Position numbers and translations under genes: made by a program. 64,000 bases of DNA from an uncultured Nitrospiraceae bacterium (lineage in GTDB: Bacteria; Nitrospirota; Nitrospiria; Nitrospirales; Nitrospiraceae), in NCBI GenBank assembly GCA_963706325.1, contig CAVPLT010000002.1:128001-192000 (forward strand). Reading direction: 5' to 3'. Below the pieces are notes generated by a model that saw only the letters and a program-made list of their open reading frames with translations, ran no database searches and was not told the origin of the DNA. Positions 1 through 64,000 of this stretch are shown here, piece by piece (the stretch's first letter is position 1; each line of letters starts with the position of its first letter).

Positions 1-1257
1 GCGCCGGTAGACTCGCGACGAGGTCATCGCATCGTAACAATCGGCGATCGTAATGATCCGGCTCGCAACCGACTGTGTCCAGGGGACGCTTAACTTCGGA
101 TAGCCGGAGAAATCATAATTCATATGGTGCTCAAACGAGGCGGCCGCCATTCGCGCCGGAACATTGTTGATTCCCCGCGATTTGACGAGCGTGAAGACGC
201 CCTCTGTCGGGTGTGACCGCATGATGGCCCACTCATCCTGAGTGAACTCTCCTGGCTTGTTCAAGAGATCCAATGAAATAGCGCACTTGCCGACGTCATG
301 AAACAGCGCCGACAAGCCGAGATCGGCGAGTTCGACTTTCGGGTATCCCGCTCGATTCCCCAGTGCCATTGCGAGGAGTGACACGTTGACGGAATGGTTG
401 TGCGTATATTGGTCATGACACCGCAGATTGGTCAGTCCCAAGAGGGTCGACTCATCTTGCATCATCAACTCGACGATGTTTTGAATCGCGCGTTTGGCTT
501 GTTTGAAGCTGACCGTGCCGCCGGCCCGGGTATTTTGGGCCAAATCACCCACTGCTGCAGCCGCCCTGGCATATCCGCCTTTGGCCAGTGCCTTGGCGTT
601 GTGCGCAGGATTTTCTGTGCCGCCGGACGAGGCCGCCGTGCCTGCGCCATGGGCGCCATCCTGCGTCTGGCTCTGATCGAGGTGTCGGAAATTGAGCACG
701 CGCGGTTCTTCCAGCTCGATACCCTTGACCCCTTCAGTCCTCAGCGCCTCCTGCAAATCATCGAGGGTATGTTTCTCGGGGTCGAGGCTGACAAAGAGGT
801 AGGCGAACTCCCGTAAGTCTTTTGATTCTGCCCCCGACGCGAACGACAGGCCTCCGATGCGCCATTTATTCAGCGCTTCGATAATGCTTGAAAATACCGC
901 CATCTGCTGCGAGTTCATTTTCAAATGGCTGTCACCGAGAAACAAAAAATCGTTCTGCAGTCGCAACACGACGGGGTGGTCTGCGGCCAAGGTTTTGACC
1001 AATGTCAGCATCGAGTCCACCGGCTTGTCGAGTGCCGCATTCGTGCGACCGTGAATGCGCGACGTTTTGATCAGGACGTTCAGTTGCGTCACCAGCTGAA
1101 TCCCCAGCATGGCCAGCTGCTGGTCGAGGATGTCGCCTGCCTCTGACCCTTTGGCAATCTTATTGGCGAGCGACCGTTCGTGCGTGAGGATCGGATGCGC
1201 CGCGTCGACATTCGGACCTGGTTGGGTCGGAGAAGGTGAATCGCTCACTGGCGGCAT
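1..1257 (-). CDS. HD-GYP domain phosphohydrolase (3' end runs off the window)
   Basis: Manual minus-strand translation from ATG at 1257 gives YTHNHSVNV, LFHDVGK (HD) and EHHMNYDFSGYP (GYP). Absent from the ORF track because no stop lies in the window. Confidence 0.85.
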   Translation of the reverse strand, partial: MPPVSDSPSPTQPGPNVDAAHPILTHERSLANKIAKGSEAGDILDQQLAMLGIQLVTQLNVLIKTSRIHGRTNAALDKPVDSMLTLVKTLAADHPVVLRLQNDFLFLGDSHLKMNSQQMAVFSSIIEALNKWRIGGLSFASGAESKDLREFAYLFVSLDPEKHTLDDLQEALRTEGVKGIELEEPRVLNFRHLDQSQTQDGAHGAGTAASSGGTENPAHNAKALAKGGYARAAAAVGDLAQNTRAGGTVSFKQAKRAIQNIVELMMQDESTLLGLTNLRCHDQYTHNHSVNVSLLAMALGNRAGYPKVELADLGLSALFHDVGKCAISLDLLNKPGEFTQDEWAIMRSHPTEGVFTLVKSRGINNVPARMAAASFEHHMNYDFSGYPKLSVPWTQSVASRIITIADCYDAMTSSRVYRR

Positions 1258-1265
1258 CCTCGCAA

Positions 1266-3146
1266 TTAGGAATTTGCGGCTGATGGGGTGTTCTGCCGAT
1301 GCTGACGACTGGCGACCGAGAGAGCGGTGGCGCAGGCCTGTCGAACAGCCGTCCCGCCTTTCTTCTGGCCGACGGTCAGAGCGGCGATCGCCGCCGGCGT
1401 CCCGAGTTTCCCGAGCATATCTGCGGCAAGCAGCGCCAACTCTTCTTTTTTCTTTCGGTTGGTCCACGACCACTCGGTCAACAATCCTTGCCAGTAGGGG
1501 ACAGCGTCATCGACGGCGGTCTGTTTCATAGCCAGATAAATCGCCCGTTTTTCCGCCGACGACCGGTCATGGAATTCGTCCGTTGTGACGAAGGGAGCCC
1601 AGACAGAAAAGGCCGCGCTGAATTGTCCGCTGGCGAGGACTTTCATAGCCGTCAAACGAACCGTTTCGTCACCGTCACCGAGCAAGCCGACCAACTTGGT
1701 CCCGTTGCCAGACGGACGCAACATCGCCAGGAGCCGAAGCGCATCGCGCCGCACAGTCGATTCCGGATGCCGAAGCGATTTCTCTACCGCATCGGCGAAA
1801 CGAGGATCGTGCCAACGCGTGATGAGCGCCAACAGGTTTTTCACATAGACTGGTCGCTTGTCGGTCAAGCCGCGGACAATCGGATCGGCGTTGTCTTTCG
1901 CAATCGTTTGTAACGCTTCCATCACGATCGCCTGATGCATCGGCCCTTCCAGCGCGGCCAATAGGGCGCAGAGTCCAGGGACCGTCTCCTTGCTCATCAT
2001 GAGCAGGAGGGTGAGCAGACCTTCGGCCTTCGCATCGGGTGTTCGGTTTAAATAGGTGCCGATGGCTTTCAGTCGTTCCGGCCTAGCCAATCCTTCGAAG
2101 AGGCCGGCGACCTGTCGCTTGTGAGGCTCGGAAAGGTCCGGACGAACGGCCTCGACATCTTGCAGCAAGGCCAAGACGGTTTCGAGCACCGTCCATTGCC
2201 CGTTGCGAAGGAGTACGTCAAGGACGCTGTCCCACACTTCAAAAAGTTTGGTCAATACTGCCGCGGACTGTTCCGACGCCAATACGGCTGTTAAGACATC
2301 GAGGATATAGAGTGTGGCGTCGCGAGCGGTTTCCGTTTTGATTTCTTGTGTGAGGGTATCGAGCTCGGATTGAGAGACCTCGTACCCGACGACACTGGCG
2401 TGGAAACGTTGGCTTCTGGCGGCTCCAGTTCCAGCGCCCGTTGGCCCGCCGGCTCCGTCCGTGAAGCCATGGCCTTCATCCCCTGGCGATCCCCCAGGCT
2501 TCTCTTTCTCACGGGACGTCATCGCCTGTTCACGGTCGAGAAGTTCGCGAAGAGACGTCACCGATGTATTCATATAGCCCTGAGTCTGCAATTCGAGTTC
2601 ATCGCCTCCGAATCCGGAGGATCGGACCAGTTCTTCTGCGGTAACCAGGGTGATGGTGGAAAGATTTTTTGCCCATAAGCGGGTGACGATATCGTCATCG
2701 TCGTCGTCGTTCGGTCCCTCTTCCGATCCTGTGTCGCGAGCAGAGGTGCCCCACAGGGCATCCAGAAAAAACGAAAGGTCCGCTTGCGTCAGCCCCTGAT
2801 GGAACGTCAATTCTCGGATTCCATCCGAATACATCGTGAATGCGAAGCTGTCGCCGGTGGCATCTCGTTCGGGTTCGTAGACGACTTCCTCTCCGAAGAA
2901 CAATTGGTTGCGCTGGACGAGAAATGCGACGCGGGTGTGATGCTCGAGATGCAGTGTCAGCTCGTCATAAAACTGCTGAAAAAATCGCTGTGCGACGGGA
3001 TTCTTCGTGCCAAATGTCCGTGCGGATTTGGCTGCTTTGTCGAGCAGCTTGAGCAACTGTTTGACGGCGGTGACCTCCGGATCGACACCTTCTTTTACGA
3101 AGGGCGCAATGGGAGCTGCCTCTTCAAACGACTTAGTAGATTCCAT
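1266..3146 (-). CDS. HEAT-repeat-containing protein
   Basis: 626 aa helical ORF with C-terminal repeats such as LRHPESTVRRDALRLL and LGDGDETVRLTAMKVL; 8 bp upstream of the HD-GYP gene. Confidence 0.8.
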   Translation of the reverse strand: MESTKSFEEAAPIAPFVKEGVDPEVTAVKQLLKLLDKAAKSARTFGTKNPVAQRFFQQFYDELTLHLEHHTRVAFLVQRNQLFFGEEVVYEPERDATGDSFAFTMYSDGIRELTFHQGLTQADLSFFLDALWGTSARDTGSEEGPNDDDDDDIVTRLWAKNLSTITLVTAEELVRSSGFGGDELELQTQGYMNTSVTSLRELLDREQAMTSREKEKPGGSPGDEGHGFTDGAGGPTGAGTGAARSQRFHASVVGYEVSQSELDTLTQEIKTETARDATLYILDVLTAVLASEQSAAVLTKLFEVWDSVLDVLLRNGQWTVLETVLALLQDVEAVRPDLSEPHKRQVAGLFEGLARPERLKAIGTYLNRTPDAKAEGLLTLLLMMSKETVPGLCALLAALEGPMHQAIVMEALQTIAKDNADPIVRGLTDKRPVYVKNLLALITRWHDPRFADAVEKSLRHPESTVRRDALRLLAMLRPSGNGTKLVGLLGDGDETVRLTAMKVLASGQFSAAFSVWAPFVTTDEFHDRSSAEKRAIYLAMKQTAVDDAVPYWQGLLTEWSWTNRKKKEELALLAADMLGKLGTPAAIAALTVGQKKGGTAVRQACATALSVASRQHRQNTPSAANS

Positions 3147-3295
3147 ATGATTCTGTCGTATCCTGAGGTCCTTGCTTCGTCAAGAAAATTGTCGCTCCGC
3201 GCAGATGCGGTTCAGACGAAATCCGTATTACCACAGGTCAGATCGCAGGTGAGTCTCACATTGCGCTGCGTCATACGAGACGTTAAAATTCCATC

Positions 3296-3964
3296 ATGAA
3301 TCTTGTTCAGAATTCTCCACTCATTATTTGTTTTGGTGATAGTCTCACTTCCGGATACCAGACACCCAGCCTCGCGCATCCTCACTCAGAGGCAACCCCC
3401 TATGGCCAGGTCTTGCAGGAGCGACTTGGCAACCGAGGACGCGTGGAGATCAGCGGTATCTGCGGCGAGGTGACCGGAGAGATGGTTTTACGCTTTCGCA
3501 CTGCGGTGCTGAATCGTCGTCCTCAGATGGTGATTATTCTCGGAGGAACGAATGACCTGGGATGGAATGCTGATCCTTCCGAGATCATGCGAAATCTCAC
3601 CAAGATGTATGAATTGGCCCGGGCTGCCTCGATTGTGCCTGTTCCTGTGACCGTGCCTTCCATTCGCCTCGAGATGGATCAGGACAATCCTGAGGCCGCC
3701 TCCTGGCTCGTCGAACATATTCACCGCCGAAAGCGTCTGAATGCGCTGATCGCGGACTATGCCGATAGAAAGGGGCTGCTGTATTGTGATCTGTTCACTG
3801 CCACGGCCGAACCGGACTCACTCTTGCTGGCCGAACCCTACTCGAATGACGGGCTCCATCTGACCACCAGCGGCTATGAGCTGTTCGGCCGGTTGCTGTA
3901 CGAGCAGCTGTTCGCTTCTTCTGCGGCAGGTCACCCGGCGGTGTCGGACTCGGCTGGGTCATGA
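3296..3964 (+). CDS. SGNH/GDSL hydrolase
   Basis: FGDSLT, ILGGTNDL and DGLH motifs. Confidence 0.9.
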   Translation: MNLVQNSPLIICFGDSLTSGYQTPSLAHPHSEATPYGQVLQERLGNRGRVEISGICGEVTGEMVLRFRTAVLNRRPQMVIILGGTNDLGWNADPSEIMRNLTKMYELARAASIVPVPVTVPSIRLEMDQDNPEAASWLVEHIHRRKRLNALIADYADRKGLLYCDLFTATAEPDSLLLAEPYSNDGLHLTTSGYELFGRLLYEQLFASSAAGHPAVSDSAGS

Positions 3965-4275
3965 TCGGGGAGGTTACTGATCGAGATTTTGCCAGGGTGG
4001 TTGAGCAGGCCAGGATGCCGGTGCTGGTCGAATTCTGGCAACCGGGCTGCGGTCACTGTGTCGCGCTCCTGGCGCAGTTGGAACAGTTGCAGCAGGACGT
4101 AGCACAAGCGCTGACGATCGTGAAGATGAATGTCCAGGAGAACTTTCAGATTCCGGCTGAACTCGAGATCAGTTCGTTGCCGGCGCTGGCCCTCTTTGAG
4201 GGCGGGGCGTTCGTACGGTTTATCGGCGGAATCGGCACGAAGGATGAGATTCGTCAGCAGCTGCCTCTAGATTAG
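3961..4275 (+). CDS. Thioredoxin family protein
   Basis: VLVEFWQPGCGHC CxxC motif, 104 aa, ATGA overlap with upstream gene. Confidence 0.9.
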   Translation: MIGEVTDRDFARVVEQARMPVLVEFWQPGCGHCVALLAQLEQLQQDVAQALTIVKMNVQENFQIPAELEISSLPALALFEGGAFVRFIGGIGTKDEIRQQLPLD

Positions 4276-4351
4276 GTCTCGGCGATCCAAGACGCGGCAG
4301 GAGAGGTCCATCGCGGTTCACATGAACACTCACCGGGCTTTTTCTCCGCGG

Positions 4352-5896
4352 CTAAAGCACTCGCCAAGCGCGTCCGTCATTCTCTATCATTCGTTCGGCC
4401 TCCACCGGTCCCCAGGTTCCGGCAGAATACTCCGGCAACCAGCGTAGTTTCTGTTGCGCCCAGCCCTCCAAGATCTTAGTGACCCAGGCCCAGGATGCTT
4501 CTACGGCATCGCGTCGCATGAACCGCGAGGCGTCGCCGGTCATGACGTCGAGCAGCAACCGTTCGTAGGCTTCCGGAGACGGACACCCAAACACGTCGCT
4601 GTATTGAAAGTCCATTTCCACGGGGTGGGTTTGCGCGCGCGTGCCTGGCACACGCGAGATGATCCGCAGAGAGAGCCCTTCGTCCGGCTGAATCCGCAAG
4701 GTCAGGACATTCGCCGGCTGGGGATGGGCAGGGTCGGCGTTGAAGAGAATCTGCGGAATGTCCTTGAACTGCACGGCAATTTCACTGGCCCGTTTGGGCA
4801 AGGTTTTTCCCGTTCGAAGGTAAAACGGCACGCCCGACCAGCGCCAGTTCTCCACGAACGCTTTGACCGCCACGTACGTCTCCGTGGTTGAGTTCGGGTT
4901 GACGCCTCTCTCCCGGCGGTAGCCGGGCACGGGTTGATCCTGCGCGGTACCCTCCGCATATTGGCCGCGGACGGTGTATCGCTCGACATCCTTGCCGACG
5001 ATGGGCCTGAGACAACGCAGTACCTCCATTTTCACGTCGCGCACGACATTGGGGTCCAGCGAATACGGCGGCTCCATCGCGACAAGACAGAGCAGCTGCA
5101 ACAGATGATTCTGGATCATATCTCGCAGAGCGCCGGCTTCTTCGTAATAACTGGCTCTCGTCCCGACGCCCTCCGATTCACTGACGGTGATCTGGACGTG
5201 ATCGATATACTTATGATTCCAGATCGGCTCGAAAATACTGTTGGCGAAACGAACCACCATGAGGTTCTGGACGGTCTCCTTCCCGAGGTAGTGATCGATT
5301 CGAAAGATCTGAGACTCATCGAAAACCTTGCCGGTCACTTCATTGATCTGCTGGGCTGAGGCCAAATCCCGTCCCACCGGCTTTTCGACGATAATGCGCG
5401 AGTAGGATGAGTCTGTCGACGGCGGAGTTGCTAGTCCGGCCTGGGCGAGTCCTTCGCAAACCGAAGCAAAGGAACTCGGAGGAATACTCAGATAAAAAAT
5501 GCGGTTGCCGGGCAGCTGCATGTCGCGCTCGACCTGTTCGGCCTTGTCACGGAGTGCGCTGTAGGTCTTGGGGTCGTCATTTTCACCTTGGATATAGAAT
5601 AGGTGGGGTTCGAAGGCCCGCCAGGTGTCCTCGACCAATGCTTGCCGGGAATGTTTGACCACGCCTTCTCGAACCAGATTACGGAAGTCCTGATCGCTCA
5701 TCGGCTTGCGGCCCAATCCAATCACCGCATACTTGGCCGGCAAGAGGCCATCGAGTAGCAGATTGTAGAGGGCCGGGATGAGGCGCCGTCGCGCAAGATC
5801 TCCCGATCCGCCGAATATGATCAGCGTGCACGGTTCGACCGGAGTGATCGATTCAGGGAAGGGCTTGATGTCAACGGGAGTTGTGGGGGAGGACAT
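4352..5896 (-). CDS. zwf: Glucose-6-phosphate 1-dehydrogenase
   Basis: IFGGSGDLA, RIDHYLGKE and RWSGVPFYLRTGK motifs. Confidence 0.97.
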   Translation of the reverse strand: MSSPTTPVDIKPFPESITPVEPCTLIIFGGSGDLARRRLIPALYNLLLDGLLPAKYAVIGLGRKPMSDQDFRNLVREGVVKHSRQALVEDTWRAFEPHLFYIQGENDDPKTYSALRDKAEQVERDMQLPGNRIFYLSIPPSSFASVCEGLAQAGLATPPSTDSSYSRIIVEKPVGRDLASAQQINEVTGKVFDESQIFRIDHYLGKETVQNLMVVRFANSIFEPIWNHKYIDHVQITVSESEGVGTRASYYEEAGALRDMIQNHLLQLLCLVAMEPPYSLDPNVVRDVKMEVLRCLRPIVGKDVERYTVRGQYAEGTAQDQPVPGYRRERGVNPNSTTETYVAVKAFVENWRWSGVPFYLRTGKTLPKRASEIAVQFKDIPQILFNADPAHPQPANVLTLRIQPDEGLSLRIISRVPGTRAQTHPVEMDFQYSDVFGCPSPEAYERLLLDVMTGDASRFMRRDAVEASWAWVTKILEGWAQQKLRWLPEYSAGTWGPVEAERMIENDGRAWRVL

Positions 5897-5922
5897 AATC
5901 TGCGTTTCCGGTAATTAAGGTG

Positions 5923-6816
5923 TCAGCGCCTGACGCTGTGTCCGCCGAAGGCGTTTCGCAAGGCCGCCAACATTTTCTCTGCGAAGGATTCTTCCTGCCG
6001 TGATCGAAATCTCGTGAACAACGCAGCAGTCAAAGTCGGAACCGGCACATCCTTATCGATCGCGTCTTGAATCATCCAGCGACCCTCACCGGAATCTTGC
6101 ACATAGCCTTTTAATTTTTCCAGTTTGGGATCCTGCTGCAACGCGCCGACGGCCAGCTCCAACAGCCACGATCGCACGACGCTGCCGTGCATCCACACAT
6201 CGGCGATTTTAGCCAGATCGAGCCGATACTCGCTTTTTGCCATGAGTTCGAAGCCCTCGGCATAGCCCTGCATCATGCTGTATTCGATGCCGTTGTGAAC
6301 CATTTTGACATAGTGCCCGGCGCCGTGGGTTCCCATGTGTGCCCAGCCCTGTTCAGGCGCCAACGTTTTGAAGATAGGGGTCAATCGTTGAACTGTCTCC
6401 TGCTCGCCTCCGACCATGAGGCAGTAGCCCACGGTCAATCCCCATACCCCGCCGCTGGTTCCGACGTCTATATAATGAATCCCCTTCTTCTTCAGCTCGG
6501 CGGAGCGGCGCGTGTCATCGTGAAAGTGGGTGTTACCTCCGTCAATAATGGTATCGCCCGGTTGGAGCAAGGCCGCGATGGCTTGCACCGTTTCTTCAGT
6601 CGGCGCTCCCGACGGGACCATGACCCAAACGGCGCGGGGAGCCGCCAATTTTGAAATGAGGTCGCCCAGTGAAGAGGCGCCCACACAACCCTTGTTCTCC
6701 GCCTGCTTCACAATTTCCGGGGTGCGGTCGTAGGCCACGACGCGATGCTGTCCCTGCTGCAAACGCGTGACCATGTTCATTCCCATCTTGCCGAGTCCGA
6801 CAAATCCAAGTTCCAT
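5923..6816 (-). CDS. gnd: Decarboxylating 6-phosphogluconate dehydrogenase (short type)
   Basis: MELGFVGLGKMG, GAGHYVKMVHNGIEY, DSGEGRW, LRNAFGGH; start placed at ATG 6816. Confidence 0.95.
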   Translation of the reverse strand: MELGFVGLGKMGMNMVTRLQQGQHRVVAYDRTPEIVKQAENKGCVGASSLGDLISKLAAPRAVWVMVPSGAPTEETVQAIAALLQPGDTIIDGGNTHFHDDTRRSAELKKKGIHYIDVGTSGGVWGLTVGYCLMVGGEQETVQRLTPIFKTLAPEQGWAHMGTHGAGHYVKMVHNGIEYSMMQGYAEGFELMAKSEYRLDLAKIADVWMHGSVVRSWLLELAVGALQQDPKLEKLKGYVQDSGEGRWMIQDAIDKDVPVPTLTAALFTRFRSRQEESFAEKMLAALRNAFGGHSVRR

Positions 6817-6971
6817 AGTTGACCCTCTCTGATGATGCGGCTGTGCAACGACTGATGCTGAGACTGTAAACCCTTGGCGCGTCACCGATATGATTCTGTG
6901 TCGATGCTACCACTGCCCAAAACAGGGACGCCAACAGATGCTTGTCAGTGAACGTAGACGACGCGCTGCCG

Positions 6972-7778
6972 TTAATCCACACGAGGTGGAAGCGGGATAT
7001 CACGGAACAGAGCGTCGGCGAACCGTCGACCGCACAGGAGTCGTTCGTGAAGCGTGGCCGCGCTCAGGAATTGGCCGGCCAGGTCGCCGAGTGCCGGATC
7101 GCGGGAAGCCATGAAGCGAAGCGAATCAACCGGCGCGGTGAGCCAAAGGCCTCGAGTTCGAAAGAAGGCCGAAAGACAATCCTCGAAAAAGACCTGGAGG
7201 AGGTATTGGGCCGTGTTGGGTTTGTCGCGTAAATCTTCGACTTTGCCCAGCCAATGGAAACAGTCCGCTTTCAGACGGATGCGCTCATGGAGACTGGCGG
7301 CCGGGGGGCCCTGGCGGAACCGTTGCGCGGCTTTGGCGATCAGCTGAGCCGCGATCTCCTCGTGGTCAAACAGAATACGTCCCTTACGGAGGAGAGGCGC
7401 CAGACGGGGAGAATAGTCGACATCCTCGGAGACGGTTTTATGCTCGCCATAGCGGATGTCTACCAGCCGGTCGGCGACGCGAATCATTTCCTGCCCGTTC
7501 GCCGGTCCCTTGACCAGGACGATGAGATCGATATCGCTGTGGGCCGTCACGGCGCGCCGCGCTCCGGAGCCCACGAGAATGACACCGACCAAATCACCGC
7601 CGCGTTTGGCGCGCACATATTTCAGGGCGACGCTGAGGGCGTCGTCATAGCCGGGCGGGGGAATCGCCGGGGGCATCTCCGGTGGTTCAGGAATGTCGAG
7701 CAGCTCAGCCTTCAATTCTTCGGAGGAAGGAAGGCCTGGCGAAGACTGAGACGAGGAGGCGGTCAAGTGTGATTCCAT
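6972..7778 (-). CDS. Nucleotidyltransferase (Pol-beta superfamily) domain protein
   Basis: VILVGSGAR...SDIDLIVLV motif followed by a helical C-terminal domain; start approximate. Confidence 0.75.
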   Translation of the reverse strand: MESHLTASSSQSSPGLPSSEELKAELLDIPEPPEMPPAIPPPGYDDALSVALKYVRAKRGGDLVGVILVGSGARRAVTAHSDIDLIVLVKGPANGQEMIRVADRLVDIRYGEHKTVSEDVDYSPRLAPLLRKGRILFDHEEIAAQLIAKAAQRFRQGPPAASLHERIRLKADCFHWLGKVEDLRDKPNTAQYLLQVFFEDCLSAFFRTRGLWLTAPVDSLRFMASRDPALGDLAGQFLSAATLHERLLCGRRFADALFRDIPLPPRVD

Positions 7779-7803
7779 GGATAATCGTTGTGTCCTAGAC
7801 GTG

Positions 7804-8031
7804 TCAGGTGGCTTGCACACGTTGAATATGTTGTTCAAGAGTGCCGAGCCATTGGTCGAAAGGTTGCTCGGCATCGACGACAATCTCAAGCTTGCCATTG
7901 GGGAGTTTGCGGACTACGCCCGGAGTTTCCGGGGAGAGGGGAATCTCCACCCATTCACGATTGAGGCCCAAAGCATCTGTCAAGTCAAGAATCCGGCTGA
8001 TCTGTTGAAACGAAACCGCGTCGAGCGTCAC
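7804..8031 (-). CDS. Small hypothetical protein
   Basis: 75 aa protein-like ORF between ltaE and the NTase gene, same strand. Confidence 0.65.
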   Translation of the reverse strand: MTLDAVSFQQISRILDLTDALGLNREWVEIPLSPETPGVVRKLPNGKLEIVVDAEQPFDQWLGTLEQHIQRVQAT

Positions 8032-8106
8032 GCATACCTCTCACTGTTGTCCGGTGTGAGGGCATTTTAGGAGGGGGCCGGCGGCCTGTCAATGCGAGGA
8101 ACGCCG

Positions 8107-9138
8107 TTACGAGCGAAGGGTATGCCCGACAATGTCCGCCGCACGCTCGATGGCATCGGCTGACACATCCAGATGTGTGACTGCGCGACATGTTTTTCCG
8201 CCGACAGCGTTCACAAGCACGCCTTCCCGCTTGAGCGTCGCGACGAACGCCGGCATTGAGAGCCGTGAACTGTGCACATCGAAAAACAAAATGTTCGTCT
8301 CGACCGCACCGGGATTGATAGAGACGGAAGGAATCTGCGCCAGCAGCGCGGCGAGCCGCTGTGCATTCGCATGATCCTCCGCCAGGCGTTCAATATTATG
8401 CTCCAGTGCATACAGGCCCGCAGCAGCGAGGATACCGGCTTGGCGCATGGCGCCCCCATACATTCGGCGGAACCGTCGCAGGCGTGCCAATAGCCCTTCA
8501 TCGTCCGTAGCAATCAACGAGCCCACCGGCGCGCCAAGTCCTTTTGAGAGACAAAAGGTGACCGTCTCAAAGTGCCGGGCATAGTCTGCTGCGGAGGTCC
8601 CCGAGGTCACCACGGCATTGAAAAGCCGAGCCCCGTCCAGGTGCATGGGAATGTTATAGGTGGAAGCCACTGCGCGGATGTCCTGGATCGATGCAAGCGG
8701 ATAGATCGTCCCGCCTCCGGCATTGTGGGTGTTTTCGAGACAGATCAGCGCGGTCTGAATGCTGTAGGCATCTTTGGGGCGGATGGCGTCCTCAACCTGC
8801 TCGGCAGTCATAAGCCCTTGCGCACCGTTCACCCCATGCAATTGCACACCGGCCAGCGCCGCCGCGGCGCCCTGTTCATACCGCACGATGTGTGAGTGAC
8901 GCTCAACGATCACTTCACGTCCTGGTTCCGTTTGCGCGCGCAGGCAAAGTTGATTCCCCAGCGTGCCGGACGGCACGAAGAGCGCGGCTTTTTTCCCGAC
9001 GAGTGTCGCGCCGCGCGCCTGAAGTTGATTCACGGTGGGATCTTCCCCATACACATCGTCGCCTACCTCGGCGCGCGCCATGGCTTCGCGCATGGCCGGA
9101 GAGGGCCTAGTGACGGTATCGCTTCGGAGATCGATCAT
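8107..9138 (-). CDS. ltaE: Low-specificity L-threonine aldolase
   Basis: [43 protein letters not shown] (PLP lysine). Confidence 0.95.
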
Positions 9139-9251
9139 GGGATTGAAGATGCTCTGCACAGAATAAGTTAGCCCCAGCATTGTGGCGGATCAGCGGCGTT
9201 CTAGCAAATTTTTCTTCCGCCGGTGATACACTGCCACTCACTTGGAGTCGC

Positions 9252-10601
9252 ATGGAGCGATTGCGTCGATCAGTTGCCCGTTTCATACAGGCCGAGCCGC
9301 AGGAACTGCGGCCGTTGGCCTGGTCATTCGGCTATTTCTTCTGCCTCCTCTGTGGGTACTACATTCTTCGTCCTGTACGCGACGAAATGGCCATTCAGGG
9401 CGGTGTCCACAATCTGCCTTGGATGATGACCGGCACGTTTGTGACTCTGCTGGCGGTGACGCCTTTGTTCGGCTGGCTGTCGGCTCGCTATTCTCGCCAC
9501 CGTCTTCTGCTCGCGGTCTACGGTTTCTTCATCGTGAATCTCATCGCCTTATATTTCCTGATGACGAGTCAACTGTACATCGAGTGGGTCGCGCGCGGTT
9601 TCTTCGTCTGGCTCTCGGTGTTCAACCTTTTCGTGGTGTCGATCTTCTGGAGCTTCATGGCTGATCTCTTCACGCCGGCGCAGGGCGCGCGCCTCTTTGG
9701 CGTGATTGCGGCAGGCGGAAGTACCGGCGCGTTGTTCGGTCCCCTGCTCACTACCGGCCTGACCTATCTGCTCCCGGTTCCTGTGCTCATGCTGGTCTCG
9801 GCCGTCTTTTTGTCTGCCTGCACTGGATGCATCTACAAACTGGAGGCCTGGAGTCGCACTCGGTCCCTGTCTCATGAGGAGAATATCGGGGAACCATTGG
9901 GCGGCCAGCTGCTGGCTGGCATTCGCTTGGTGTGGGCGTCGTCCTATTTGCTCGGTATCTGCGGATATCTCTCGCTCCTGACCATGACGGCCACGTTCCT
10001 CTATCTCGAACAGGTGCGTTTAGTGGCCGAACATTTCTCGACGCCGGAAGCCCGAACGCGTTTGTTCTCGACGTTGGATTTTGCCACCAATGTCCTCACG
10101 TGGCTGACCCAGATCCTCATCACGAACCGACTGGTCGGCCGGTTTGGTTTGATCGCTCCGCTGCTGTTTCTTCCGCTCCTCAGTCTGGTCGGTTTCCTAG
10201 GCATTGCCCTGTGGCCAGGACTGGCGATGTATGTGAGTTTTTCCGTCCTGCGGCGAGTCGGGGAGTATGCGTTATCGAAACCGGCTCGCGAGGTGCTGTT
10301 CACGGTGGTCAGTCGCGAAGAAAAATACAAGGCGAAGAATTTCATCGACACGGCCGTTTCGCGCGGAGGCGACGCCTCTACCGGATGGTTGGTATCTGGA
10401 ATCAAACTCCTCGGTGTGACCACAACCCAGATGGCCTGGGTCCTCATCCCGCTCATGTTGCTTTGGGCCTGGCTGGGCCGCTGGCTTGCCGCCTCCCACA
10501 GTGCGCAGGTTCGCAAGTGTTTTCCTTATGCACTCTCTCACGAGAACCGGCTGGACGGGAGGGAGGCTCTCTTTGACTCGCAAAAAAATCGCATGGTATA
10601 G
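9252..10601 (+). CDS. MFS transporter, NTP/NDP exchange (TLC)-like family
   Basis: Many TM segments; YYILRPVRD, FWSFMADLF, KYKAKNFIDT. Confidence 0.8.
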   Translation: MERLRRSVARFIQAEPQELRPLAWSFGYFFCLLCGYYILRPVRDEMAIQGGVHNLPWMMTGTFVTLLAVTPLFGWLSARYSRHRLLLAVYGFFIVNLIALYFLMTSQLYIEWVARGFFVWLSVFNLFVVSIFWSFMADLFTPAQGARLFGVIAAGGSTGALFGPLLTTGLTYLLPVPVLMLVSAVFLSACTGCIYKLEAWSRTRSLSHEENIGEPLGGQLLAGIRLVWASSYLLGICGYLSLLTMTATFLYLEQVRLVAEHFSTPEARTRLFSTLDFATNVLTWLTQILITNRLVGRFGLIAPLLFLPLLSLVGFLGIALWPGLAMYVSFSVLRRVGEYALSKPAREVLFTVVSREEKYKAKNFIDTAVSRGGDASTGWLVSGIKLLGVTTTQMAWVLIPLMLLWAWLGRWLAASHSAQVRKCFPYALSHENRLDGREALFDSQKNRMV

Positions 10602-10602
10602 T
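10573..10602 (+). promoter_or_regulatory. Putative sigma70 promoter for the proA-like gene
   Basis: TTGACT-18 nt-TATAGT with TG extended -10, about 110 bp upstream of ATG 10712. Confidence 0.5.
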
Positions 10603-10711
10603 CCTGCCCGGCAGCAATCAGTCGGGTATTTCAGTCATCTATCGTTGGGACATGGGCGGATTGTCGCCGCGCCAAGGTCCCCCACTCACCAGATTACTAC
10701 ACAGGAACACC

Positions 10712-12076
10712 ATGGTTGAAGTTCCGGTTAAAATGTATCTCGATAAGTTATTGAAATTGTCTCGGGAAGCTGTGCGCCCGTTCGCTCTCATATCGGGTCC
10801 CGTGCGGGACAGGGCCTTGCGAGCAATGGCGACGAATCTCGCGGAGGCGGAAGAGGCCATCTTGGCCGCCAACGAGAAAGATGTGGATGCGGTCGGAAAA
10901 TCGATGGCCGGATATGAAAATCGAGAACGCGTACGGGACGCGGTGGCGCGAGTTCGCATGACAGCTGATGACGTGAAGGCGATGGTGGATCGACTGCACC
11001 GAATCGCCGACCTGCCCGATCCTCTCGGCGAGGTTATGGGTCGTCACGATGAGTCCAATGGGCTTCAGGTCAGTCGCGTTCGTATTCCGATCGGGGTCAT
11101 CGGTATTGTCTCTGAATTGGCGCCGCTGGAGACGATCGACGCGCTGGCACTCTGCTTGAAATCGGGCAATGTGTGCGTCTTTCGCGGCTCACCCGATTGG
11201 ACGTTGACTCAGCAGACCATCGCCGAGTGCTTGAACCGTGCGACTGCAGATGCAGGTATTCCCTCCGGCGCCTGCACCATCATCGACCGTCCGGAGAAAG
11301 AGGCGGCGCTGGAGCTGATCAAATCGGGAAAGGCATTGGACGCGATCATTCCCCGCGGTGGCGCCGGGCTCCGAAAGGTCGTTCAAGAACAGGCCAAGAT
11401 GCCGATCTTGTGTCATGACGGCGGCATTACCCATGTCTATATCGACGACGACGTGGAGATTCCACTCGCGCAAAACATTGTGGTGAATTCGAAGGTACAG
11501 CTGCCGGCTGCGGCCAACGCGCTGGATACGCTGCTAGTCCATCAGGGTATCGCGAGACCGCTTTTGTCGGCGCTGATTCTTCGATTGCTCGACGAATTCA
11601 AGATCGATGTGTACGGCTGTCCGAAGACCGTGTCATTGATGGGGCAGATGCTCATGACGGGCCACAAGGCCGTCAAACCGGCCCAAGATCAGGATTGGAA
11701 CAAACAGTTCCAAGGTCCGAGCATGGCCATCAAAATGGTGTCGAGTTTCGATGAAGCCCTGGACCACATCGCGAAGCATGGGCCAAGCCACACCTGCGTC
11801 ATCGTTACGAAATCATATGACTCTGCCATGCGCTTCACGAAGGAGGTCGACGCAGGGACCGTTCTGGTCAACGCTTCCTCGCGATTGAACGCAGGTGACA
11901 GCCTGGGCCTGGGTGCCGATGTCGGATTGAGTTCAACTCGGCAGCATGCGCGAGGACCGATCGGCCTCGAACAACTCACGTGCGAAAAGTATGTCGTCTT
12001 CGGCAGCGGGCAACTACGGCATCCGCATCCGGTGCCGCTGGCCTATGAAGACGCCATCATGCTGAAAAGGCCGTAA
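10712..12076 (+). CDS. proA: Gamma-glutamyl phosphate reductase-like protein (divergent ProA paralog)
   Basis: IIPRGGAGL, VNASSR and HARGPIGL match the ProA family, but the usual CNA motif reads ANA. Confidence 0.75.
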   Translation: MVEVPVKMYLDKLLKLSREAVRPFALISGPVRDRALRAMATNLAEAEEAILAANEKDVDAVGKSMAGYENRERVRDAVARVRMTADDVKAMVDRLHRIADLPDPLGEVMGRHDESNGLQVSRVRIPIGVIGIVSELAPLETIDALALCLKSGNVCVFRGSPDWTLTQQTIAECLNRATADAGIPSGACTIIDRPEKEAALELIKSGKALDAIIPRGGAGLRKVVQEQAKMPILCHDGGITHVYIDDDVEIPLAQNIVVNSKVQLPAAANALDTLLVHQGIARPLLSALILRLLDEFKIDVYGCPKTVSLMGQMLMTGHKAVKPAQDQDWNKQFQGPSMAIKMVSSFDEALDHIAKHGPSHTCVIVTKSYDSAMRFTKEVDAGTVLVNASSRLNAGDSLGLGADVGLSSTRQHARGPIGLEQLTCEKYVVFGSGQLRHPHPVPLAYEDAIMLKRP

Positions 12077-12114
12077 GGCGTGAAACGTGAAGCGTATCTC
12101 GTTGAGAGGACTCT

Positions 12115-13338
12115 GTGCCTTGCGATACGAATGACGAGCTACAAGCGTCGCTTCACGATCACTTAGCTTGGTGGGGGCTTCGGCATGTTGAGTCCGACGC
12201 CGCCTATTTCTCATGGCAACGAGAAGTTTTGACTCCGCAAGAAGTTGCGACGCTCCACCAACACATCGAAGCCAAGCGACTGCCGACCGCCGGTCCCTCC
12301 GCTGAAATCGCCTTCTACGATCTGACGGCCCAGCCCCGATCGGTGCCTGCCCTCTACAGTCAGCGATACGAATATTATCTCCAGGTCGGATCACGCGTCG
12401 CGCGCCATCTGCACGATGCGACATCCGTGCTCGATGTCGGCTGCGGGATCGGCATCCTCACCACGTTTTATGCGCAACAGCATCCGAACTGTACCGTGCT
12501 CGGGGTGGACCGTTCACCGGCCTCCATCGATCTCGCCCGGCAGCGGGGACAGACGCTGGGACTCACGAATCTGCGCTTTGACTGTCTGGATGTCGATCAG
12601 CAGGCGTTCGCCGGCGAGGTTGATGTGATTATTGCGACGCACACGTTGCTGCAGGCCGAGCAGGACCCCGGTCTGCCCAGTCGCGACTGGAGCACCTTCG
12701 AGCGTTCGGCCGATGCGAAGGCCCAGCAGCAGTTTGAGGAGAGAACCGGTTTAGGTGTTCGGCTTGATCGCCTCCGCGCCGGGTTGACGACGCAAGGTCG
12801 AGTGATCGTATTCGAAAAGACCAGGCAACTGGCCCGACGCGTGCCGTTTCAACGGGCACTGGCCGCGCGGGGCCTACACATGCTCACGCCGCCAGAGCCT
12901 GTGCGGTATCGACTGGTGGAGGAAGTGACGGACGACGGACCCTTGTATGCGCTTAGTGTCAAACTTCCCGAAACGGTTCTGGGGTGGGATGAATTACCGG
13001 AGCCGGCTGAGGCCCCGACGTTCGATCTCGAGAAGCCTCGATCGGTTCGCGCCCAAGGAGAGGAACCTCTGTATGAAAACCATGCAAGTTCTGCGGAACA
13101 GGCATGGATGAAGTTGCCGGATAAGCAGGTGCTGGAGCAGGCCACTCACGAAGACTCGGATGGCCGGCAATTACATGTGGAAAGGGGAAGGGCAGCGGGT
13201 TTGCACTATCTCTATTGCGCGAATACCTATGATCAACGTCAACTCGTGATCATTGAACCGGCTCGCGCCGCCGTGCTGGAAACATACTATCGCGAGGTCA
13301 CCAGCGATATACAGAACAATGCCACGGGGCGCTCGTGA
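12115..13338 (+). CDS. Class I SAM-dependent methyltransferase
   Basis: VLDVGCGIG motif I and VLGVDRS motif II; long uncharacterised C-terminus. Confidence 0.8.
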   Translation: MPCDTNDELQASLHDHLAWWGLRHVESDAAYFSWQREVLTPQEVATLHQHIEAKRLPTAGPSAEIAFYDLTAQPRSVPALYSQRYEYYLQVGSRVARHLHDATSVLDVGCGIGILTTFYAQQHPNCTVLGVDRSPASIDLARQRGQTLGLTNLRFDCLDVDQQAFAGEVDVIIATHTLLQAEQDPGLPSRDWSTFERSADAKAQQQFEERTGLGVRLDRLRAGLTTQGRVIVFEKTRQLARRVPFQRALAARGLHMLTPPEPVRYRLVEEVTDDGPLYALSVKLPETVLGWDELPEPAEAPTFDLEKPRSVRAQGEEPLYENHASSAEQAWMKLPDKQVLEQATHEDSDGRQLHVERGRAAGLHYLYCANTYDQRQLVIIEPARAAVLETYYREVTSDIQNNATGRS

Positions 13339-14186
13339 CCATGTCTTCCACTGATCAGCCTGAACCCTCCGGGGTGACCGAGTCGGAAGTGGTAGGTATC
13401 GTGCCTGCCGCAGGACTCGCGAAGAGACTACAGCCCTTTCCTGGCAGCAAGGAGGTGTTTCCGGTCGGCTTCGCGATCGATAAGGACACCGGGATGCCTC
13501 GCCCCAAAGTGGCGGCGCACTATCTGCTGGAAAAATTCCGGGCTGCCGGCATCACTAGGGCCTACGTCGTGATTCGTGACGGCAAGTGGGACATTCCAAA
13601 TTACTTTCGCGACGGCCGTTTGGTGGATCTATCGCTTGCCTATATCGTCATTCCAGGATCACTGGGCGCCCCCGACACCATCGACCGTGCCTATCCCTTT
13701 CTCGAAGAGAAGCGCGTGGCATTCGGTTTCCCCGATATTCTCTTCGGTCCTGACGATGCCTATCGACAGCTCATCGAGACGCAGGAGCGGACCCGTGCCG
13801 AGGTGGTACTGGGGTTGCATCGGGTCTACAATCATCGAGTCTGGGACATGGTCGATTGCAAAGCCGATGGTCGTGTAAGGAGTATCGTCATGAAGCCGGT
13901 TTCGACGATCTTGACCCACGGCTGGTGTTGCGCAGTCTGGACGCCGGTTTTTTCGACCTTCCTGCATCGCTTCCTTCGCGCAGACGACACCCGTCGCAAG
14001 TTGGGAAAGCTGGCGAGCAAGGCCAACGATCTCGGCGGAGACCTCGCGATGGGTGTCGTGCTGCAGGCTGCCCTCAAAGAAGGGTTGCCGGTGCAGAGCG
14101 TGATCTTCCCCCACGATACATACATCGACATCGGGACGCCTGAAGACCTCCTCAAGGCTGTGCGTCAATTTCAGCCGCCGGAATGA
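13335..14186 (+). CDS. Sugar-phosphate nucleotidyltransferase (dTDP-glucose pyrophosphorylase-like)
   Basis: GIVPAAGLAKRL..SKE N-terminal motif and C-terminal YIDIGTPEDL. Confidence 0.8.
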   Translation: MTMSSTDQPEPSGVTESEVVGIVPAAGLAKRLQPFPGSKEVFPVGFAIDKDTGMPRPKVAAHYLLEKFRAAGITRAYVVIRDGKWDIPNYFRDGRLVDLSLAYIVIPGSLGAPDTIDRAYPFLEEKRVAFGFPDILFGPDDAYRQLIETQERTRAEVVLGLHRVYNHRVWDMVDCKADGRVRSIVMKPVSTILTHGWCCAVWTPVFSTFLHRFLRADDTRRKLGKLASKANDLGGDLAMGVVLQAALKEGLPVQSVIFPHDTYIDIGTPEDLLKAVRQFQPPE

Positions 14187-14198
14187 GGCTCGGCACAT

Positions 14199-17100
14199 TT
14201 AGGGATAGGTCGCGAGGAGTCTTTCGACGGCCTGTAGGTGTGTTTCTCCTTCCTTGGCCTTGAACTGTCGTCGACAGGCAGCACAGAGGCGGAGGCGACC
14301 GGCGATCGAACGCACGTCCCGATCTTCATTGTAAAAAAATGGACAGTCGGCAGGCCCGACACCACGGCGATGGGGCGTGAGGTCTGCCACGACCGCCGCC
14401 GCCAAGTGGGCCATCATCCGTTCGACGGTGCAGTCCTTCTCGTTCAGGTGTTCCAGCACCCCGAAGGTCGAGGCCACGAACAGCGCGTCCCGTCGCCAGA
14501 AATAGAGGTTCCTCGCCGTCCTGCTCCTGAGCGGAAAATTGATCATACACACGAGCTTGTCCACACCCAATTCCTTGGGCTTGGCCTTCAGTCGATCGTA
14601 GAGTGTTTCCGCGACGACAAATGCCTGGTTATTATCTTGTTCGCGTCGCCAGGTTCCGATCGGCGCCGGGAATGACACGGTCTCGAAGGAGTAGATGTTC
14701 TGCGCTTGCGTAAGACGATCACAAATTTCCGGCAAGTGAGGAATCATGCGATGGGCGTTCCACATGCCGATTTTGATCCGGTCTTGCATCGCGCGCCGGC
14801 GTCGCCGTACCGTGGCGGTGCGTGTTCGCTCATACTCGGCTGCCGCCCGAGGCAGACAGAGGCGCTGAGCCGGATTCCGCGCAAACACCACGGGCACGGC
14901 CCAATCGATGGCCTCTCCAGAAATCGAATAATTGACTGCCACACGTGCCTCACGGGCGGCGTCGCCGATGGTTTGGCCCATGGCTAGGGCCCAGTAGAAA
15001 TGGCGCGAAAAGGAGGTCGCCGAGACATCCAAAACCGGATACTGGTTGGCGACGACAGCCGGCACGCCACCGGCGATCAGAGCCTGAGCAACGCCGCGGC
15101 TGAAATCCTCCCGTCCCCCTCGCCCGGTCTCGCAGGCATTCAGGCAGACCAGGCGAATGCCGCGCCTGCATAGGATCTGCCGGAGGGTCGAAGAATCCAA
15201 CTCCTGCACGCCGCCATCCGCGTTCTCAAAGACGAGGTACCCGCAGTCTTCCTGCTCCCGATATTCACCATGACCGATGAAATGCAGAATATCGAACGGT
15301 TCACTGGAGGACTCAAGCGTCCGATGCAACAGCTCGGGCGTGGCATCAAGCAGGAGTTGGACTTCAGCCAGATTCGCATCAAGCAAGCGGCGGAATCCGC
15401 TACGGATAACATCAGCTTCCTCCTCAACAGAAAGTTTGGCGAGCCCCAGCGGTTGGGCGACGACCACGAGAATACGCATGGGACCGCCCCGGGCTGGAAT
15501 ACGTTCGGCGGGAATAGCGGTGAGGACATTGCGCGTGAAGTTCACTTCTTCGAGCGCAAGGAACGTCCGGCGATCGGGATCATAGACGAATTCCCAGGCT
15601 TGGTCGGCAATCCAATCGATATCCGAGGTAAAGATGAGGTTGAGCCGTTGACTCGTCTGTTCGGATCGCGCCGCATCGTAAAGTCGCCGTACTTGGCCTG
15701 GAAACAGCGCCTTGAACAAGGCTACTCCGAATTGTTGGAGATCATGCTCACCAGGCAGAGCCGGAAACTTTGGATTGCCCTGAATGTACCCCTGAATATG
15801 GTCCTGTGCGGTCTTGATCTGCTGCCATTGAACATCGCCTTTGTCGCCCCTCGATCGTGTGTGTGATGAGCCCTTCTCGGGCCGGGTCCGCAAAGTCTCC
15901 ATCACACGCGCGTTCCGGAAGGTGGCGATAAGCTCCGCTACCTGGTCATCCGGATGCGAATCGACCAGGGCAATCTGAAACACATCATCCGGTTCGGGAC
16001 TTTGAGTGAGGGAGACTGCGACGGGGAGGATTCGAGCGGCCGGCACTGCCTGGGCTGTCGCCATGGCTGGAGCCGGCGAGGACGTGGCCGCCATGCTGGG
16101 CCGCCCGTCTACAGGAACGGCGCTGCGGCGCCTACCGGACGGCAAGTCTTGCTCGATGACAATCGATGTAGCCGGATGCGACTGTCCGCGCAGGGCGCGA
16201 ACCAAAAAATCCACCGTGCCGGGATCCTCAAAGAAGTTCACGTGATTGACCGGCTTGTGCTGCGAGAGGTTCCCGCCTAATCCAAAGCAACCGACGCGAT
16301 CTCCTGGAATCGTGACCGCAGCCCCGCTCCCCGCGTCCACACGCCAGCCGCCTTCCGTCGGCACGACGAGATCGTTGGCCGACGTAAAAAATAGATCGGC
16401 CCCCGCGTCGATGATGCGCTGCAGTACGGTGGTGTCGGGCTCGAAGTTCGCGACCAGCGCCGAATAAGCTTGGTTCGAAGGGCCCGGCGACGCCTGCAAG
16501 AGGCGAATGATATCGCCCTTGTTATCCATCGAGGCCAGGCCGGGTAATCCGCCGACGATGCGATGGGCGATCCACGACAGGGCTTCACTGACGAATTCCA
16601 TGCCTGTTGTGAACGGGTTCTCGGGGAACAGCTCCAATACATTAGACAGCCAGTTGGTGTACTGAGTGACATGGTCCGGCGAAGCCAGGGGTGTCCCTTC
16701 ATTCGGACTCGCGACGAGCACGGCTCGGCCAATGACAAATCGATCGGCCAGCGGACCAAAAAGATCCCGGCGTTCAACCAGGTGGCGCAGGACCAAGCCG
16801 CCGCGCGAATGCGTGATGACGTCAAAGGTCGTCGGGCGATCGGGCAAGGCGTCGAGCAACATCCGTACATTATCCTGGGGGGTACGGCTCAGGGTGAAAT
16901 GATCGAAGCCATAGATGCGATTGCCGTATACGTCCTGCAGTTCTTCAAAGAATCCTTTGCCGTTGCTGCCCTGTGTAAGCGCCAGCCCGTGAAAGGCCGC
17001 TTTCGTGCTGGAAAACGTGCCGTGAAGAAAGAGGAGATTCCGTTCAGATGTAGTTAGCGTCTTCAGATCTGCGGCGGGCAGGTTCGGTTCTTCACCGAGT

Positions 17101-17651
17101 CCCGCGGCGGTTACGGCTAGCCACCCTTCACGTTGTTTTTTGAGTTTCCACGTTGCGGTTTCCCAGAGTAACGCAAGCTTCGAGAGGGCAAAGTCGGCGA
17201 TCTTGCCCGCGATCTTAAGGACCACGGTTTTAATAGCCGCGCTGATAAACCCGCGGCGGCCATCCGCGTCGACGAGAGGAGCCGCCGGCACGGGAATCAG
17301 AAAGCGGTAAATTCTTCGCGCGCCTCGCCGCATGCCGCGGCGAGCGGGTTCCGTCGGCATATGAAAGCGAATTGCCCCGGAGGCGTACCGTGTCATCACC
17401 ACGTATGCTTCATCGGGGCTGCCTTCCACGTCCAGGGTGAGCGGGGCCGGCGCCGCTTCGCCCCGCCGTGCCTTGGGCGTGGCCACAAGAGTCTGTTCGA
17501 CCTCCCAGCGGCTGGTTGCCGTCAGATGGGCTACGAAGGGATCCGGTGCTGCCGCTGCTGCGCGGCGCCCTGCGCGAACCGGCCCTGCAGCACGCACGTC
17601 CCATCCTTCCGCCGTCGACCAGGTGACCTTGCCTGATTTTTTCTGCGCCAT
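14199..17651 (-). CDS. CHAT (caspase-like) domain protein with N-terminal alpha/beta hydrolase
   Basis: FLHGTFSS, THSRGG, NDLVVP (lipase-like); HFIGHG and LNACETG (CHAT His/Cys dyad); Cys-containing C-terminal domain. Confidence 0.85.
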   Translation of the reverse strand: MAQKKSGKVTWSTAEGWDVRAAGPVRAGRRAAAAAPDPFVAHLTATSRWEVEQTLVATPKARRGEAAPAPLTLDVEGSPDEAYVVMTRYASGAIRFHMPTEPARRGMRRGARRIYRFLIPVPAAPLVDADGRRGFISAAIKTVVLKIAGKIADFALSKLALLWETATWKLKKQREGWLAVTAAGLGEEPNLPAADLKTLTTSERNLLFLHGTFSSTKAAFHGLALTQGSNGKGFFEELQDVYGNRIYGFDHFTLSRTPQDNVRMLLDALPDRPTTFDVITHSRGGLVLRHLVERRDLFGPLADRFVIGRAVLVASPNEGTPLASPDHVTQYTNWLSNVLELFPENPFTTGMEFVSEALSWIAHRIVGGLPGLASMDNKGDIIRLLQASPGPSNQAYSALVANFEPDTTVLQRIIDAGADLFFTSANDLVVPTEGGWRVDAGSGAAVTIPGDRVGCFGLGGNLSQHKPVNHVNFFEDPGTVDFLVRALRGQSHPATSIVIEQDLPSGRRRSAVPVDGRPSMAATSSPAPAMATAQAVPAARILPVAVSLTQSPEPDDVFQIALVDSHPDDQVAELIATFRNARVMETLRTRPEKGSSHTRSRGDKGDVQWQQIKTAQDHIQGYIQGNPKFPALPGEHDLQQFGVALFKALFPGQVRRLYDAARSEQTSQRLNLIFTSDIDWIADQAWEFVYDPDRRTFLALEEVNFTRNVLTAIPAERIPARGGPMRILVVVAQPLGLAKLSVEEEADVIRSGFRRLLDANLAEVQLLLDATPELLHRTLESSSEPFDILHFIGHGEYREQEDCGYLVFENADGGVQELDSSTLRQILCRRGIRLVCLNACETGRGGREDFSRGVAQALIAGGVPAVVANQYPVLDVSATSFSRHFYWALAMGQTIGDAAREARVAVNYSISGEAIDWAVPVVFARNPAQRLCLPRAAAEYERTRTATVRRRRRAMQDRIKIGMWNAHRMIPHLPEICDRLTQAQNIYSFETVSFPAPIGTWRREQDNNQAFVVAETLYDRLKAKPKELGVDKLVCMINFPLRSRTARNLYFWRRDALFVASTFGVLEHLNEKDCTVERMMAHLAAAVVADLTPHRRGVGPADCPFFYNEDRDVRSIAGRLRLCAACRRQFKAKEGETHLQAVERLLATYP

Positions 17652-18357
17652 GATCTGCCCCCAAGTTTGTCAGTATGACTGATGCGATTCTGTTGTTAGG
17701 TCGCATTGCGAATCGTTCGCATCTCGATCCGCAGTGCGTCACACAACATGATCCCGACCCCACCTCCGTGAGATTCGTGGCCAATCGGGCTCGCCGCGCT
17801 TATCCCACAATGGGAGAAATCAGGCAAGCCTTTCCTAAAGAGTTTTCGAAATCTAGGTATGTTATCGCCAGGAATGATGGTGGGCAGTGCATGCGGGAGA
17901 AGCAGACTGATCGACCCGGTGGAACCAGGCGGAAACTGCGGTGAGCTCAGTCTTCCATAGACTGTTGAGTGACCACCTGGTCGTCCGAGACGAAAACGAC
18001 GGACCTCTCGAGCCGTACGATGTGATTGATGATCACGAATTCCGATCAGCGGGCTACCATGGCCGTTGGTCTTCTACGATCAACTGTACCTCATGAGCCT
18101 GTGCGCTCGTGCTTCGGTGGGCTTCCCGACATGCGGCAATCGCCGCAACGGGCTGTCGGCGGCGTCTCACCCGTTTATATCCAGTCGGCCGCTAGCCTTC
18201 ATGATCAGGAACCCTCAGCGAGGTCTTGAGCATCGAAGCGCGCGCATCTAAAGGTAGGCGAAGGCGACCAGTACGTCTGCTGCATGATAGGTAGGGACAT
18301 AGCGAGGGCCGACGGTATACCTATACAGACAACGTGACGGGTTGGCTGAGCGGCCGC

Positions 18358-19098
18358 CTATGGACATCCGCTCGCACAATTTCCGCCATGCAAAGCCTGT
18401 GTTGTGGTCATGTTCATGCGCAAGGATTCATCGACGGACAGCCGAAAATTGGTTTTGAGCGCGTCCGTGGCAAGGATCGGCCGGCCTTCGAACAATGACT
18501 GAGGTTCACTGAGAAAGGGCCCGATAGCCATGGCCTGACTGAGGCCGGCGATATGGGATTGATGAGTCTTTACGCTTTCCTGAACCGGTCCGATGAGGCT
18601 CGAAGTCCTATCGCGCGGAGTGATGATACTCTCGGGCAGAATCGTTCGTGTTTGAAGGACCTGCCTCTTTCCATTATAACTGAAAGCCGGTACCCTCATG
18701 ACAGTGATAGATTTACTAGACCCCTTGCCGACAGACCTAACCAGAGCTTGATTGATTACAGTATTCCTGCGAAATGACTGGCTCCAGCAGGTATTCCCGC
18801 TACCTATCCATTGGTTGGAACGGGTGCTTCTCAAGAGTGGTGCGGCTTCCAGAACCAAAGCAGGCAAGAGGTCTCGCTGAACGGTTAAGGTCAGCGGTAA
18901 CGAGGTATCCTTCCAACTCGTGATGCCTTCGATGGCGCCGCTGCGGGACATCTCAACTGACTGACAATCAGCCGGTGAGGCCAGAGCCGCAGGGGCGGCC
19001 AGACCCATGAGCAAGGTGACACCGACGAGTGCCGGAATGATCCGAGATACATGTTCGAGCTCACTGGGCTGCGCATGCTGTTGGAATTGAGGCGTCAT
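18358..19098 (-). CDS. Hypothetical secreted protein
   Basis: AAGGAGG RBS; hydrophobic signal ending APAALA; 246 aa. Confidence 0.6.
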   Translation of the reverse strand: MTPQFQQHAQPSELEHVSRIIPALVGVTLLMGLAAPAALASPADCQSVEMSRSGAIEGITSWKDTSLPLTLTVQRDLLPALVLEAAPLLRSTRSNQWIGSGNTCWSQSFRRNTVINQALVRSVGKGSSKSITVMRVPAFSYNGKRQVLQTRTILPESIITPRDRTSSLIGPVQESVKTHQSHIAGLSQAMAIGPFLSEPQSLFEGRPILATDALKTNFRLSVDESLRMNMTTTQALHGGNCASGCP

Positions 19099-19276
19099 GG
19101 AAGCCTCCTTTCTCCTCTAATCGTCTGTGTCAATTAGACACGACATCCGCGCCGCCGGGGATAAGTCAGGGCCCAATTCCCGTGCCGGATGTTATGCGAG
19201 GCATGTGTGGGATCTTCCCTACAGGCGGTAGAGAGCCGAGAGGCTGTGGAGAAAAGATATGAGAAAAAAGAGGGCC

Positions 19277-19912
19277 TTACACGATTAAACGATGTTCGAG
19301 CGCGTAGCGGGTGAGGTCTGCGGTCGATTTGAGATGAAGTTTTTCCACAATACGGGCTCGGTAGGTACTCACGCTCTTCACACTCAAGGAAAGCTCCTCG
19401 GCGATATTCGTGACGGTTTTTCCGTGAGCAATCAAGCCCAGAACCTGAAATTCCCTGTCGGATAACTTTGTATGCGGAGGCTGGTTGGCATCTCCTTGCT
19501 GGAGTTGAGTGGCGAGCAGATCAGCGACAGAAGGACGTATATACTTCCCGCCACCCATGATTTTTCGAATCGCCTGGACCAACTCCTCGGGAATGCTCTC
19601 TTTGGTCAGATACCCGGCGGCTCCGGCCCGCAGAACGCGTACCGCGAATTGGTCTTCCGGATGCATACTCAACACGAGGACAGGAATTTCAGGGTGACCC
19701 GCCTTCAGCTCATGGAGGGCGTCCAGTCCGCTTCTGCCGGGCATCGTCAGGTCCAGCACGATGACATTCCATCGATGCTTACCTGCTTGTTCGAGCAGTT
19801 CCGGGGCAGTGGAAGCCTCCCCAATCATGACGCCCGGGAATTCATCGGTCAGCACTTGGGTCACCCCTCGGCGCACAAAGGGATGATCATCGGCGATCAG
19901 TATCCGTATCAT
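19277..19912 (-). CDS. NarL/LuxR family response regulator
   Basis: ILIADDH receiver, LDLTMP, LSDREFQVL...GKT HTH; ATGA overlap with the kinase. Confidence 0.95.
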   Translation of the reverse strand: MIRILIADDHPFVRRGVTQVLTDEFPGVMIGEASTAPELLEQAGKHRWNVIVLDLTMPGRSGLDALHELKAGHPEIPVLVLSMHPEDQFAVRVLRAGAAGYLTKESIPEELVQAIRKIMGGGKYIRPSVADLLATQLQQGDANQPPHTKLSDREFQVLGLIAHGKTVTNIAEELSLSVKSVSTYRARIVEKLHLKSTADLTRYALEHRLIV

Positions 19913-22011
19913 GCAGTCCCTCCCAGGACTGGTAACCGCACCGTCACGGTGGTTCCTTTTCCTGGAGTCCCCTGGATCGAGAGATCGCCACCCCATTGTG
20001 TCGCCCGTTCCCGCATACCAAGCAGCCCTAATGAATTGGTGTTGGCCAGCGTCGAGGCGGGAATGCCCACGCCATTGTCAGCAACTTCAAAAACCAGCCA
20101 GCCGGCTGAGATGTTCAAGCGCGTGTGGATAGTGGAAGCTTGAGCATGCCGCACTACGTTGGTGAGGATCTCCTGGTAAATCCGAAAGATGGCCGTAGCC
20201 TGGGCCGGCCCGATGGGAATCGGCACCGACGGCATCGACCACTCGCATCGTATCCCAGTTCGCTTCTCGAAATCACGTGTCTGCCAGTCGAGGGCAGCCG
20301 CGAGGCCGAGTTCATCCAGCACGCTCGGCCGCAATGCGGTCGCAATCGCGCGTACGGACTGAATAGTGCCATCCAGTTGCCGCATGGCTCCCTGGATCCG
20401 CTCCAGCATCTGCGCGCGGCTGTCGGCGGCCTCGGGAAGCGACAGTCGTCTCGCCACCCAGGACAGGTCGAGTTTCAGACTCGTCATGGCTTGTCCCAAT
20501 TCATCGTGAACTTCTCGCGCAATGCGCGCTCCTTCCTCTTCTCGCGCCGAATGCAAACGTGTCATCAAGGCCCGCAACTGGTCACGAGACTGATTGAGTT
20601 GGAGTTCCACTTGTTTGCGTTGTGTCATGTCAACCATAAGCCCGAGCAATCCACAAATGGTGCCGTCCGGATCCCGTAAGGGAGCCGTCGAGAGACTGGT
20701 GTAAACGGGGGTGCCGTCCTTCCTATAGCGCACCACTTCCAAATCCGTGAAGGCTTTGTCTTCCATCACGCGTTCTCGCAGGAACCGATGCTCATTCAAC
20801 TGTTCGGGCGCCACAGTCGGAAGCGGACGCCCCAGCACCTCCTCCTCCCGCCAACCATAGATCTTTTCGGCAGCCGGATTCCACAGACGGCAGAGGCCCT
20901 CCGCATCGAGACTCACGATTCCCACCGGCGATGCGTGGACGAGGGCGGTCAGTCGGTCATTGATCTCTCTGAGCCGCTCATCCATGGATTTCCGATCGGT
21001 GATATCCATCCAGATCCCAAGCGTCTCCTTGGGTGATCCGTCGGCAGCCCTTTGAAGTACTGCCTGGTCAAGAAACCAGCGATAGGTGCCATCGGCGACC
21101 TGCCAACGATATTCACTATTAAGCGTGCCAGTCTCAGGGAGACGCTGGAATTCTCGAAACACGCGCTCCCGGTCGTCTGGATGGAGGCGAGCCGCCCATA
21201 ACCCGGGATCTGTGAAAAATGAGGCGCCGAGAAAGCCGCTGACCTTTTCGATGTTCTGACTGACCCAGAGGGCCGCAAAATCCTCCGATGCTTTAGCAGA
21301 ATAGATGACGATCGGCAGCGCGCGCATGATCAAAGTCTCTTTCGCGAGGCTTTCCTGAAGGGCTTGCTCCGTGCGACGACGACCCGCGAGTCCTACGCGA
21401 TAGACCGTTCCCATGATCAACACGATGCCCACGGCAAGGATGCTGCCGGTTTCGGCCACTGTAATCGTCGATTGCGCAATGGCGGTCGTCCGATGGGAAT
21501 GCTCCAACAGCTGGACCTTCTCTGCCTCCCGTAGGTCGGTGATCAGAGCGCGGATCCGTTCCATGTCCTCCTGACCTTTGCCGGAGAGTAGAACATCTCT
21601 TGCCGCGGAAAATCCTCGAGATCGACGCAACTCGATCGAGTCGGCGGCGAATGCGATGCGGGATGTGACGAGACCGATGAGGGTTTCGATCTGGGGGCGC
21701 AGTTCAGGCTCGTGGGCGGTGAGGGTTTTGACATGGGCCAACCGTTCTTGAATCTTGTCTGTGGCTCGCTGGTAGGGTTCCAGAAAGGAGCTCTCGCCGG
21801 TGATGATGTAGCCTCGTTGCCCGGTTTCGATTTCTTCGACGAGAGAGAGAATGCGCTGGAGACTCCCTCTAACCTCTCGGCTGTGGACCACCTGCGCCGA
21901 ACTGGCCATAAACTCGGTCGAGCTGCGGTATGCCACGAAGCCGATCCCCAGCAGGAGAACCAACATGAGGGCGATGGCAATTTCCGTTTTTCTCTCAAGA
22001 CTTAGATGCAT
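19909..22011 (-). CDS. CHASE3-PAS-PAS sensor histidine kinase (HisKA_3)
   Basis: ETGQRGYIITG (CHASE3), two PAS domains, IAREVHDELGQ H-box, DNGVG and GLLGMRER. Confidence 0.95.
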   Translation of the reverse strand: MHLSLERKTEIAIALMLVLLLGIGFVAYRSSTEFMASSAQVVHSREVRGSLQRILSLVEEIETGQRGYIITGESSFLEPYQRATDKIQERLAHVKTLTAHEPELRPQIETLIGLVTSRIAFAADSIELRRSRGFSAARDVLLSGKGQEDMERIRALITDLREAEKVQLLEHSHRTTAIAQSTITVAETGSILAVGIVLIMGTVYRVGLAGRRRTEQALQESLAKETLIMRALPIVIYSAKASEDFAALWVSQNIEKVSGFLGASFFTDPGLWAARLHPDDRERVFREFQRLPETGTLNSEYRWQVADGTYRWFLDQAVLQRAADGSPKETLGIWMDITDRKSMDERLREINDRLTALVHASPVGIVSLDAEGLCRLWNPAAEKIYGWREEEVLGRPLPTVAPEQLNEHRFLRERVMEDKAFTDLEVVRYRKDGTPVYTSLSTAPLRDPDGTICGLLGLMVDMTQRKQVELQLNQSRDQLRALMTRLHSAREEEGARIAREVHDELGQAMTSLKLDLSWVARRLSLPEAADSRAQMLERIQGAMRQLDGTIQSVRAIATALRPSVLDELGLAAALDWQTRDFEKRTGIRCEWSMPSVPIPIGPAQATAIFRIYQEILTNVVRHAQASTIHTRLNISAGWLVFEVADNGVGIPASTLANTNSLGLLGMRERATQWGGDLSIQGTPGKGTTVTVRLPVLGGTA

Positions 22012-22864
22012 TGCGTCCGGCTGCAGCGAGCCGTCTCAAACCTCACCGATTGCAAGCAATGGCACGGCGGGACGCCATGCTATCACGCCTCTTGCACGCG
22101 ATGGGATCACTCCCTTGCGGTCAGGACGTTGACCGGCGAAATGCGGATGCGAGTCACTGAGGAGCAGAACCATGAACTCGAGACCATCATCATAGATCAA
22201 AAGCAGTCCTTTCTCCGATGCAGTCCAATGGAAGTGCATTCGGACTGGATGACGATGAGATGCTAGTGAGTTCTCCTTCCGATCGCTATCAGCATTCAAG
22301 AACTTCGTCTGTGGGACGCAGCCTACAAGGCCGTGGTCGAAGGCCTGATGGGACCGATGGCCCTTCTGCATCGTGTCCGGCGCTCGTTGCGCGAGAACGC
22401 AGTCATCAGAATGGAGAGGGGCGTCGAGGTTACGCTAGACTGCGAGCGAATCGTACACATAGATCGCGCTCATGTCTAGAACGTCGCTCGGCTTCATGGG
22501 CGGCGAGACAAGGGGGGACATTCGGTCGTTGATTCGATGACCTTTCAGCGGGTGGGCACAGGGAGTTCTCCTTCTTTGAGTTCAAGAGCGTCCTCATCGG
22601 CGTCCGGCGGGAGGCGACATGGGTCAACCCTGAGAGTCCACGTGTTCAGGTCGGCTTGATCCACCGTCAGAACAGGCGAAAGAGGAAACATCAGAAAAGG
22701 ATGGGAACATCTTTCACATGCAATGCGCGAACGCGGTCGTCCAGAGCTGAGAATGAAGCGTTCCGTGATGAAAGAGCCGAAGGCTGTGGAGTGTCCGGAG
22801 AACGGGGAATAACCAGCGACGAATCAGCAACGGGCGATGGGTATTGGTCAGCCGAACCGATGTA

Positions 22865-23974
22865 TCAGAGGGATACAGTACCAATAGGGTCCGCGCTAGT
22901 GAGCTTTTGAGCGCTCGCGTCTTCCTGATCGCAGCTCTGCATCATCATTTGACGGACCTCCGTCGGCGAAAAACGCGCGGCAGCGGCGTTGACCTGTTGA
23001 TACCAATTGAGGACCGGCTCATCGTCATTGGCTACGGCCTGTTCGTAGACAAGACGGCACAGCGTCAGGAACGCGGCATAATCACGAGACAGCCATGATG
23101 CGGCCATGTCCGGGAGGCGTTGGTTCTTGATATTGCCCCAAGACCAGGCGCGAGGAAATCCGTACTGCAGGGGGGAGACGGCTCCGCTGGTTTCGAGGAC
23201 TAGGGGGGCAAGGACATCTGCCACGGTCTGCTCTCCGCAGACTGATGCCTCTCGGACGAAGACCCGTGTCGGATGTTCGAGCAAAGCGGGAACCGTCGCG
23301 AGATCGATCTGCACATCCATGAGGTCTTGATACAACTCTCGAATTCGAACCGCCTCGAACACGGCTGCTGCGTTCTCCTCGCCATCGGGCAATGACCCAT
23401 CTAGTGTGCGAGTGGCCCTGCCGACCGGTTCAAGCGGGTGCAGTTGCAGGAGTTTCGCGCCTTGTTCCGCTGCGAATTGCGCGACCCAGTCCAGCTCATG
23501 GATGTTGTGAAACGTGAGTGTAAAGATGAAGCCGAATGGAACGCCTGAGCGACGCAACCCTTCCAACCGCTCGCACATGTCCTCAAACGCTCGCGGGGAA
23601 CCGCGCATGAAATTGTGCGAATCGGGAACACCATCGAGGCTGATTGCGACGAGGTCGCAATCAGCCGCTAAGATGTCCAGCTGCCGTTGATCGAGCAACA
23701 TCCCGTTAGTCGTGACAGTGGTGACCAGACCCGCAACATGCGCGCAGTGAAGCAGCCTGCCGAGCGCAGGATACAAGAGCGGTTCGCCACCGGACACCGA
23801 TATGACCCTGTACCCGATTGTGGCCGCATCAGCCACGACGCCACGCAGCAGCTCGATGTCCAGCTGTTCCGTCACCGCCGGTCCGGAGTCGGAATAACAA
23901 TGCAGACACTGCAGATTGCAGCGTCTGCCGGGGTGCACTTGCAACGTGGGGAATTTTCCAGCCGGCCCTTGCAT
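22865..23974 (-). CDS. Radical SAM protein (PqqE/SkfB-like core, no intact SPASM domain)
   Basis: CNLQCLHC (CxxxCxxC), SGGEP, TTNG, ISLDG; start at ATG 23974, 7 bp after the upstream stop. Confidence 0.9.
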   Translation of the reverse strand: MQGPAGKFPTLQVHPGRRCNLQCLHCYSDSGPAVTEQLDIELLRGVVADAATIGYRVISVSGGEPLLYPALGRLLHCAHVAGLVTTVTTNGMLLDQRQLDILAADCDLVAISLDGVPDSHNFMRGSPRAFEDMCERLEGLRRSGVPFGFIFTLTFHNIHELDWVAQFAAEQGAKLLQLHPLEPVGRATRTLDGSLPDGEENAAAVFEAVRIRELYQDLMDVQIDLATVPALLEHPTRVFVREASVCGEQTVADVLAPLVLETSGAVSPLQYGFPRAWSWGNIKNQRLPDMAASWLSRDYAAFLTLCRLVYEQAVANDDEPVLNWYQQVNAAAARFSPTEVRQMMMQSCDQEDASAQKLTSADPIGTVSL

Positions 23975-23981
23975 GAAATGT

Positions 23982-24257
23982 CTATCCTCGTAACGTGAAC
24001 TTGATCTGAGCGATGTTAGGACGCGGAGTGCCATGGATCAAGATATTCAGGTCGCGCAATTCCTTCAACTTCGTCAAGGCCGCCACGTTGGCTTTGAAGT
24101 TCGCCACGCCGGTTTGCACGGTTCCGGTGATCACGTCCGGATGGGGAGTGCCAAGCTCGTGCCAATCGATGATCTTGACACCCTTCAGTTTACTCTTGAT
24201 CGCTGTTGCTGCCGTTCCGATCTTCGCTGACCCACGCCCGCTTGGTTGCTTCGGCAT
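23982..24257 (-). CDS. 91-aa basic protein with duplicated GTPxP motif; putative radical SAM substrate or partner
   Basis: AAGGAGG RBS before ATG 24257; DWHELGTPHPD and LIHGTPRPN repeats. Confidence 0.75.
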   Translation of the reverse strand: MPKQPSGRGSAKIGTAATAIKSKLKGVKIIDWHELGTPHPDVITGTVQTGVANFKANVAALTKLKELRDLNILIHGTPRPNIAQIKFTLRG

Positions 24258-24572
24258 CAGAAACCTCCTTGTGTGTGTAATACCTGTCCACGCTGATCCG
24301 CTTGTCAGCGGTCCGAGGCACCATACCTCTTCCTGATTCAAACGACAAGTATTTCCGCTCACCAGCAGAAGGAGTGACGGAACACTCCTTAGGGGGGCGA
24401 CGTTCTCATATACGTAATCATAACATCGGTGATGGCGTTCGCGGCGGTTTGTCCCGCCTCGCTCATGCAAAAAAATGCGGCATCGTATAGCCACACTCGT
24501 AAAACAAGGAGGCAAGAGATCAGCAGTGGACGGGTTGGTTGAATCAGAGACCGACGAACCGACGCAGATCGA

Positions 24573-25352
24573 TTACGGCTCGATCTGCTTACCCCAATGC
24601 TTCAAGAACGGAGCAATGGTATCGATTGGAATTGGGAAGATGGTGGTGGAGTTTTTTTCTGCCGCAATCTCAACCAACGTCTGCAGATAGCGGAGCTGCA
24701 GCGCAGCAGGGTTACGACTGATGACGTCGGCGGCGTCCGCCAGGCGCCGGGAGGCTTCGAATTCACCTTCGGCATGGATGACCTTCGCGCGACGTTCGCG
24801 CTCCGCTTCCGCTTGACGCGCGATGGCTCGTTGCATTTCCTGCGGCAGGTCCACGTTCTTCACTTCCACCGCGCTGACCTTGATTCCCCAGGGCTCCGTC
24901 TGTTGATCGATGATGCGTTGAAGGTCGGCGTTGATCTGTTCCCGTTTCGAGAGCAAATCGTCGAGCTGGCTCTGTCCGAGCACGCTGCGAAGCGTTGTCT
25001 GCGACATCATGGAGGTGGCGTAGAGGTAGTCTTCGACTTGGATGATGGCCCGCTCGGGATCCACCACCCGGAAATAGATGACGGCGTTCACCTTGACGGT
25101 GACGTTGTCTCTCGTGATGACGTCCTGATGCGGCACGTCCATCGTCACAGTTCGCAAGCTGACGCGCACAAGCTTGTCGATGAACGGGATGATGACCACG
25201 ACACCGGGACCGTTCCCACCGACGAGTCCACGGGCCAGCCTGCCCCATCGGAAGATCACGCCCCGTTCGTATTCCCGGAGGACGTTGAACCCCATCAGGA
25301 AGAGCACCATCACGAGAAACAGGAGCGCAAACGGACTCGCGAGCGGACCCAT
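24573..25352 (-). CDS. SPFH/stomatin (slipin) family protein
   Basis: [37 protein letters not shown]. Confidence 0.95.
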
Positions 25353-25353
25353 A

Positions 25354-26685
25354 TCAGACCCCTTTCTTCGGCACGGGTTTCACATGCAAACGTAAACCAT
25401 CGAGACGCGTGACTTCGGCTTCGTCGCCTGGCTGGAGCGGTTGCTCGCTGATGGCCTCCCAGAGTTCGCCTCGGACGGCCAGTTGACCCTGGGGAGTCAG
25501 CGCTGTTTTGACGATCCCCACCAGACCGACCATTTCTTCGCGGCCGGTCACCGGCGGGCGCCGCATCGCCTTCACTCCCATTCCGACCATTAAGAAGGAA
25601 AAGGCGGCGGCGAGTGCGACGACCGGCAGGATGACCGACCAGGAAATTTGTAGAAACTCCACATCGGTTTTGATCAGCATCACCGATCCGAGGAGCATCG
25701 AGATGATCCCGCCGATGGCCAGCAAGCCGAAGCTCGTGATGGTGGCTTCCAGGATGAGGAAGACGATTCCGAGGAGAAACAACAGCACGCCCGCGTAGTT
25801 CACCGGCAGCGACTGTAAGGAATAAAACGCCAGAATCAGGCTGATGGCGCCGACCATGCCGGGCAGAATCGCTCCTGGGTTATATAGCTCGGCAATGATT
25901 CCGACGGTGCCGATCGTCATGAGCAAATAGGCGATGTTCGGATCGCTGAGCGTTTTGAGGAATTCCAGACGAAGGCTCATGGGAAATTCGCGCAATCTCG
26001 CGCTCGCGGTGTGCAGCACCTTCGCGCCGGTTGAGAGAGGGATTGAACGGCCGTCGAGCTGCTTCAGCAGCGCCGGAAGATCGTCGGCAATTATGTCGAT
26101 GATGTTCAGCTTCAGCGCTTCCCGTTCCGTCACGGAGAGGCTCTTGCGCACGGCATCCTCTGCCCAGGCTACGTTACGTCCACGCTGCTCGGCGATTGTT
26201 TTGATGTAGGCCACAGAATCGTTTTCCACTTTCTCCTTCATCGTTTTATCCATCTCGGCGCCGCCCATCACGACCGGGTGGGCCGCGCCGATGTTTGTGC
26301 CGGGAGCCATCGCCGCCACATGTGCCGCCATGGTGAGAAATACGCCGGCAGAGGCGGCCCGTCCGCTGGGCGGCGACACATAGACGACCACTGGAATGGT
26401 TGAGGCGGTGATGTCCTTGATCATGAGCCGCATGGAGGTATCGAGGCCGCCGGGCGTATTCAGGCGGAGAATCAACGCCTCGGCGTCGCCCTCTTGAGCG
26501 GACTGGAGCGCATCGTGGAAGTATTCAGCGGAGACGGGGGTAATGACCCCGTCGTACGTAGCAACCAATAGGAATGAGTCGGCTCGCGCGTCAGTAGGGT
26601 CTCCGAACAGAGCGGTGAGAAACGCAATCGTTACGATGCTGAGGTGGAAGACTGATAGCTGAGGACGATGTCTCGGGACAGGCAT
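25354..26685 (-). CDS. nfeD: NfeD family membrane-bound serine protease
   Basis: [25 protein letters not shown]-terminal OB domain (VRGELWEA); adjacent to the SPFH gene. Confidence 0.9.
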
Positions 26686-26825
26686 GGAAGTGTCTCTCCC
26701 ACAAGACCGAGGCTTAGAGTGGCGGCCGTAGGAGGTCAGCATACGAGCTGCCCTAGAGCCAGTCAAGGAAGCGAGGAGAGGCTGATAAGTGGCGTCGAAC
26801 GAACTGAAGTCAGTGGGGGCCGGTC

Positions 26826-27101
26826 CTAGCTGGGGCGAACATCGTACAAGACCCAGACGCCGATGGCGACGAATCCAATGCCCGCTATGAGTTTCAGCAT
26901 CCGCGGCGAGACATACTGAGAGAGCTGCGCGCCCACCAGCACGGCAATGAGACTGGAGAGCACAAGGGCCGCAGATGAAGCTGCAAATACGCCGAGTTTA
27001 CTGACGCGTGGATCTGCCGCAAACAAGAGTGTGGCCAGTTGGGTCTTGTCTCCCAACTCAGCCAGAAAGACGGTCACAAAAATCGGCCAGAGCGTCAGCA
27101 T
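26826..27101 (-). CDS. TMEM165/GDT1 (UPF0016) family protein, single repeat
   Basis: FLAELGDKTQLA motif. Confidence 0.9.
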   Translation of the reverse strand: MLTLWPIFVTVFLAELGDKTQLATLLFAADPRVSKLGVFAASSAALVLSSLIAVLVGAQLSQYVSPRMLKLIAGIGFVAIGVWVLYDVRPS

Positions 27102-27165
27102 CGAGGAAGCTCCTTGTATCATGTGGGGGTTGAGGAAAAAGGTCGCCACCAGGTTCGGTGTTTGG

Positions 27166-27390
27166 TCACGACAATTTCTGCACAACGAAGGGCGCGAGGT
27201 AGTAGGCCAAGATGGATATGATCACGCCGACCACCACCCCGAGCAAGCCGCCCGCAAAGAGCCCAACGAAGGGCAGGAAGAAGACGACGAGAATCATGCC
27301 CACGGCGAGGAGCTTGTGACGAGCATAGAAGCCTGCGCGTTGTGCACTGGTGAGCGAGTCGGTGAAGGATAGGTCTGAAGACAGATCCAT
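27166..27390 (-). CDS. Small hypothetical membrane protein
   Basis: 74 aa with two hydrophobic segments. Confidence 0.55.
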   Translation of the reverse strand: MDLSSDLSFTDSLTSAQRAGFYARHKLLAVGMILVVFFLPFVGLFAGGLLGVVVGVIISILAYYLAPFVVQKLS

Positions 27391-27582
27391 GACGGCAGTA
27401 TAGTACAAAACTCGGGCAGGAGTTTCAGAAAGTGCTGGAAGAAAAACTCCACGCTCCTGGCGGTTGTCTTTCCTCCCCTTCATCGCAATGTTTCCTGGTA
27501 GTAGTAGGGAGGCGGCTAGTTACCTTTGGAATGAGACATCTTGAGCCGTGCAAGGCATTCGAATGCAGGTTCATGATACCTC

Positions 27583-28990
27583 TCACGACGCGACTTTTTC
27601 GAAATCGGATGAATCCGCGTTCGACATTCGTGCTTAGAAGTCCGACTCGCATCATTGTCTCCCACATCAAGGCCGTGGCCGCTTGCCAGTTTTCCTTGGA
27701 CCGGAGGGTCCAAGAGCCGTACCCACGTGCGCTTGTCGGACGCGCCGGTGACAATGGCGTCAAACCGCTCGCCAATTCGCGGTTCCACAACAGCGCCGTG
27801 GCTGATTTTCTCAGTGGTCGTTCGACTCGTTCCGCATCCGTCTTCCTTCTCCGTGCAGCGTCCCGCAAGATACTCCAGTTCGTCCGGACGATAGGGTAGT
27901 GGCGCTCCAGAAAGGGCTGCTTTAGTCAGTCGTTGCGTGATCAGATCTGGAAAACGCCGGTTAGGAGCCGTGGAATGGGTTTAGTCTTTGACCGCCAAAC
28001 CGGAATGTTCAGGCGCGCCGTCCTTCGACTGATCGAGGACGTATTCTCCCCGGCCGATGAGTTTCACAATTGCCAAGGAGAGATCAGGAAATCTGACTGG
28101 GTCGGCTTTGTGACGGGTGACGAGAAAGGATTCGAGCGCCCGCGCGTTGGCCTCGGCCGGTAAAATTTCGCCCCAGCGTGCCGCCATCTCGACGATCCGC
28201 TGCCATCGATCAGGTGAACGCAGAATGCGACGAAATGAAGGCACGTCGTGGCTCTTCAGATATGCCGAGGTCGCCTGATTGGCCGCGATCATAAAATCTT
28301 CGATCAATTCCTTCGCGCGATTCTTGTGCTGACCTTGAGAGCCGTCAGCACGTCGCCTTCAAAGACGGCCCGTGGTTCAATCGTTTCAAGACCCAGGGCG
28401 CCCTGTTGATGTCGTCGAGTTTTGAGCCGCTGCGACATGGTCCTGGAGGCGGAGTTGCGCATCGAGACCGGATAAGGCCTTGACTCGCTCCGGCACAGGC
28501 CCCGTTCCCGTGAGCCAAGCGGCCAGGCTGTTGTAGGCCAGCTTCGCATGGTTGTGGACAAGCGCTCGAAAGAGCGAGGATCCGGGGACTGCGCCATCCT
28601 CCGCGACAACGAACTCCACCACGATGGCCAGACGGTCCTGCCCTTCGCCGAGGGATGTCAGGTCCGTCGAGAGCTTCTCCGGGAGCCGGGGGAAGATTTC
28701 GCCGGACGTGTAGACCGACGTTGTATTATGTCGAGCGTGCACATTCAGGGCAGAATCCTTTGGCGACCAACGCATCTACATCAGCAATCGCAACCAGGAT
28801 GCTTGCAGAGCGGTCAGAATGTGGCGTGGCGACCGTGAGCTGGTCGAGATCGCAGGAATCATCATTGTCAATCGAAGGCCAGAGCAGTTGTGTCAGATCA
28901 CGTACCTGAGGCGATAGGTCGATTGCTGGGGTCGTGATGCGGGCCAACTCGGCCGATGGTCTAAGAGCTCCGCCGCAGGCCGTGCGGCCA
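27583..28990 (-). pseudogene. RNB-domain ribonuclease (RNase II/R-like) pseudogene
   Basis: Motifs SIDNDDSCDLDQ, VAIADV, IEDFMIAAN and THSTAPNRRFPDL are spread over several frames, with an in-frame stop at 27981; 5' end approximate. Confidence 0.85.
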
Positions 28991-29163
28991 GAATTAAGAG
29001 TGCCAGCGAGGCTTTATCACTGTGTGGGTGAATGCGAAGAGAGCCTGGGCGATGGTTTGCGTAGAACGAAACACTCAGGAGACCTATTATCGGAAACAGT
29101 AGATGTCCTCAGAGCCTCCTGAACAGCGGTTCGACCCTCTGCCTATGTGCGCAACTAGCTGTC

Positions 29164-30666
29164 TCACTGTTCGGATGGTCCCTGATTCTGAAGGTGTGTT
29201 TCCATTGCGACCTGGACTCGATCAGCAATGCGGTCGGCAAGGAGTTGATGCGCAAGCTCATTGGGGTGTGAGTCAAGCATATTTACAATGAGGTCTTTGT
29301 ATGCATGGCCCGAGAAAACCTCTGGGCCTGCAGGCCAGATCGGCAATCCATGAGCAGTGGCTGCCTTAACGAAATGATTGTAGTCACTGCCAACATCCTT
29401 GCTCGCTACCACCCCGATATTGAAAGGCACAATCGTGACAAGGGTACTGGACGTGGACGCCAGAGATACAAATCGGTCTAGGTCACGAAAGTGCTCATTC
29501 AAAAGTGCATTGTTTTCATATGGATTACTGAGCTCTGGCGACGGAGCATACGTCAACAGCCTAAGTCGAACGTAGATGCTCTGAAATAGAAAAGAATTCT
29601 TGAACAGAATACGAACTGGACTTATCGCTGCAAAAAAAGAAGTTGCATGCTCACTTTGACCTTCACGAGGCGTCACTTGAGCTAGATAATCGATGTCGTT
29701 AAAAGCGTAGAGAAGAACGGTTATGTTTGGCTTGAGCTCTTGCATGGTTTTCAGAAACTCGATGTGAGTCAAGGTATGCGTGTCGCCTAAACTGGCATTC
29801 AGTGATGTCCACTCAACTCCTTTCAGTTGGTGTAACCGCTTAGCAACTTGCTCTCCAAAGCGATCTTTTGTGTGGGGCAACCCCCATCCGAAAGCCAGCG
29901 AGTCGCCCACCACCAGCAGTCGTTGGTGGCCGACGGAAGCGAGGCGGCCATGCTCAGCATCGCGAAATCCCGCCTGATTCAATGAGACGAATTTGCGTGT
30001 CCACAGTGCCGTTGTGTAGGTGGGATAGCCTTGTGACTGTGGCGCCACAATGGCGAACAGGCGGATCCCGCCTTCGATTGACACCAGGAGAACGGCTGTG
30101 ACCCAGACCGCCAGAATGATCGCACCTGCTTTCGAAGTACGCCCACGAGGCACCACCAACTCGGCGAGACCAAGTGTGGCTACCAGCAATGCGGCCCATA
30201 ACACAAGTGCCGCGAGAGGGTGCGATGAACCGAACAGGTTCAGGTCAGCTATTTGGCCCCAATTTCTCGATGCATCCAAGCCGTTTAGAACGTATCCAGT
30301 TCCCCACATCAGAACACCAAAGTCAAAGCACACAGATGCAATCGAGGGTTGATACGTATCAAAGCTAAGCCGCCTGCTACGAATCCAGGCATTCGCAACG
30401 ACCATCAAAAATAGTGCGCCTGAGATAACGATAAGTACCAGGTAAGGCCAGGACCATAAGCCGAATACGTCTCTATTCTGCGATCGGTACGCGAGACTGC
30501 CGAAGAAAAAGAGGCCCAGCCCTATGACTCTCGCGGCATGGGCACGAACCGATGCTTCCAGAATGACTGAGCCTGCGGAAACGCCGGACGGTTCACTTTG
30601 AATGTGAACGTGGTTTGCACCACTATCATTGCAGCTCTGCTTCGTTAGCGTCTGTAAAGTTTCCAC
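29164..30666 (-). CDS. Membrane-anchored SGNH/GDSL hydrolase-like protein
   Basis: N-terminal TM helices, NQAGFRD, VVGDSLAFGWG, NDI, DSHPN. Confidence 0.8.
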   Translation of the reverse strand: METLQTLTKQSCNDSGANHVHIQSEPSGVSAGSVILEASVRAHAARVIGLGLFFFGSLAYRSQNRDVFGLWSWPYLVLIVISGALFLMVVANAWIRSRRLSFDTYQPSIASVCFDFGVLMWGTGYVLNGLDASRNWGQIADLNLFGSSHPLAALVLWAALLVATLGLAELVVPRGRTSKAGAIILAVWVTAVLLVSIEGGIRLFAIVAPQSQGYPTYTTALWTRKFVSLNQAGFRDAEHGRLASVGHQRLLVVGDSLAFGWGLPHTKDRFGEQVAKRLHQLKGVEWTSLNASLGDTHTLTHIEFLKTMQELKPNITVLLYAFNDIDYLAQVTPREGQSEHATSFFAAISPVRILFKNSFLFQSIYVRLRLLTYAPSPELSNPYENNALLNEHFRDLDRFVSLASTSSTLVTIVPFNIGVVASKDVGSDYNHFVKAATAHGLPIWPAGPEVFSGHAYKDLIVNMLDSHPNELAHQLLADRIADRVQVAMETHLQNQGPSEQ

Positions 30667-30773
30667 GAGCGATTGTTCTCCGAGTTGAATTGTAATGGTT
30701 AGATGAATAGTCTACCCACCGCGGCAGGGCGCATGCGCTCGTACTCTGTGAACAACGGCGTGCCCTCCATCCG

Positions 30774-30953
30774 TTAGAACACAGAATAAATCGCTGGAGC
30801 GAGTACACTTCCTTCAAGGAAAAATGCCAGGGCACTCAATGCCAGCAAGACAAAAATGACCGGCGCAAGCCAATAAGACTTCTTTTCCTTCAGATACGTG
30901 GAAAATTCTGTGATCAGGCTATAGTAATCGTGCACTCGTGTAATCGTATTCAT
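30774..30953 (-). CDS. DUF5989-like small membrane protein
   Basis: 59 aa, KKSYWLAPVIFVLL...APAIYSVF pattern; AAGGAGG RBS. Confidence 0.8.
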   Translation of the reverse strand: MNTITRVHDYYSLITEFSTYLKEKKSYWLAPVIFVLLALSALAFFLEGSVLAPAIYSVF

Positions 30954-30981
30954 TTGGCCCTCCTTGTCGGCTATTGGTTCA

Positions 30982-32286
30982 TCACGAAACTGAAACATTT
31001 TTAGCTGTCTCTGGCTGAACGGTTGCGATGCGTGCTGACTCTTTCCGTATGGCCGACCATTTCCTCGCATATAAGCAGCACTCTCTGAACACGATGAACG
31101 AGATGATGGCGCCTGGGTAAAACCAGAATCCCCCAAACCGCGACGTGATGCCTCCACAAATCAAGGCCACAATCATGGAGGTGAAATCGGCTACCGGGCC
31201 GAGTGGCTCGAACACCTGCATATGTTTGGAATTAGTCATGAGGCCATCCTTGCGGATCACCTCCTGCTGCCAGGGGCGTTTCTCATACGGTTTCAGCCGA
31301 TCGGTTTGCGGAACGCCTGGCGCAGCCGTATCCTTCAGGACATTGTCGTCGCAGGCATCGATGCAGGCGTAGCATTTGATGCACTCGGTGTTAATCACCT
31401 TCCCATTAAAATGAAATATCTCCCGACTGACATCGATGCCTTGCGGGCAGGCATTACTACAGTCGCGGCAGCCGGTGCACTGGGCCACGCGTGTGATTTT
31501 TGTCTGTACCGGTGAGATGTTCATGAGCGGGACCATCATGGGAGCATAAGGACAGAGAATCCGACAAAATGCGCCCTGCCCATAGCGTAAGTTCAGTACG
31601 ATGCTCATGGTGAATTGAATGAACAGAGCCAGCCCGAATGCCAGCAGGTAATCATTCCACGTCGGCTTGATGTCAAAATTGAAGAACGCGGTCTTTGCGA
31701 ACGCCTTGCCCTCATAGCCAGGCAAGTCCGCAATGGGCACCGGCGCCATGACGTTTACCTTGGGGGAGAAGCCGACGTTGTGAATGAGGATGATGACTGG
31801 CAGCAGAAGTACAAATAGGGCGCCTATCCTCAAGAGCCAGCGATGAGGCGTGTTGACCAGCACGTTTTTTTCGCGCAGGTTCATATACTGGCGCACCTTC
31901 AACTTGCGTAGGATCCAATCCGCGAATTCGATCGCCCCGCGCATGTGACAGACCCAGCCGCAAAACCCACGTCCCCAAATCAAGATGGAGACTAAGATAA
32001 GGATGACCATGATCGCGGCCGCGTTGATGGTGCCTTTGGCGAGAGAGGGCACCCCCATCATCGCAGTCTTGCCCCAGATCTCAATGCCGAAGACGTGCCA
32101 CGAAATCAGATGGAATGCGATATAAGCGTGCACCGAAGCCAGGGCAATCATGCGATATGTGTGTCGTTTTGTTGGGGCCAGTGTGGAGGGGGGGTGAATC
32201 TTGCAGGAGCCGTGGGAATCCTCTTTGCGACTGTCTATAGTGATGAGCTGCAGTTGCGGAGTTTGTGCTGCGGCGACAGGCTTCAT
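30982..32286 (-). CDS. 4Fe-4S binding membrane protein (NapH/MauN-like)
   Basis: GRGFCGWVC, FCRILCP, CTGCRDCSNACP and CIKCYACIDAC, plus TM helices. Confidence 0.85.
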   Translation of the reverse strand: MKPVAAAQTPQLQLITIDSRKEDSHGSCKIHPPSTLAPTKRHTYRMIALASVHAYIAFHLISWHVFGIEIWGKTAMMGVPSLAKGTINAAAIMVILILVSILIWGRGFCGWVCHMRGAIEFADWILRKLKVRQYMNLREKNVLVNTPHRWLLRIGALFVLLLPVIILIHNVGFSPKVNVMAPVPIADLPGYEGKAFAKTAFFNFDIKPTWNDYLLAFGLALFIQFTMSIVLNLRYGQGAFCRILCPYAPMMVPLMNISPVQTKITRVAQCTGCRDCSNACPQGIDVSREIFHFNGKVINTECIKCYACIDACDDNVLKDTAAPGVPQTDRLKPYEKRPWQQEVIRKDGLMTNSKHMQVFEPLGPVADFTSMIVALICGGITSRFGGFWFYPGAIISFIVFRECCLYARKWSAIRKESARIATVQPETAKNVSVS

Positions 32287-33006
32287 ACATAGCCCCCCAT
32301 AGGTGGTGGATGTATTCCCACCTAACGCTGATATTTGCTATGGAACACCCTTCATGAAGAATAGTTGGGATTGTGAGGTTGTGCCATGCATCTAAAGGCG
32401 GAGGGTGACGAGATAAAGGTACTGGCTGGTCGGATGGGACCACATTATTTTACTCACCAGGAAGGGCAGCACGAACTGAGAAGCGTTGGGAGATGAGGTC
32501 GTCGCATTCAACCTTCATACTTCTTCTATTGGATAGATTAAGCGAGAGAGGAGAGCAATTTGTGAGCCATCCATCTCATTCCGCGCCACTCTTTATTTCT
32601 CAATAAACCACGAGATCCAGAGCATCGGAGGGCAGTCACGCGTTGAACCTTACAAACTGTTTGCCCAGCCACTCGACGATTTCGCACGGGGTGACTTGAG
32701 CGGGAACGCTCACTTAGAGGCGCTATTCGTCGTTGGGAGATGTTCGGAGCAGCCCTGACTGACCGTCGACGTGAGAGCAATGGCCTGCTGTCTTGGCTGC
32801 TGGTTGAGGAAGTAATTCAAGGGGACAACCCACAACTCCATCCTTCCCTCCTTGCCGGAGCCAAAAACACCTATCACCTTCCCGTAATCACCCCGACCTC
32901 GGTCTTCGTGGCCTGAGGAGCCAGTGAACAGCCAACAGCTTTCAAGACACTGGCTGACTGCACCGGTAGAAGCACGATGCACAGCGGGAAAGTCGAGAGA
33001 GTGAGG

Positions 33007-33288
33007 CTACAGCCGGCCGCGCTCTATTTCATGGAGGTAGATAAACCTGGGGGCTTTGACGCCGGCCGTTCGCCGGATCTCCACCAACTCCGGAGATTCA
33101 AAGAAGAGCCGGGCATTGTCCAACGAGGGCCACTCTGAGAAGTGAGCAATTGTATTGGCAGCCTGGTCATAGCGTAAAAGTTGGTACTTGATTTCTCCAG
33201 CTTGTTTTCTGATCCCTGCCGCGTGGTCGAACACGGATTTCCAGGCCGAATAGCTCTCGACTTCATGGATGATCAACACGTATGGCAT
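33007..33288 (-). CDS. Dimeric alpha/beta barrel (ABM-like) protein
   Basis: IIHEVESYSAWKSVFD...AGE...EWPSLDNARLFF...AGV pattern. Confidence 0.7.
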   Translation of the reverse strand: MPYVLIIHEVESYSAWKSVFDHAAGIRKQAGEIKYQLLRYDQAANTIAHFSEWPSLDNARLFFESPELVEIRRTAGVKAPRFIYLHEIERGRL

Positions 33289-33731
33289 GTAACTCTACCT
33301 TCTTGGTGAGCTTCACGAGGCTGCTACGGTTGACGGTTAAAAATCTCAAGCAATTTCAGCAATGTCATTGTGGCGACTCTACTGCACAATCATAGGCGGA
33401 TGCATATCTTATTGCCAAGTGTGGATGAACTTATTCAAGCAGCTTTTCTTGAAATTGGACCATCTTTATCTGGTAGGCCATTATGCGAAGCGGAGGGCAC
33501 AGACAAACGCGGGTTCACGTCCGACTTGGCAAGCATCCGCCGTCTTCCGTGGGCGGTCATCGAGGCATTCGAAGGGTCTCTCATTTCTGAAATTGTGATG
33601 CGCGCTAACGTCGGCTACGGGAAAGCGCAATGTGGCCTGCCTGGGCGTTCGGAGCTTCGGCAGATCGTCTTGGAAACAAGGGAGGGCTGGCAACACCGGG
33701 CCCTTGCGGCCTACATTCGATCATCAACGGA

Positions 33732-33848
33732 GCTGAAATTCAGCGATTGGAAGGCCCGGAAATGTTTTGCCGGCTCCGTACTGAGTACCATCTTCCCCGC
33801 GGGAAAAAGGAACTCGTGCGTAAGGTTGCACAGCTAAAAAAAACGTGA
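33732..33848 (+). pseudogene. 3' remnant of a homolog of the 57748..58011 gene
   Basis: AEIQRLEGPEMFCRLRTEYHLPRGKKELVRK aligns with AEIAQLKGAELFRRLQSDFHLPRGKNELVRK. Confidence 0.75.
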
Positions 33849-34015
33849 GGTGTCTGGTCTCAAGGTGCCGTACGCTTTCGTCTAGCTCACATCATCGACT
33901 CTGGGGGTGGCGGCACGTGGTGTCTGATCGGACACGCAGTCTCGACGGCAGCGCCCTCTCGTGACGAACCCTCAATGATTTGGAAACGTGTTTGTGCTGC
34001 GTGCATCGACCAGAA

Positions 34016-34473
34016 CTATTCTTCCTGCAGCCTGGAATCTCTCAAGATGTGGAGTGTCAATTGATCAGTATCGCCTTCGAAATACTTATGAAGGACATCT
34101 TGAAAAATGCTATGTCTGCCAGCAGTCTCCGTAAACAATGTCATGGATGATCTGAATTTAAAATTGTCGGGATAATTGAATATCTGTTCAACCGGACAAC
34201 CTTCCAGGCTCATGACAACTCCGGCGCATTCTCTGAGTCGTGAACCCAACAGCGGATGCTTCAGATATTCGTTGGCTTCTTCTAGAGATGTGATTGCGTA
34301 CTGCTCTGCCATGACACTGTCCCCTGGCCCCTGGCCCCTGGCCCTTTGATCTGGGGAAAGATGTACCACACCCAGTGGCCGCATTTTTTTCCGGCGCGTA
34401 GTTCCTCAAGGACCGATGCGTAGACTTTCGCTTGCGCTCCGATAAAGCGGTCCAGATTGTAGTGATCGTTCAT
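34016..34473 (-). pseudogene. DUF1810 family gene, frameshifted by a tandem repeat
   Basis: LDRFIGAQ..ELRAGKKCGHWVWYIFPQ in one frame and YAITSLEEA..HPLLGSRL..KFRSSMTLF in another. Confidence 0.85.
34321..34341. repeat. Heptamer tandem repeat (CCCCTGG)x3
   Basis: Directly visible; lies exactly at the DUF1810 frameshift. Confidence 0.9.
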
Positions 34474-34572
34474 TGGTTCGCCGCTCACATCGAGGTCGAG
34501 TTGTAACGCGCAGAGTGAGGAGACCCTCCACGCGGGGAGATAGGTTCTAATTACCAGAAGGTAGCCACCCGA

Positions 34573-35159
34573 TCATCCCACGCGTCGCAGCACGCGCACC
34601 CGTTCCCGGCCCTCGCGTCCTGGAAATGCCACGTCCGGAACGTAATCCTCCAGGATCTCATAGCCCTCCGCAAAGAGCGCCGTCAAAGCCTCTAGCTGCA
34701 TGGAAATGGCGGTCCCTCATTGCCTAGATCGAGTGCAGGATTACTGTACCAGACCCCGATCAGCAAGCCCCCAGGCCGTAGCGCCAGATCGACGCCACGC
34801 CGGTAGTCCGCGCGCAATGCCGGAGGCAGAGCGCACATGCAGTGTGTTCCAGCACCACGTCATAGGCGCCACGCATCTCTGGCGGCGGATCAAACAGGCA
34901 TCCTGTCACAAAGCGCTCCGCCAGATGGGGATACGCCACTCGCGCCTCGGCCGTTCCCGTCGGCGCGATGTCCAGTCCGGTCGCATCCAGGCCGTGCTCG
35001 ACCGCCAGCGCTACTTCATGTCCGCGGCCGGGCACCAGCGCGCGTCCGTGTAACGGATGATGTGCCAGATACTGCTTCATCGCCGGTGCCGGAGCGCCTT
35101 ATCCCAGCGGGGCTCGCCCATTTTGTACCACTCATCCAGTCCACGTGTTCCTTACCCAT
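34573..35159 (-). pseudogene. Thiopurine S-methyltransferase-like pseudogene
   Basis: Fragments GRALVPG-RGHE, TGLDIAP, YDVVLEHT and FPGREGRE in shifting frames. Confidence 0.7.
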
Positions 35160-35598
35160 TCGGTCGGGCCTTACGGGCCTTGTTAGCATTGTGCTCAGCG
35201 ATGTTTCAACTGGGAGGAGAGGGACTGTGTGGTGATGCGGATGAATGGTAAAGAAAAGAAGGAATGCAGGCCGATACTGGGCATGTGCGAGGTGTGTAGT
35301 TTCTTGTGACGGCGATAGCCCTCCGAGTTGTCTGAATGCCCTTTGGAAGCTGATGGAAAACATCATTTATGCCGGTTTCACATCCCATCAAGCTTCTTGC
35401 TCCATGGGCTAATTGGGTGGTGGTATCGGGTCGTCAACCCGGTTTCTAAAGGTTCTGTTGGTTGTTGAGTCGTCACCATGCCACAATGACCATGGCCCTT
35501 CTTGATTCCATTGGTTAGGGGATAATCGAAAATCTCAGGATTCCCACGTGCTGCGGACCAGCTAAATATGCGAGTGCCTGTATGGAGGTGCATTGCTT

Positions 35599-36153
35599 GT
35601 GACCACCCAGTATTACACCGCGTCAACTCTTGATGGATTTATCGCGACTCTCGACGACTCTCTCGACTGGCTGTTTCCCCTTGGTGATATTAACGAGACG
35701 GGGTATCCGTCGTTCATCAAAGAGGTGGGTGCCTTGGCCATGGGGTCCTCCACCTATGAGTGGATGTTGCGCAACGTCATCCATATGGATGGGCGAGAGG
35801 CGGTCGCCTGGCCGTATTCCCAGCCCACCTGGGTGTTCTCAAGTCGTCGCCTTCCCCTCGTAGAAGGGGCGGAGATCCGATTTGTGGAGGGGGACGTTCG
35901 CCCCGTTCATGCTCAGATGAAGGAAGCGGCGTGTGACAAGAACATCTGGCTAATCGGCGGGGGCGAATTGGTCGGACAGTTTTATGACGCCGAACTCCTC
36001 GACGAAGTGATTGTGCAAATTGGCTCTGTCACCCTCGGATCGGGTAAGCCGCTTCTGCCCCGCAGAATTACATCGCCCTCCCTCGTCCTTGAGTCGGCCC
36101 GCGCGATTGGTCCCGGTTTCGCGGAGCTGAGATACCGTGTCCCGCGCGGGTAA
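35599..36153 (+). CDS. Dihydrofolate reductase / RibD C-terminal family protein
   Basis: ASTLDGFIA, MGSSTYEW, NIWLIGGGEL, LGSGKPL. Confidence 0.9.
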   Translation: MTTQYYTASTLDGFIATLDDSLDWLFPLGDINETGYPSFIKEVGALAMGSSTYEWMLRNVIHMDGREAVAWPYSQPTWVFSSRRLPLVEGAEIRFVEGDVRPVHAQMKEAACDKNIWLIGGGELVGQFYDAELLDEVIVQIGSVTLGSGKPLLPRRITSPSLVLESARAIGPGFAELRYRVPRG

Positions 36154-36304
36154 GGTCTGGTCGTCATTCGCTTGCGGGCGCGAGCGATTCTTTGAAGGTG
36201 GACCTCTCGCGCCTTAAAAACACGATATGGCTTGCTGGTCGAACCGCTACACCGTACGCACCAGGTGCGGGTCGGATCACGAACGTTCCCTGAAAGAAGC
36301 ACGA

Positions 36305-37747
36305 TTAATGGGTTACTGAAGATGTGTCGGAGGAAATGGTGTCGTCCGAAGGGATGTCACGAATCTGAATCGAGTCGACCCGTTGCTGGGCCAGGACATC
36401 CGAGATAATCACGACCTTATCTGCAACTTTGAATTCCTCGCGGTCCTTCAGAATTCGGAACGCTGTCTGCAGTGTTCTTTCAGGATCCGAACTGAAATCG
36501 ATTTTGAAGGGGAGGACGCCGCGATTGAGCAGCATGGTTCGTCGCGGTTGGCTCATGTTGGTAAAGGCATAGATGTTGGTAGAGAACGGACGGCAGTTGG
36601 CGACGAGATCGGCCATGAGTCCCCGTCTGGTGATCACGACGATACCTTTGGCCTTGACCCCCTCGGCGAGCTGAACGGCCGCCGCTGCCAATTGCTGCTT
36701 ATTCTCCGTGTTGCGCAGGTGCTTTGAAAACTGCAATCCGGGTATCGTTTCGGATTTCAGCGCAATCCGGCGGAGAAATTCGACACACTTCACGGGATAC
36801 TTCCCCACCGTGGTTTCACCGGACAGCATGACGGCATCGGCTTCCTCATAGATCGCGTTGGCGACGTCGGTGACCTCGGCGCGGGTGGGATGCGGATTGT
36901 GGATCATGGATTCGAGCAGATGTGTCGCGACGATCACGCGCTTGCCGTACTCAGCACAGAGTCGGACGATCGTGCGTTGGACATTCGGCAGATCTTCCAG
37001 GTTGATCTCCACACCCAGGTCTCCACGAGCAACCATGATGCCGTCCGATTCCTTGATGATGGCTTCCAGGTTCCGAACTCCTTCCTGGTCCTCGATCTTC
37101 GCGACAATCTTCACCCTTCCGACCTTCTCGCCCATCAGGGTCTTGAGTTGCTGGATATCCTCGGCCTCGCGCACGAATGAGAGGGCAATGAAGTCCACAT
37201 CCCGTTCCAGCCCGAATAGGATATCCTTGGTGTCCTTATGTGTGATCGCCGGGAGATTGACACGGACCCCCGGGAGATTCACGTGGCGCTTGCTCTTCAA
37301 GAGCCCGCCGTCCAAGACACGACAGCGCATGTGGCGTTCGTGCTTCTCCAGCACCTCGAAATTGATCAGCCCGTTGTCCACGGTGATCCTGTCCCCAACG
37401 TCGACCGCATCAAGCAAGTCCGCATAGTTGATCTGGATGGAGCTCTCTTCAACGTCCATCGGTCCGCGCGTGGTGACGGACACGATGTCGCCCTGCCGCA
37501 GATCAAGCTCGTTGGAGAGGTCTCCAGTGCGGATCTCCGGGCCTTGCGTGTCCAGAAGGATGGGGATGGGAAACTTCACCTTCCGGTTGAGTGTCTTGAT
37601 GTGCTGGATGACCTTGGCGTGGGACTCGTGATCGCCGTGGGACATGTTCAGCCGAGCGATGCTCATGCCGGCCTCGTAGAGCTTTTGCAGCATCTCGTAG
37701 GATTCCGTGGCGGGGCCGATCGTGCAGATGATGCGGGTCTTTTGCAT
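36305..37747 (-). CDS. pyk: Pyruvate kinase
   Basis: TRIICTIGPA, RLNMSHG, DTQGPEIRTG, MVARGDLG, DAVMLSGET. Confidence 0.97.
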   Translation of the reverse strand: MQKTRIICTIGPATESYEMLQKLYEAGMSIARLNMSHGDHESHAKVIQHIKTLNRKVKFPIPILLDTQGPEIRTGDLSNELDLRQGDIVSVTTRGPMDVEESSIQINYADLLDAVDVGDRITVDNGLINFEVLEKHERHMRCRVLDGGLLKSKRHVNLPGVRVNLPAITHKDTKDILFGLERDVDFIALSFVREAEDIQQLKTLMGEKVGRVKIVAKIEDQEGVRNLEAIIKESDGIMVARGDLGVEINLEDLPNVQRTIVRLCAEYGKRVIVATHLLESMIHNPHPTRAEVTDVANAIYEEADAVMLSGETTVGKYPVKCVEFLRRIALKSETIPGLQFSKHLRNTENKQQLAAAAVQLAEGVKAKGIVVITRRGLMADLVANCRPFSTNIYAFTNMSQPRRTMLLNRGVLPFKIDFSSDPERTLQTAFRILKDREEFKVADKVVIISDVLAQQRVDSIQIRDIPSDDTISSDTSSVTH

Positions 37748-38063
37748 AAAACTCCTTGGGGTCAATGACCGAGCCCTGCTAGCGGAGGTGTTACCTCCAG
37801 ACTGATGTCGATTTCGTGCGGAGGGATCTGTAAATCCAGGTCATTCTACTTGGTCTCGTCGACCTCGTCTATTGCGGCGTAAGAGGCCGACGTGATTGGT
37901 GTCGCGGGAAGTGCTGTGCGATATCCCCTTTCACAGAGGCCTCTCATCGGCGTAGCAGTCGGAGAGGTTTCAAACAGGAGTCGTCCACACGACGGTTCAG
38001 GAGGTGATAGCTAAGGTCCAGCAGTAACTTGGAGCCAGAGGCACGGACGATCTTGCACCGAAG

Positions 38064-38170
38064 TGTTCTGATCAGTAAGTCTCTCGGACGATCATCGACG
38101 GTGCTCATGCATCCGAAGCATTCCTGAGCAGATTCAGAATAACCTGCTGAAGTTGTACACCGTCGCCGCT
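38064..38170 (-). pseudogene. Histidine kinase ATPase-domain (N-box) fragment
   Basis: Reads SGDGVQLQQVILNLLRNASDA then, after a frameshift, MSTVDDRPRDLLIRT. Confidence 0.7.
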
Positions 38171-38568
38171 GATAACACGAGGTCAATGGCAGGTTCCATA
38201 ATTTCCTTTCTCAGTTCGCCGACTGGAGTTTTTGAGCACAGGTAGACAAAATTCAGACGCAGCAGATTATTGAGGAGAGAGTCAATCAGGGTACGAACGA
38301 TCTGGGCTGGCTCGCTGCCACTCCATATTGCAGGTAGAGCGAGAAGGCTGACCAGAGCGGGAATGCAAGGCTGACGGTCGCGACGCCCATTGCGTTTGCA
38401 ACCTTGACTTCATGAGGTATCTCTCCTAGGTTCTTCCGACAGTCAGGCTGGCCGGCCACGTACAGCGCCTACAATCTTTAAGCTTACAGAGGGGTGCTAT
38501 GGCTATCGTCACGTTAACCAGTGCTACACAAGAACGCAGCGAGCAATTCTTATAGAAAGGACCGCACC

Positions 38569-38928
38569 ATGAGTCTTCATACCATTGCCAGCCAGTTTGT
38601 GGAGTTGTGCAACCAGGGCAAGAACTTCGACGTTATGCATATGATGTACGCCCCCGACATCGTTTCCATTGAACCCAACGGCGAGGAAACTGCCGGCAAG
38701 CCACCGGTCATCGAGAAATCCGAACGCTTTCAAGCCCAAAACCCCATCTCCAGCGAGAAGGTTCGCGGTCCATTCTTGAATGGCTCTGACCAATTCGCGG
38801 TCCACTTCACCTTCGAAATCACCCCCAAAGCCACTGGCCAGCGGATCACTGTTGAAGAGGTGGGCGTCTACACGGTCAAGGATAGCAAGATCACGCGCGA
38901 GCAGTTTTTCAACGAAGGCCCGCGGTAA
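38569..38928 (+). CDS. SnoaL-like / NTF2 family protein
   Basis: YAPDIVSIEP, EEVGVYTVKDSKITREQFF. Confidence 0.85.
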   Translation: MSLHTIASQFVELCNQGKNFDVMHMMYAPDIVSIEPNGEETAGKPPVIEKSERFQAQNPISSEKVRGPFLNGSDQFAVHFTFEITPKATGQRITVEEVGVYTVKDSKITREQFFNEGPR

Positions 38929-39278
38929 CCGTATAGGCGGTTACAGACGTTGCAGTAGCCGTGCCGATCACTCTCCTCGTCGACGAGCGCGCTGATGAAG
39001 TGCATCTGTTCTATCATTCGATGGCGAGCTTCCGCGCTTCGTACGGAAGTGTGCCGGTTCACGCTGTTGCCGGAGATCTCGACGCGAGGATCGAGTCCCT
39101 TCTCGAGACGGCCGCGTGGTGACAGAGGGGGCATGAGGCAACACTGAACCACGTCCCGGTACCCAAGACGAGTGTCCTAGAAATGGTCGAACCGTTACCT
39201 GGGGTATGACTTACGCAGAGCTGACAGAACCGGTGAGTAGTTGGATAGGTACGCCTAACATTTCCAAGGAGGGTTGAT

Positions 39279-39809
39279 ATGTATCACAAGATCGGTGTCG
39301 CAATCGTGATTCTCGGCAGCATATGGGTCGGCAACAGTCATGCGGGTGAAGGGACGGTTCCCTCGCCGGAGGTTGCCAAGAGTGTCGGTCAGGCCCTGTT
39401 AAAAGCCTATACGTTTGAGCCTGTCCAGCCGAATCCGCCTAACCATCTGTGGCTTGACGAAGGGCACGGCCGGGTGCAGTTCCTCATGTTCGACAAGCCT
39501 GTCAGCGATCCCACTGCGACAGTGCAATGGGTAGGCCAAGGGGTCAAAGGCCGGTTTTGTGCTGAATCGCAGCCTGAATGTGGGAAGACAGGCTTTACGC
39601 ATTTTCATCGGACCAAAACTCCCGCTACCGGTGATACGTCCATGCATGGGGCGAAAGGCGAGGAAGGCTACTGGCTGAAGCATGTTGCAGTTGCCGAATT
39701 TGATGTGGAGCACAAAGGGGAACATGCAGGTCATGGAGGAGGAAAAACGCACTACAAACCAGGTGAGGTAGAGGATCAACCCCAGCCGACGACACCCAAG
39801 TGCGAGTAA
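39279..39809 (+). CDS. Secreted His-rich hypothetical protein
   Basis: AAGGAGG RBS, signal peptide ending SHA, motifs NHLW, GFTHFH, GYWLKH. Confidence 0.75.
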   Translation: MYHKIGVAIVILGSIWVGNSHAGEGTVPSPEVAKSVGQALLKAYTFEPVQPNPPNHLWLDEGHGRVQFLMFDKPVSDPTATVQWVGQGVKGRFCAESQPECGKTGFTHFHRTKTPATGDTSMHGAKGEEGYWLKHVAVAEFDVEHKGEHAGHGGGKTHYKPGEVEDQPQPTTPKCE

Positions 39810-39974
39810 CTGGTCGGTGTCAGGCCTTCTGGTTCGTGAACCGCGCCAACTGAGTACAAAGGTTCTTATCGAGTTTCGACTGAGATGGTGGCGATTCAAC
39901 AAGCAATCGTATTGTCTTTCCTCAAGGCTTATGTCTGAGAACACCCCATCCCACAGAATCCCAAGGAGGCCAAC

Positions 39975-40991
39975 ATGCCGCAGATGACCGCCGTTCAGCT
40001 TCGCTCACCCGGCGCCCCATTCGAAGTCGTCACACGAGAGATCCCGGCGCCTGGATCCAACCAGATACGCATCAAAGTACAGGCCTGCGGAGTCTGTCAT
40101 AGCGACCTGTTTGTCAAGGAGGGATATTGGCCTGGCCTGCAATACCCGCGCGTCACAGGGCATGAGGTGGCCGGAGTGGTCGATGAAGTTGGCGCAGGTG
40201 TGACGGCATGGAAAAAGGGCCAGCGTGTGGGTGTGGGCTGGCACGGTGGCCATTGTGGTCAATGCGAGCCATGCCGCCGTGGCGACTTCATGGGTTGTAA
40301 GTACTTCCAAGTGACCGGATTTCAGGAAGACGGCGGATACGCTCAGTACATGATCGCGAGGAGCGAAGCCGTGGCGGCGATTCCGGATGCGATTTCGCCG
40401 GTCGAAGCGGCCCCCCTTTTGTGCGCAGGCGTGACGACATTTAACAGTCTGCGGAAGAGTGGGGCAGTCGCAGGTGATCTCGTGGCTGTGCAAGGCCTGG
40501 GCGGACTCGGTCATCTTGGGATTCAGTTCGCGAGCAAAATGGGTTTTCACACGGTGGCGATTGGCCGAGGCAAAGACAAGGAGCCGCTTGCGCGGAAGCT
40601 CGGAGCCGCCCGATATCTGGATACCGATGCCGTCGACGCTGCGAAAGAATTGACAAGCTTGGGCGGCGCGGCGGTCATTCTCGCCACCGCTCCGGACAGC
40701 AAGGCCATGTCGGCGCTCATCGACGGTCTCGGGGTTGGAGGACAACTGCTGGTGGTCGGGGCATCAGCCGATCCCATTCACGTCACTCCCATTCAGCTCA
40801 TCGGCAGCCGCCGGTCTATTCAAGGCTGGCCATCAGGCACTGCCAGAGATTCCGAAGACACGCTGAACTTCTGCGCCCTCACGGGGATTCGCCCCATGAT
40901 CGAGACGTTGCCGCTTGAACAGGCCGCTGCCGGTTATGAGCGCATGTTGAGTGGCAAGGCGCGGTTTCGTGTGGTGCTCACCATGAACTAA
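39975..40991 (+). CDS. Zinc-dependent alcohol dehydrogenase
   Basis: CGVCHSD, GHE, CGQCEPCRRG, GLGGLGH. Confidence 0.95.
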   Translation: MPQMTAVQLRSPGAPFEVVTREIPAPGSNQIRIKVQACGVCHSDLFVKEGYWPGLQYPRVTGHEVAGVVDEVGAGVTAWKKGQRVGVGWHGGHCGQCEPCRRGDFMGCKYFQVTGFQEDGGYAQYMIARSEAVAAIPDAISPVEAAPLLCAGVTTFNSLRKSGAVAGDLVAVQGLGGLGHLGIQFASKMGFHTVAIGRGKDKEPLARKLGAARYLDTDAVDAAKELTSLGGAAVILATAPDSKAMSALIDGLGVGGQLLVVGASADPIHVTPIQLIGSRRSIQGWPSGTARDSEDTLNFCALTGIRPMIETLPLEQAAAGYERMLSGKARFRVVLTMN

Positions 40992-41067
40992 ACCGAACGT
41001 TGTCTGACCACGACAAGCTGAATCTACAGGCAGCGCGGCTTGGATAAATAGGAGGGGAGACCACACC

Positions 41068-41623
41068 ATGCGTCAATTCATCAAAGTGCGCGCTCACATA
41101 TGTCTGTGGTCATGTGTCTTGATCCTGCTCTTCAGCGTGGTTGGTCGTTCTCTGCCGTCCGTCGCGGTGGCGCAAGAGATCACCGTATCTGACCAGACCT
41201 TCGGATGCATCCTGGACTGGCCGAAGGTCCGCAATACGCGTTTCAAGCATTCTGATCCGGAGAAGTTGAAGGAGGCGATGCGGATTCTTCGGGACAGCGT
41301 GCCGGACAAGGAGTATCCGGTGGGTACTATCCTCCAGCTTATTCCGTTTGAAGCCATGGTGAAACATCCGCGGGAAAAGTTTCCCGAACACGAACGGCTG
41401 GGAGTTTTTCTTTCTGGATGTCTCCAAGGAAGGGACCAAGATCGCCGATCGAGGCGAGCAAGTGGTGAATCGTTCTCAAGGGGTCACGTGCTTAAGTTGT
41501 CATCAACCGGCCGCGAGATTTGACTTCGTCTGCGAAAAGGGGCACGGCTGCGCTCCTATCCCGTTCGATGATCAAAAGATTGCCGAGATCCAGAAGTCCG
41601 ACCTTCGCTGTACGAAGAAGTAG
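41068..41623 (+). pseudogene. Secreted c-type cytochrome (P460/c'-beta-like), one frameshift
   Basis: Signal peptide and YPVGTILQ..MVK; after a +1 shift near 41381-41386 it continues NTNGWEFF...CLSCH...FDFVC to TAG at 41621-41623. Confidence 0.7.
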
Positions 41624-41659
41624 GCGGGCACGCAAACGGATGGAGATTTTTTCAAATAC

Positions 41660-41838
41660 AGTCGAGGCCAGAGGATAAGATGCCAGTAATTTGGCACCAA
41701 ACAATAGCAGGCGATACGCATGTTGGTACCGGTATGTGCCTGAGTCAGCGCGCCTATCGAAGAACGGCGGTCGTCCCGCGTGCCGGTTCAGAACGTGATA
41801 GACGAGATTTCAGAAGCAAGGCCTGGACGGCGAGGCAT
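41660..41838 (-). mobile_element. Degraded REP-associated tyrosine transposase (RAYT, IS200-like) 5' fragment
   Basis: MPRRP, NLVYHVLNR and MRIACYCLVPNYWHLILWP (HUH region) across frameshifts. Confidence 0.7.
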
Positions 41839-41935
41839 CGTGAATTGTTTGACGACACTGTTGAGCGCCGCGCAAGAAGAGAATCTCGATCCATTCTCGA
41901 TCCGTTCCTCTCCGTCGGATGGTTCTGGGGTTCAA

Positions 41936-41959
41936 ATGTTTGAGTGCAAGACCGGACTC
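41936..41959. repeat. REP-like motif copy (variant of TGTTTGATTGCAAGACCTGACCC)
   Basis: ATGTTTGAGTGCAAGACCGGACTC, about 100 bp upstream of the RAYT remnant. Confidence 0.55.
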
Positions 41960-41964
41960 AATAT

Positions 41965-43431
41965 TCACTCTGCTGACGAAAGCATTTCCCACCTGCGGAA
42001 AGTGTAGCGATAGGTTGCAACGGCGATGGCGAGCGCGACGAGGGTCAGGATCGCCGCGACTGCGAATGTGACCTGCATGCCGGTGGCAACGGCATCGGGA
42101 GGCGCCGCTGTGATGTCGACCGTCGACGATGCGGCCGCGAACACCGCGCCCATGACGGAAGCACCGGTGATGAGCCCGAGATTGCGGGACAGGTTGAGCA
42201 GGCCGGAAATGACGCCCCGCTGCTCCGGGCGAGTATCCGTCATGACGGCGGTGTTGTTGGCTGTCTGGAACAGCGCGTAGCCGACTGTGATGACGATGAG
42301 AGAGGCGGTGTAGCCATAGATTCCGAGCGACGCCGGTATCATGGATAGCATGAAGGCGCCGGCGGCTACTCCGATGAGCCCAAGGACGGTCATGCGTTGG
42401 GGGCCAAGGCGGTCCGCAAGGCGGCCGGCCGGCACACCGGTCAGCGCGGCGAAAAAAGGACCGATCGACAACACAAGTCCGATAAAAGCTGCGTTGAGCC
42501 CGAGCGTACGCGAGAGATAGAACGGCCCGACCACGAGCGTCGCCATCATGACCGTCGAGACGAGTGCGCTCATGGCGAGGCTCCCGCTCAGTACGGGATT
42601 GCGAAACATCGTCAATCTGATTAACGGTGATTCAGCCCTTGTCTCGGCGAACAGGAAGAGGCCGGCTCCGAATAGGGCGGCCGCCAGCAGGGCCATGTTG
42701 CGCGGTCCGAAGCTGCCGCGTCCCACCGTCATGGCGAGCGTATACGCTGCGAGCGTCAGAGTAAGCAGTAACGTACCCGCATAATCGAACCCGGCCTGAT
42801 CAGCCTTCTGCCGTTGACTATCAACGGGGAGGTGTCGATGCGCGAGAAGAAAAATCAGGAAACCCAGCGGCAGGTTGATCAGGAAGATGGCCCGCCAGCC
42901 AAATTCGGAAATCAAAATGCCGCCGAGCGATGGGCCGAGAGCAGTGCCGATCGCAGACATGGTCCCGAGCAACCCCATGGCGCTACCGACTTGTGCTTTG
43001 GGAACCGTCTCACCGACATATGCCATGGTGAGAGCCATCATGATGGCCGCTCCTAGACCCTGCGCCGCCCGGGCGGCAATCAGCAGCCAGAGCGTGTGAG
43101 CGACACCGCACATGACAGAGGCGACCGTAAACAGGAAGACGCCGATCAGGAGCAGCCGTCGGCGACCGGTCATGTCGCCGAGCCGGCCCACGCTGACGAT
43201 CACGGTCGTAATGGCGACGAGATACGCGATGACGACCCACTGGACCTGCTGAAAAGAGGCATTGAACGCCTGTGCCAGCGTCGGTAGGCTCACATTGGCG
43301 ATGCTCGTTCCGATCGAGGACAGCAGCATGGATAACGAAAGGCTGGCGAGTATCCACCGCATCGAAGGTTCCAGATCCGTCCTTCCGGCCTGTGCCACAT
43401 CTCGTCCTGCCATGATTCGTTTGAATCTCAT
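41965..43431 (-). CDS. MFS drug efflux transporter (DHA2-like)
   Basis: GRLGDMTGRRR motif A, WRAIFLINLP, about 14 TM segments; ATGA overlap with tpm. Confidence 0.9.
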   Translation of the reverse strand: MRFKRIMAGRDVAQAGRTDLEPSMRWILASLSLSMLLSSIGTSIANVSLPTLAQAFNASFQQVQWVVIAYLVAITTVIVSVGRLGDMTGRRRLLLIGVFLFTVASVMCGVAHTLWLLIAARAAQGLGAAIMMALTMAYVGETVPKAQVGSAMGLLGTMSAIGTALGPSLGGILISEFGWRAIFLINLPLGFLIFLLAHRHLPVDSQRQKADQAGFDYAGTLLLTLTLAAYTLAMTVGRGSFGPRNMALLAAALFGAGLFLFAETRAESPLIRLTMFRNPVLSGSLAMSALVSTVMMATLVVGPFYLSRTLGLNAAFIGLVLSIGPFFAALTGVPAGRLADRLGPQRMTVLGLIGVAAGAFMLSMIPASLGIYGYTASLIVITVGYALFQTANNTAVMTDTRPEQRGVISGLLNLSRNLGLITGASVMGAVFAAASSTVDITAAPPDAVATGMQVTFAVAAILTLVALAIAVATYRYTFRRWEMLSSAE

Positions 43432-44069
43432 TGGTCCTTTCGCAGCAGCCACACATGTTCGGTCGCCGCACATTTTCCCTTGAGCCCACCGGGCACATCT
43501 GCGCTGGTGAGGAGGCTTAACTGGTATCGATGCGCATAGTGTCGACGGACTTCCTCGGGGCTGACTGAGAAAGGAGGGCCTTCCGCCGCGCGTTGGTCGT
43601 ACTCGTAACAAATGAGCAACTGCGGCGCGTGATCCGTTATGTCCGTGACATGCGCCGCGTAGCGACTGCGAATGGTCTCCGGAAGAGCTACCAGCGCGGC
43701 CCTGTCATACATCGCATCAACCTGACCCAGCATCGTTCTCGTCACATCGAAGATATCGCCGACGAAGATGTCGATGTTGTTCGCATGGTAGTGGTCCATT
43801 CCACCGCTCTTCTCGATCGTGGGTGTTATCCCGAGTTCCGCGAACAGTTGGTCAATGGCGATTGAGCTCAATTCAGCTCCGGCAACCAGGTAGCCGTTGG
43901 ACAGCAGCCACGGTATATCCAGCGTTTTCCCGCACAAGGGCACAAAGACCCGGCTGCCTTTCGCCAGAGCCAGTTCTTTGAAATACTTCACCAGCAGCGG
44001 GTTGGCTTCACCCTTGTGAAACCCGATCTCATTGCTCGCCCACCTGTCATGCCAAAATTGTGTATCCAT
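43428..44069 (-). CDS. tpm: Thiopurine S-methyltransferase
   Basis: FWHDRW..IGFH, VFVPLCGKTLD, YDRAALVALP, GPPFSV. Confidence 0.93.
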   Translation of the reverse strand: MDTQFWHDRWASNEIGFHKGEANPLLVKYFKELALAKGSRVFVPLCGKTLDIPWLLSNGYLVAGAELSSIAIDQLFAELGITPTIEKSGGMDHYHANNIDIFVGDIFDVTRTMLGQVDAMYDRAALVALPETIRSRYAAHVTDITDHAPQLLICYEYDQRAAEGPPFSVSPEEVRRHYAHRYQLSLLTSADVPGGLKGKCAATEHVWLLRKDQ

Positions 44070-44236
44070 AATCAGCGACCTCTCTGTGAAGTGACTCGCA
44101 CACTTCTGTTCCAACGAATCACGCCTCGAATGGTTGTGAGTATAGCCTTCTGAATGACATGGCGGAAGGCGCATCATCTGCACTTTATTCGTGCGCGAGA
44201 CGCCACATCCAGATCAAGCTGTGATATGGTCGGCGC

Positions 44237-45133
44237 ATGCCCAAACCAGATCTCAATCTGCTGCTCACCCTGGATGTCTTACTAACGGAAGGTAGTGTGG
44301 CTCGCGCCGCCAGACGTCTGCGGCTAAGCCCCTCGGCGATGAGCAGGGCGTTGACGAGACTGCGTACGACGACGGGAGACCCACTTTTGGTGAGGGCCGG
44401 CCGCGGTCTCGTACCCACCCCCCGGGCGGTCGAACTTCGCGAGCGGGTCAGTCAGGTCGTGCAGGAGGGGCAAGCGGTGCTGCGCCCTGCGGAGAAGCTC
44501 GATCTTACACAACTGGTCCGAACGTTCACACTACGGACCAGCGAAGGCTTCGTGGAAAACTTCGGGGCCTATCTCATTGCGCATGTCGGCGCGGAAGCTC
44601 CCGGCGTGCGACTGCACTTCCTGCAGAAGGCCAATAAGGACAGCGCGCCACTTCGCGACGGTGCTGTCGATCTCGAAACCGGTGTGGTCGAGAAGACGAC
44701 TGCGCAGGAGTTGCGTGTTCAAGCATTGTTCCGGGACCGTCTCATCGGCGTCGTGCGAACGGGGCACCCGCTGAGCAAGGGCAAGATCACGCCTTCCCGA
44801 TACGCCGGGAGCAGGCATATTTGCGTCTCGCGGCAGGGGCTTGAGAAGGGGCCGATCGAGGAAGCATTGCAGAGGCTCGGCTTGGAACGGGAAGTTGTCA
44901 CGATCGTCGGCGGCTTCGCGACGGCGATCGCTCTCGCGAGGGGCTCAGACCTGGTCGCCACAGTTCCCGAACGACATACGGGAATCTTGCGCGCCGGCAT
45001 GCAAAGTTTTTCGCTTCCGGTCTCCACGCCAGAGTTCACGGTGTCGTTGCTCTGGCATCCACGTCTCGATGCCGATCTTGCGCATCGCTGGCTGCGCGGC
45101 CACGTCCGGCAGATCTGCGCGGCGATCCGCTGA
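44237..45133 (+). CDS. LysR family transcriptional regulator
   Basis: DLNLLLTLDVLL..SVARAARRL..SAMSRAL HTH; divergent from tpm. Confidence 0.95.
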   Translation: MPKPDLNLLLTLDVLLTEGSVARAARRLRLSPSAMSRALTRLRTTTGDPLLVRAGRGLVPTPRAVELRERVSQVVQEGQAVLRPAEKLDLTQLVRTFTLRTSEGFVENFGAYLIAHVGAEAPGVRLHFLQKANKDSAPLRDGAVDLETGVVEKTTAQELRVQALFRDRLIGVVRTGHPLSKGKITPSRYAGSRHICVSRQGLEKGPIEEALQRLGLEREVVTIVGGFATAIALARGSDLVATVPERHTGILRAGMQSFSLPVSTPEFTVSLLWHPRLDADLAHRWLRGHVRQICAAIR

Positions 45134-45221
45134 CGGGACAGGCTCCTGCCGTCAGCGGATGACGCGGTAGACAGAGGGATCGTCACCAAAGAGGGGATAG
45201 CAAGGCGTCAATCTGCCGCGA

Positions 45222-45911
45222 TTACGAATTGTCTTTTTCCATGGAGTCAATGAACGAATCCGCTTCTTGAATGGACGCATTTAGGTCCTTGATCAGGGAT
45301 TGGATGTTCCCTTCCACCGTGACCAATTCGCTCTTGAGTGAGGCAATGGCCTGCGCGTTCAAGTTATGCTTCAAGAACAGCACATGGTCTTTGAGCTTCG
45401 CCAGGACCGGGTCCATTTTCCCCTCCGCCCGTTTCATGGCTTTGATCAATTGGGCATACTGACTGCGCGTTTGGGTGAGCTGCTTCTGGCTTTTCTGGCG
45501 CAATGCCGCGCTGGAGTATTGCTTGAGTTCAGCCGTCCATTCCTCAAATAACGCATCCGACACATTTTCAACCGACGCAATGCGATCCCGCACGGCTTGG
45601 GCTCTCTTTTCACTCTGCAGATATTCTTCGTTCAGCACATCGTACTTGTCCTGTAATTCTCCGCCCTGAACATTCAAGGTCTTGGTGAAGCGATCAAGGG
45701 CCGACTTGAACTGCTCTTTGGCGTCCTGTTGGGCGTCACGGGCTTTTTTGACATCGCTCACCATCAGGTCGCGCTTGTGGTACCCCAGTTTTTCCATCGT
45801 TTCATAATAGGCTGTCTGGCAGCCGGACCCAGTGAGGCTGATCAGGACGAGTCCGCAACTCAGCGCGAGCGGTAAGAGCCTGTGAAAACAGAGGGGGTGC
45901 CGAACGTTCAT
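45222..45911 (-). CDS. DUF2959 family lipoprotein
   Basis: GC lipobox, YYETMEKLGYHKRD, LFLKHNLNAQAI. Confidence 0.85.
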   Translation of the reverse strand: MNVRHPLCFHRLLPLALSCGLVLISLTGSGCQTAYYETMEKLGYHKRDLMVSDVKKARDAQQDAKEQFKSALDRFTKTLNVQGGELQDKYDVLNEEYLQSEKRAQAVRDRIASVENVSDALFEEWTAELKQYSSAALRQKSQKQLTQTRSQYAQLIKAMKRAEGKMDPVLAKLKDHVLFLKHNLNAQAIASLKSELVTVEGNIQSLIKDLNASIQEADSFIDSMEKDNS

Positions 45912-46295
45912 GATGCCATCCTTGTCCAGAGCTTTATCCGCCGGACGGTAAGCCGGGAACCGAGTGCGACTGCCGGCGTATGTAATGATCGTTAAAGTGA
46001 ATCCATCGTTTGAGATCGATGGTGTGTCAGCTGATACTCTACCAGACCGATCACGCATCTGCTATTCGGTTCAGCTAGCTCCCAGATCAGCTAGGCGCAC
46101 CTGCGCTCTCCGTTATTCGTCGCATGCCGCGTCGTGATGGATCGCGCGACCATCGGTTTTTTCTTGAGGGAACACCAATCCCAAGTCTGAAACGTAGACA
46201 TAGGAGAATGAATCCTGGCATCCTTCGGCGGTCAGGTCTATTGCCTGATCTCGCGTCCGTGCTGGATGCGTTTCCAGAGAAAAGGAGTCAAGAAT

Positions 46296-46742
46296 ATGTC
46301 GAGCAATACTGTCCGTCTTCATCGCGTACTTCGCGCAACACCAGAACGCGTTTACCGGGCGTTCCTTGATGCGGATGCTATGGCCAAATGGCTGCCGCCG
46401 AACGGATTCACCGGCAAAGTGCACCAGATGGACCCCAAGGTGGGCGGCACCTACAAGATGTCGTTCACGAACTTCACTTCCGGCAAGAGCATTTCGTTCG
46501 GAGGAAAATATCTTGAGCTGGTGCCGTACGAACGCCTGCGTTACACGGATATATTCGACGACCCGAATCTCCCCGGAGAAATCCAGGTGACAATCACGTT
46601 GAAGAAAGTGTCTTGCGGGACGGAGATGACGGCTGTGCAGGAAGGTATCCCTGACGTGATTCCCGTTGAATCCTGTTATCTGGGCTGGCAGGAATCGCTG
46701 ATCCTTCTCGCGAAACTCGTCGAAGCGGAGATTCCTGATTAG
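46296..46742 (+). CDS. SRPBCC (Aha1-like) family protein
   Basis: LHRVLRATPERVYRAFLD..KWLPP, CYLGWQESL. Confidence 0.9.
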   Translation: MSSNTVRLHRVLRATPERVYRAFLDADAMAKWLPPNGFTGKVHQMDPKVGGTYKMSFTNFTSGKSISFGGKYLELVPYERLRYTDIFDDPNLPGEIQVTITLKKVSCGTEMTAVQEGIPDVIPVESCYLGWQESLILLAKLVEAEIPD

Positions 46743-47317
46743 AACCGGTTGTGGCAGGTGAGGCATGTTCCGGCGTGAGGCTCGGACATGCCTGCATTGC
46801 GTATCGTTGCCCCAGAGTGGATCTCTGCCTAGCGGCTGAGCCACAGGATTTTTCGCAACATGATGCCCGTCATTGAGCGCTATGCAAGACTTCCCTGCGG
46901 TACTGGGTAACTGATGGCCATCGGTCAGCCTCGTTCCACATGCCACACAGCGCAGTCCTTTTTCATGCGCCGTCCCCCCTATCACAGGCTTTTGCCACAT
47001 GTGAGGCAATTGATCACGGCGAAGACAACATCTCAATTCAATTTTGGTGGACGTGTAACTCACACGCGAGGATGTGGCCCCAGCTGCTAGGGACCATAGA
47101 AAACAGGTCCCCATTCGGAAGTGGAGCTGGTCACGACTTCCCCCTGTAGCTGTCAAATGTCCCTCGACCAGGGCTTTGCCCAGTCACAATCGAGGCGGCT
47201 CCTCTCTATCCTCAGCAACAGGGAACGATATCTACGCGTGGGCCTTCAATCCCTCCGGCCTTCACGCTCCTAACAGCTATCCTCCACTCGAAACCTTCTA
47301 CTTATTCAAGGAGCCAT

Positions 47318-48292
47318 ATGGAAATCACAAGAACAGTAGGTGAATGGAATATCGGCGAGTCGCGCATACGATGGAGTGCCGTGTTCGCCGGATTCGTCGT
47401 CGGCGTCTCGGTACAGATGGTCTTGACTCTGTTGGGGCTGGCCATCGGCGCCTGGTCAGTGGACTTGCATGAATCGCAACCGGCGCAGGGAATTCCTCTT
47501 GGTACAGGTATCTGGACAGCTTTGTCGATGTTGATCTCCGCCTTCGCGGGAGGTTTTGTCACGGCGCATCTTTCAGGGGCCCCTCTGCGTTCGGACGGAA
47601 TGTACCACGCAGCGGTCGTGTGGGGTGTGACGTGGCTGCTCTTTACGTGGCTCACCACGACAGCCATGGCGACGGTGATCGGCGGATTATTCAGCGCATT
47701 CGGGTCGGGCCTTCAGTCAGTCGGCCAAGCAGCCGGGCAAGGGATCAGCACAGCTGTATCTAAGGTAGCGGACAAAACTGAGGCGAATACCAACATCACT
47801 TCTGAAGGACTGAAAAAACAAATCGAATCCATTTTGCAGGCGACACAGAAACAGGAGTTGCAGCCTGGCGAGGTGAAGAAAGACGCGGGAAAGGTCACGG
47901 ATCAGGCACAGGGCGGCAAGCCCCTCAGTCAGGTGACTGATGCGGGAGTGACTGAGCTGAAAGAAAAGCTGTCCGCGCTGGACAAGGATGCCGCGATCAA
48001 TGTCATGGTCACTAAGTTCGGTATGTCCAAGACGCAGGCGCAGGAGGTCGTGCAATCTTCTATCGGCATGATTGAGCCGTTGAAGGAAAAGGCACAGGAC
48101 GTAAAAGAAAAGTCTGTGGCAATGGCGGATACGACCATAAAGAACTTGGCCTCCGCAGCCTGGTGGATGTTTGTGTTGGCTATGCTCTCTCTCGGCGCCA
48201 CGCTCGGCGGCGGTGCATTGGGCATTTCCCAAGAATCCAGGATGGTAATCGAAGGGCGACCAGGTCTGAGACCGGCCCACGCGGGCGTGTAG
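47318..48292 (+). CDS. Hypothetical membrane protein with coiled-coil insert
   Basis: SRIRWSAVFAG N-terminus, TM helices, K/E/Q-rich middle, C-terminal TM. Confidence 0.8.
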   Translation: MEITRTVGEWNIGESRIRWSAVFAGFVVGVSVQMVLTLLGLAIGAWSVDLHESQPAQGIPLGTGIWTALSMLISAFAGGFVTAHLSGAPLRSDGMYHAAVVWGVTWLLFTWLTTTAMATVIGGLFSAFGSGLQSVGQAAGQGISTAVSKVADKTEANTNITSEGLKKQIESILQATQKQELQPGEVKKDAGKVTDQAQGGKPLSQVTDAGVTELKEKLSALDKDAAINVMVTKFGMSKTQAQEVVQSSIGMIEPLKEKAQDVKEKSVAMADTTIKNLASAAWWMFVLAMLSLGATLGGGALGISQESRMVIEGRPGLRPAHAGV

Positions 48293-48880
48293 GGCGGACG
48301 GATCGATGGAATGAGGGGCGGGGAGGGACCTATATCCTCCCCGCTTGTTCATTATAAATTGATGGAGGTGTAATAGCCGACCTGCCAGGCCTTCAAACTG
48401 CTTCTGAGTCTAGCCAGGCGCAGAGTTCAGAAACGACCAGCACTTTGCCTTCTGAGAATAAGAACCGCCGCAGTCCTCCTTCGTTAAGCCACGCGCATCC
48501 CCTCCGGTGGATCGAACAAATATCCCGTCACAAACCCGCTCTGCCAGATGAAAATACTTCGTCCAATACTTGGTCCTTGGCCAGCCTCGTTGGCGATGCC
48601 CGGCTCATCGCATACAGCGCGTATTTCACCGCCAAGGCCTCCTCATGCCCGCGGCCGCACCGGCGCCGGAGCGCGTCAAGTCTGACGCCGGAAGTACTGC
48701 TTCGTCGCTGGCGCCGGAACCTTTAGCGCTCCTGAGCCTCCGTTTGACACAGTCATCCGCGTCCATGGGCGCCGAATCCCCTCGCTCAGCGGTATCAGCT
48801 TTGTGAAAGTTCAAGATGGAGATGCTTCGATGGGACCTGGTGGACCCTGGTTTCAGGCGGAAGAGGGCTGAGGACTAAGG

Positions 48881-49907
48881 TTATTTAGATGGGATGGTTT
48901 TCAGCGGAGCGGCCGTGGAGTCACGATTGATTGAGGGCTCTTTGGCCGATTTGGCCTGAGTGCGGAAACGGGCAGGGGGGAGGCCGAAACAACGTTTGAA
49001 GGCGCGATTGAATGAGGGCTCGGACTCATACCCGATGTCGCCGGCGACCTCGGCCACGCTCTTGGACGTGGACGTTAAGAGTCGTGCGGCAAGCTGCAGC
49101 CGCCAGCGGGTGAGGTAGCCGATCGGGGTGTCCGACAGATAGTGCTGGAACCGTTCGGCGAGCACGGAGCGGGAGATCCCCACCTCGGCGGCGAGCGCGG
49201 CGATGGTCCAGGGCCGAGCCGGCTCTCGATGCAGGCGCGCCAGCGCTTTGCCCACTTCCGGATCGCGAACCCCGGCAAGCCATCCTGTCTGACTAGGCGG
49301 TAACTGCGCAACGTAGTGTCGCAACGTTTCCACGAACAACGCTTCGGATAACTTGGCGATGACCGCGGCGCTGCCGGGGCCGGAGCTCTCCGCGTGAGCG
49401 ACGGAATAGCGGAGCGTGTCTTCCAGCCACTGTCCCGACGGCGTATCGCGGATATTGACCTTGAGCATCGCAGGCAGCCCGGCCAGGAAGACCCCGCTGA
49501 GTTGCGCGTCGCAGGTCATATACCCGCAGATCAGCCTCGTGAGTTCACCTCCCCCGCCGAGCTGGGACAGCACGCGTCCTTCCGCAAGGATCTGTCGGAG
49601 TTGCTGGGAGGTGTCCACCGGTGTGACGGGAGGGCCGTTTCCCATGAGGTGTGCATCCCCATGCGGGAGAATCATGATGTCGCCGGCCGTCAGCGGCACG
49701 GTGCGGTCTTCCTGTTCGAGGCGAGCATAGCCCCGTCCTTCGAGAACCAAATGAAAGATGATGATGTGCTTGGCTTGCGTCGACAGGTACGACGCCATGG
49801 TCCCGGCGTCTGGTTCTCGAGACACACCAGGGCGCGGCAAATTCACCGTTGAAGAACACCGCGCCGTCGAGTTTTACGGCCTTCAGCACTTCAGACAGCA
49901 CGTCCAT
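48881..49907 (-). pseudogene. AraC family regulator with cupin N-terminal domain, one frameshift
   Basis: MDVLSEVL...FAAPWC in one frame; REPD...YLTRWRL..GYESEPSFNRAFKR in another. One extra base near 49820. Confidence 0.85.
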
Positions 49908-50102
49908 GACATTTCCCTCGGCGAGAGCGGAAGGTCCGCAAAGAATTCCGGACGCTCGGATAAGCGGCCTGCAGCTTAACATTCTCCTGATAAGAGAGCC
50001 AGACGCGCTGATAAGACTCGAAACGCCCTCTGTCCTATAGTGCGGCCAGACAGGACGCAGCACAAGGTACCAGGACTAGAGACCACACAGCGGAGGGAGA
50101 CC

Positions 50103-50924
50103 ATGACGACGAACACGGTAGTGCAGGAAATGGATGGCTTGAAGACGCGTCTCAATACCATTTGGGCGGCAGGGGACTACGATCGTTTCTCGCGGTACAT
50201 GGAAGGCGGCGCGCGGGAGTTTTATGAGCGACTCCAGCTCGCGCCGGGATGCCGGCTGTTGGACGTGGGATGCGGCTCCGGTCAACTCGCGTTGATCGCG
50301 GCGAAGGACGGCCTGGAGGTGACGGGAGTGGACATCGCCGCCAACTGGGTCGAGCGGGCGCAAGCCCGAGCCCGCGCGGAAGGGGTGCCTGCTCGATTCG
50401 AAGTGGCCGATGCCGAAGCGCTTCCGTTCGAAGCAGCCAGCTTTGATGCCGTGGCGAGTCTGATCGGCGCGATGTTTGCGCCGCGTCCTGATCTGGTGGC
50501 GAAGGAACTGTTGCGGGTGTGCACACCCGGAGGAACCCTCGCCATGGCCAACTGGACGGCGGAGGGATTTGTCGGACAGATGTTCAAGAACGTCGCAAAA
50601 TTCATTGGCCCGTCCGGGATGCCGTCGCCCGTCTTGTGGGGAGACGAAGGCACAGTTCGAGAACGTCTGGGTCACGGACTGTCCACGCTCAGCTTGACCA
50701 AGCGGCAGTACCTCTTCAGCTATCCTTTTGGGCCCTCGGAGGTTGTGGAATTCTTTCGTCTCTACTACGGCCCGACCAACCAGGCATTTGCGTCTCTCGA
50801 CGCCGAGGGGCAAGCGGATTTGCGCAAGGATCTGGAGGCGCTCTGGACTGCCCACAATCAGGCAGGGCCGGATTGCACGACGGTGTACGGCGAATATCTG
50901 GAAGTCATCGGTATTCGGGCATAA
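50103..50924 (+). CDS. Class I SAM-dependent methyltransferase
   Basis: LLDVGCGSG, ADAEALPF, GAMFAP. Confidence 0.9.
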   Translation: MTTNTVVQEMDGLKTRLNTIWAAGDYDRFSRYMEGGAREFYERLQLAPGCRLLDVGCGSGQLALIAAKDGLEVTGVDIAANWVERAQARARAEGVPARFEVADAEALPFEAASFDAVASLIGAMFAPRPDLVAKELLRVCTPGGTLAMANWTAEGFVGQMFKNVAKFIGPSGMPSPVLWGDEGTVRERLGHGLSTLSLTKRQYLFSYPFGPSEVVEFFRLYYGPTNQAFASLDAEGQADLRKDLEALWTAHNQAGPDCTTVYGEYLEVIGIRA

Positions 50925-50956
50925 GACACGCATCACTCATACAAAGGAGACTCACC

Positions 50957-51301
50957 ATGGCGACCGCAATCACAACCGAGACGGACCAAAAGACGAGCCT
51001 GTATGACATCACGAATCTGGACAAGATGAAGACTCTAGGAACACATGCTCCCGAAGCGATGAAGGCGTTCGTGGCTTTCGATAAGGCCGCGCTGGCGGGC
51101 GGGGCGATTCCGGTGAAGTACAAGGAGTTGATGGCCTTGGCCGTGGCCTTCACGACGCAATGTCCCTACTGCATCGAACTGCATGCGAATAAGGCCAGAG
51201 AGCAGGGAGCGTCGGATCCGGAGATCGCTGAATCGGTGCTCGTGGCAGCGGCCTTGCGGGCCGGCGGGGCAATCACGCACGGCACCCACGCGATGAAGTA
51301 A
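50957..51301 (+). CDS. Carboxymuconolactone decarboxylase / AhpD family protein
   Basis: KELMALAVA..QCPYCIELH motif; AAGGAG RBS. Confidence 0.9.
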   Translation: MATAITTETDQKTSLYDITNLDKMKTLGTHAPEAMKAFVAFDKAALAGGAIPVKYKELMALAVAFTTQCPYCIELHANKAREQGASDPEIAESVLVAAALRAGGAITHGTHAMK

Positions 51302-51314
51302 ATATGACGGGGCC

Positions 51315-51339
51315 GGCGGGCCGACATGGTCGGCCCGCC
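51315..51339 (+). terminator. GC-rich stem-loop after the AhpD gene
   Basis: GGCGGGCCGAC-ATG-GTCGGCCCGCC, a perfect 11-bp stem; no U-tract, so function is uncertain. Confidence 0.45.
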
Positions 51340-51439
51340 ATGCATCTGACAAGGTCCATGACGCTGACACCGATGCCGGAGGCTCTACCCTCGGTAAAGA
51401 CACAGTGAATCCGTTTTCACAATCGAAGAGGAGACCACC

Positions 51440-52615
51440 ATGAACCTATATAAACTGTTTGCGTTGACCCTGGGGTTGTTGCTCGCATGCTCCAATTTGG
51501 CATCGGCGGAAATCCTGGCCTTGCTCAATTATGAGAGCAAGCCGGACCAGCTGGTGCGGCGCGAGGGGATTGCGATCATGGACATCGACCCCGAGTCCGG
51601 GAACTTCGGGAAGATTCTGATGGAGATTCCACTGCCGCCCGATCTCGTGGCGCACCATATTTTCTTCAATCGGGATCGGAGCAAAGCCTATATCACGGCA
51701 TTGGGGAAAAGCATTCTGCACGTGGTGAATCTGAGGGCGTTTCCCTACCGGCTTCAGGCGATCGATGTGCCGGATTGTCAGATGGGGGAGGATCTTGCCG
51801 TGTCGGAGGATAATCGAACCTGGTACCTGACCTGCATGGGCTCGAACAACGTCATCATGGGGGATGCGCTCCTCGATAAACCGATCAAAACGATCAGCGC
51901 CGTGAAGCCAGCACTGGCGACGATTCAGTATCCGCACGGCATTGCGATTCACAATGGCATCGACCGCGTCTTGGTGACCAGTACGGTCAAGCCGGATATG
52001 TCCGATGCGGGAGAGTCGATCACCGTGCTAGAGGCCGCCAGCGGCAGAGTGCTCTCGACGCACAAGGTCTCATCGAAACCCTCTCCGGCGAAATCGGCTC
52101 CCGTTGAAGTCATGTTCAGTCCCAACTCGAATCCTCCCGCGGTGCATATCACCAACATGCTCGAAGGAACGTTGTGGGCAGGCATATGGGATCCGTCCAG
52201 CAAGGGATTTTCGTTCCATCAGGTTGATGACTTTGGCTCACGGCAGCAGGGCATGCCGCTCGAAATGCTCTATAACGCCAAGGGGGACCGCCTGTTCGTC
52301 ACCACGGCCAAACCGGGGTTCGTCAATCTGTACGACAACAGCGATCCCCGGCAACCGAAGTTTCTCAAGACGATCGCCGCAGCGGCCGGCGCGCACCATA
52401 GCGTGCTGTCGCCTGACGAGCGATACCTGTTCGTCCAGAACAGCTTCCTCAATCTGGAAGGCATGAGCGATGGTTCCATCACGGTGATCGACCTGAAGGC
52501 GGACAAAGTTTTGGGGAGCATTGACACGCTGAAGGCGCAGGGGTTCAATCCCAACTGCATCATGCTGCTGCCGATTCAGCCAGGCGACTTGCGGGCAAGC
52601 CGGGCCATCGAGTGA
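51440..52615 (+). CDS. Secreted YncE-like beta-propeller protein
   Basis: Signal peptide; repeated blades (AHHIFF, PHGIA, AHHSVLSPD, SITVIDL). Confidence 0.8.
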   Translation: MNLYKLFALTLGLLLACSNLASAEILALLNYESKPDQLVRREGIAIMDIDPESGNFGKILMEIPLPPDLVAHHIFFNRDRSKAYITALGKSILHVVNLRAFPYRLQAIDVPDCQMGEDLAVSEDNRTWYLTCMGSNNVIMGDALLDKPIKTISAVKPALATIQYPHGIAIHNGIDRVLVTSTVKPDMSDAGESITVLEAASGRVLSTHKVSSKPSPAKSAPVEVMFSPNSNPPAVHITNMLEGTLWAGIWDPSSKGFSFHQVDDFGSRQQGMPLEMLYNAKGDRLFVTTAKPGFVNLYDNSDPRQPKFLKTIAAAAGAHHSVLSPDERYLFVQNSFLNLEGMSDGSITVIDLKADKVLGSIDTLKAQGFNPNCIMLLPIQPGDLRASRAIE

Positions 52616-52882
52616 GCCGACGGAGAACGGTCTGATGAAAGAAAGCCCGACGAGTACGGCGGGGGCCCTGTCTCCGTCGTACTTGCCGCATGCCAGTAGG
52701 GTGACGAAGGATGGGATGCTTCACTTTAATGTCCATCGAGCCACGCATGGTGACGGTCACGATGGTGTTTTGCTGCAGATCCAGTTTGTTGGGGAGATTT
52801 CCTGTGGAGCAGTGGGGCGAGCGGAGGTGTCTGAATGAGATCACCAAGAGTCGTGAATGATTGCCCATGGGCGAAAGGCCGA

Positions 52883-53138
52883 CTAACGATAGATCTCTTT
52901 CCTGTCGCCAATTTTAACACGAGGACGATCAATTCCTTGTCCCGGATCGTATAGATGATCCGGTAGTCGCCTTCTCGAATTCGGTACAGATCCTCCTCAC
53001 CGGCGAGCTTCTTGACACCCTGCGGGCGTGGATTTCCCATTAAAGCTCGGAGGCGTTTGACGATTCGCTTTTGAATCGGTTCGGCAAGTGCTGTGAGTTG
53101 TCGCTCGGCAGGAGGGGCAGGAGAATCGAATAGGCCAT
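52883..53138 (-). pseudogene. RelE/ParE family toxin with two frameshifts
   Basis: MAYSILL / PPAERQL..NPRPQGVKKL..YRIREGDYRIIY / GDRKEIYR; joining needs two single-base corrections. Confidence 0.85.
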
Positions 53139-53147
53139 CGCAGAAGT

Positions 53148-53402
53148 TTAAAGGCCGGGTTCCTTCAGAACGGCATCAAGTGGTTTCGCGCCTTTCTTCT
53201 TCGTTTCGGCCAACGCCGCCCGGGCATCGGCGAGGTCGATGCGATCTTCCAGGTCTTCCAGCAATCGCAAGTCGGCTATGGGAACCACGGCGGCGATTTC
53301 TTTGCCGCGTCGCCGGAGTATCACACGCTCTTTCCCGAATGCGACGCGATTAATCGTATCTGCGAATCCCTCTCTGGCTTTACTGGTCGGCAGATGCGCC
53401 AT
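53148..53402 (-). CDS. Phd/YefM family antitoxin
   Basis: SKAREGFADTINRV..ERVILRRRGKEIAAVV; directly upstream of the RelE remnant. Confidence 0.9.
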   Translation of the reverse strand: MAHLPTSKAREGFADTINRVAFGKERVILRRRGKEIAAVVPIADLRLLEDLEDRIDLADARAALAETKKKGAKPLDAVLKEPGL

Positions 53403-53420
53403 GGGTCACCTCATCAGAAT

Positions 53421-53453
53421 TGTACGAAACGTACCAACTGTACGAAGTGTACG
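53421..53453. promoter_or_regulatory. Putative toxin-antitoxin operator
   Basis: GTAC at 53422, 53431, 53440 and 53449 (9-bp period) just upstream of the antitoxin. Confidence 0.6.
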
Positions 53454-53464
53454 TTTGAGAGAAG

Positions 53465-54733
53465 TTAAAGTCGAGGGTGGACGTAGGTCCCTTCCTTCTG
53501 CTTCCCATCCAACAGACAACTCACGTTCATATCACCCATGACATTGATTGCCGTCCGACAGCGGTCGAGAAACCAATCGACGGTAAGCAGGACAGGGATG
53601 TATTCCACCGGCAGTCCAACGGCAGTGAATACCATGGTCATCGTGACCAGACCCGCTTCTGGAATGCCGGCGGCGCCAACTGAGGCAATGACGCTGGTCA
53701 GCACCACCATCAATTGCTGATACCCGCTGAGGTCCATCCCGATCATTTGGGCGATAAATAACGCCGCCATGGCCTCGTAGAGCGCGGTGCCGTCGTTGTT
53801 GAAATTCGCGCCGACCAGCGCCCCCATGCTGGCTGATTGCTCACGCAAGCCTACGCGATCCCTAAGCGCAGTATAGGTTACGGGCATCGTGGCTGTTGAA
53901 CTCGCTGTGGAGAAGGCCATGACCAGCGCGTCGCGTCCCCCGCGAAGCAACTTACCCGGGCGCACCCAAGACCCGAAGCGGATGCGCACGAGGTAATAGG
54001 CCGCCTGGATTGCGAGCGCCAGCAGCACGCTCAGCACAAAGATGCCAAGCGCCTTAAACTGCACGAAGCCCTGCGTTCCCACAGTGCTGGCAACGATGCC
54101 GAAGACGGCAAGCGGCACAACGGCGATGATCCAATGCAAAATCTTAATCAGCGATTCGAGAAAGAGTCCGACCACCTGCTCGACCGTGCCGAGTGGCCGG
54201 TGACGTTCCTTGCGTAACGCCATACCAAATGCCACAGCGACGAAAATGACACCAATGACTTTCCCATCGTCACCCAGCGGTCCAAGCAGGCTTTTCGGCA
54301 CGTTCTCAAGAAAGGCGACGAGCGGATAAGCCCCATGCGTCGTTTCGTTGGAGGATGGCGACGGCGTCAGTGCCGCACCTTGCCCCGGTTGGATCACGTT
54401 AGCGACGGTCAGTCCCACGGTGATCGCAACCAACGTATTCAACAACAACAGCCGTGCAAGCCGTGCCGCAAGTGGACCGCCGAACTGCGTCGTCATAAAT
54501 GTGTGCACGATCGCCGCAAGGATCAGCGGCGGGGCGAGCGCACCCAAAAGGCGCAGGACCAGCTTTCCCGGCACTGCAAGGACGGCCGCCTGGCTTCCCA
54601 GCATCAGCCCTACCATGACGCCGAGAATCAAGCCGGCGACGATCCGTCCATACAGCGGGATGAGTTGCCATGTTGCGATCAGGCTCCTGTGGGGCGTCAC
54701 GATCGTCGTTTTATCCAAAGCATTATCATCCAC
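53465..54733 (-). CDS. Dicarboxylate/amino acid:cation symporter
   Basis: AFSTASSTATMP, NFNNDGTALY, DWFLDRCRT. Confidence 0.93.
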   Translation of the reverse strand: MDDNALDKTTIVTPHRSLIATWQLIPLYGRIVAGLILGVMVGLMLGSQAAVLAVPGKLVLRLLGALAPPLILAAIVHTFMTTQFGGPLAARLARLLLLNTLVAITVGLTVANVIQPGQGAALTPSPSSNETTHGAYPLVAFLENVPKSLLGPLGDDGKVIGVIFVAVAFGMALRKERHRPLGTVEQVVGLFLESLIKILHWIIAVVPLAVFGIVASTVGTQGFVQFKALGIFVLSVLLALAIQAAYYLVRIRFGSWVRPGKLLRGGRDALVMAFSTASSTATMPVTYTALRDRVGLREQSASMGALVGANFNNDGTALYEAMAALFIAQMIGMDLSGYQQLMVVLTSVIASVGAAGIPEAGLVTMTMVFTAVGLPVEYIPVLLTVDWFLDRCRTAINVMGDMNVSCLLDGKQKEGTYVHPRL

Positions 54734-54842
54734 GAGTTGTGGCTCCGATCTTCTCTATTCTTCATGTAAGGCTTGAGGCAAGCCCACGAGCCCATGCTCA
54801 GATATCGCCCCGCCGGGCTGTTGCGGATGGTATCAGCTTCGA

Positions 54843-55763
54843 CTAATTAGGTTCATTGGCCGACGCGGTGAATGCCGCTGCATGCTTTCTGATGAACTCC
54901 TGCAAGCTCAGGGGCGCATGTCTCGTGAGCGTCAGCACGTCGTCCGACATCCGGTCGTAGCGTCCCGCGCGGTGCAGATCGGCCATCGTCGCGAGGTGGT
55001 TCACCAAGTGAACCGGCAAGCCGCGCTTGAGCAGCCCATCCCGCCACGGCTCGGCCGGAATATCCTGATAGGTGATCGTGCGGCCAAGCGCCTTCGAATA
55101 CTCCTGGGCATAGAACTGCATGTTCTCGGACTGCGGACCGGTCAGGTGATAAATCTTGCCGATGTGCGACTGCGGGTTCGCGAGCAGCGCGGCGACCACA
55201 CGGGCAACGTCATCCGCTGCAATCGGCGACGTCTTGCCTTCGCCGAACGGGAGGCGGATCTGATCTGAGCGCTTGACCGAATCCGCTGTGAACAGCAGGA
55301 AGAAGCCATCGAGAAACACGGTGGGCCGCACATGCACGACCGGCAGACCGGACCAGTTCAGCGCCTGCTCGGCAAGCCAGTGCAGCTTGTGCTGCGGGCT
55401 CGCGGTGGTGTCGGTGATGCTCATCTGCGAGACTGTCATCTGCGACATATTGACGAACGCCTTTACGCCGTGATGCTTGGCCACCGCCGCTACATTGACC
55501 GTCGCGGCCAAATAGGTATCCGACACCGACATGCCGAAGTACATCGTCTCGCAACCGGCAATCACCCGATGCATCGACTCGAGATCGAGGAGATCGCCCG
55601 CCACGACATCCGCACCCAGGTCGCGCAACGCCTGCGCGCGGTCGTCTTTGTTGCGCACCATCGCTCGCACCGCGTGGCCTTGCTTCAACAGCAGTTCGGT
55701 GACCGTGCGCCCGACCGCGCCGACGCGACCCGCCGCGCCTGTGACTAGAATGGGTTGTGCCAT
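54843..55763 (-). CDS. NmrA-like NAD(P)-binding protein
   Basis: ILVTGAAGRVGAVG Rossmann motif, HWLAEQAL, YHLTGP. Confidence 0.9.
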   Translation of the reverse strand: MAQPILVTGAAGRVGAVGRTVTELLLKQGHAVRAMVRNKDDRAQALRDLGADVVAGDLLDLESMHRVIAGCETMYFGMSVSDTYLAATVNVAAVAKHHGVKAFVNMSQMTVSQMSITDTTASPQHKLHWLAEQALNWSGLPVVHVRPTVFLDGFFLLFTADSVKRSDQIRLPFGEGKTSPIAADDVARVVAALLANPQSHIGKIYHLTGPQSENMQFYAQEYSKALGRTITYQDIPAEPWRDGLLKRGLPVHLVNHLATMADLHRAGRYDRMSDDVLTLTRHAPLSLQEFIRKHAAAFTASANEPN

Positions 55764-55966
55764 CTGCTGTCCTCCTGTGAGTTTCCTCTGAATGAACATC
55801 AGAGGTAGTGTCGCCAAACGGCTTCAAGCCTGATCATTTGGAGCAGACCAACGGGGGGACGGAGCAGTCTACTGTAAAGCTGGTGGGGTATCCATCACTT
55901 CGGAGACGATAGAGGAGCGCTAAAGGTGAGAAAGTAAGCCAGCACCGGCTGCCAGGGGCGGGGAAA

Positions 55967-55983
55967 TTGATTGCAAGACCTGA
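55967..55983. repeat. REP-like motif core copy
   Basis: TTGATTGCAAGACCTGA, identical to the core at 60347-60363. Confidence 0.6.
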
Positions 55984-56040
55984 GGTGACTCCGAAACAAT
56001 GGGCGCCTCGGAGTGCCACAATCTATCTATTTCGCTGTGG

Positions 56041-57045
56041 TCATTGCGCCTGGGCTCGACGCGACAGGGACACGATATAAGAGGCTGAACGGGCGGCGAT
56101 CATGGGATCGGCTGCTTCGATACCGGGAATCAGCGCTCCTGGCATGAAGAGCAACTTCTTTTCCGCGGTTTGGCTGTCCGCCACGGCTTTGGTGATAATG
56201 ATCGTACCCAATTCGATCTGCTTGCGACTGTCCGGCCACGCGATCGTGGGATCGTCGATCTTGTCTCCTTTCTCAGCCACCTGCAGGAGCAATTTGAACT
56301 TGGCGGGACCACGGCGCACGCGTTCGCGAATCTCGGTGCTCAGATAATCAGATCCCGCCGTTCCGAGTTGCTCCTGGGTGAGGAAGTGCTCGCCCGCCAC
56401 GGGCCGGAGCTGGTAGCGACCGAATGTGACGGTGCCTTTCGCGTTCGTGAATTTGAACGAGTTAATCCCGAAATAGGGCAGGGTGGCGTAGCTCACCGGT
56501 TGCGGCTTGGGGCTCTCCACGAAATTTTTTGCAGCCGGATGGGATCCCAGAAACGTCTCGATGGCGGTTGGTTTGGGAGCATCCGGTCCGCTCGCACCAA
56601 CTGCAAGCAGAAAATCCCTGAACTCTTCCGCCGTCGCAACCGGAAATCCGTTGAACGAAAGGACCACGAGGTCGGTGTTCGATCCATCCGGTAATGAGAA
56701 CTTTACGGCCATGCCGCGCGGCATCTGGCTGGTGTCCGGGACGCTCGGTTGCCCGGAACCAGCAGAGAACCGCACCGTCACTGGAACCGGCGCCTTCTTC
56801 TTTTGCAGATGAGCGGCTTTGCTCACCGAGGCCGCCGAGGCAGCAGGGGTGAACGTGCCTTCCAAGACGACGCCCTTTGGGTGATTGGCGCGCATGCCAG
56901 GATGAACACCGAATACACCGTTGAAGGCATCGACGAGTTGCTCGGGCAGCGATTTCTGACTCGCGGGCGACTCTTCAGCCATGACAGAAGCGGGGAGAGT
57001 CATGGCAACGGCGAGTGTGGCGGTGGCTGCGAGTGATCTCCACAT
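56041..57045 (-). CDS. Secreted catalase-related peroxidase (SrpA-like)
   Basis: Signal peptide, RANHPKG, VRFS, RGMAVKF, ARSASY. Confidence 0.9.
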   Translation of the reverse strand: MWRSLAATATLAVAMTLPASVMAEESPASQKSLPEQLVDAFNGVFGVHPGMRANHPKGVVLEGTFTPAASAASVSKAAHLQKKKAPVPVTVRFSAGSGQPSVPDTSQMPRGMAVKFSLPDGSNTDLVVLSFNGFPVATAEEFRDFLLAVGASGPDAPKPTAIETFLGSHPAAKNFVESPKPQPVSYATLPYFGINSFKFTNAKGTVTFGRYQLRPVAGEHFLTQEQLGTAGSDYLSTEIRERVRRGPAKFKLLLQVAEKGDKIDDPTIAWPDSRKQIELGTIIITKAVADSQTAEKKLLFMPGALIPGIEAADPMIAARSASYIVSLSRRAQAQ

Positions 57046-57116
57046 AGGCAGGTCCCTCCTCGAAGGCTGCGATTTCGACAATGAGCGGTTTTGCGTGAGC
57101 TCACCCAATCACGTCT

Positions 57117-57266
57117 GTGAACCGCTGGGGAGGTTGGTTGGGAGAGCGGTGAAGACCCTACTCCTACGTGCCGGTTGAGTCAATCCGTTCGCGAGGCTGG
57201 ATGAGAGGGACAGGGAAGGAGTGGCCCGGCATGCGGCGGATATGTTAGTTTGCAAGGCCGGACCCC
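57117..57266. repeat. ~150-bp dispersed repeat, copy 1
   Basis: Shares blocks TTGGGAGAGCGGTG, ACCCTACTCCT, GAGTCAATC, GGAAGGAGTGGCCCG and TTGCAAG with 60221-60367. Confidence 0.8.
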
Positions 57267-57423
57267 CCCCTCTAGGCTTCTCACAGAATCATTCAAAATT
57301 ATTTCGAAGACGCTGCAGCCTTTCTTAACCTCTGAGTTCAGAGACCTTGCCTGGCAAAAATCGGATTCCCCCGCGCATCCCTGTTCGCTATAATGCGCCC
57401 GAATTTTAATCGGGAGGTGCTTC

Positions 57424-57726
57424 ATGGCATTCAATCAAGTGGGAGATTTCTGGTTGGCGCCCGGTGAATCTACCCGCGTTCATATTGCCCTCGGAGGCCT
57501 GATCAACGAGGCTGAATGGGGCGGTCATGATTTCGGCGCACAATGGATCATGGCCGACGGGATCGGGATCAATCCGGTGCGGCTCATGGTCAGCGAGCAC
57601 ACCAAGGAGAAGAAGCCCATTCGCTTGCATCCCGGTTCGCCCAGCCCCATCGTCTACTCGGTGACCGTGACGAACATCGGTGAGGAACTGGCTCATTTTA
57701 CTATTCAAGGCGGGGGAAACGTATAG
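57424..57726 (+). CDS. Hypothetical beta-rich protein (100 aa)
   Basis: GGAGGT RBS, TATAAT at 57389-57394, protein-like composition. Confidence 0.75.
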   Translation: MAFNQVGDFWLAPGESTRVHIALGGLINEAEWGGHDFGAQWIMADGIGINPVRLMVSEHTKEKKPIRLHPGSPSPIVYSVTVTNIGEELAHFTIQGGGNV

Positions 57727-57747
57727 ACGTGTCGAAGGAGGTCGCAA

Positions 57748-58011
57748 GTGAAGGCTAAGCGGACTATTCATGTGGTGACAGATAAAAAGGGAACAATTGT
57801 GGGTGGAGGGATTCTCACCCCCGGGAAAGATACCAAAGGCAAAGCGGTGCATATCCAGATCTCGCCGATGAAAGGGCAGTCGCTGGCCGAAGTCGCGATG
57901 CCCGCTGAAATCGCGCAATTGAAAGGCGCGGAACTCTTTCGCCGGCTGCAGAGCGATTTTCATTTGCCACGCGGCAAAAATGAGTTGGTCCGAAAGGCCG
58001 GACGGCGCTAG
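57748..58011 (+). CDS. Hypothetical basic protein (87 aa)
   Basis: AAGGAGG RBS; a homologous remnant at 33732-33848 supports the reading frame. Confidence 0.8.
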   Translation: MKAKRTIHVVTDKKGTIVGGGILTPGKDTKGKAVHIQISPMKGQSLAEVAMPAEIAQLKGAELFRRLQSDFHLPRGKNELVRKAGRR

Positions 58012-58276
58012 AAGGGACTGCATCTTTGTCAGCAGAATGTCGAATGACCATCGGGTAGTAATGGGGGGCAGCAGAAGTCGACCGCTTCGCGCCTGGAGGG
58101 TTGGGTTGTAAGACGTGATCCTATTGGGGCTGCTATCTGTGACTATCAATGAAGAAAGCCGCCTGAAATATGGGATTGCCAGACCAGAACCTAGTAGGGA
58201 AGGCCGTGGGAGTCGTTGACAAGCTATCAGTGAGTCGGGATAATCGCGCGCCTATTAGGAACGGGAGATTCCAGCC

Positions 58277-58738
58277 ATGAGCAAACATGCCGCCAGAACG
58301 ACAGAACCGTTCATCGTGACACCCCAAAAGTACGACCCCGCCTTGAACGTGATCGGTACCAAGGTGACCGTGCTCGCGTCAAAGGCGGCGACCCAATCCT
58401 ATGAGATCACCCTGCAGCAGGGCGATGAAGGAATGGGTCCACCGCTGCATAGCCACAACTGGGACGAATCGTTCTTTATTCTCAAGGGCCAAGTCGAGTT
58501 TTCCTGCGCAGACAACATCACACTCTGCATGCCCGGCACGCTCGTGCACGTACCCGCGGGCGCCAAGCACGGGTTTCGCTATGGGGCCGGCGGCGGCCAG
58601 ATGCTGGAATTCACCGGCCCAGGCAGCCTTGCTTCCCAGATGTTCACTGCCCTCAACAGAGAGATTCCACCTGGTCCACCCGACATTCCCAAGGTGCTGG
58701 AGGTACTCCAGCAAAACGGGGTGACCGTCGCGGCTTGA
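58277..58738 (+). CDS. Cupin domain protein
   Basis: PPLHSHNWDESFFILKG and VPAGAKHGF. Confidence 0.9.
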   Translation: MSKHAARTTEPFIVTPQKYDPALNVIGTKVTVLASKAATQSYEITLQQGDEGMGPPLHSHNWDESFFILKGQVEFSCADNITLCMPGTLVHVPAGAKHGFRYGAGGGQMLEFTGPGSLASQMFTALNREIPPGPPDIPKVLEVLQQNGVTVAA

Positions 58739-58949
58739 GGCCACCCTGTCGAACAGCCCGGCCATAAGGATTCAGATCCACTTCTTTTGGAATTCAAAGA
58801 CCATCAACGCACCGCGCCTTTCTCCACCTGCATCGCCTTCCATGAACCACGGCTTCCGGCTCAATTTATCTAAGTAACCAGCGTTGGCGCGAAATGATCA
58901 GCCCCCCCTTTCTTTCCCGCTCTCACAGCTGGTAAGAGAAGCTCATATC

Positions 58950-60077
58950 ATGGCAAACCCAAAGCTATTTGAGCCGATCACAATCGGCGGACAGAAGCTC
59001 CGCAACCGCATCGTGATTGCGCCGATGTGCCAATATTCGGCGGTCGATGGCCAGATGACCGATTGGCACCTGATACACCTGGGCCATCTCGCTCTGTCCG
59101 GGGCGGCGGTGCTGACCATCGAGGCAACCGCGGTCGAGCCGGAGGGCCGTATCACCTACGCCGACGTCGGGCTATGGAGCGATGCGACCGAAGCGGCGAT
59201 TGCGCGCACTATTGAAAGTATCCGTCGCTGGTCGGACATCCCCATTGCGATCCAGCTGGCCCATGCGGGCCGGAAGGCGTCGGTCGAAGTGCCGTGGAAA
59301 GGTGGAGCCCAGCTTCCGGTTGATCATGAACATGGCTGGCAGACGGTCGCCCCGTCGGCGATACCCTTTGCAGCCGGCCAACATCCGCCGATCGCGCTGG
59401 ATCATTCAGCGATGCATCGCCTTCGCGAATCGTTCGTTTCCTCCGCCCGGCGCGCCGCGCGGTTAGGCCTCGACGCGGTGCAGCTTCATGTCGCACATGG
59501 CTACCTACTGCATGAATTCCTGTCGCCGCTTTCGAACCGACGAGAAGACGAGTATGGCGGGGCGCTGGAGAACCGCATGCGGTTTCCGCTCGAGATTTTC
59601 GACGCAGTTCGCGCCGCGTTCCCGGCCAACCGGCCGGTGACGGTGCGCCTGTCGGGCACCGACTGGATTGAGGGCGGCTGGGACATCGAACAGACCATCG
59701 CATTCGCCAAGGCCTTAGAGGCGCAGGGTTGCGCCGGGATCCATATCTCCAGCGGCGGGCTCGATCCGCGCCAGCAGATTCCTGTCGGCCCCGGCTACCA
59801 GGTGCCGCTCGCCCGAGCGGTCAAGGAGGCCGTCTCGATGCCGGTGATTGCCGTCGGCCTCATCACCGATTACGACCAGGCCGAAGGAATTGTGAGCAGG
59901 GGGGATGCGGATATGATCGCACTCGCCCGAGCTGTGCTCTACGATCCGCGTTGGCCTTGGCACGCAGCGGCGCACCTTGGCGCGCAGGTGACGGCGCCGA
60001 ACCAATATTTGCGCAGCCAGCCAAGCCGCTATCGAGATTTATTCATCGAGGATGGGAAGGGGAAGAAAAGAGAATAA
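58950..60077 (+). CDS. NADH:flavin oxidoreductase (Old Yellow Enzyme, NamA/YqjM-like)
   Basis: NRIVIAPMCQYS, QLAHAGRKAS, HVAHGYLLHEFLSPLSN. Confidence 0.95.
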   Translation: MANPKLFEPITIGGQKLRNRIVIAPMCQYSAVDGQMTDWHLIHLGHLALSGAAVLTIEATAVEPEGRITYADVGLWSDATEAAIARTIESIRRWSDIPIAIQLAHAGRKASVEVPWKGGAQLPVDHEHGWQTVAPSAIPFAAGQHPPIALDHSAMHRLRESFVSSARRAARLGLDAVQLHVAHGYLLHEFLSPLSNRREDEYGGALENRMRFPLEIFDAVRAAFPANRPVTVRLSGTDWIEGGWDIEQTIAFAKALEAQGCAGIHISSGGLDPRQQIPVGPGYQVPLARAVKEAVSMPVIAVGLITDYDQAEGIVSRGDADMIALARAVLYDPRWPWHAAAHLGAQVTAPNQYLRSQPSRYRDLFIEDGKGKKRE

Positions 60078-60220
60078 GAATCGCATGATTGATATTTCTT
60101 CTCGGCTCTCACCTCACTGGGTGGCCAGATTCTGCAAATGATTTCCCCTGGGTCAGTCCGCCCTGAAAAATATAGCATCGACAATGTATAGCTTATATGC
60201 AAGTTCACTCAATTAAGACT

Positions 60221-60375
60221 GAGAACCGATGGAGAGGCTGCTTGGGAGAGCGGTGGAAACCCTACTCCTCCATGCAGATCGAGTCAATCGAGCGAGCGGG
60301 ATGAGATGGAAAAGGAAGGAGTGGCCCGCTGTACGCCGCGAAATGTTTGATTGCAAGACCTGACCCTCTGTCTTG
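60221..60375. repeat. ~150-bp dispersed repeat, copy 2, ending in the REP-like motif
   Basis: Similar to 57117-57266; its right end is inverted relative to 63651-63680. Confidence 0.8.
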
Positions 60376-60419
60376 TTACTCCGGACACCTTTTGCATTTT
60401 CCCATCCACATCGAAGGAT

Positions 60420-61484
60420 TCATTCGGTACTAAGTTCAATGGAGAATACCCCTTCAAGATCAATATGTACCTGAAGGGATGGCAGGGCTAGATAGGTGCA
60501 CAGATACTTAACATTGAGGGATCCTTGGAACACACGATTGGCTATATATCCAGCCGCTTGCCCCTGATACTGTAGCTGTGTAGCAAGCCCTGCAGTCTCA
60601 GTACGCCATCGCATCAGATCAAATATCTGTTCCCCATCCTGAATCTTTATCGCCCCTATAACATCGAAAACTGTTGGTGTGTCTGGAGTCGATGCGATTT
60701 GCTGGGCGAGTGCGACGTATTCTATATCGAGCAGGCGCTTATCAAGCGCGAATCTGAGCAGGGCATCATGTGGCATGGCCCACGATAGCTTTGCGCGAAT
60801 TCGAGATTGATCATCCCTCGCCACTGTGCCGCCGGTCACTGTGACACGAAACCCAATCAGTCTCCCGCAGATCTCATTGAACTGCTCAACTACATTCGAC
60901 GGCAGTTGAGTATTGGATGACCACTGACAGGTGGCATAGCGGATATTGCCGCCGCGAATGTTTGCGCTCGAGCGTAAGCCATCCGCGAGTGGGAGCCCAA
61001 GGTCAACACGCGGCGGACTGCAGTCTCTCCGTATCGCGGCGGGAGAAAGAATCCCCTGAAGCTGTGTAGCCATTGCCTGAGGATCAGACACAGTAAGATC
61101 TACTATCGGACTGTCTGTAGATTTTTGTGAAGTATGGTGAACTGTTAAGCGCTTTCCATTGAGAACGACGGAGTATGCAGCCGACACCTCAGGATGGCGC
61201 GCGTATGTAATTGTCTGCTCAATGGCGTCAATATCTATGGGTTCCTGCGGCGCTTTCGTTTCAAGAACCCATCGACCTGCGCCCGCCACTGTCAGAATGT
61301 AGTCTGCTCTTCCTCTGAGTGGGGGATCAGTGCTCTTTTTTCTTCCAAGCGACTCACGCTCGTAGATTAGCGTCGCCTCGCGAGCGATATTGTTGGCAGT
61401 TCCTCTTTCGTAGCCCAGTGCGGCCAATAGTGGTGCCGCAATCTCTTCTCTTACGTCAGTTTCATTTGCGTTAGGTGGAATCAT
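60420..61484 (-). CDS. HsdR N-terminal-like PD-(D/E)XK nuclease domain protein
   Basis: ETDVREEIAAPLLAALGY, RADYIL, VLETKA, EQTITYA, VVLNG; unrecognised C-terminal domain. Confidence 0.8.
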   Translation of the reverse strand: MIPPNANETDVREEIAAPLLAALGYERGTANNIAREATLIYERESLGRKKSTDPPLRGRADYILTVAGAGRWVLETKAPQEPIDIDAIEQTITYARHPEVSAAYSVVLNGKRLTVHHTSQKSTDSPIVDLTVSDPQAMATQLQGILSPAAIRRDCSPPRVDLGLPLADGLRSSANIRGGNIRYATCQWSSNTQLPSNVVEQFNEICGRLIGFRVTVTGGTVARDDQSRIRAKLSWAMPHDALLRFALDKRLLDIEYVALAQQIASTPDTPTVFDVIGAIKIQDGEQIFDLMRWRTETAGLATQLQYQGQAAGYIANRVFQGSLNVKYLCTYLALPSLQVHIDLEGVFSIELSTE

Positions 61485-61903
61485 TGGATTAGTTTTGGCT
61501 GTTGACCGGCAACGCCGTACCCAGCAGCTCCGCTGCCTAACCTGTGCTGGAAAGCCTTCTTAGCGAGCAGTGGCCTTAAAGAGTTGAAATACATTGCCGT
61601 CAGGATCCCATCTGGTGCTGCTTCAGAATGTCGAATATTCCGCCGAGTTGGGGTATTCGAGCGACCAATCAATGACATTTACAGGTGTCCGCAAAACATG
61701 AGCTAGTTCACCTTCTTATCACCGTTGCCCATTGCGTCGTTGAGTAAAGGAACGAAATTGCTCCAAAACTCTCGGCATATCCTCCTCTGTGATATGAGCT
61801 GGTTGCGAAAATCCACATTTTCGCAGTGGCGGACAGGACGACTTAGTGTACGCAGCTGTAGGCCTGACCACCACTGAGAACCTGTTGGACCTGGAGCCTG
61901 GGC

Positions 61904-62260
61904 CTAGCGCTGGACGGGGGACAGAATCCACTCGTTGGCTGTAAATACCGGCTGGCGATTCATTGCCACCGCGAGCCGAAAGCCTAACGCATGGAGGAGG
62001 GCATCGAGGCTTCGAAATTCAGGATTGCCGCGCTCCGGAAGCATGCGATACAGACTTTCCCGATTCAACTTCGTTTTCTCGGCGAGCGTTGCTACCCCTC
62101 CTTGTGCCTCAGCCACATTTCGTAACGCCAGCAAGAACAATTCCGGATCATCCTCTTCGAGCGCGGCATTCAAGTACTCTTCAGCTTCCCGCGCATCTCG
62201 CAGGCTTTCGATGAGATCTGCTTGATAGGCTTTGCTCTTCTTCGTGGCCGCCTCCTGCAT
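61904..62260 (-). pseudogene. Degenerate copy of addiction-module antidote (HI1420-like HTH)
   Basis: Near-identical to 63738-64000 but the stop TAG reads CAG, MLSERG reads MLPERG, and no toxin gene lies upstream. Confidence 0.65.
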
Positions 62261-62284
62261 CCGCTCAAATACCGGTTGGCGGCT

Positions 62285-63370
62285 TCAATATTGCGTGCAC
62301 TTCCCGAGCATCCGAACGATTTGGCCAGTTTCGGTACTCCAGACGATGGGCGAACCGAATGTTATACCGCCAACGATATATTTGCCATTCGGACTATATG
62401 AAACGCCTCGAACGTTCAGCTCATGAGGAACCTTAAGTTGATGTTCCGGCTTTGCCGACTCGATGTGCCATATCGTTATGACCTCCTCCCCCAATCCTCC
62501 TGAGGCCAAATGGATTCCATCAGGACTGAATGCTAACTGCGTCAATTCCGACCCTGAAGTGTTGTATCCGAACTTTCGCACGCTTTCACCAGTGGTTGTG
62601 TTCCACATGGAGATTGCAAAGTCCTTTGCATCATTTGGGTAAGCAAGCGCAGCAACGAGACGATTGTCCGGGCTCAACGCGACAGAAAAAATGTGTCCCT
62701 CGACCCTAAAACTTTGCTTCTGTAGCTTAGCCCTCACATCCCACGAACGAACCGTCCCGTCCCGGCTGCCAGAGAACAGGGTGGACCCATCAGAACTGAA
62801 AGTTAAGGATTCGACGACATCCCAGTGTCCTTTCAACTCTGCGACCATCGACCCATGTTTCTTAGCCTCCCAAATTCTGATCGAGTTATCATGTCCGCCG
62901 GACGCGATCATTTCACCATCTTGACTATAGGCGACCGTCCTTACTCCTCTCATATCCTCGGTTGAAAAGACCTCAATATCATCAAATACCTCTCCTCGCG
63001 GATTGTCAGGGTCTATCCCATAGAGCCTGACAGTCCGATCTCTAACTCCCGCCGCGAAACGGCTGCCATTTGGACTCCAAGCTACAGACATGACTCCTGC
63101 CAAAAGAGGTCCATATCCATCTTCACCCTCGCGAATGCGTGGATCGTCGATGTAGACAAAAGGGCCACGTTCACATGCGTCAGCTCGCCACAGTCGAATC
63201 GTTCAGTCAAGGCCACTGGAAAGAATATGCCTTCCATCGGGGCTCCATGCCACGGCTGTCACCTCTTGTTTGTCGGGCAGAAAGTACGTTAGTGCGCGAA
63301 CCGCCGTCCCAACACAAAGGGGGACTAATGCCACCATCGTCAAAGCACCGACTTTTAGGATGTTCCTCAC
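62285..63370 (-). pseudogene. Secreted WD40-repeat protein with one in-frame TGA
   Basis: The frame extends upstream of the listed ORF: GTG 63370 MRNILKVGALTMVALVPLCVGTAVRA..VAWSPDGRHILSSGLD*TIRLW, with TGA at 63203-63205. Confidence 0.8.
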
Positions 63371-63409
63371 AACGCACGAGAATACACGGATCCCATAAGG
63401 ATTTCGATA

Positions 63410-63560
63410 AATGGTTCTCCAAGCCTGCTTCCCGCCTTAGAGCGCGTCCTGCTCGGTCTCCCACTGCGCGTGTCCAACGAGGGGAGTCCGCGACCGCGCG
63501 TTGCACGAGCACAGGAGACCAGCATGACGCCCTTCTTCTCCCTCTCCCCCCTCGTAGAAC
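63410..63560. repeat. Probable Nitrospira-type intergenic repeat element
   Basis: GCGCGTGTCCAACGAGGGGAGTCCGCGACCGCGCG resembles a repeat I recall from Nitrospira genomes; only one copy here and unverified. Confidence 0.35.
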
Positions 63561-63650
63561 GCAGGCGTTCTCAGCCAACTGCTTGTGGATCCACGGTTTC
63601 ACGGAGCCACCCATCAACCGCTCTCAGTTTGTATGAGAATCGAATGCGAG

Positions 63651-63680
63651 CAAGAGAGGGTCAGGTCTTGCAATCAAACA
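63651..63680. repeat. REP-like motif, inverted copy
   Basis: CAAGAGAGGGTCAGGTCTTGCAATCAAACA is the reverse complement of 60344-60375 apart from a 2-bp indel. Confidence 0.8.
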
Positions 63681-63737
63681 ATCAGGCGTATGCTTGGTTG
63701 GCAACAGGGGTTCATTCAGACGCCTTGCGGCCTGCAC

Positions 63738-64000
63738 CTAGCGATTCATTGCAACCGCGAGCCGAAAGCCCAGCGCGTGGAGGAGGGCGTCGAGGCTTCT
63801 AAATTCAGGATTGCCGCGCTCCGAGAGCATGCGATACAGACTTTCCCGATTCAGCTTCGTTTTCTCGGCGAGCGACGCGACCCCTCCCTGAGCCTCTGCC
63901 ACATTTCGTAACGCCAGCAAGAACAATTCGGGATCATCCTCTTCGAGCGCGGCATTCAAATACTCTTCAGCTTCCCGCGCATCTCGCAGGCTTTCGATGG
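63738..64000 (-). CDS. Addiction-module antidote protein (HI1420-like), 5' end outside the window
   Basis: EYLNAALEE..FLLALRNVAEAQGG..LNRESLYRML..GNP. Confidence 0.85.
   Translation of the reverse strand, partial: IESLRDAREAEEYLNAALEEDDPELFLLALRNVAEAQGGVASLAEKTKLNRESLYRMLSERGNPEFRSLDALLHALGFRLAVAMNR

Follow-up and report, generated by a model that had tools for sequence, protein, structure and literature searches.

The two genes described here lie on the minus strand of the window (the whole 64,000-nucleotide stretch of DNA that was analysed), where a 91-aa ORF, P0001 (24257-23982), is followed after a 7-bp gap (23975-23981) by a 369-aa radical SAM ORF, P0002 (23974-22865). This is the two-gene unit of the original prediction, and its coordinates, gap and strong ribosome-binding site were all confirmed. 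The features of the locus are:

22865..23974, minus strand: radical SAM gene P0002, 369 aa; partial barrel with a tail derived from SPASM/Twitch, no cluster ligands and no RRE
23982..24257, minus strand: gene of the partner or candidate substrate P0001, 91 aa; no Cys, no Tyr, pI 10.6
24264..24270, minus strand: ribosome-binding site AAGGAGG, 6 nt ahead of the small-gene ATG; GGAGG is invariant in the upstream alignment
24320..24348, minus strand: promoter-like element TTGTCG-17 nt-TATGGT with sigma-70-type spacing; putative function
24473..24498, minus strand: terminator-like hairpin and T run closing the upstream SPFH/NfeD unit; a boundary outside the system

A promoter-like block (TTG-x3, 17 nt, TA-x3-T) is kept in 13 of 13 aligned Nitrospira upstream regions. 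Beyond this block and the ribosome-binding site the flanks differ between the regions, which makes a promoter of the unit's own probable; the element itself matches the consensus at 8 of 12 positions and falls short of the cut-off of the promoter scan. Within the last codons of the small gene a GAGGA precedes the radical SAM start, which suggests that the two genes may be translationally coupled. The neighbours are SPFH (gene end 24573) and NfeD genes upstream and a histidine kinase gene downstream after about 850 bp, and as predicted no RRE/PqqD, protease or exporter adjoins the pair. Terminator-like sites numbered 3 against 1.9 expected, a count that is weak alone, and Rfam gave no match at E ≤ 1 over 21900-24700. 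Contigs from RNA runs of four studies match portions of the small gene with 99-100% identity, at a depth of 2-3 that may be of DNA origin; these runs were found using this DNA stretch and were left out of the evidence.

In the closest relative (L006, 5250-6699, compared with window 22011-22865), two additional genes, presumably a tyrosinase and its small cofactor protein, lie between the radical SAM gene and the histidine kinase, and the window keeps only a 72-bp match to them at 22537-22608. Elsewhere in the window, a 1150-aa protein with DUF7379 (lipase-like) and CHAT domains (14199-17651, minus strand), unrelated to the pair, is a possible caspase-like protease module, and a 246-aa ORF (18358-19098, minus strand) has a signal-peptide-like start and no Pfam match.

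The small partner protein

The small gene is a real protein gene, since comparison with 11 relatives gives a dN/dS of about 0.05-0.15, as expected under purifying selection (variable columns by codon position, 29/8/77). No NCBIfam or Pfam family matched the partner proteins, and inspection of P0001 revealed no hydrophobic signal peptide. A single-sequence search with P0001 returned 93 relatives among 96 candidates, a profile search returned 51 partner representatives, of which 3 were long chance matches, and the ESM Atlas holds unnamed partner clusters at 0.95-0.96, commonest in Cyanobacteriota and Bacteroidota. Longer, fused forms were absent among 8000 candidates, which is weak evidence, and an HMM search of P0001's own genome found no second partner. 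Conservation was counted over 87 partners below 70% identity (115 were collected; 10 leader-type, tandem or truncated ones were omitted), and the conserved motif is G-x-P-x-P-D/E, present at two sites:

24219..24236, minus strand: RGSxKL motif, residues 8-13 (R in 70, G in 81, S in 78, K in 59 and L in 66 of 87)
24135..24164, minus strand: site 1, W32-x3-G36-x-P38-x-P40-D41, loop of hairpin 1 (W in 69, G in 85, P in 81, D/E in 71 of 87)
24015..24044, minus strand: site 2, I72-L-I-H-G76-x-P78-x-P80-N81, loop of hairpin 2 (G in 87, P in 76, second P in 65, D/E in 75 of 87)

The original prediction had placed GTP at the core of both segments, with His or Trp just before it. Among the 87 partners, the position after Gly is Ile, Gln, Thr, Lys, Leu or Val (Gln in 46 and Thr in 15 at site 1, Ile in 52 and Thr in 17 at site 2), and the position before it is Tyr, Asn, Arg, Leu, Lys, His and others. 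Because both positions vary, the GTP and the His of the Nitrospira partner are strain features, and the proposed Thr core has to be given up. Trp32 is indeed conserved, but His33 recurs in 18 of 87 partners and His75 in 2. The family consensus at site 2 reads (I/V)-(F/L)-(P/I)-x-G-(I/T)-P-x-P-D/E, in short I/V-F-P-x-G-I-P-x-P-D. The N-terminus, predicted to be merely disordered, instead carries RGSxKL, which runs into a predicted helix; the motif occurs too in the double-glycine-leader peptide of locus L074 and, by analogy with leaders, is probably an element for recognition by the enzyme.

That the two segments are related, as first proposed, was confirmed by running hhalign with the first half of the family alignment against the second (probability 87, score 24.5, E 4e-6), the best score among 30 column-shuffled alignments being 11.1. 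The AlphaFold model of P0001 (pLDDT 81) has helix 9-23, strands 27-35 and 42-50, helix 51-62 and strands 67-75 and 82-90, a predicted (alpha-beta-beta)x2, permuted ferredoxin-like fold in which G36-D41 and G76-N81 form the two hairpin loops. Fold searches gave generic permuted ferredoxin-like matches only (PilO, EpsL and designed proteins, with Z at most 8.3 and a best Foldseek E of 3.4e-3), from which no function can be read.

Some partner subfamilies have site 1 replaced by Cys motifs (W/L/R-C-G-T/N, T-C-P-T or C-I-Y-G-I-C) and keep site 2 (L098, L101, L112, L110, L133, L103, L104, L108, L119, L135 and L156), and several of the enzymes paired with them are without Cys306. A 102-aa partner variant (P0274, P0277, P0278, P0280) bears the JGI name 'NADH:ubiquinone oxidoreductase subunit B-like', which we rejected as a weak-similarity transfer; it probably stems from a chance likeness of G-Q-P-P-R-P-E to the NuoB motif, which we take to be G-C-P-P-R-P-E.

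The radical SAM enzyme

P0002 has the features of the radical SAM superfamily, namely the predicted CxxxCxxC, a GGEP motif and a partial barrel, and scores 77 bits on PF04055 against a cut-off of 29.5. Its elements are:

23897..23920, minus strand: CxxxCxxC (C19, C23, C26), the SAM-cluster motif
23129..23203, minus strand: degenerate SPASM beta-hairpin to GNI, residues 258-282, with L269 in place of the ligand Cys
23057..23059, minus strand: Cys306, a Cys in 111/115 and 64/74 enzymes of two sets; candidate H-atom donor or left-over ligand
23000..23008, minus strand: N-W-Y motif of the enzyme tail, residues 323-325, conserved

The C-terminal part has a SPASM/Twitch-type fold (beta-hairpin, GN, helix) with a feature match to SPASM clusters of 0.95, and Pfam SPASM has no match in P0002 at E ≤ 1. 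Aligning the enzyme profile to anSME residues 265-318 puts L269 on the Cys of 'DG.V.PC', and none of 115 enzyme homologues is listed with a Cys there, which bears out the suspected loss of the hairpin ligand; the family hairpin motif is P-x-(Q/G)-(Y/H)-G-F. The three or four conserved Cys that would ligate an auxiliary cluster are absent, C306 alone being conserved outside the SAM motif, while C246 is a Cys in 55/115 and 15/74 enzymes and C348 is unconserved. With so few conserved Cys, P0002 likely has no auxiliary cluster, as the original prediction thought possible, and a single [4Fe-4S] SAM cluster. Other conserved polar residues are Q12, H14, Q177, H179, E182, R186, D224, Q270 and Y/H271. 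No RRE/PqqD is fused to P0002, whose barrel begins at residue 10, and the genome's one PqqD match lies on another contig beside another radical SAM gene.

The closest structure to the P0002 model (pLDDT 94) is SkfB (Z 26.5, rmsd 3.3, 278 aligned, residues 6-335), followed by SuiB (Z 24.5, rmsd 3.2, 291 aligned) and by BlsE, anSME, viperins, PqqE and EpeE (Z 20-23.5; EpeE 20.8). Every NCBIfam score of P0002 is far below cut-off, and no family came near its cut-off for 99 homologues (best E-values 1e-31 to 1e-32). The JGI name 'Fe-coproporphyrin III synthase' for the enzyme was rejected as a weak-similarity transfer. PADLOC gave core-domain viperin matches only for the enzyme and none for the partner, and a complex prediction with enzyme residues 1-345 and the partner scored 0.00, which speaks neither way.

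A sister clade of radical SAM enzymes (L132, 5563-7089; L136, 974-2484; L137, 1465-3015), scoring 175-190 bits, separates with a support of 100 in a quick tree of 65 rows from which 9 near-identical Nitrospira rows had been dropped. These enzymes carry H-P-C-x4-C-x4-C-H-R in the loop that holds T236/R241/C246 in P0002 and have the same C306 (the LCR Cys), a combination that could possibly bind an atypical auxiliary cluster. The simplest reading, on a midpoint-rooted tree that sets no direction of change, would be that a four-Cys site was lost in our enzyme family, one of its Cys remaining. In the sister clade the partner is a different protein of 110-120 aa that contains a G-x-x-G/W-P-x-P stretch. 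The L132 locus sits on a Mycolicibacterium plasmid, with MazF, Fic and RES genes around it.

Co-occurrence and precursor-like partners

Co-occurrence of the enzyme with a small motif gene, which the original prediction had offered as its test, was found by one regular expression: a Gly-x-Pro-motif ORF lies directly upstream at 78 of 85 enzyme loci and at 0 of 34 other radical SAM loci, the expression having been written after the family was seen and the loci being partly related, with some near-duplicates. The 85 are those with at least 380 bp upstream among 96 loci with an enzyme score of 200 bits or more, a set without the genome of P0002 and without one duplicate, and the ORF had to end no more than 450 bp from the enzyme start. 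Of the seven loci without a match, four (L054, L072, L110 and L133) have an evident partner by eye or HMM, bringing the count to 82/85; at the other three (L087, L114 and L117) no upstream partner was found. In the reverse direction, 13 relatives of the small gene had a match and the enzyme follows in 11 of the 11 loci examined. Flanking genes vary between loci, and no third gene family recurs with the unit among 97 neighbour ORFs of 28 selected loci. The small gene and the radical SAM gene are thus a dedicated, conserved unit.

The closest named relatives are Nitrospira (76-94% identity), and even within the genus the distribution is patchy, with the unit in 13 of 36 genomes and in 3 of 201 genomes of a phylum sample. 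Samples centred on single genomes gave 4/301 around an acidobacterial genome (one of the four being sister clade), 1/301 around a Bacteroidales genome (sister clade), and 1/401 and 1/301 around Rhodospirillales and Actinoplanes genomes, both of these last enzymes standing beside two-site partners (2/2). The family is large and is spread thinly over scattered bacteria of several phyla. At E ≤ 1e-20, 1718 of 8000 scored proteins fall into it, a figure that includes more distant radical SAM proteins, and a search of viral contigs with two patterns found 6 distant radical SAM fragments and no family member.

At five loci (L056, L063, L067, L072 and L074) the upstream gene encodes a short double-glycine-leader peptide with the same motif as its core, F-P-x-G-I-P at four of them and W-W-R-F-G-M-P at one. 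A further precursor (L068, 3-350), whose start lies beyond the contig end, consists of at least four tandem repeats of 21-22 aa, each with F-P-(Y/H)-G-I-P-N-P-E. C39 peptidase genes flank two of the five leader loci (L056 and L072) and none of the 23 other loci scanned, so that double-glycine leader and C39 features meet in these two relatives. At the Nitrospira locus a double-glycine leader with a C39-ABC exporter is absent, the genome's one C39 match lying on another contig. In the quick tree the leader-peptide enzymes nest among folded-partner enzymes at two places. Because one type of enzyme accompanies the motif in three settings (folded protein, cleavable-leader peptide and tandem-repeat array), the motif looks like a precursor core, and we consider it very likely that P0001 is the substrate of P0002. 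With almost the same confidence, we place the substrate relation at its Gly-x-Pro loops; either motif type occurs as a leader-peptide core, so both loops are likely targets, as was first suggested.

Proposed chemistry and relation to known systems

We propose that the pair forms a stand-alone, two-gene post-translational modification system in which the small protein would be the substrate of the radical SAM enzyme. By analogy, the enzyme would dock on the N-terminal RGSxKL helix, with no RRE required, much as a leader helix activates two-component spliceases according to part of PMC11414181. SAM would then be cleaved at the single [4Fe-4S] cluster and a backbone hydrogen abstracted in each G-x-P-x-P-D loop, and a residue next to the invariant Gly (L35/H75 or T37/T77) would be epimerised at C-alpha in a redox-neutral reaction, with Cys306 giving the hydrogen back as Cys372 does in PoyD. 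Cys372 of PoyD and Cys223 of EpeE, both treated in part of PMC8326336, are the single-Cys parallels to Cys306. The product, of 9.7 kDa, would stay folded and probably cytoplasmic with both loops modified, and in other lineages the same loop would sit behind a double-glycine leader and be exported as a peptide.

Cys-assisted epimerisation next to Gly is our first choice because the targets have nothing but backbone features in common, an auxiliary cluster is not expected and one Cys is kept as in PoyD; near-invariant Gly and Pro amid widely varying flanking side chains likewise suit backbone chemistry. It is a tentative choice, made by analogy. The invariant residue is an achiral Gly, itself not epimerisable, and Cys306 is replaced in 10 of 74 enzymes, which together with the three additional Cys of the sister clade means that it may be a mere left-over ligand. 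The partner contains a Cys for 7 of 9 enzymes without C306 and for 9 of 56 with it, a weak hint whose nominal p of 0.0004 is overstated because there were about four independent losses. Also tentative is the broader reading that these single-cluster radical SAM enzymes are a class not described before, with a new Gly/Pro-centred backbone reaction on an uncut, unexported, folded cytoplasmic protein, re-used for exported peptides; the reaction may staple Gly to Pro, splice without need of Tyr or leave a persistent glycyl radical.

An oxidative reaction on the same substrate, in which a radical at the Gly C-alpha or Pro ring ends in desaturation or in a crosslink such as Gly-Pro or one from Gly to residue -3 or -4 (-2 Da at each site, the SAM cluster taking the electron), is a close rival that we rate as somewhat less likely. 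The near-invariance of Gly and of the Pro at +2, the common leader-peptide core aromatic-x-x-G-(I/M)-P, the conserved W32 (69/87) and the likeness of fold to the crosslinking maturases SkfB and SuiB all fit it, but auxiliary clusters are essential for PqqE/SuiB-type crosslinking according to part of PMC8326336, and their ligands are missing here. At position -3 of site 2, 27 of 87 partners, P0001 included, have Leu or Ile in place of Phe, so a ring crosslink, one of the options originally offered, cannot be general: it fits site 2 poorly, many partners, Nitrospira ones among them, having no aromatic residue there.

As a further close rival, slightly less likely still, the backbone of the same substrate would be cleaved, spliced or rearranged at x-Gly by a Tyr-independent, splicease-like reaction, or left with a persistent glycyl radical. 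The Gly is invariant, and Tyr-Gly, the commonest or second-commonest pair (Tyr in 25/87 at site 2 and 17/87 at site 1), recalls the XYG splice site described in part of PMC11414181. P0001, however, has no Tyr, 62 of 87 partners have none before the site-2 Gly, the tail of PlpX is a full Cys-rich SPASM according to part of the PMC11414181 supplement, and P0002 scores 55.6 bits on TIGR04103, whose cut-off is 725; for a glycyl radical, the PFL activase is the poorer structural match (Z 17.5, residues 3-223 only). That the small protein serves the enzyme as activator, chaperone or carrier without being its substrate, and that the enzyme acts on a small molecule or another protein, is improbable: the partner is predicted to be a compact domain, and the enzyme's best NCBIfam scores are to heme d1/AhbC-type small-molecule enzymes (94 bits against cut-offs of 500 or more), but the double-glycine-leader and tandem versions fit precursors and not subunits, no third gene recurs, and the HMM found no second motif-bearing substrate in the genome.

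Radical SAM peptide maturases are a main source of new enzyme chemistry, and to our knowledge nearly all characterised maturases of this fold need auxiliary clusters, an RRE, or a reactive Cys, Trp or Tyr in the substrate. The present family has the same fold without the cluster ligands or the RRE, its target is conserved at Gly and Pro only, and two genes are enough to test it directly in E. coli. Should the enzyme indeed act on a short loop within a folded protein and ask little of the side chains, it might serve as a tool for protein engineering, and if the family is a new class it would form a bridge between protein post-translational modification and RiPP biosynthesis.

Like PoyD/OspD/AvpD/PlpD and EpeE/YydG, P0002 would act as a radical SAM enzyme on a ribosomal peptide backbone with side-chain tolerance. 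EpeE, however, keeps a Twitch cluster, and its H donor presumably stands next to the hairpin Cys, where P0002 has no Cys; its structural match to P0002 is also lower than that of SkfB (Z 20.8 vs 26.5). Unlike the PoyD family (TIGR04517), which has no match at P0002 at E ≤ 10, our pair has no nitrile-hydratase/Nif11 leader, and its likely substrate, unlike that of PoyD or EpeE, is a folded protein with two loops. What it has in common with these epimerases is one conserved protein Cys that could be the H donor (PMC8326336, in part). SkfB, SuiB and PqqE maturases offer the closest fold, the best PDB sequence match (E 8e-14) and a SPASM hairpin homologous to the P0002 tail, but here there is no RRE, auxiliary-cluster ligand, partner Cys, exporter or protease. 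Compared with glycyl-radical activating enzymes, the match to PFL-AE falls below that to SkfB, and the target motif differs from what we take to be the GRE loop.

With the spliceotide systems (type II RhaXA; type I PlpXY, TIGR04103) the unit shares the pairing of enzyme and precursor genes, a leader helix in place of an RRE, Gly at the modified site and tolerance of protein-sized substrates, as far as the available part of PMC11414181 describes them. Spliceases require XYG and a Cys-rich SPASM (same part of PMC11414181), whereas P0001 is without Tyr and YG occurs in only 25/87 partners at site 2, a comparison made via XYG, TIGR04103 and PlpX, with splicease types III-V outside its direct reach. 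CrpC/CrpA of Methanococcus voltae is likewise a RiPP-like modification of a protein and not of a short peptide, but part of PMC13692751 gives CrpC three clusters and thioethers on a Cys-rich substrate, in contrast to one cluster and no substrate Cys here. Searches of the full-text literature outside subscription journals, where much of this field is published, found no description of the family, so that an earlier mention in a mining table is possible, and its motif strings were not found in the supplements of PMC11414181, PMC9062424 and PMC11953309. Together with NCBIfam and TIGR04517, this upholds the initial view that no characterised RiPP class matches. The putative enzyme-substrate pair is real, dedicated and widespread, and apparently still uncharacterised; judged by sequence features, it resembles a minimal radical SAM-RiPP system but falls outside the spliceotides, the PoyD epimerases and the cluster-bearing SPASM/Twitch enzymes.
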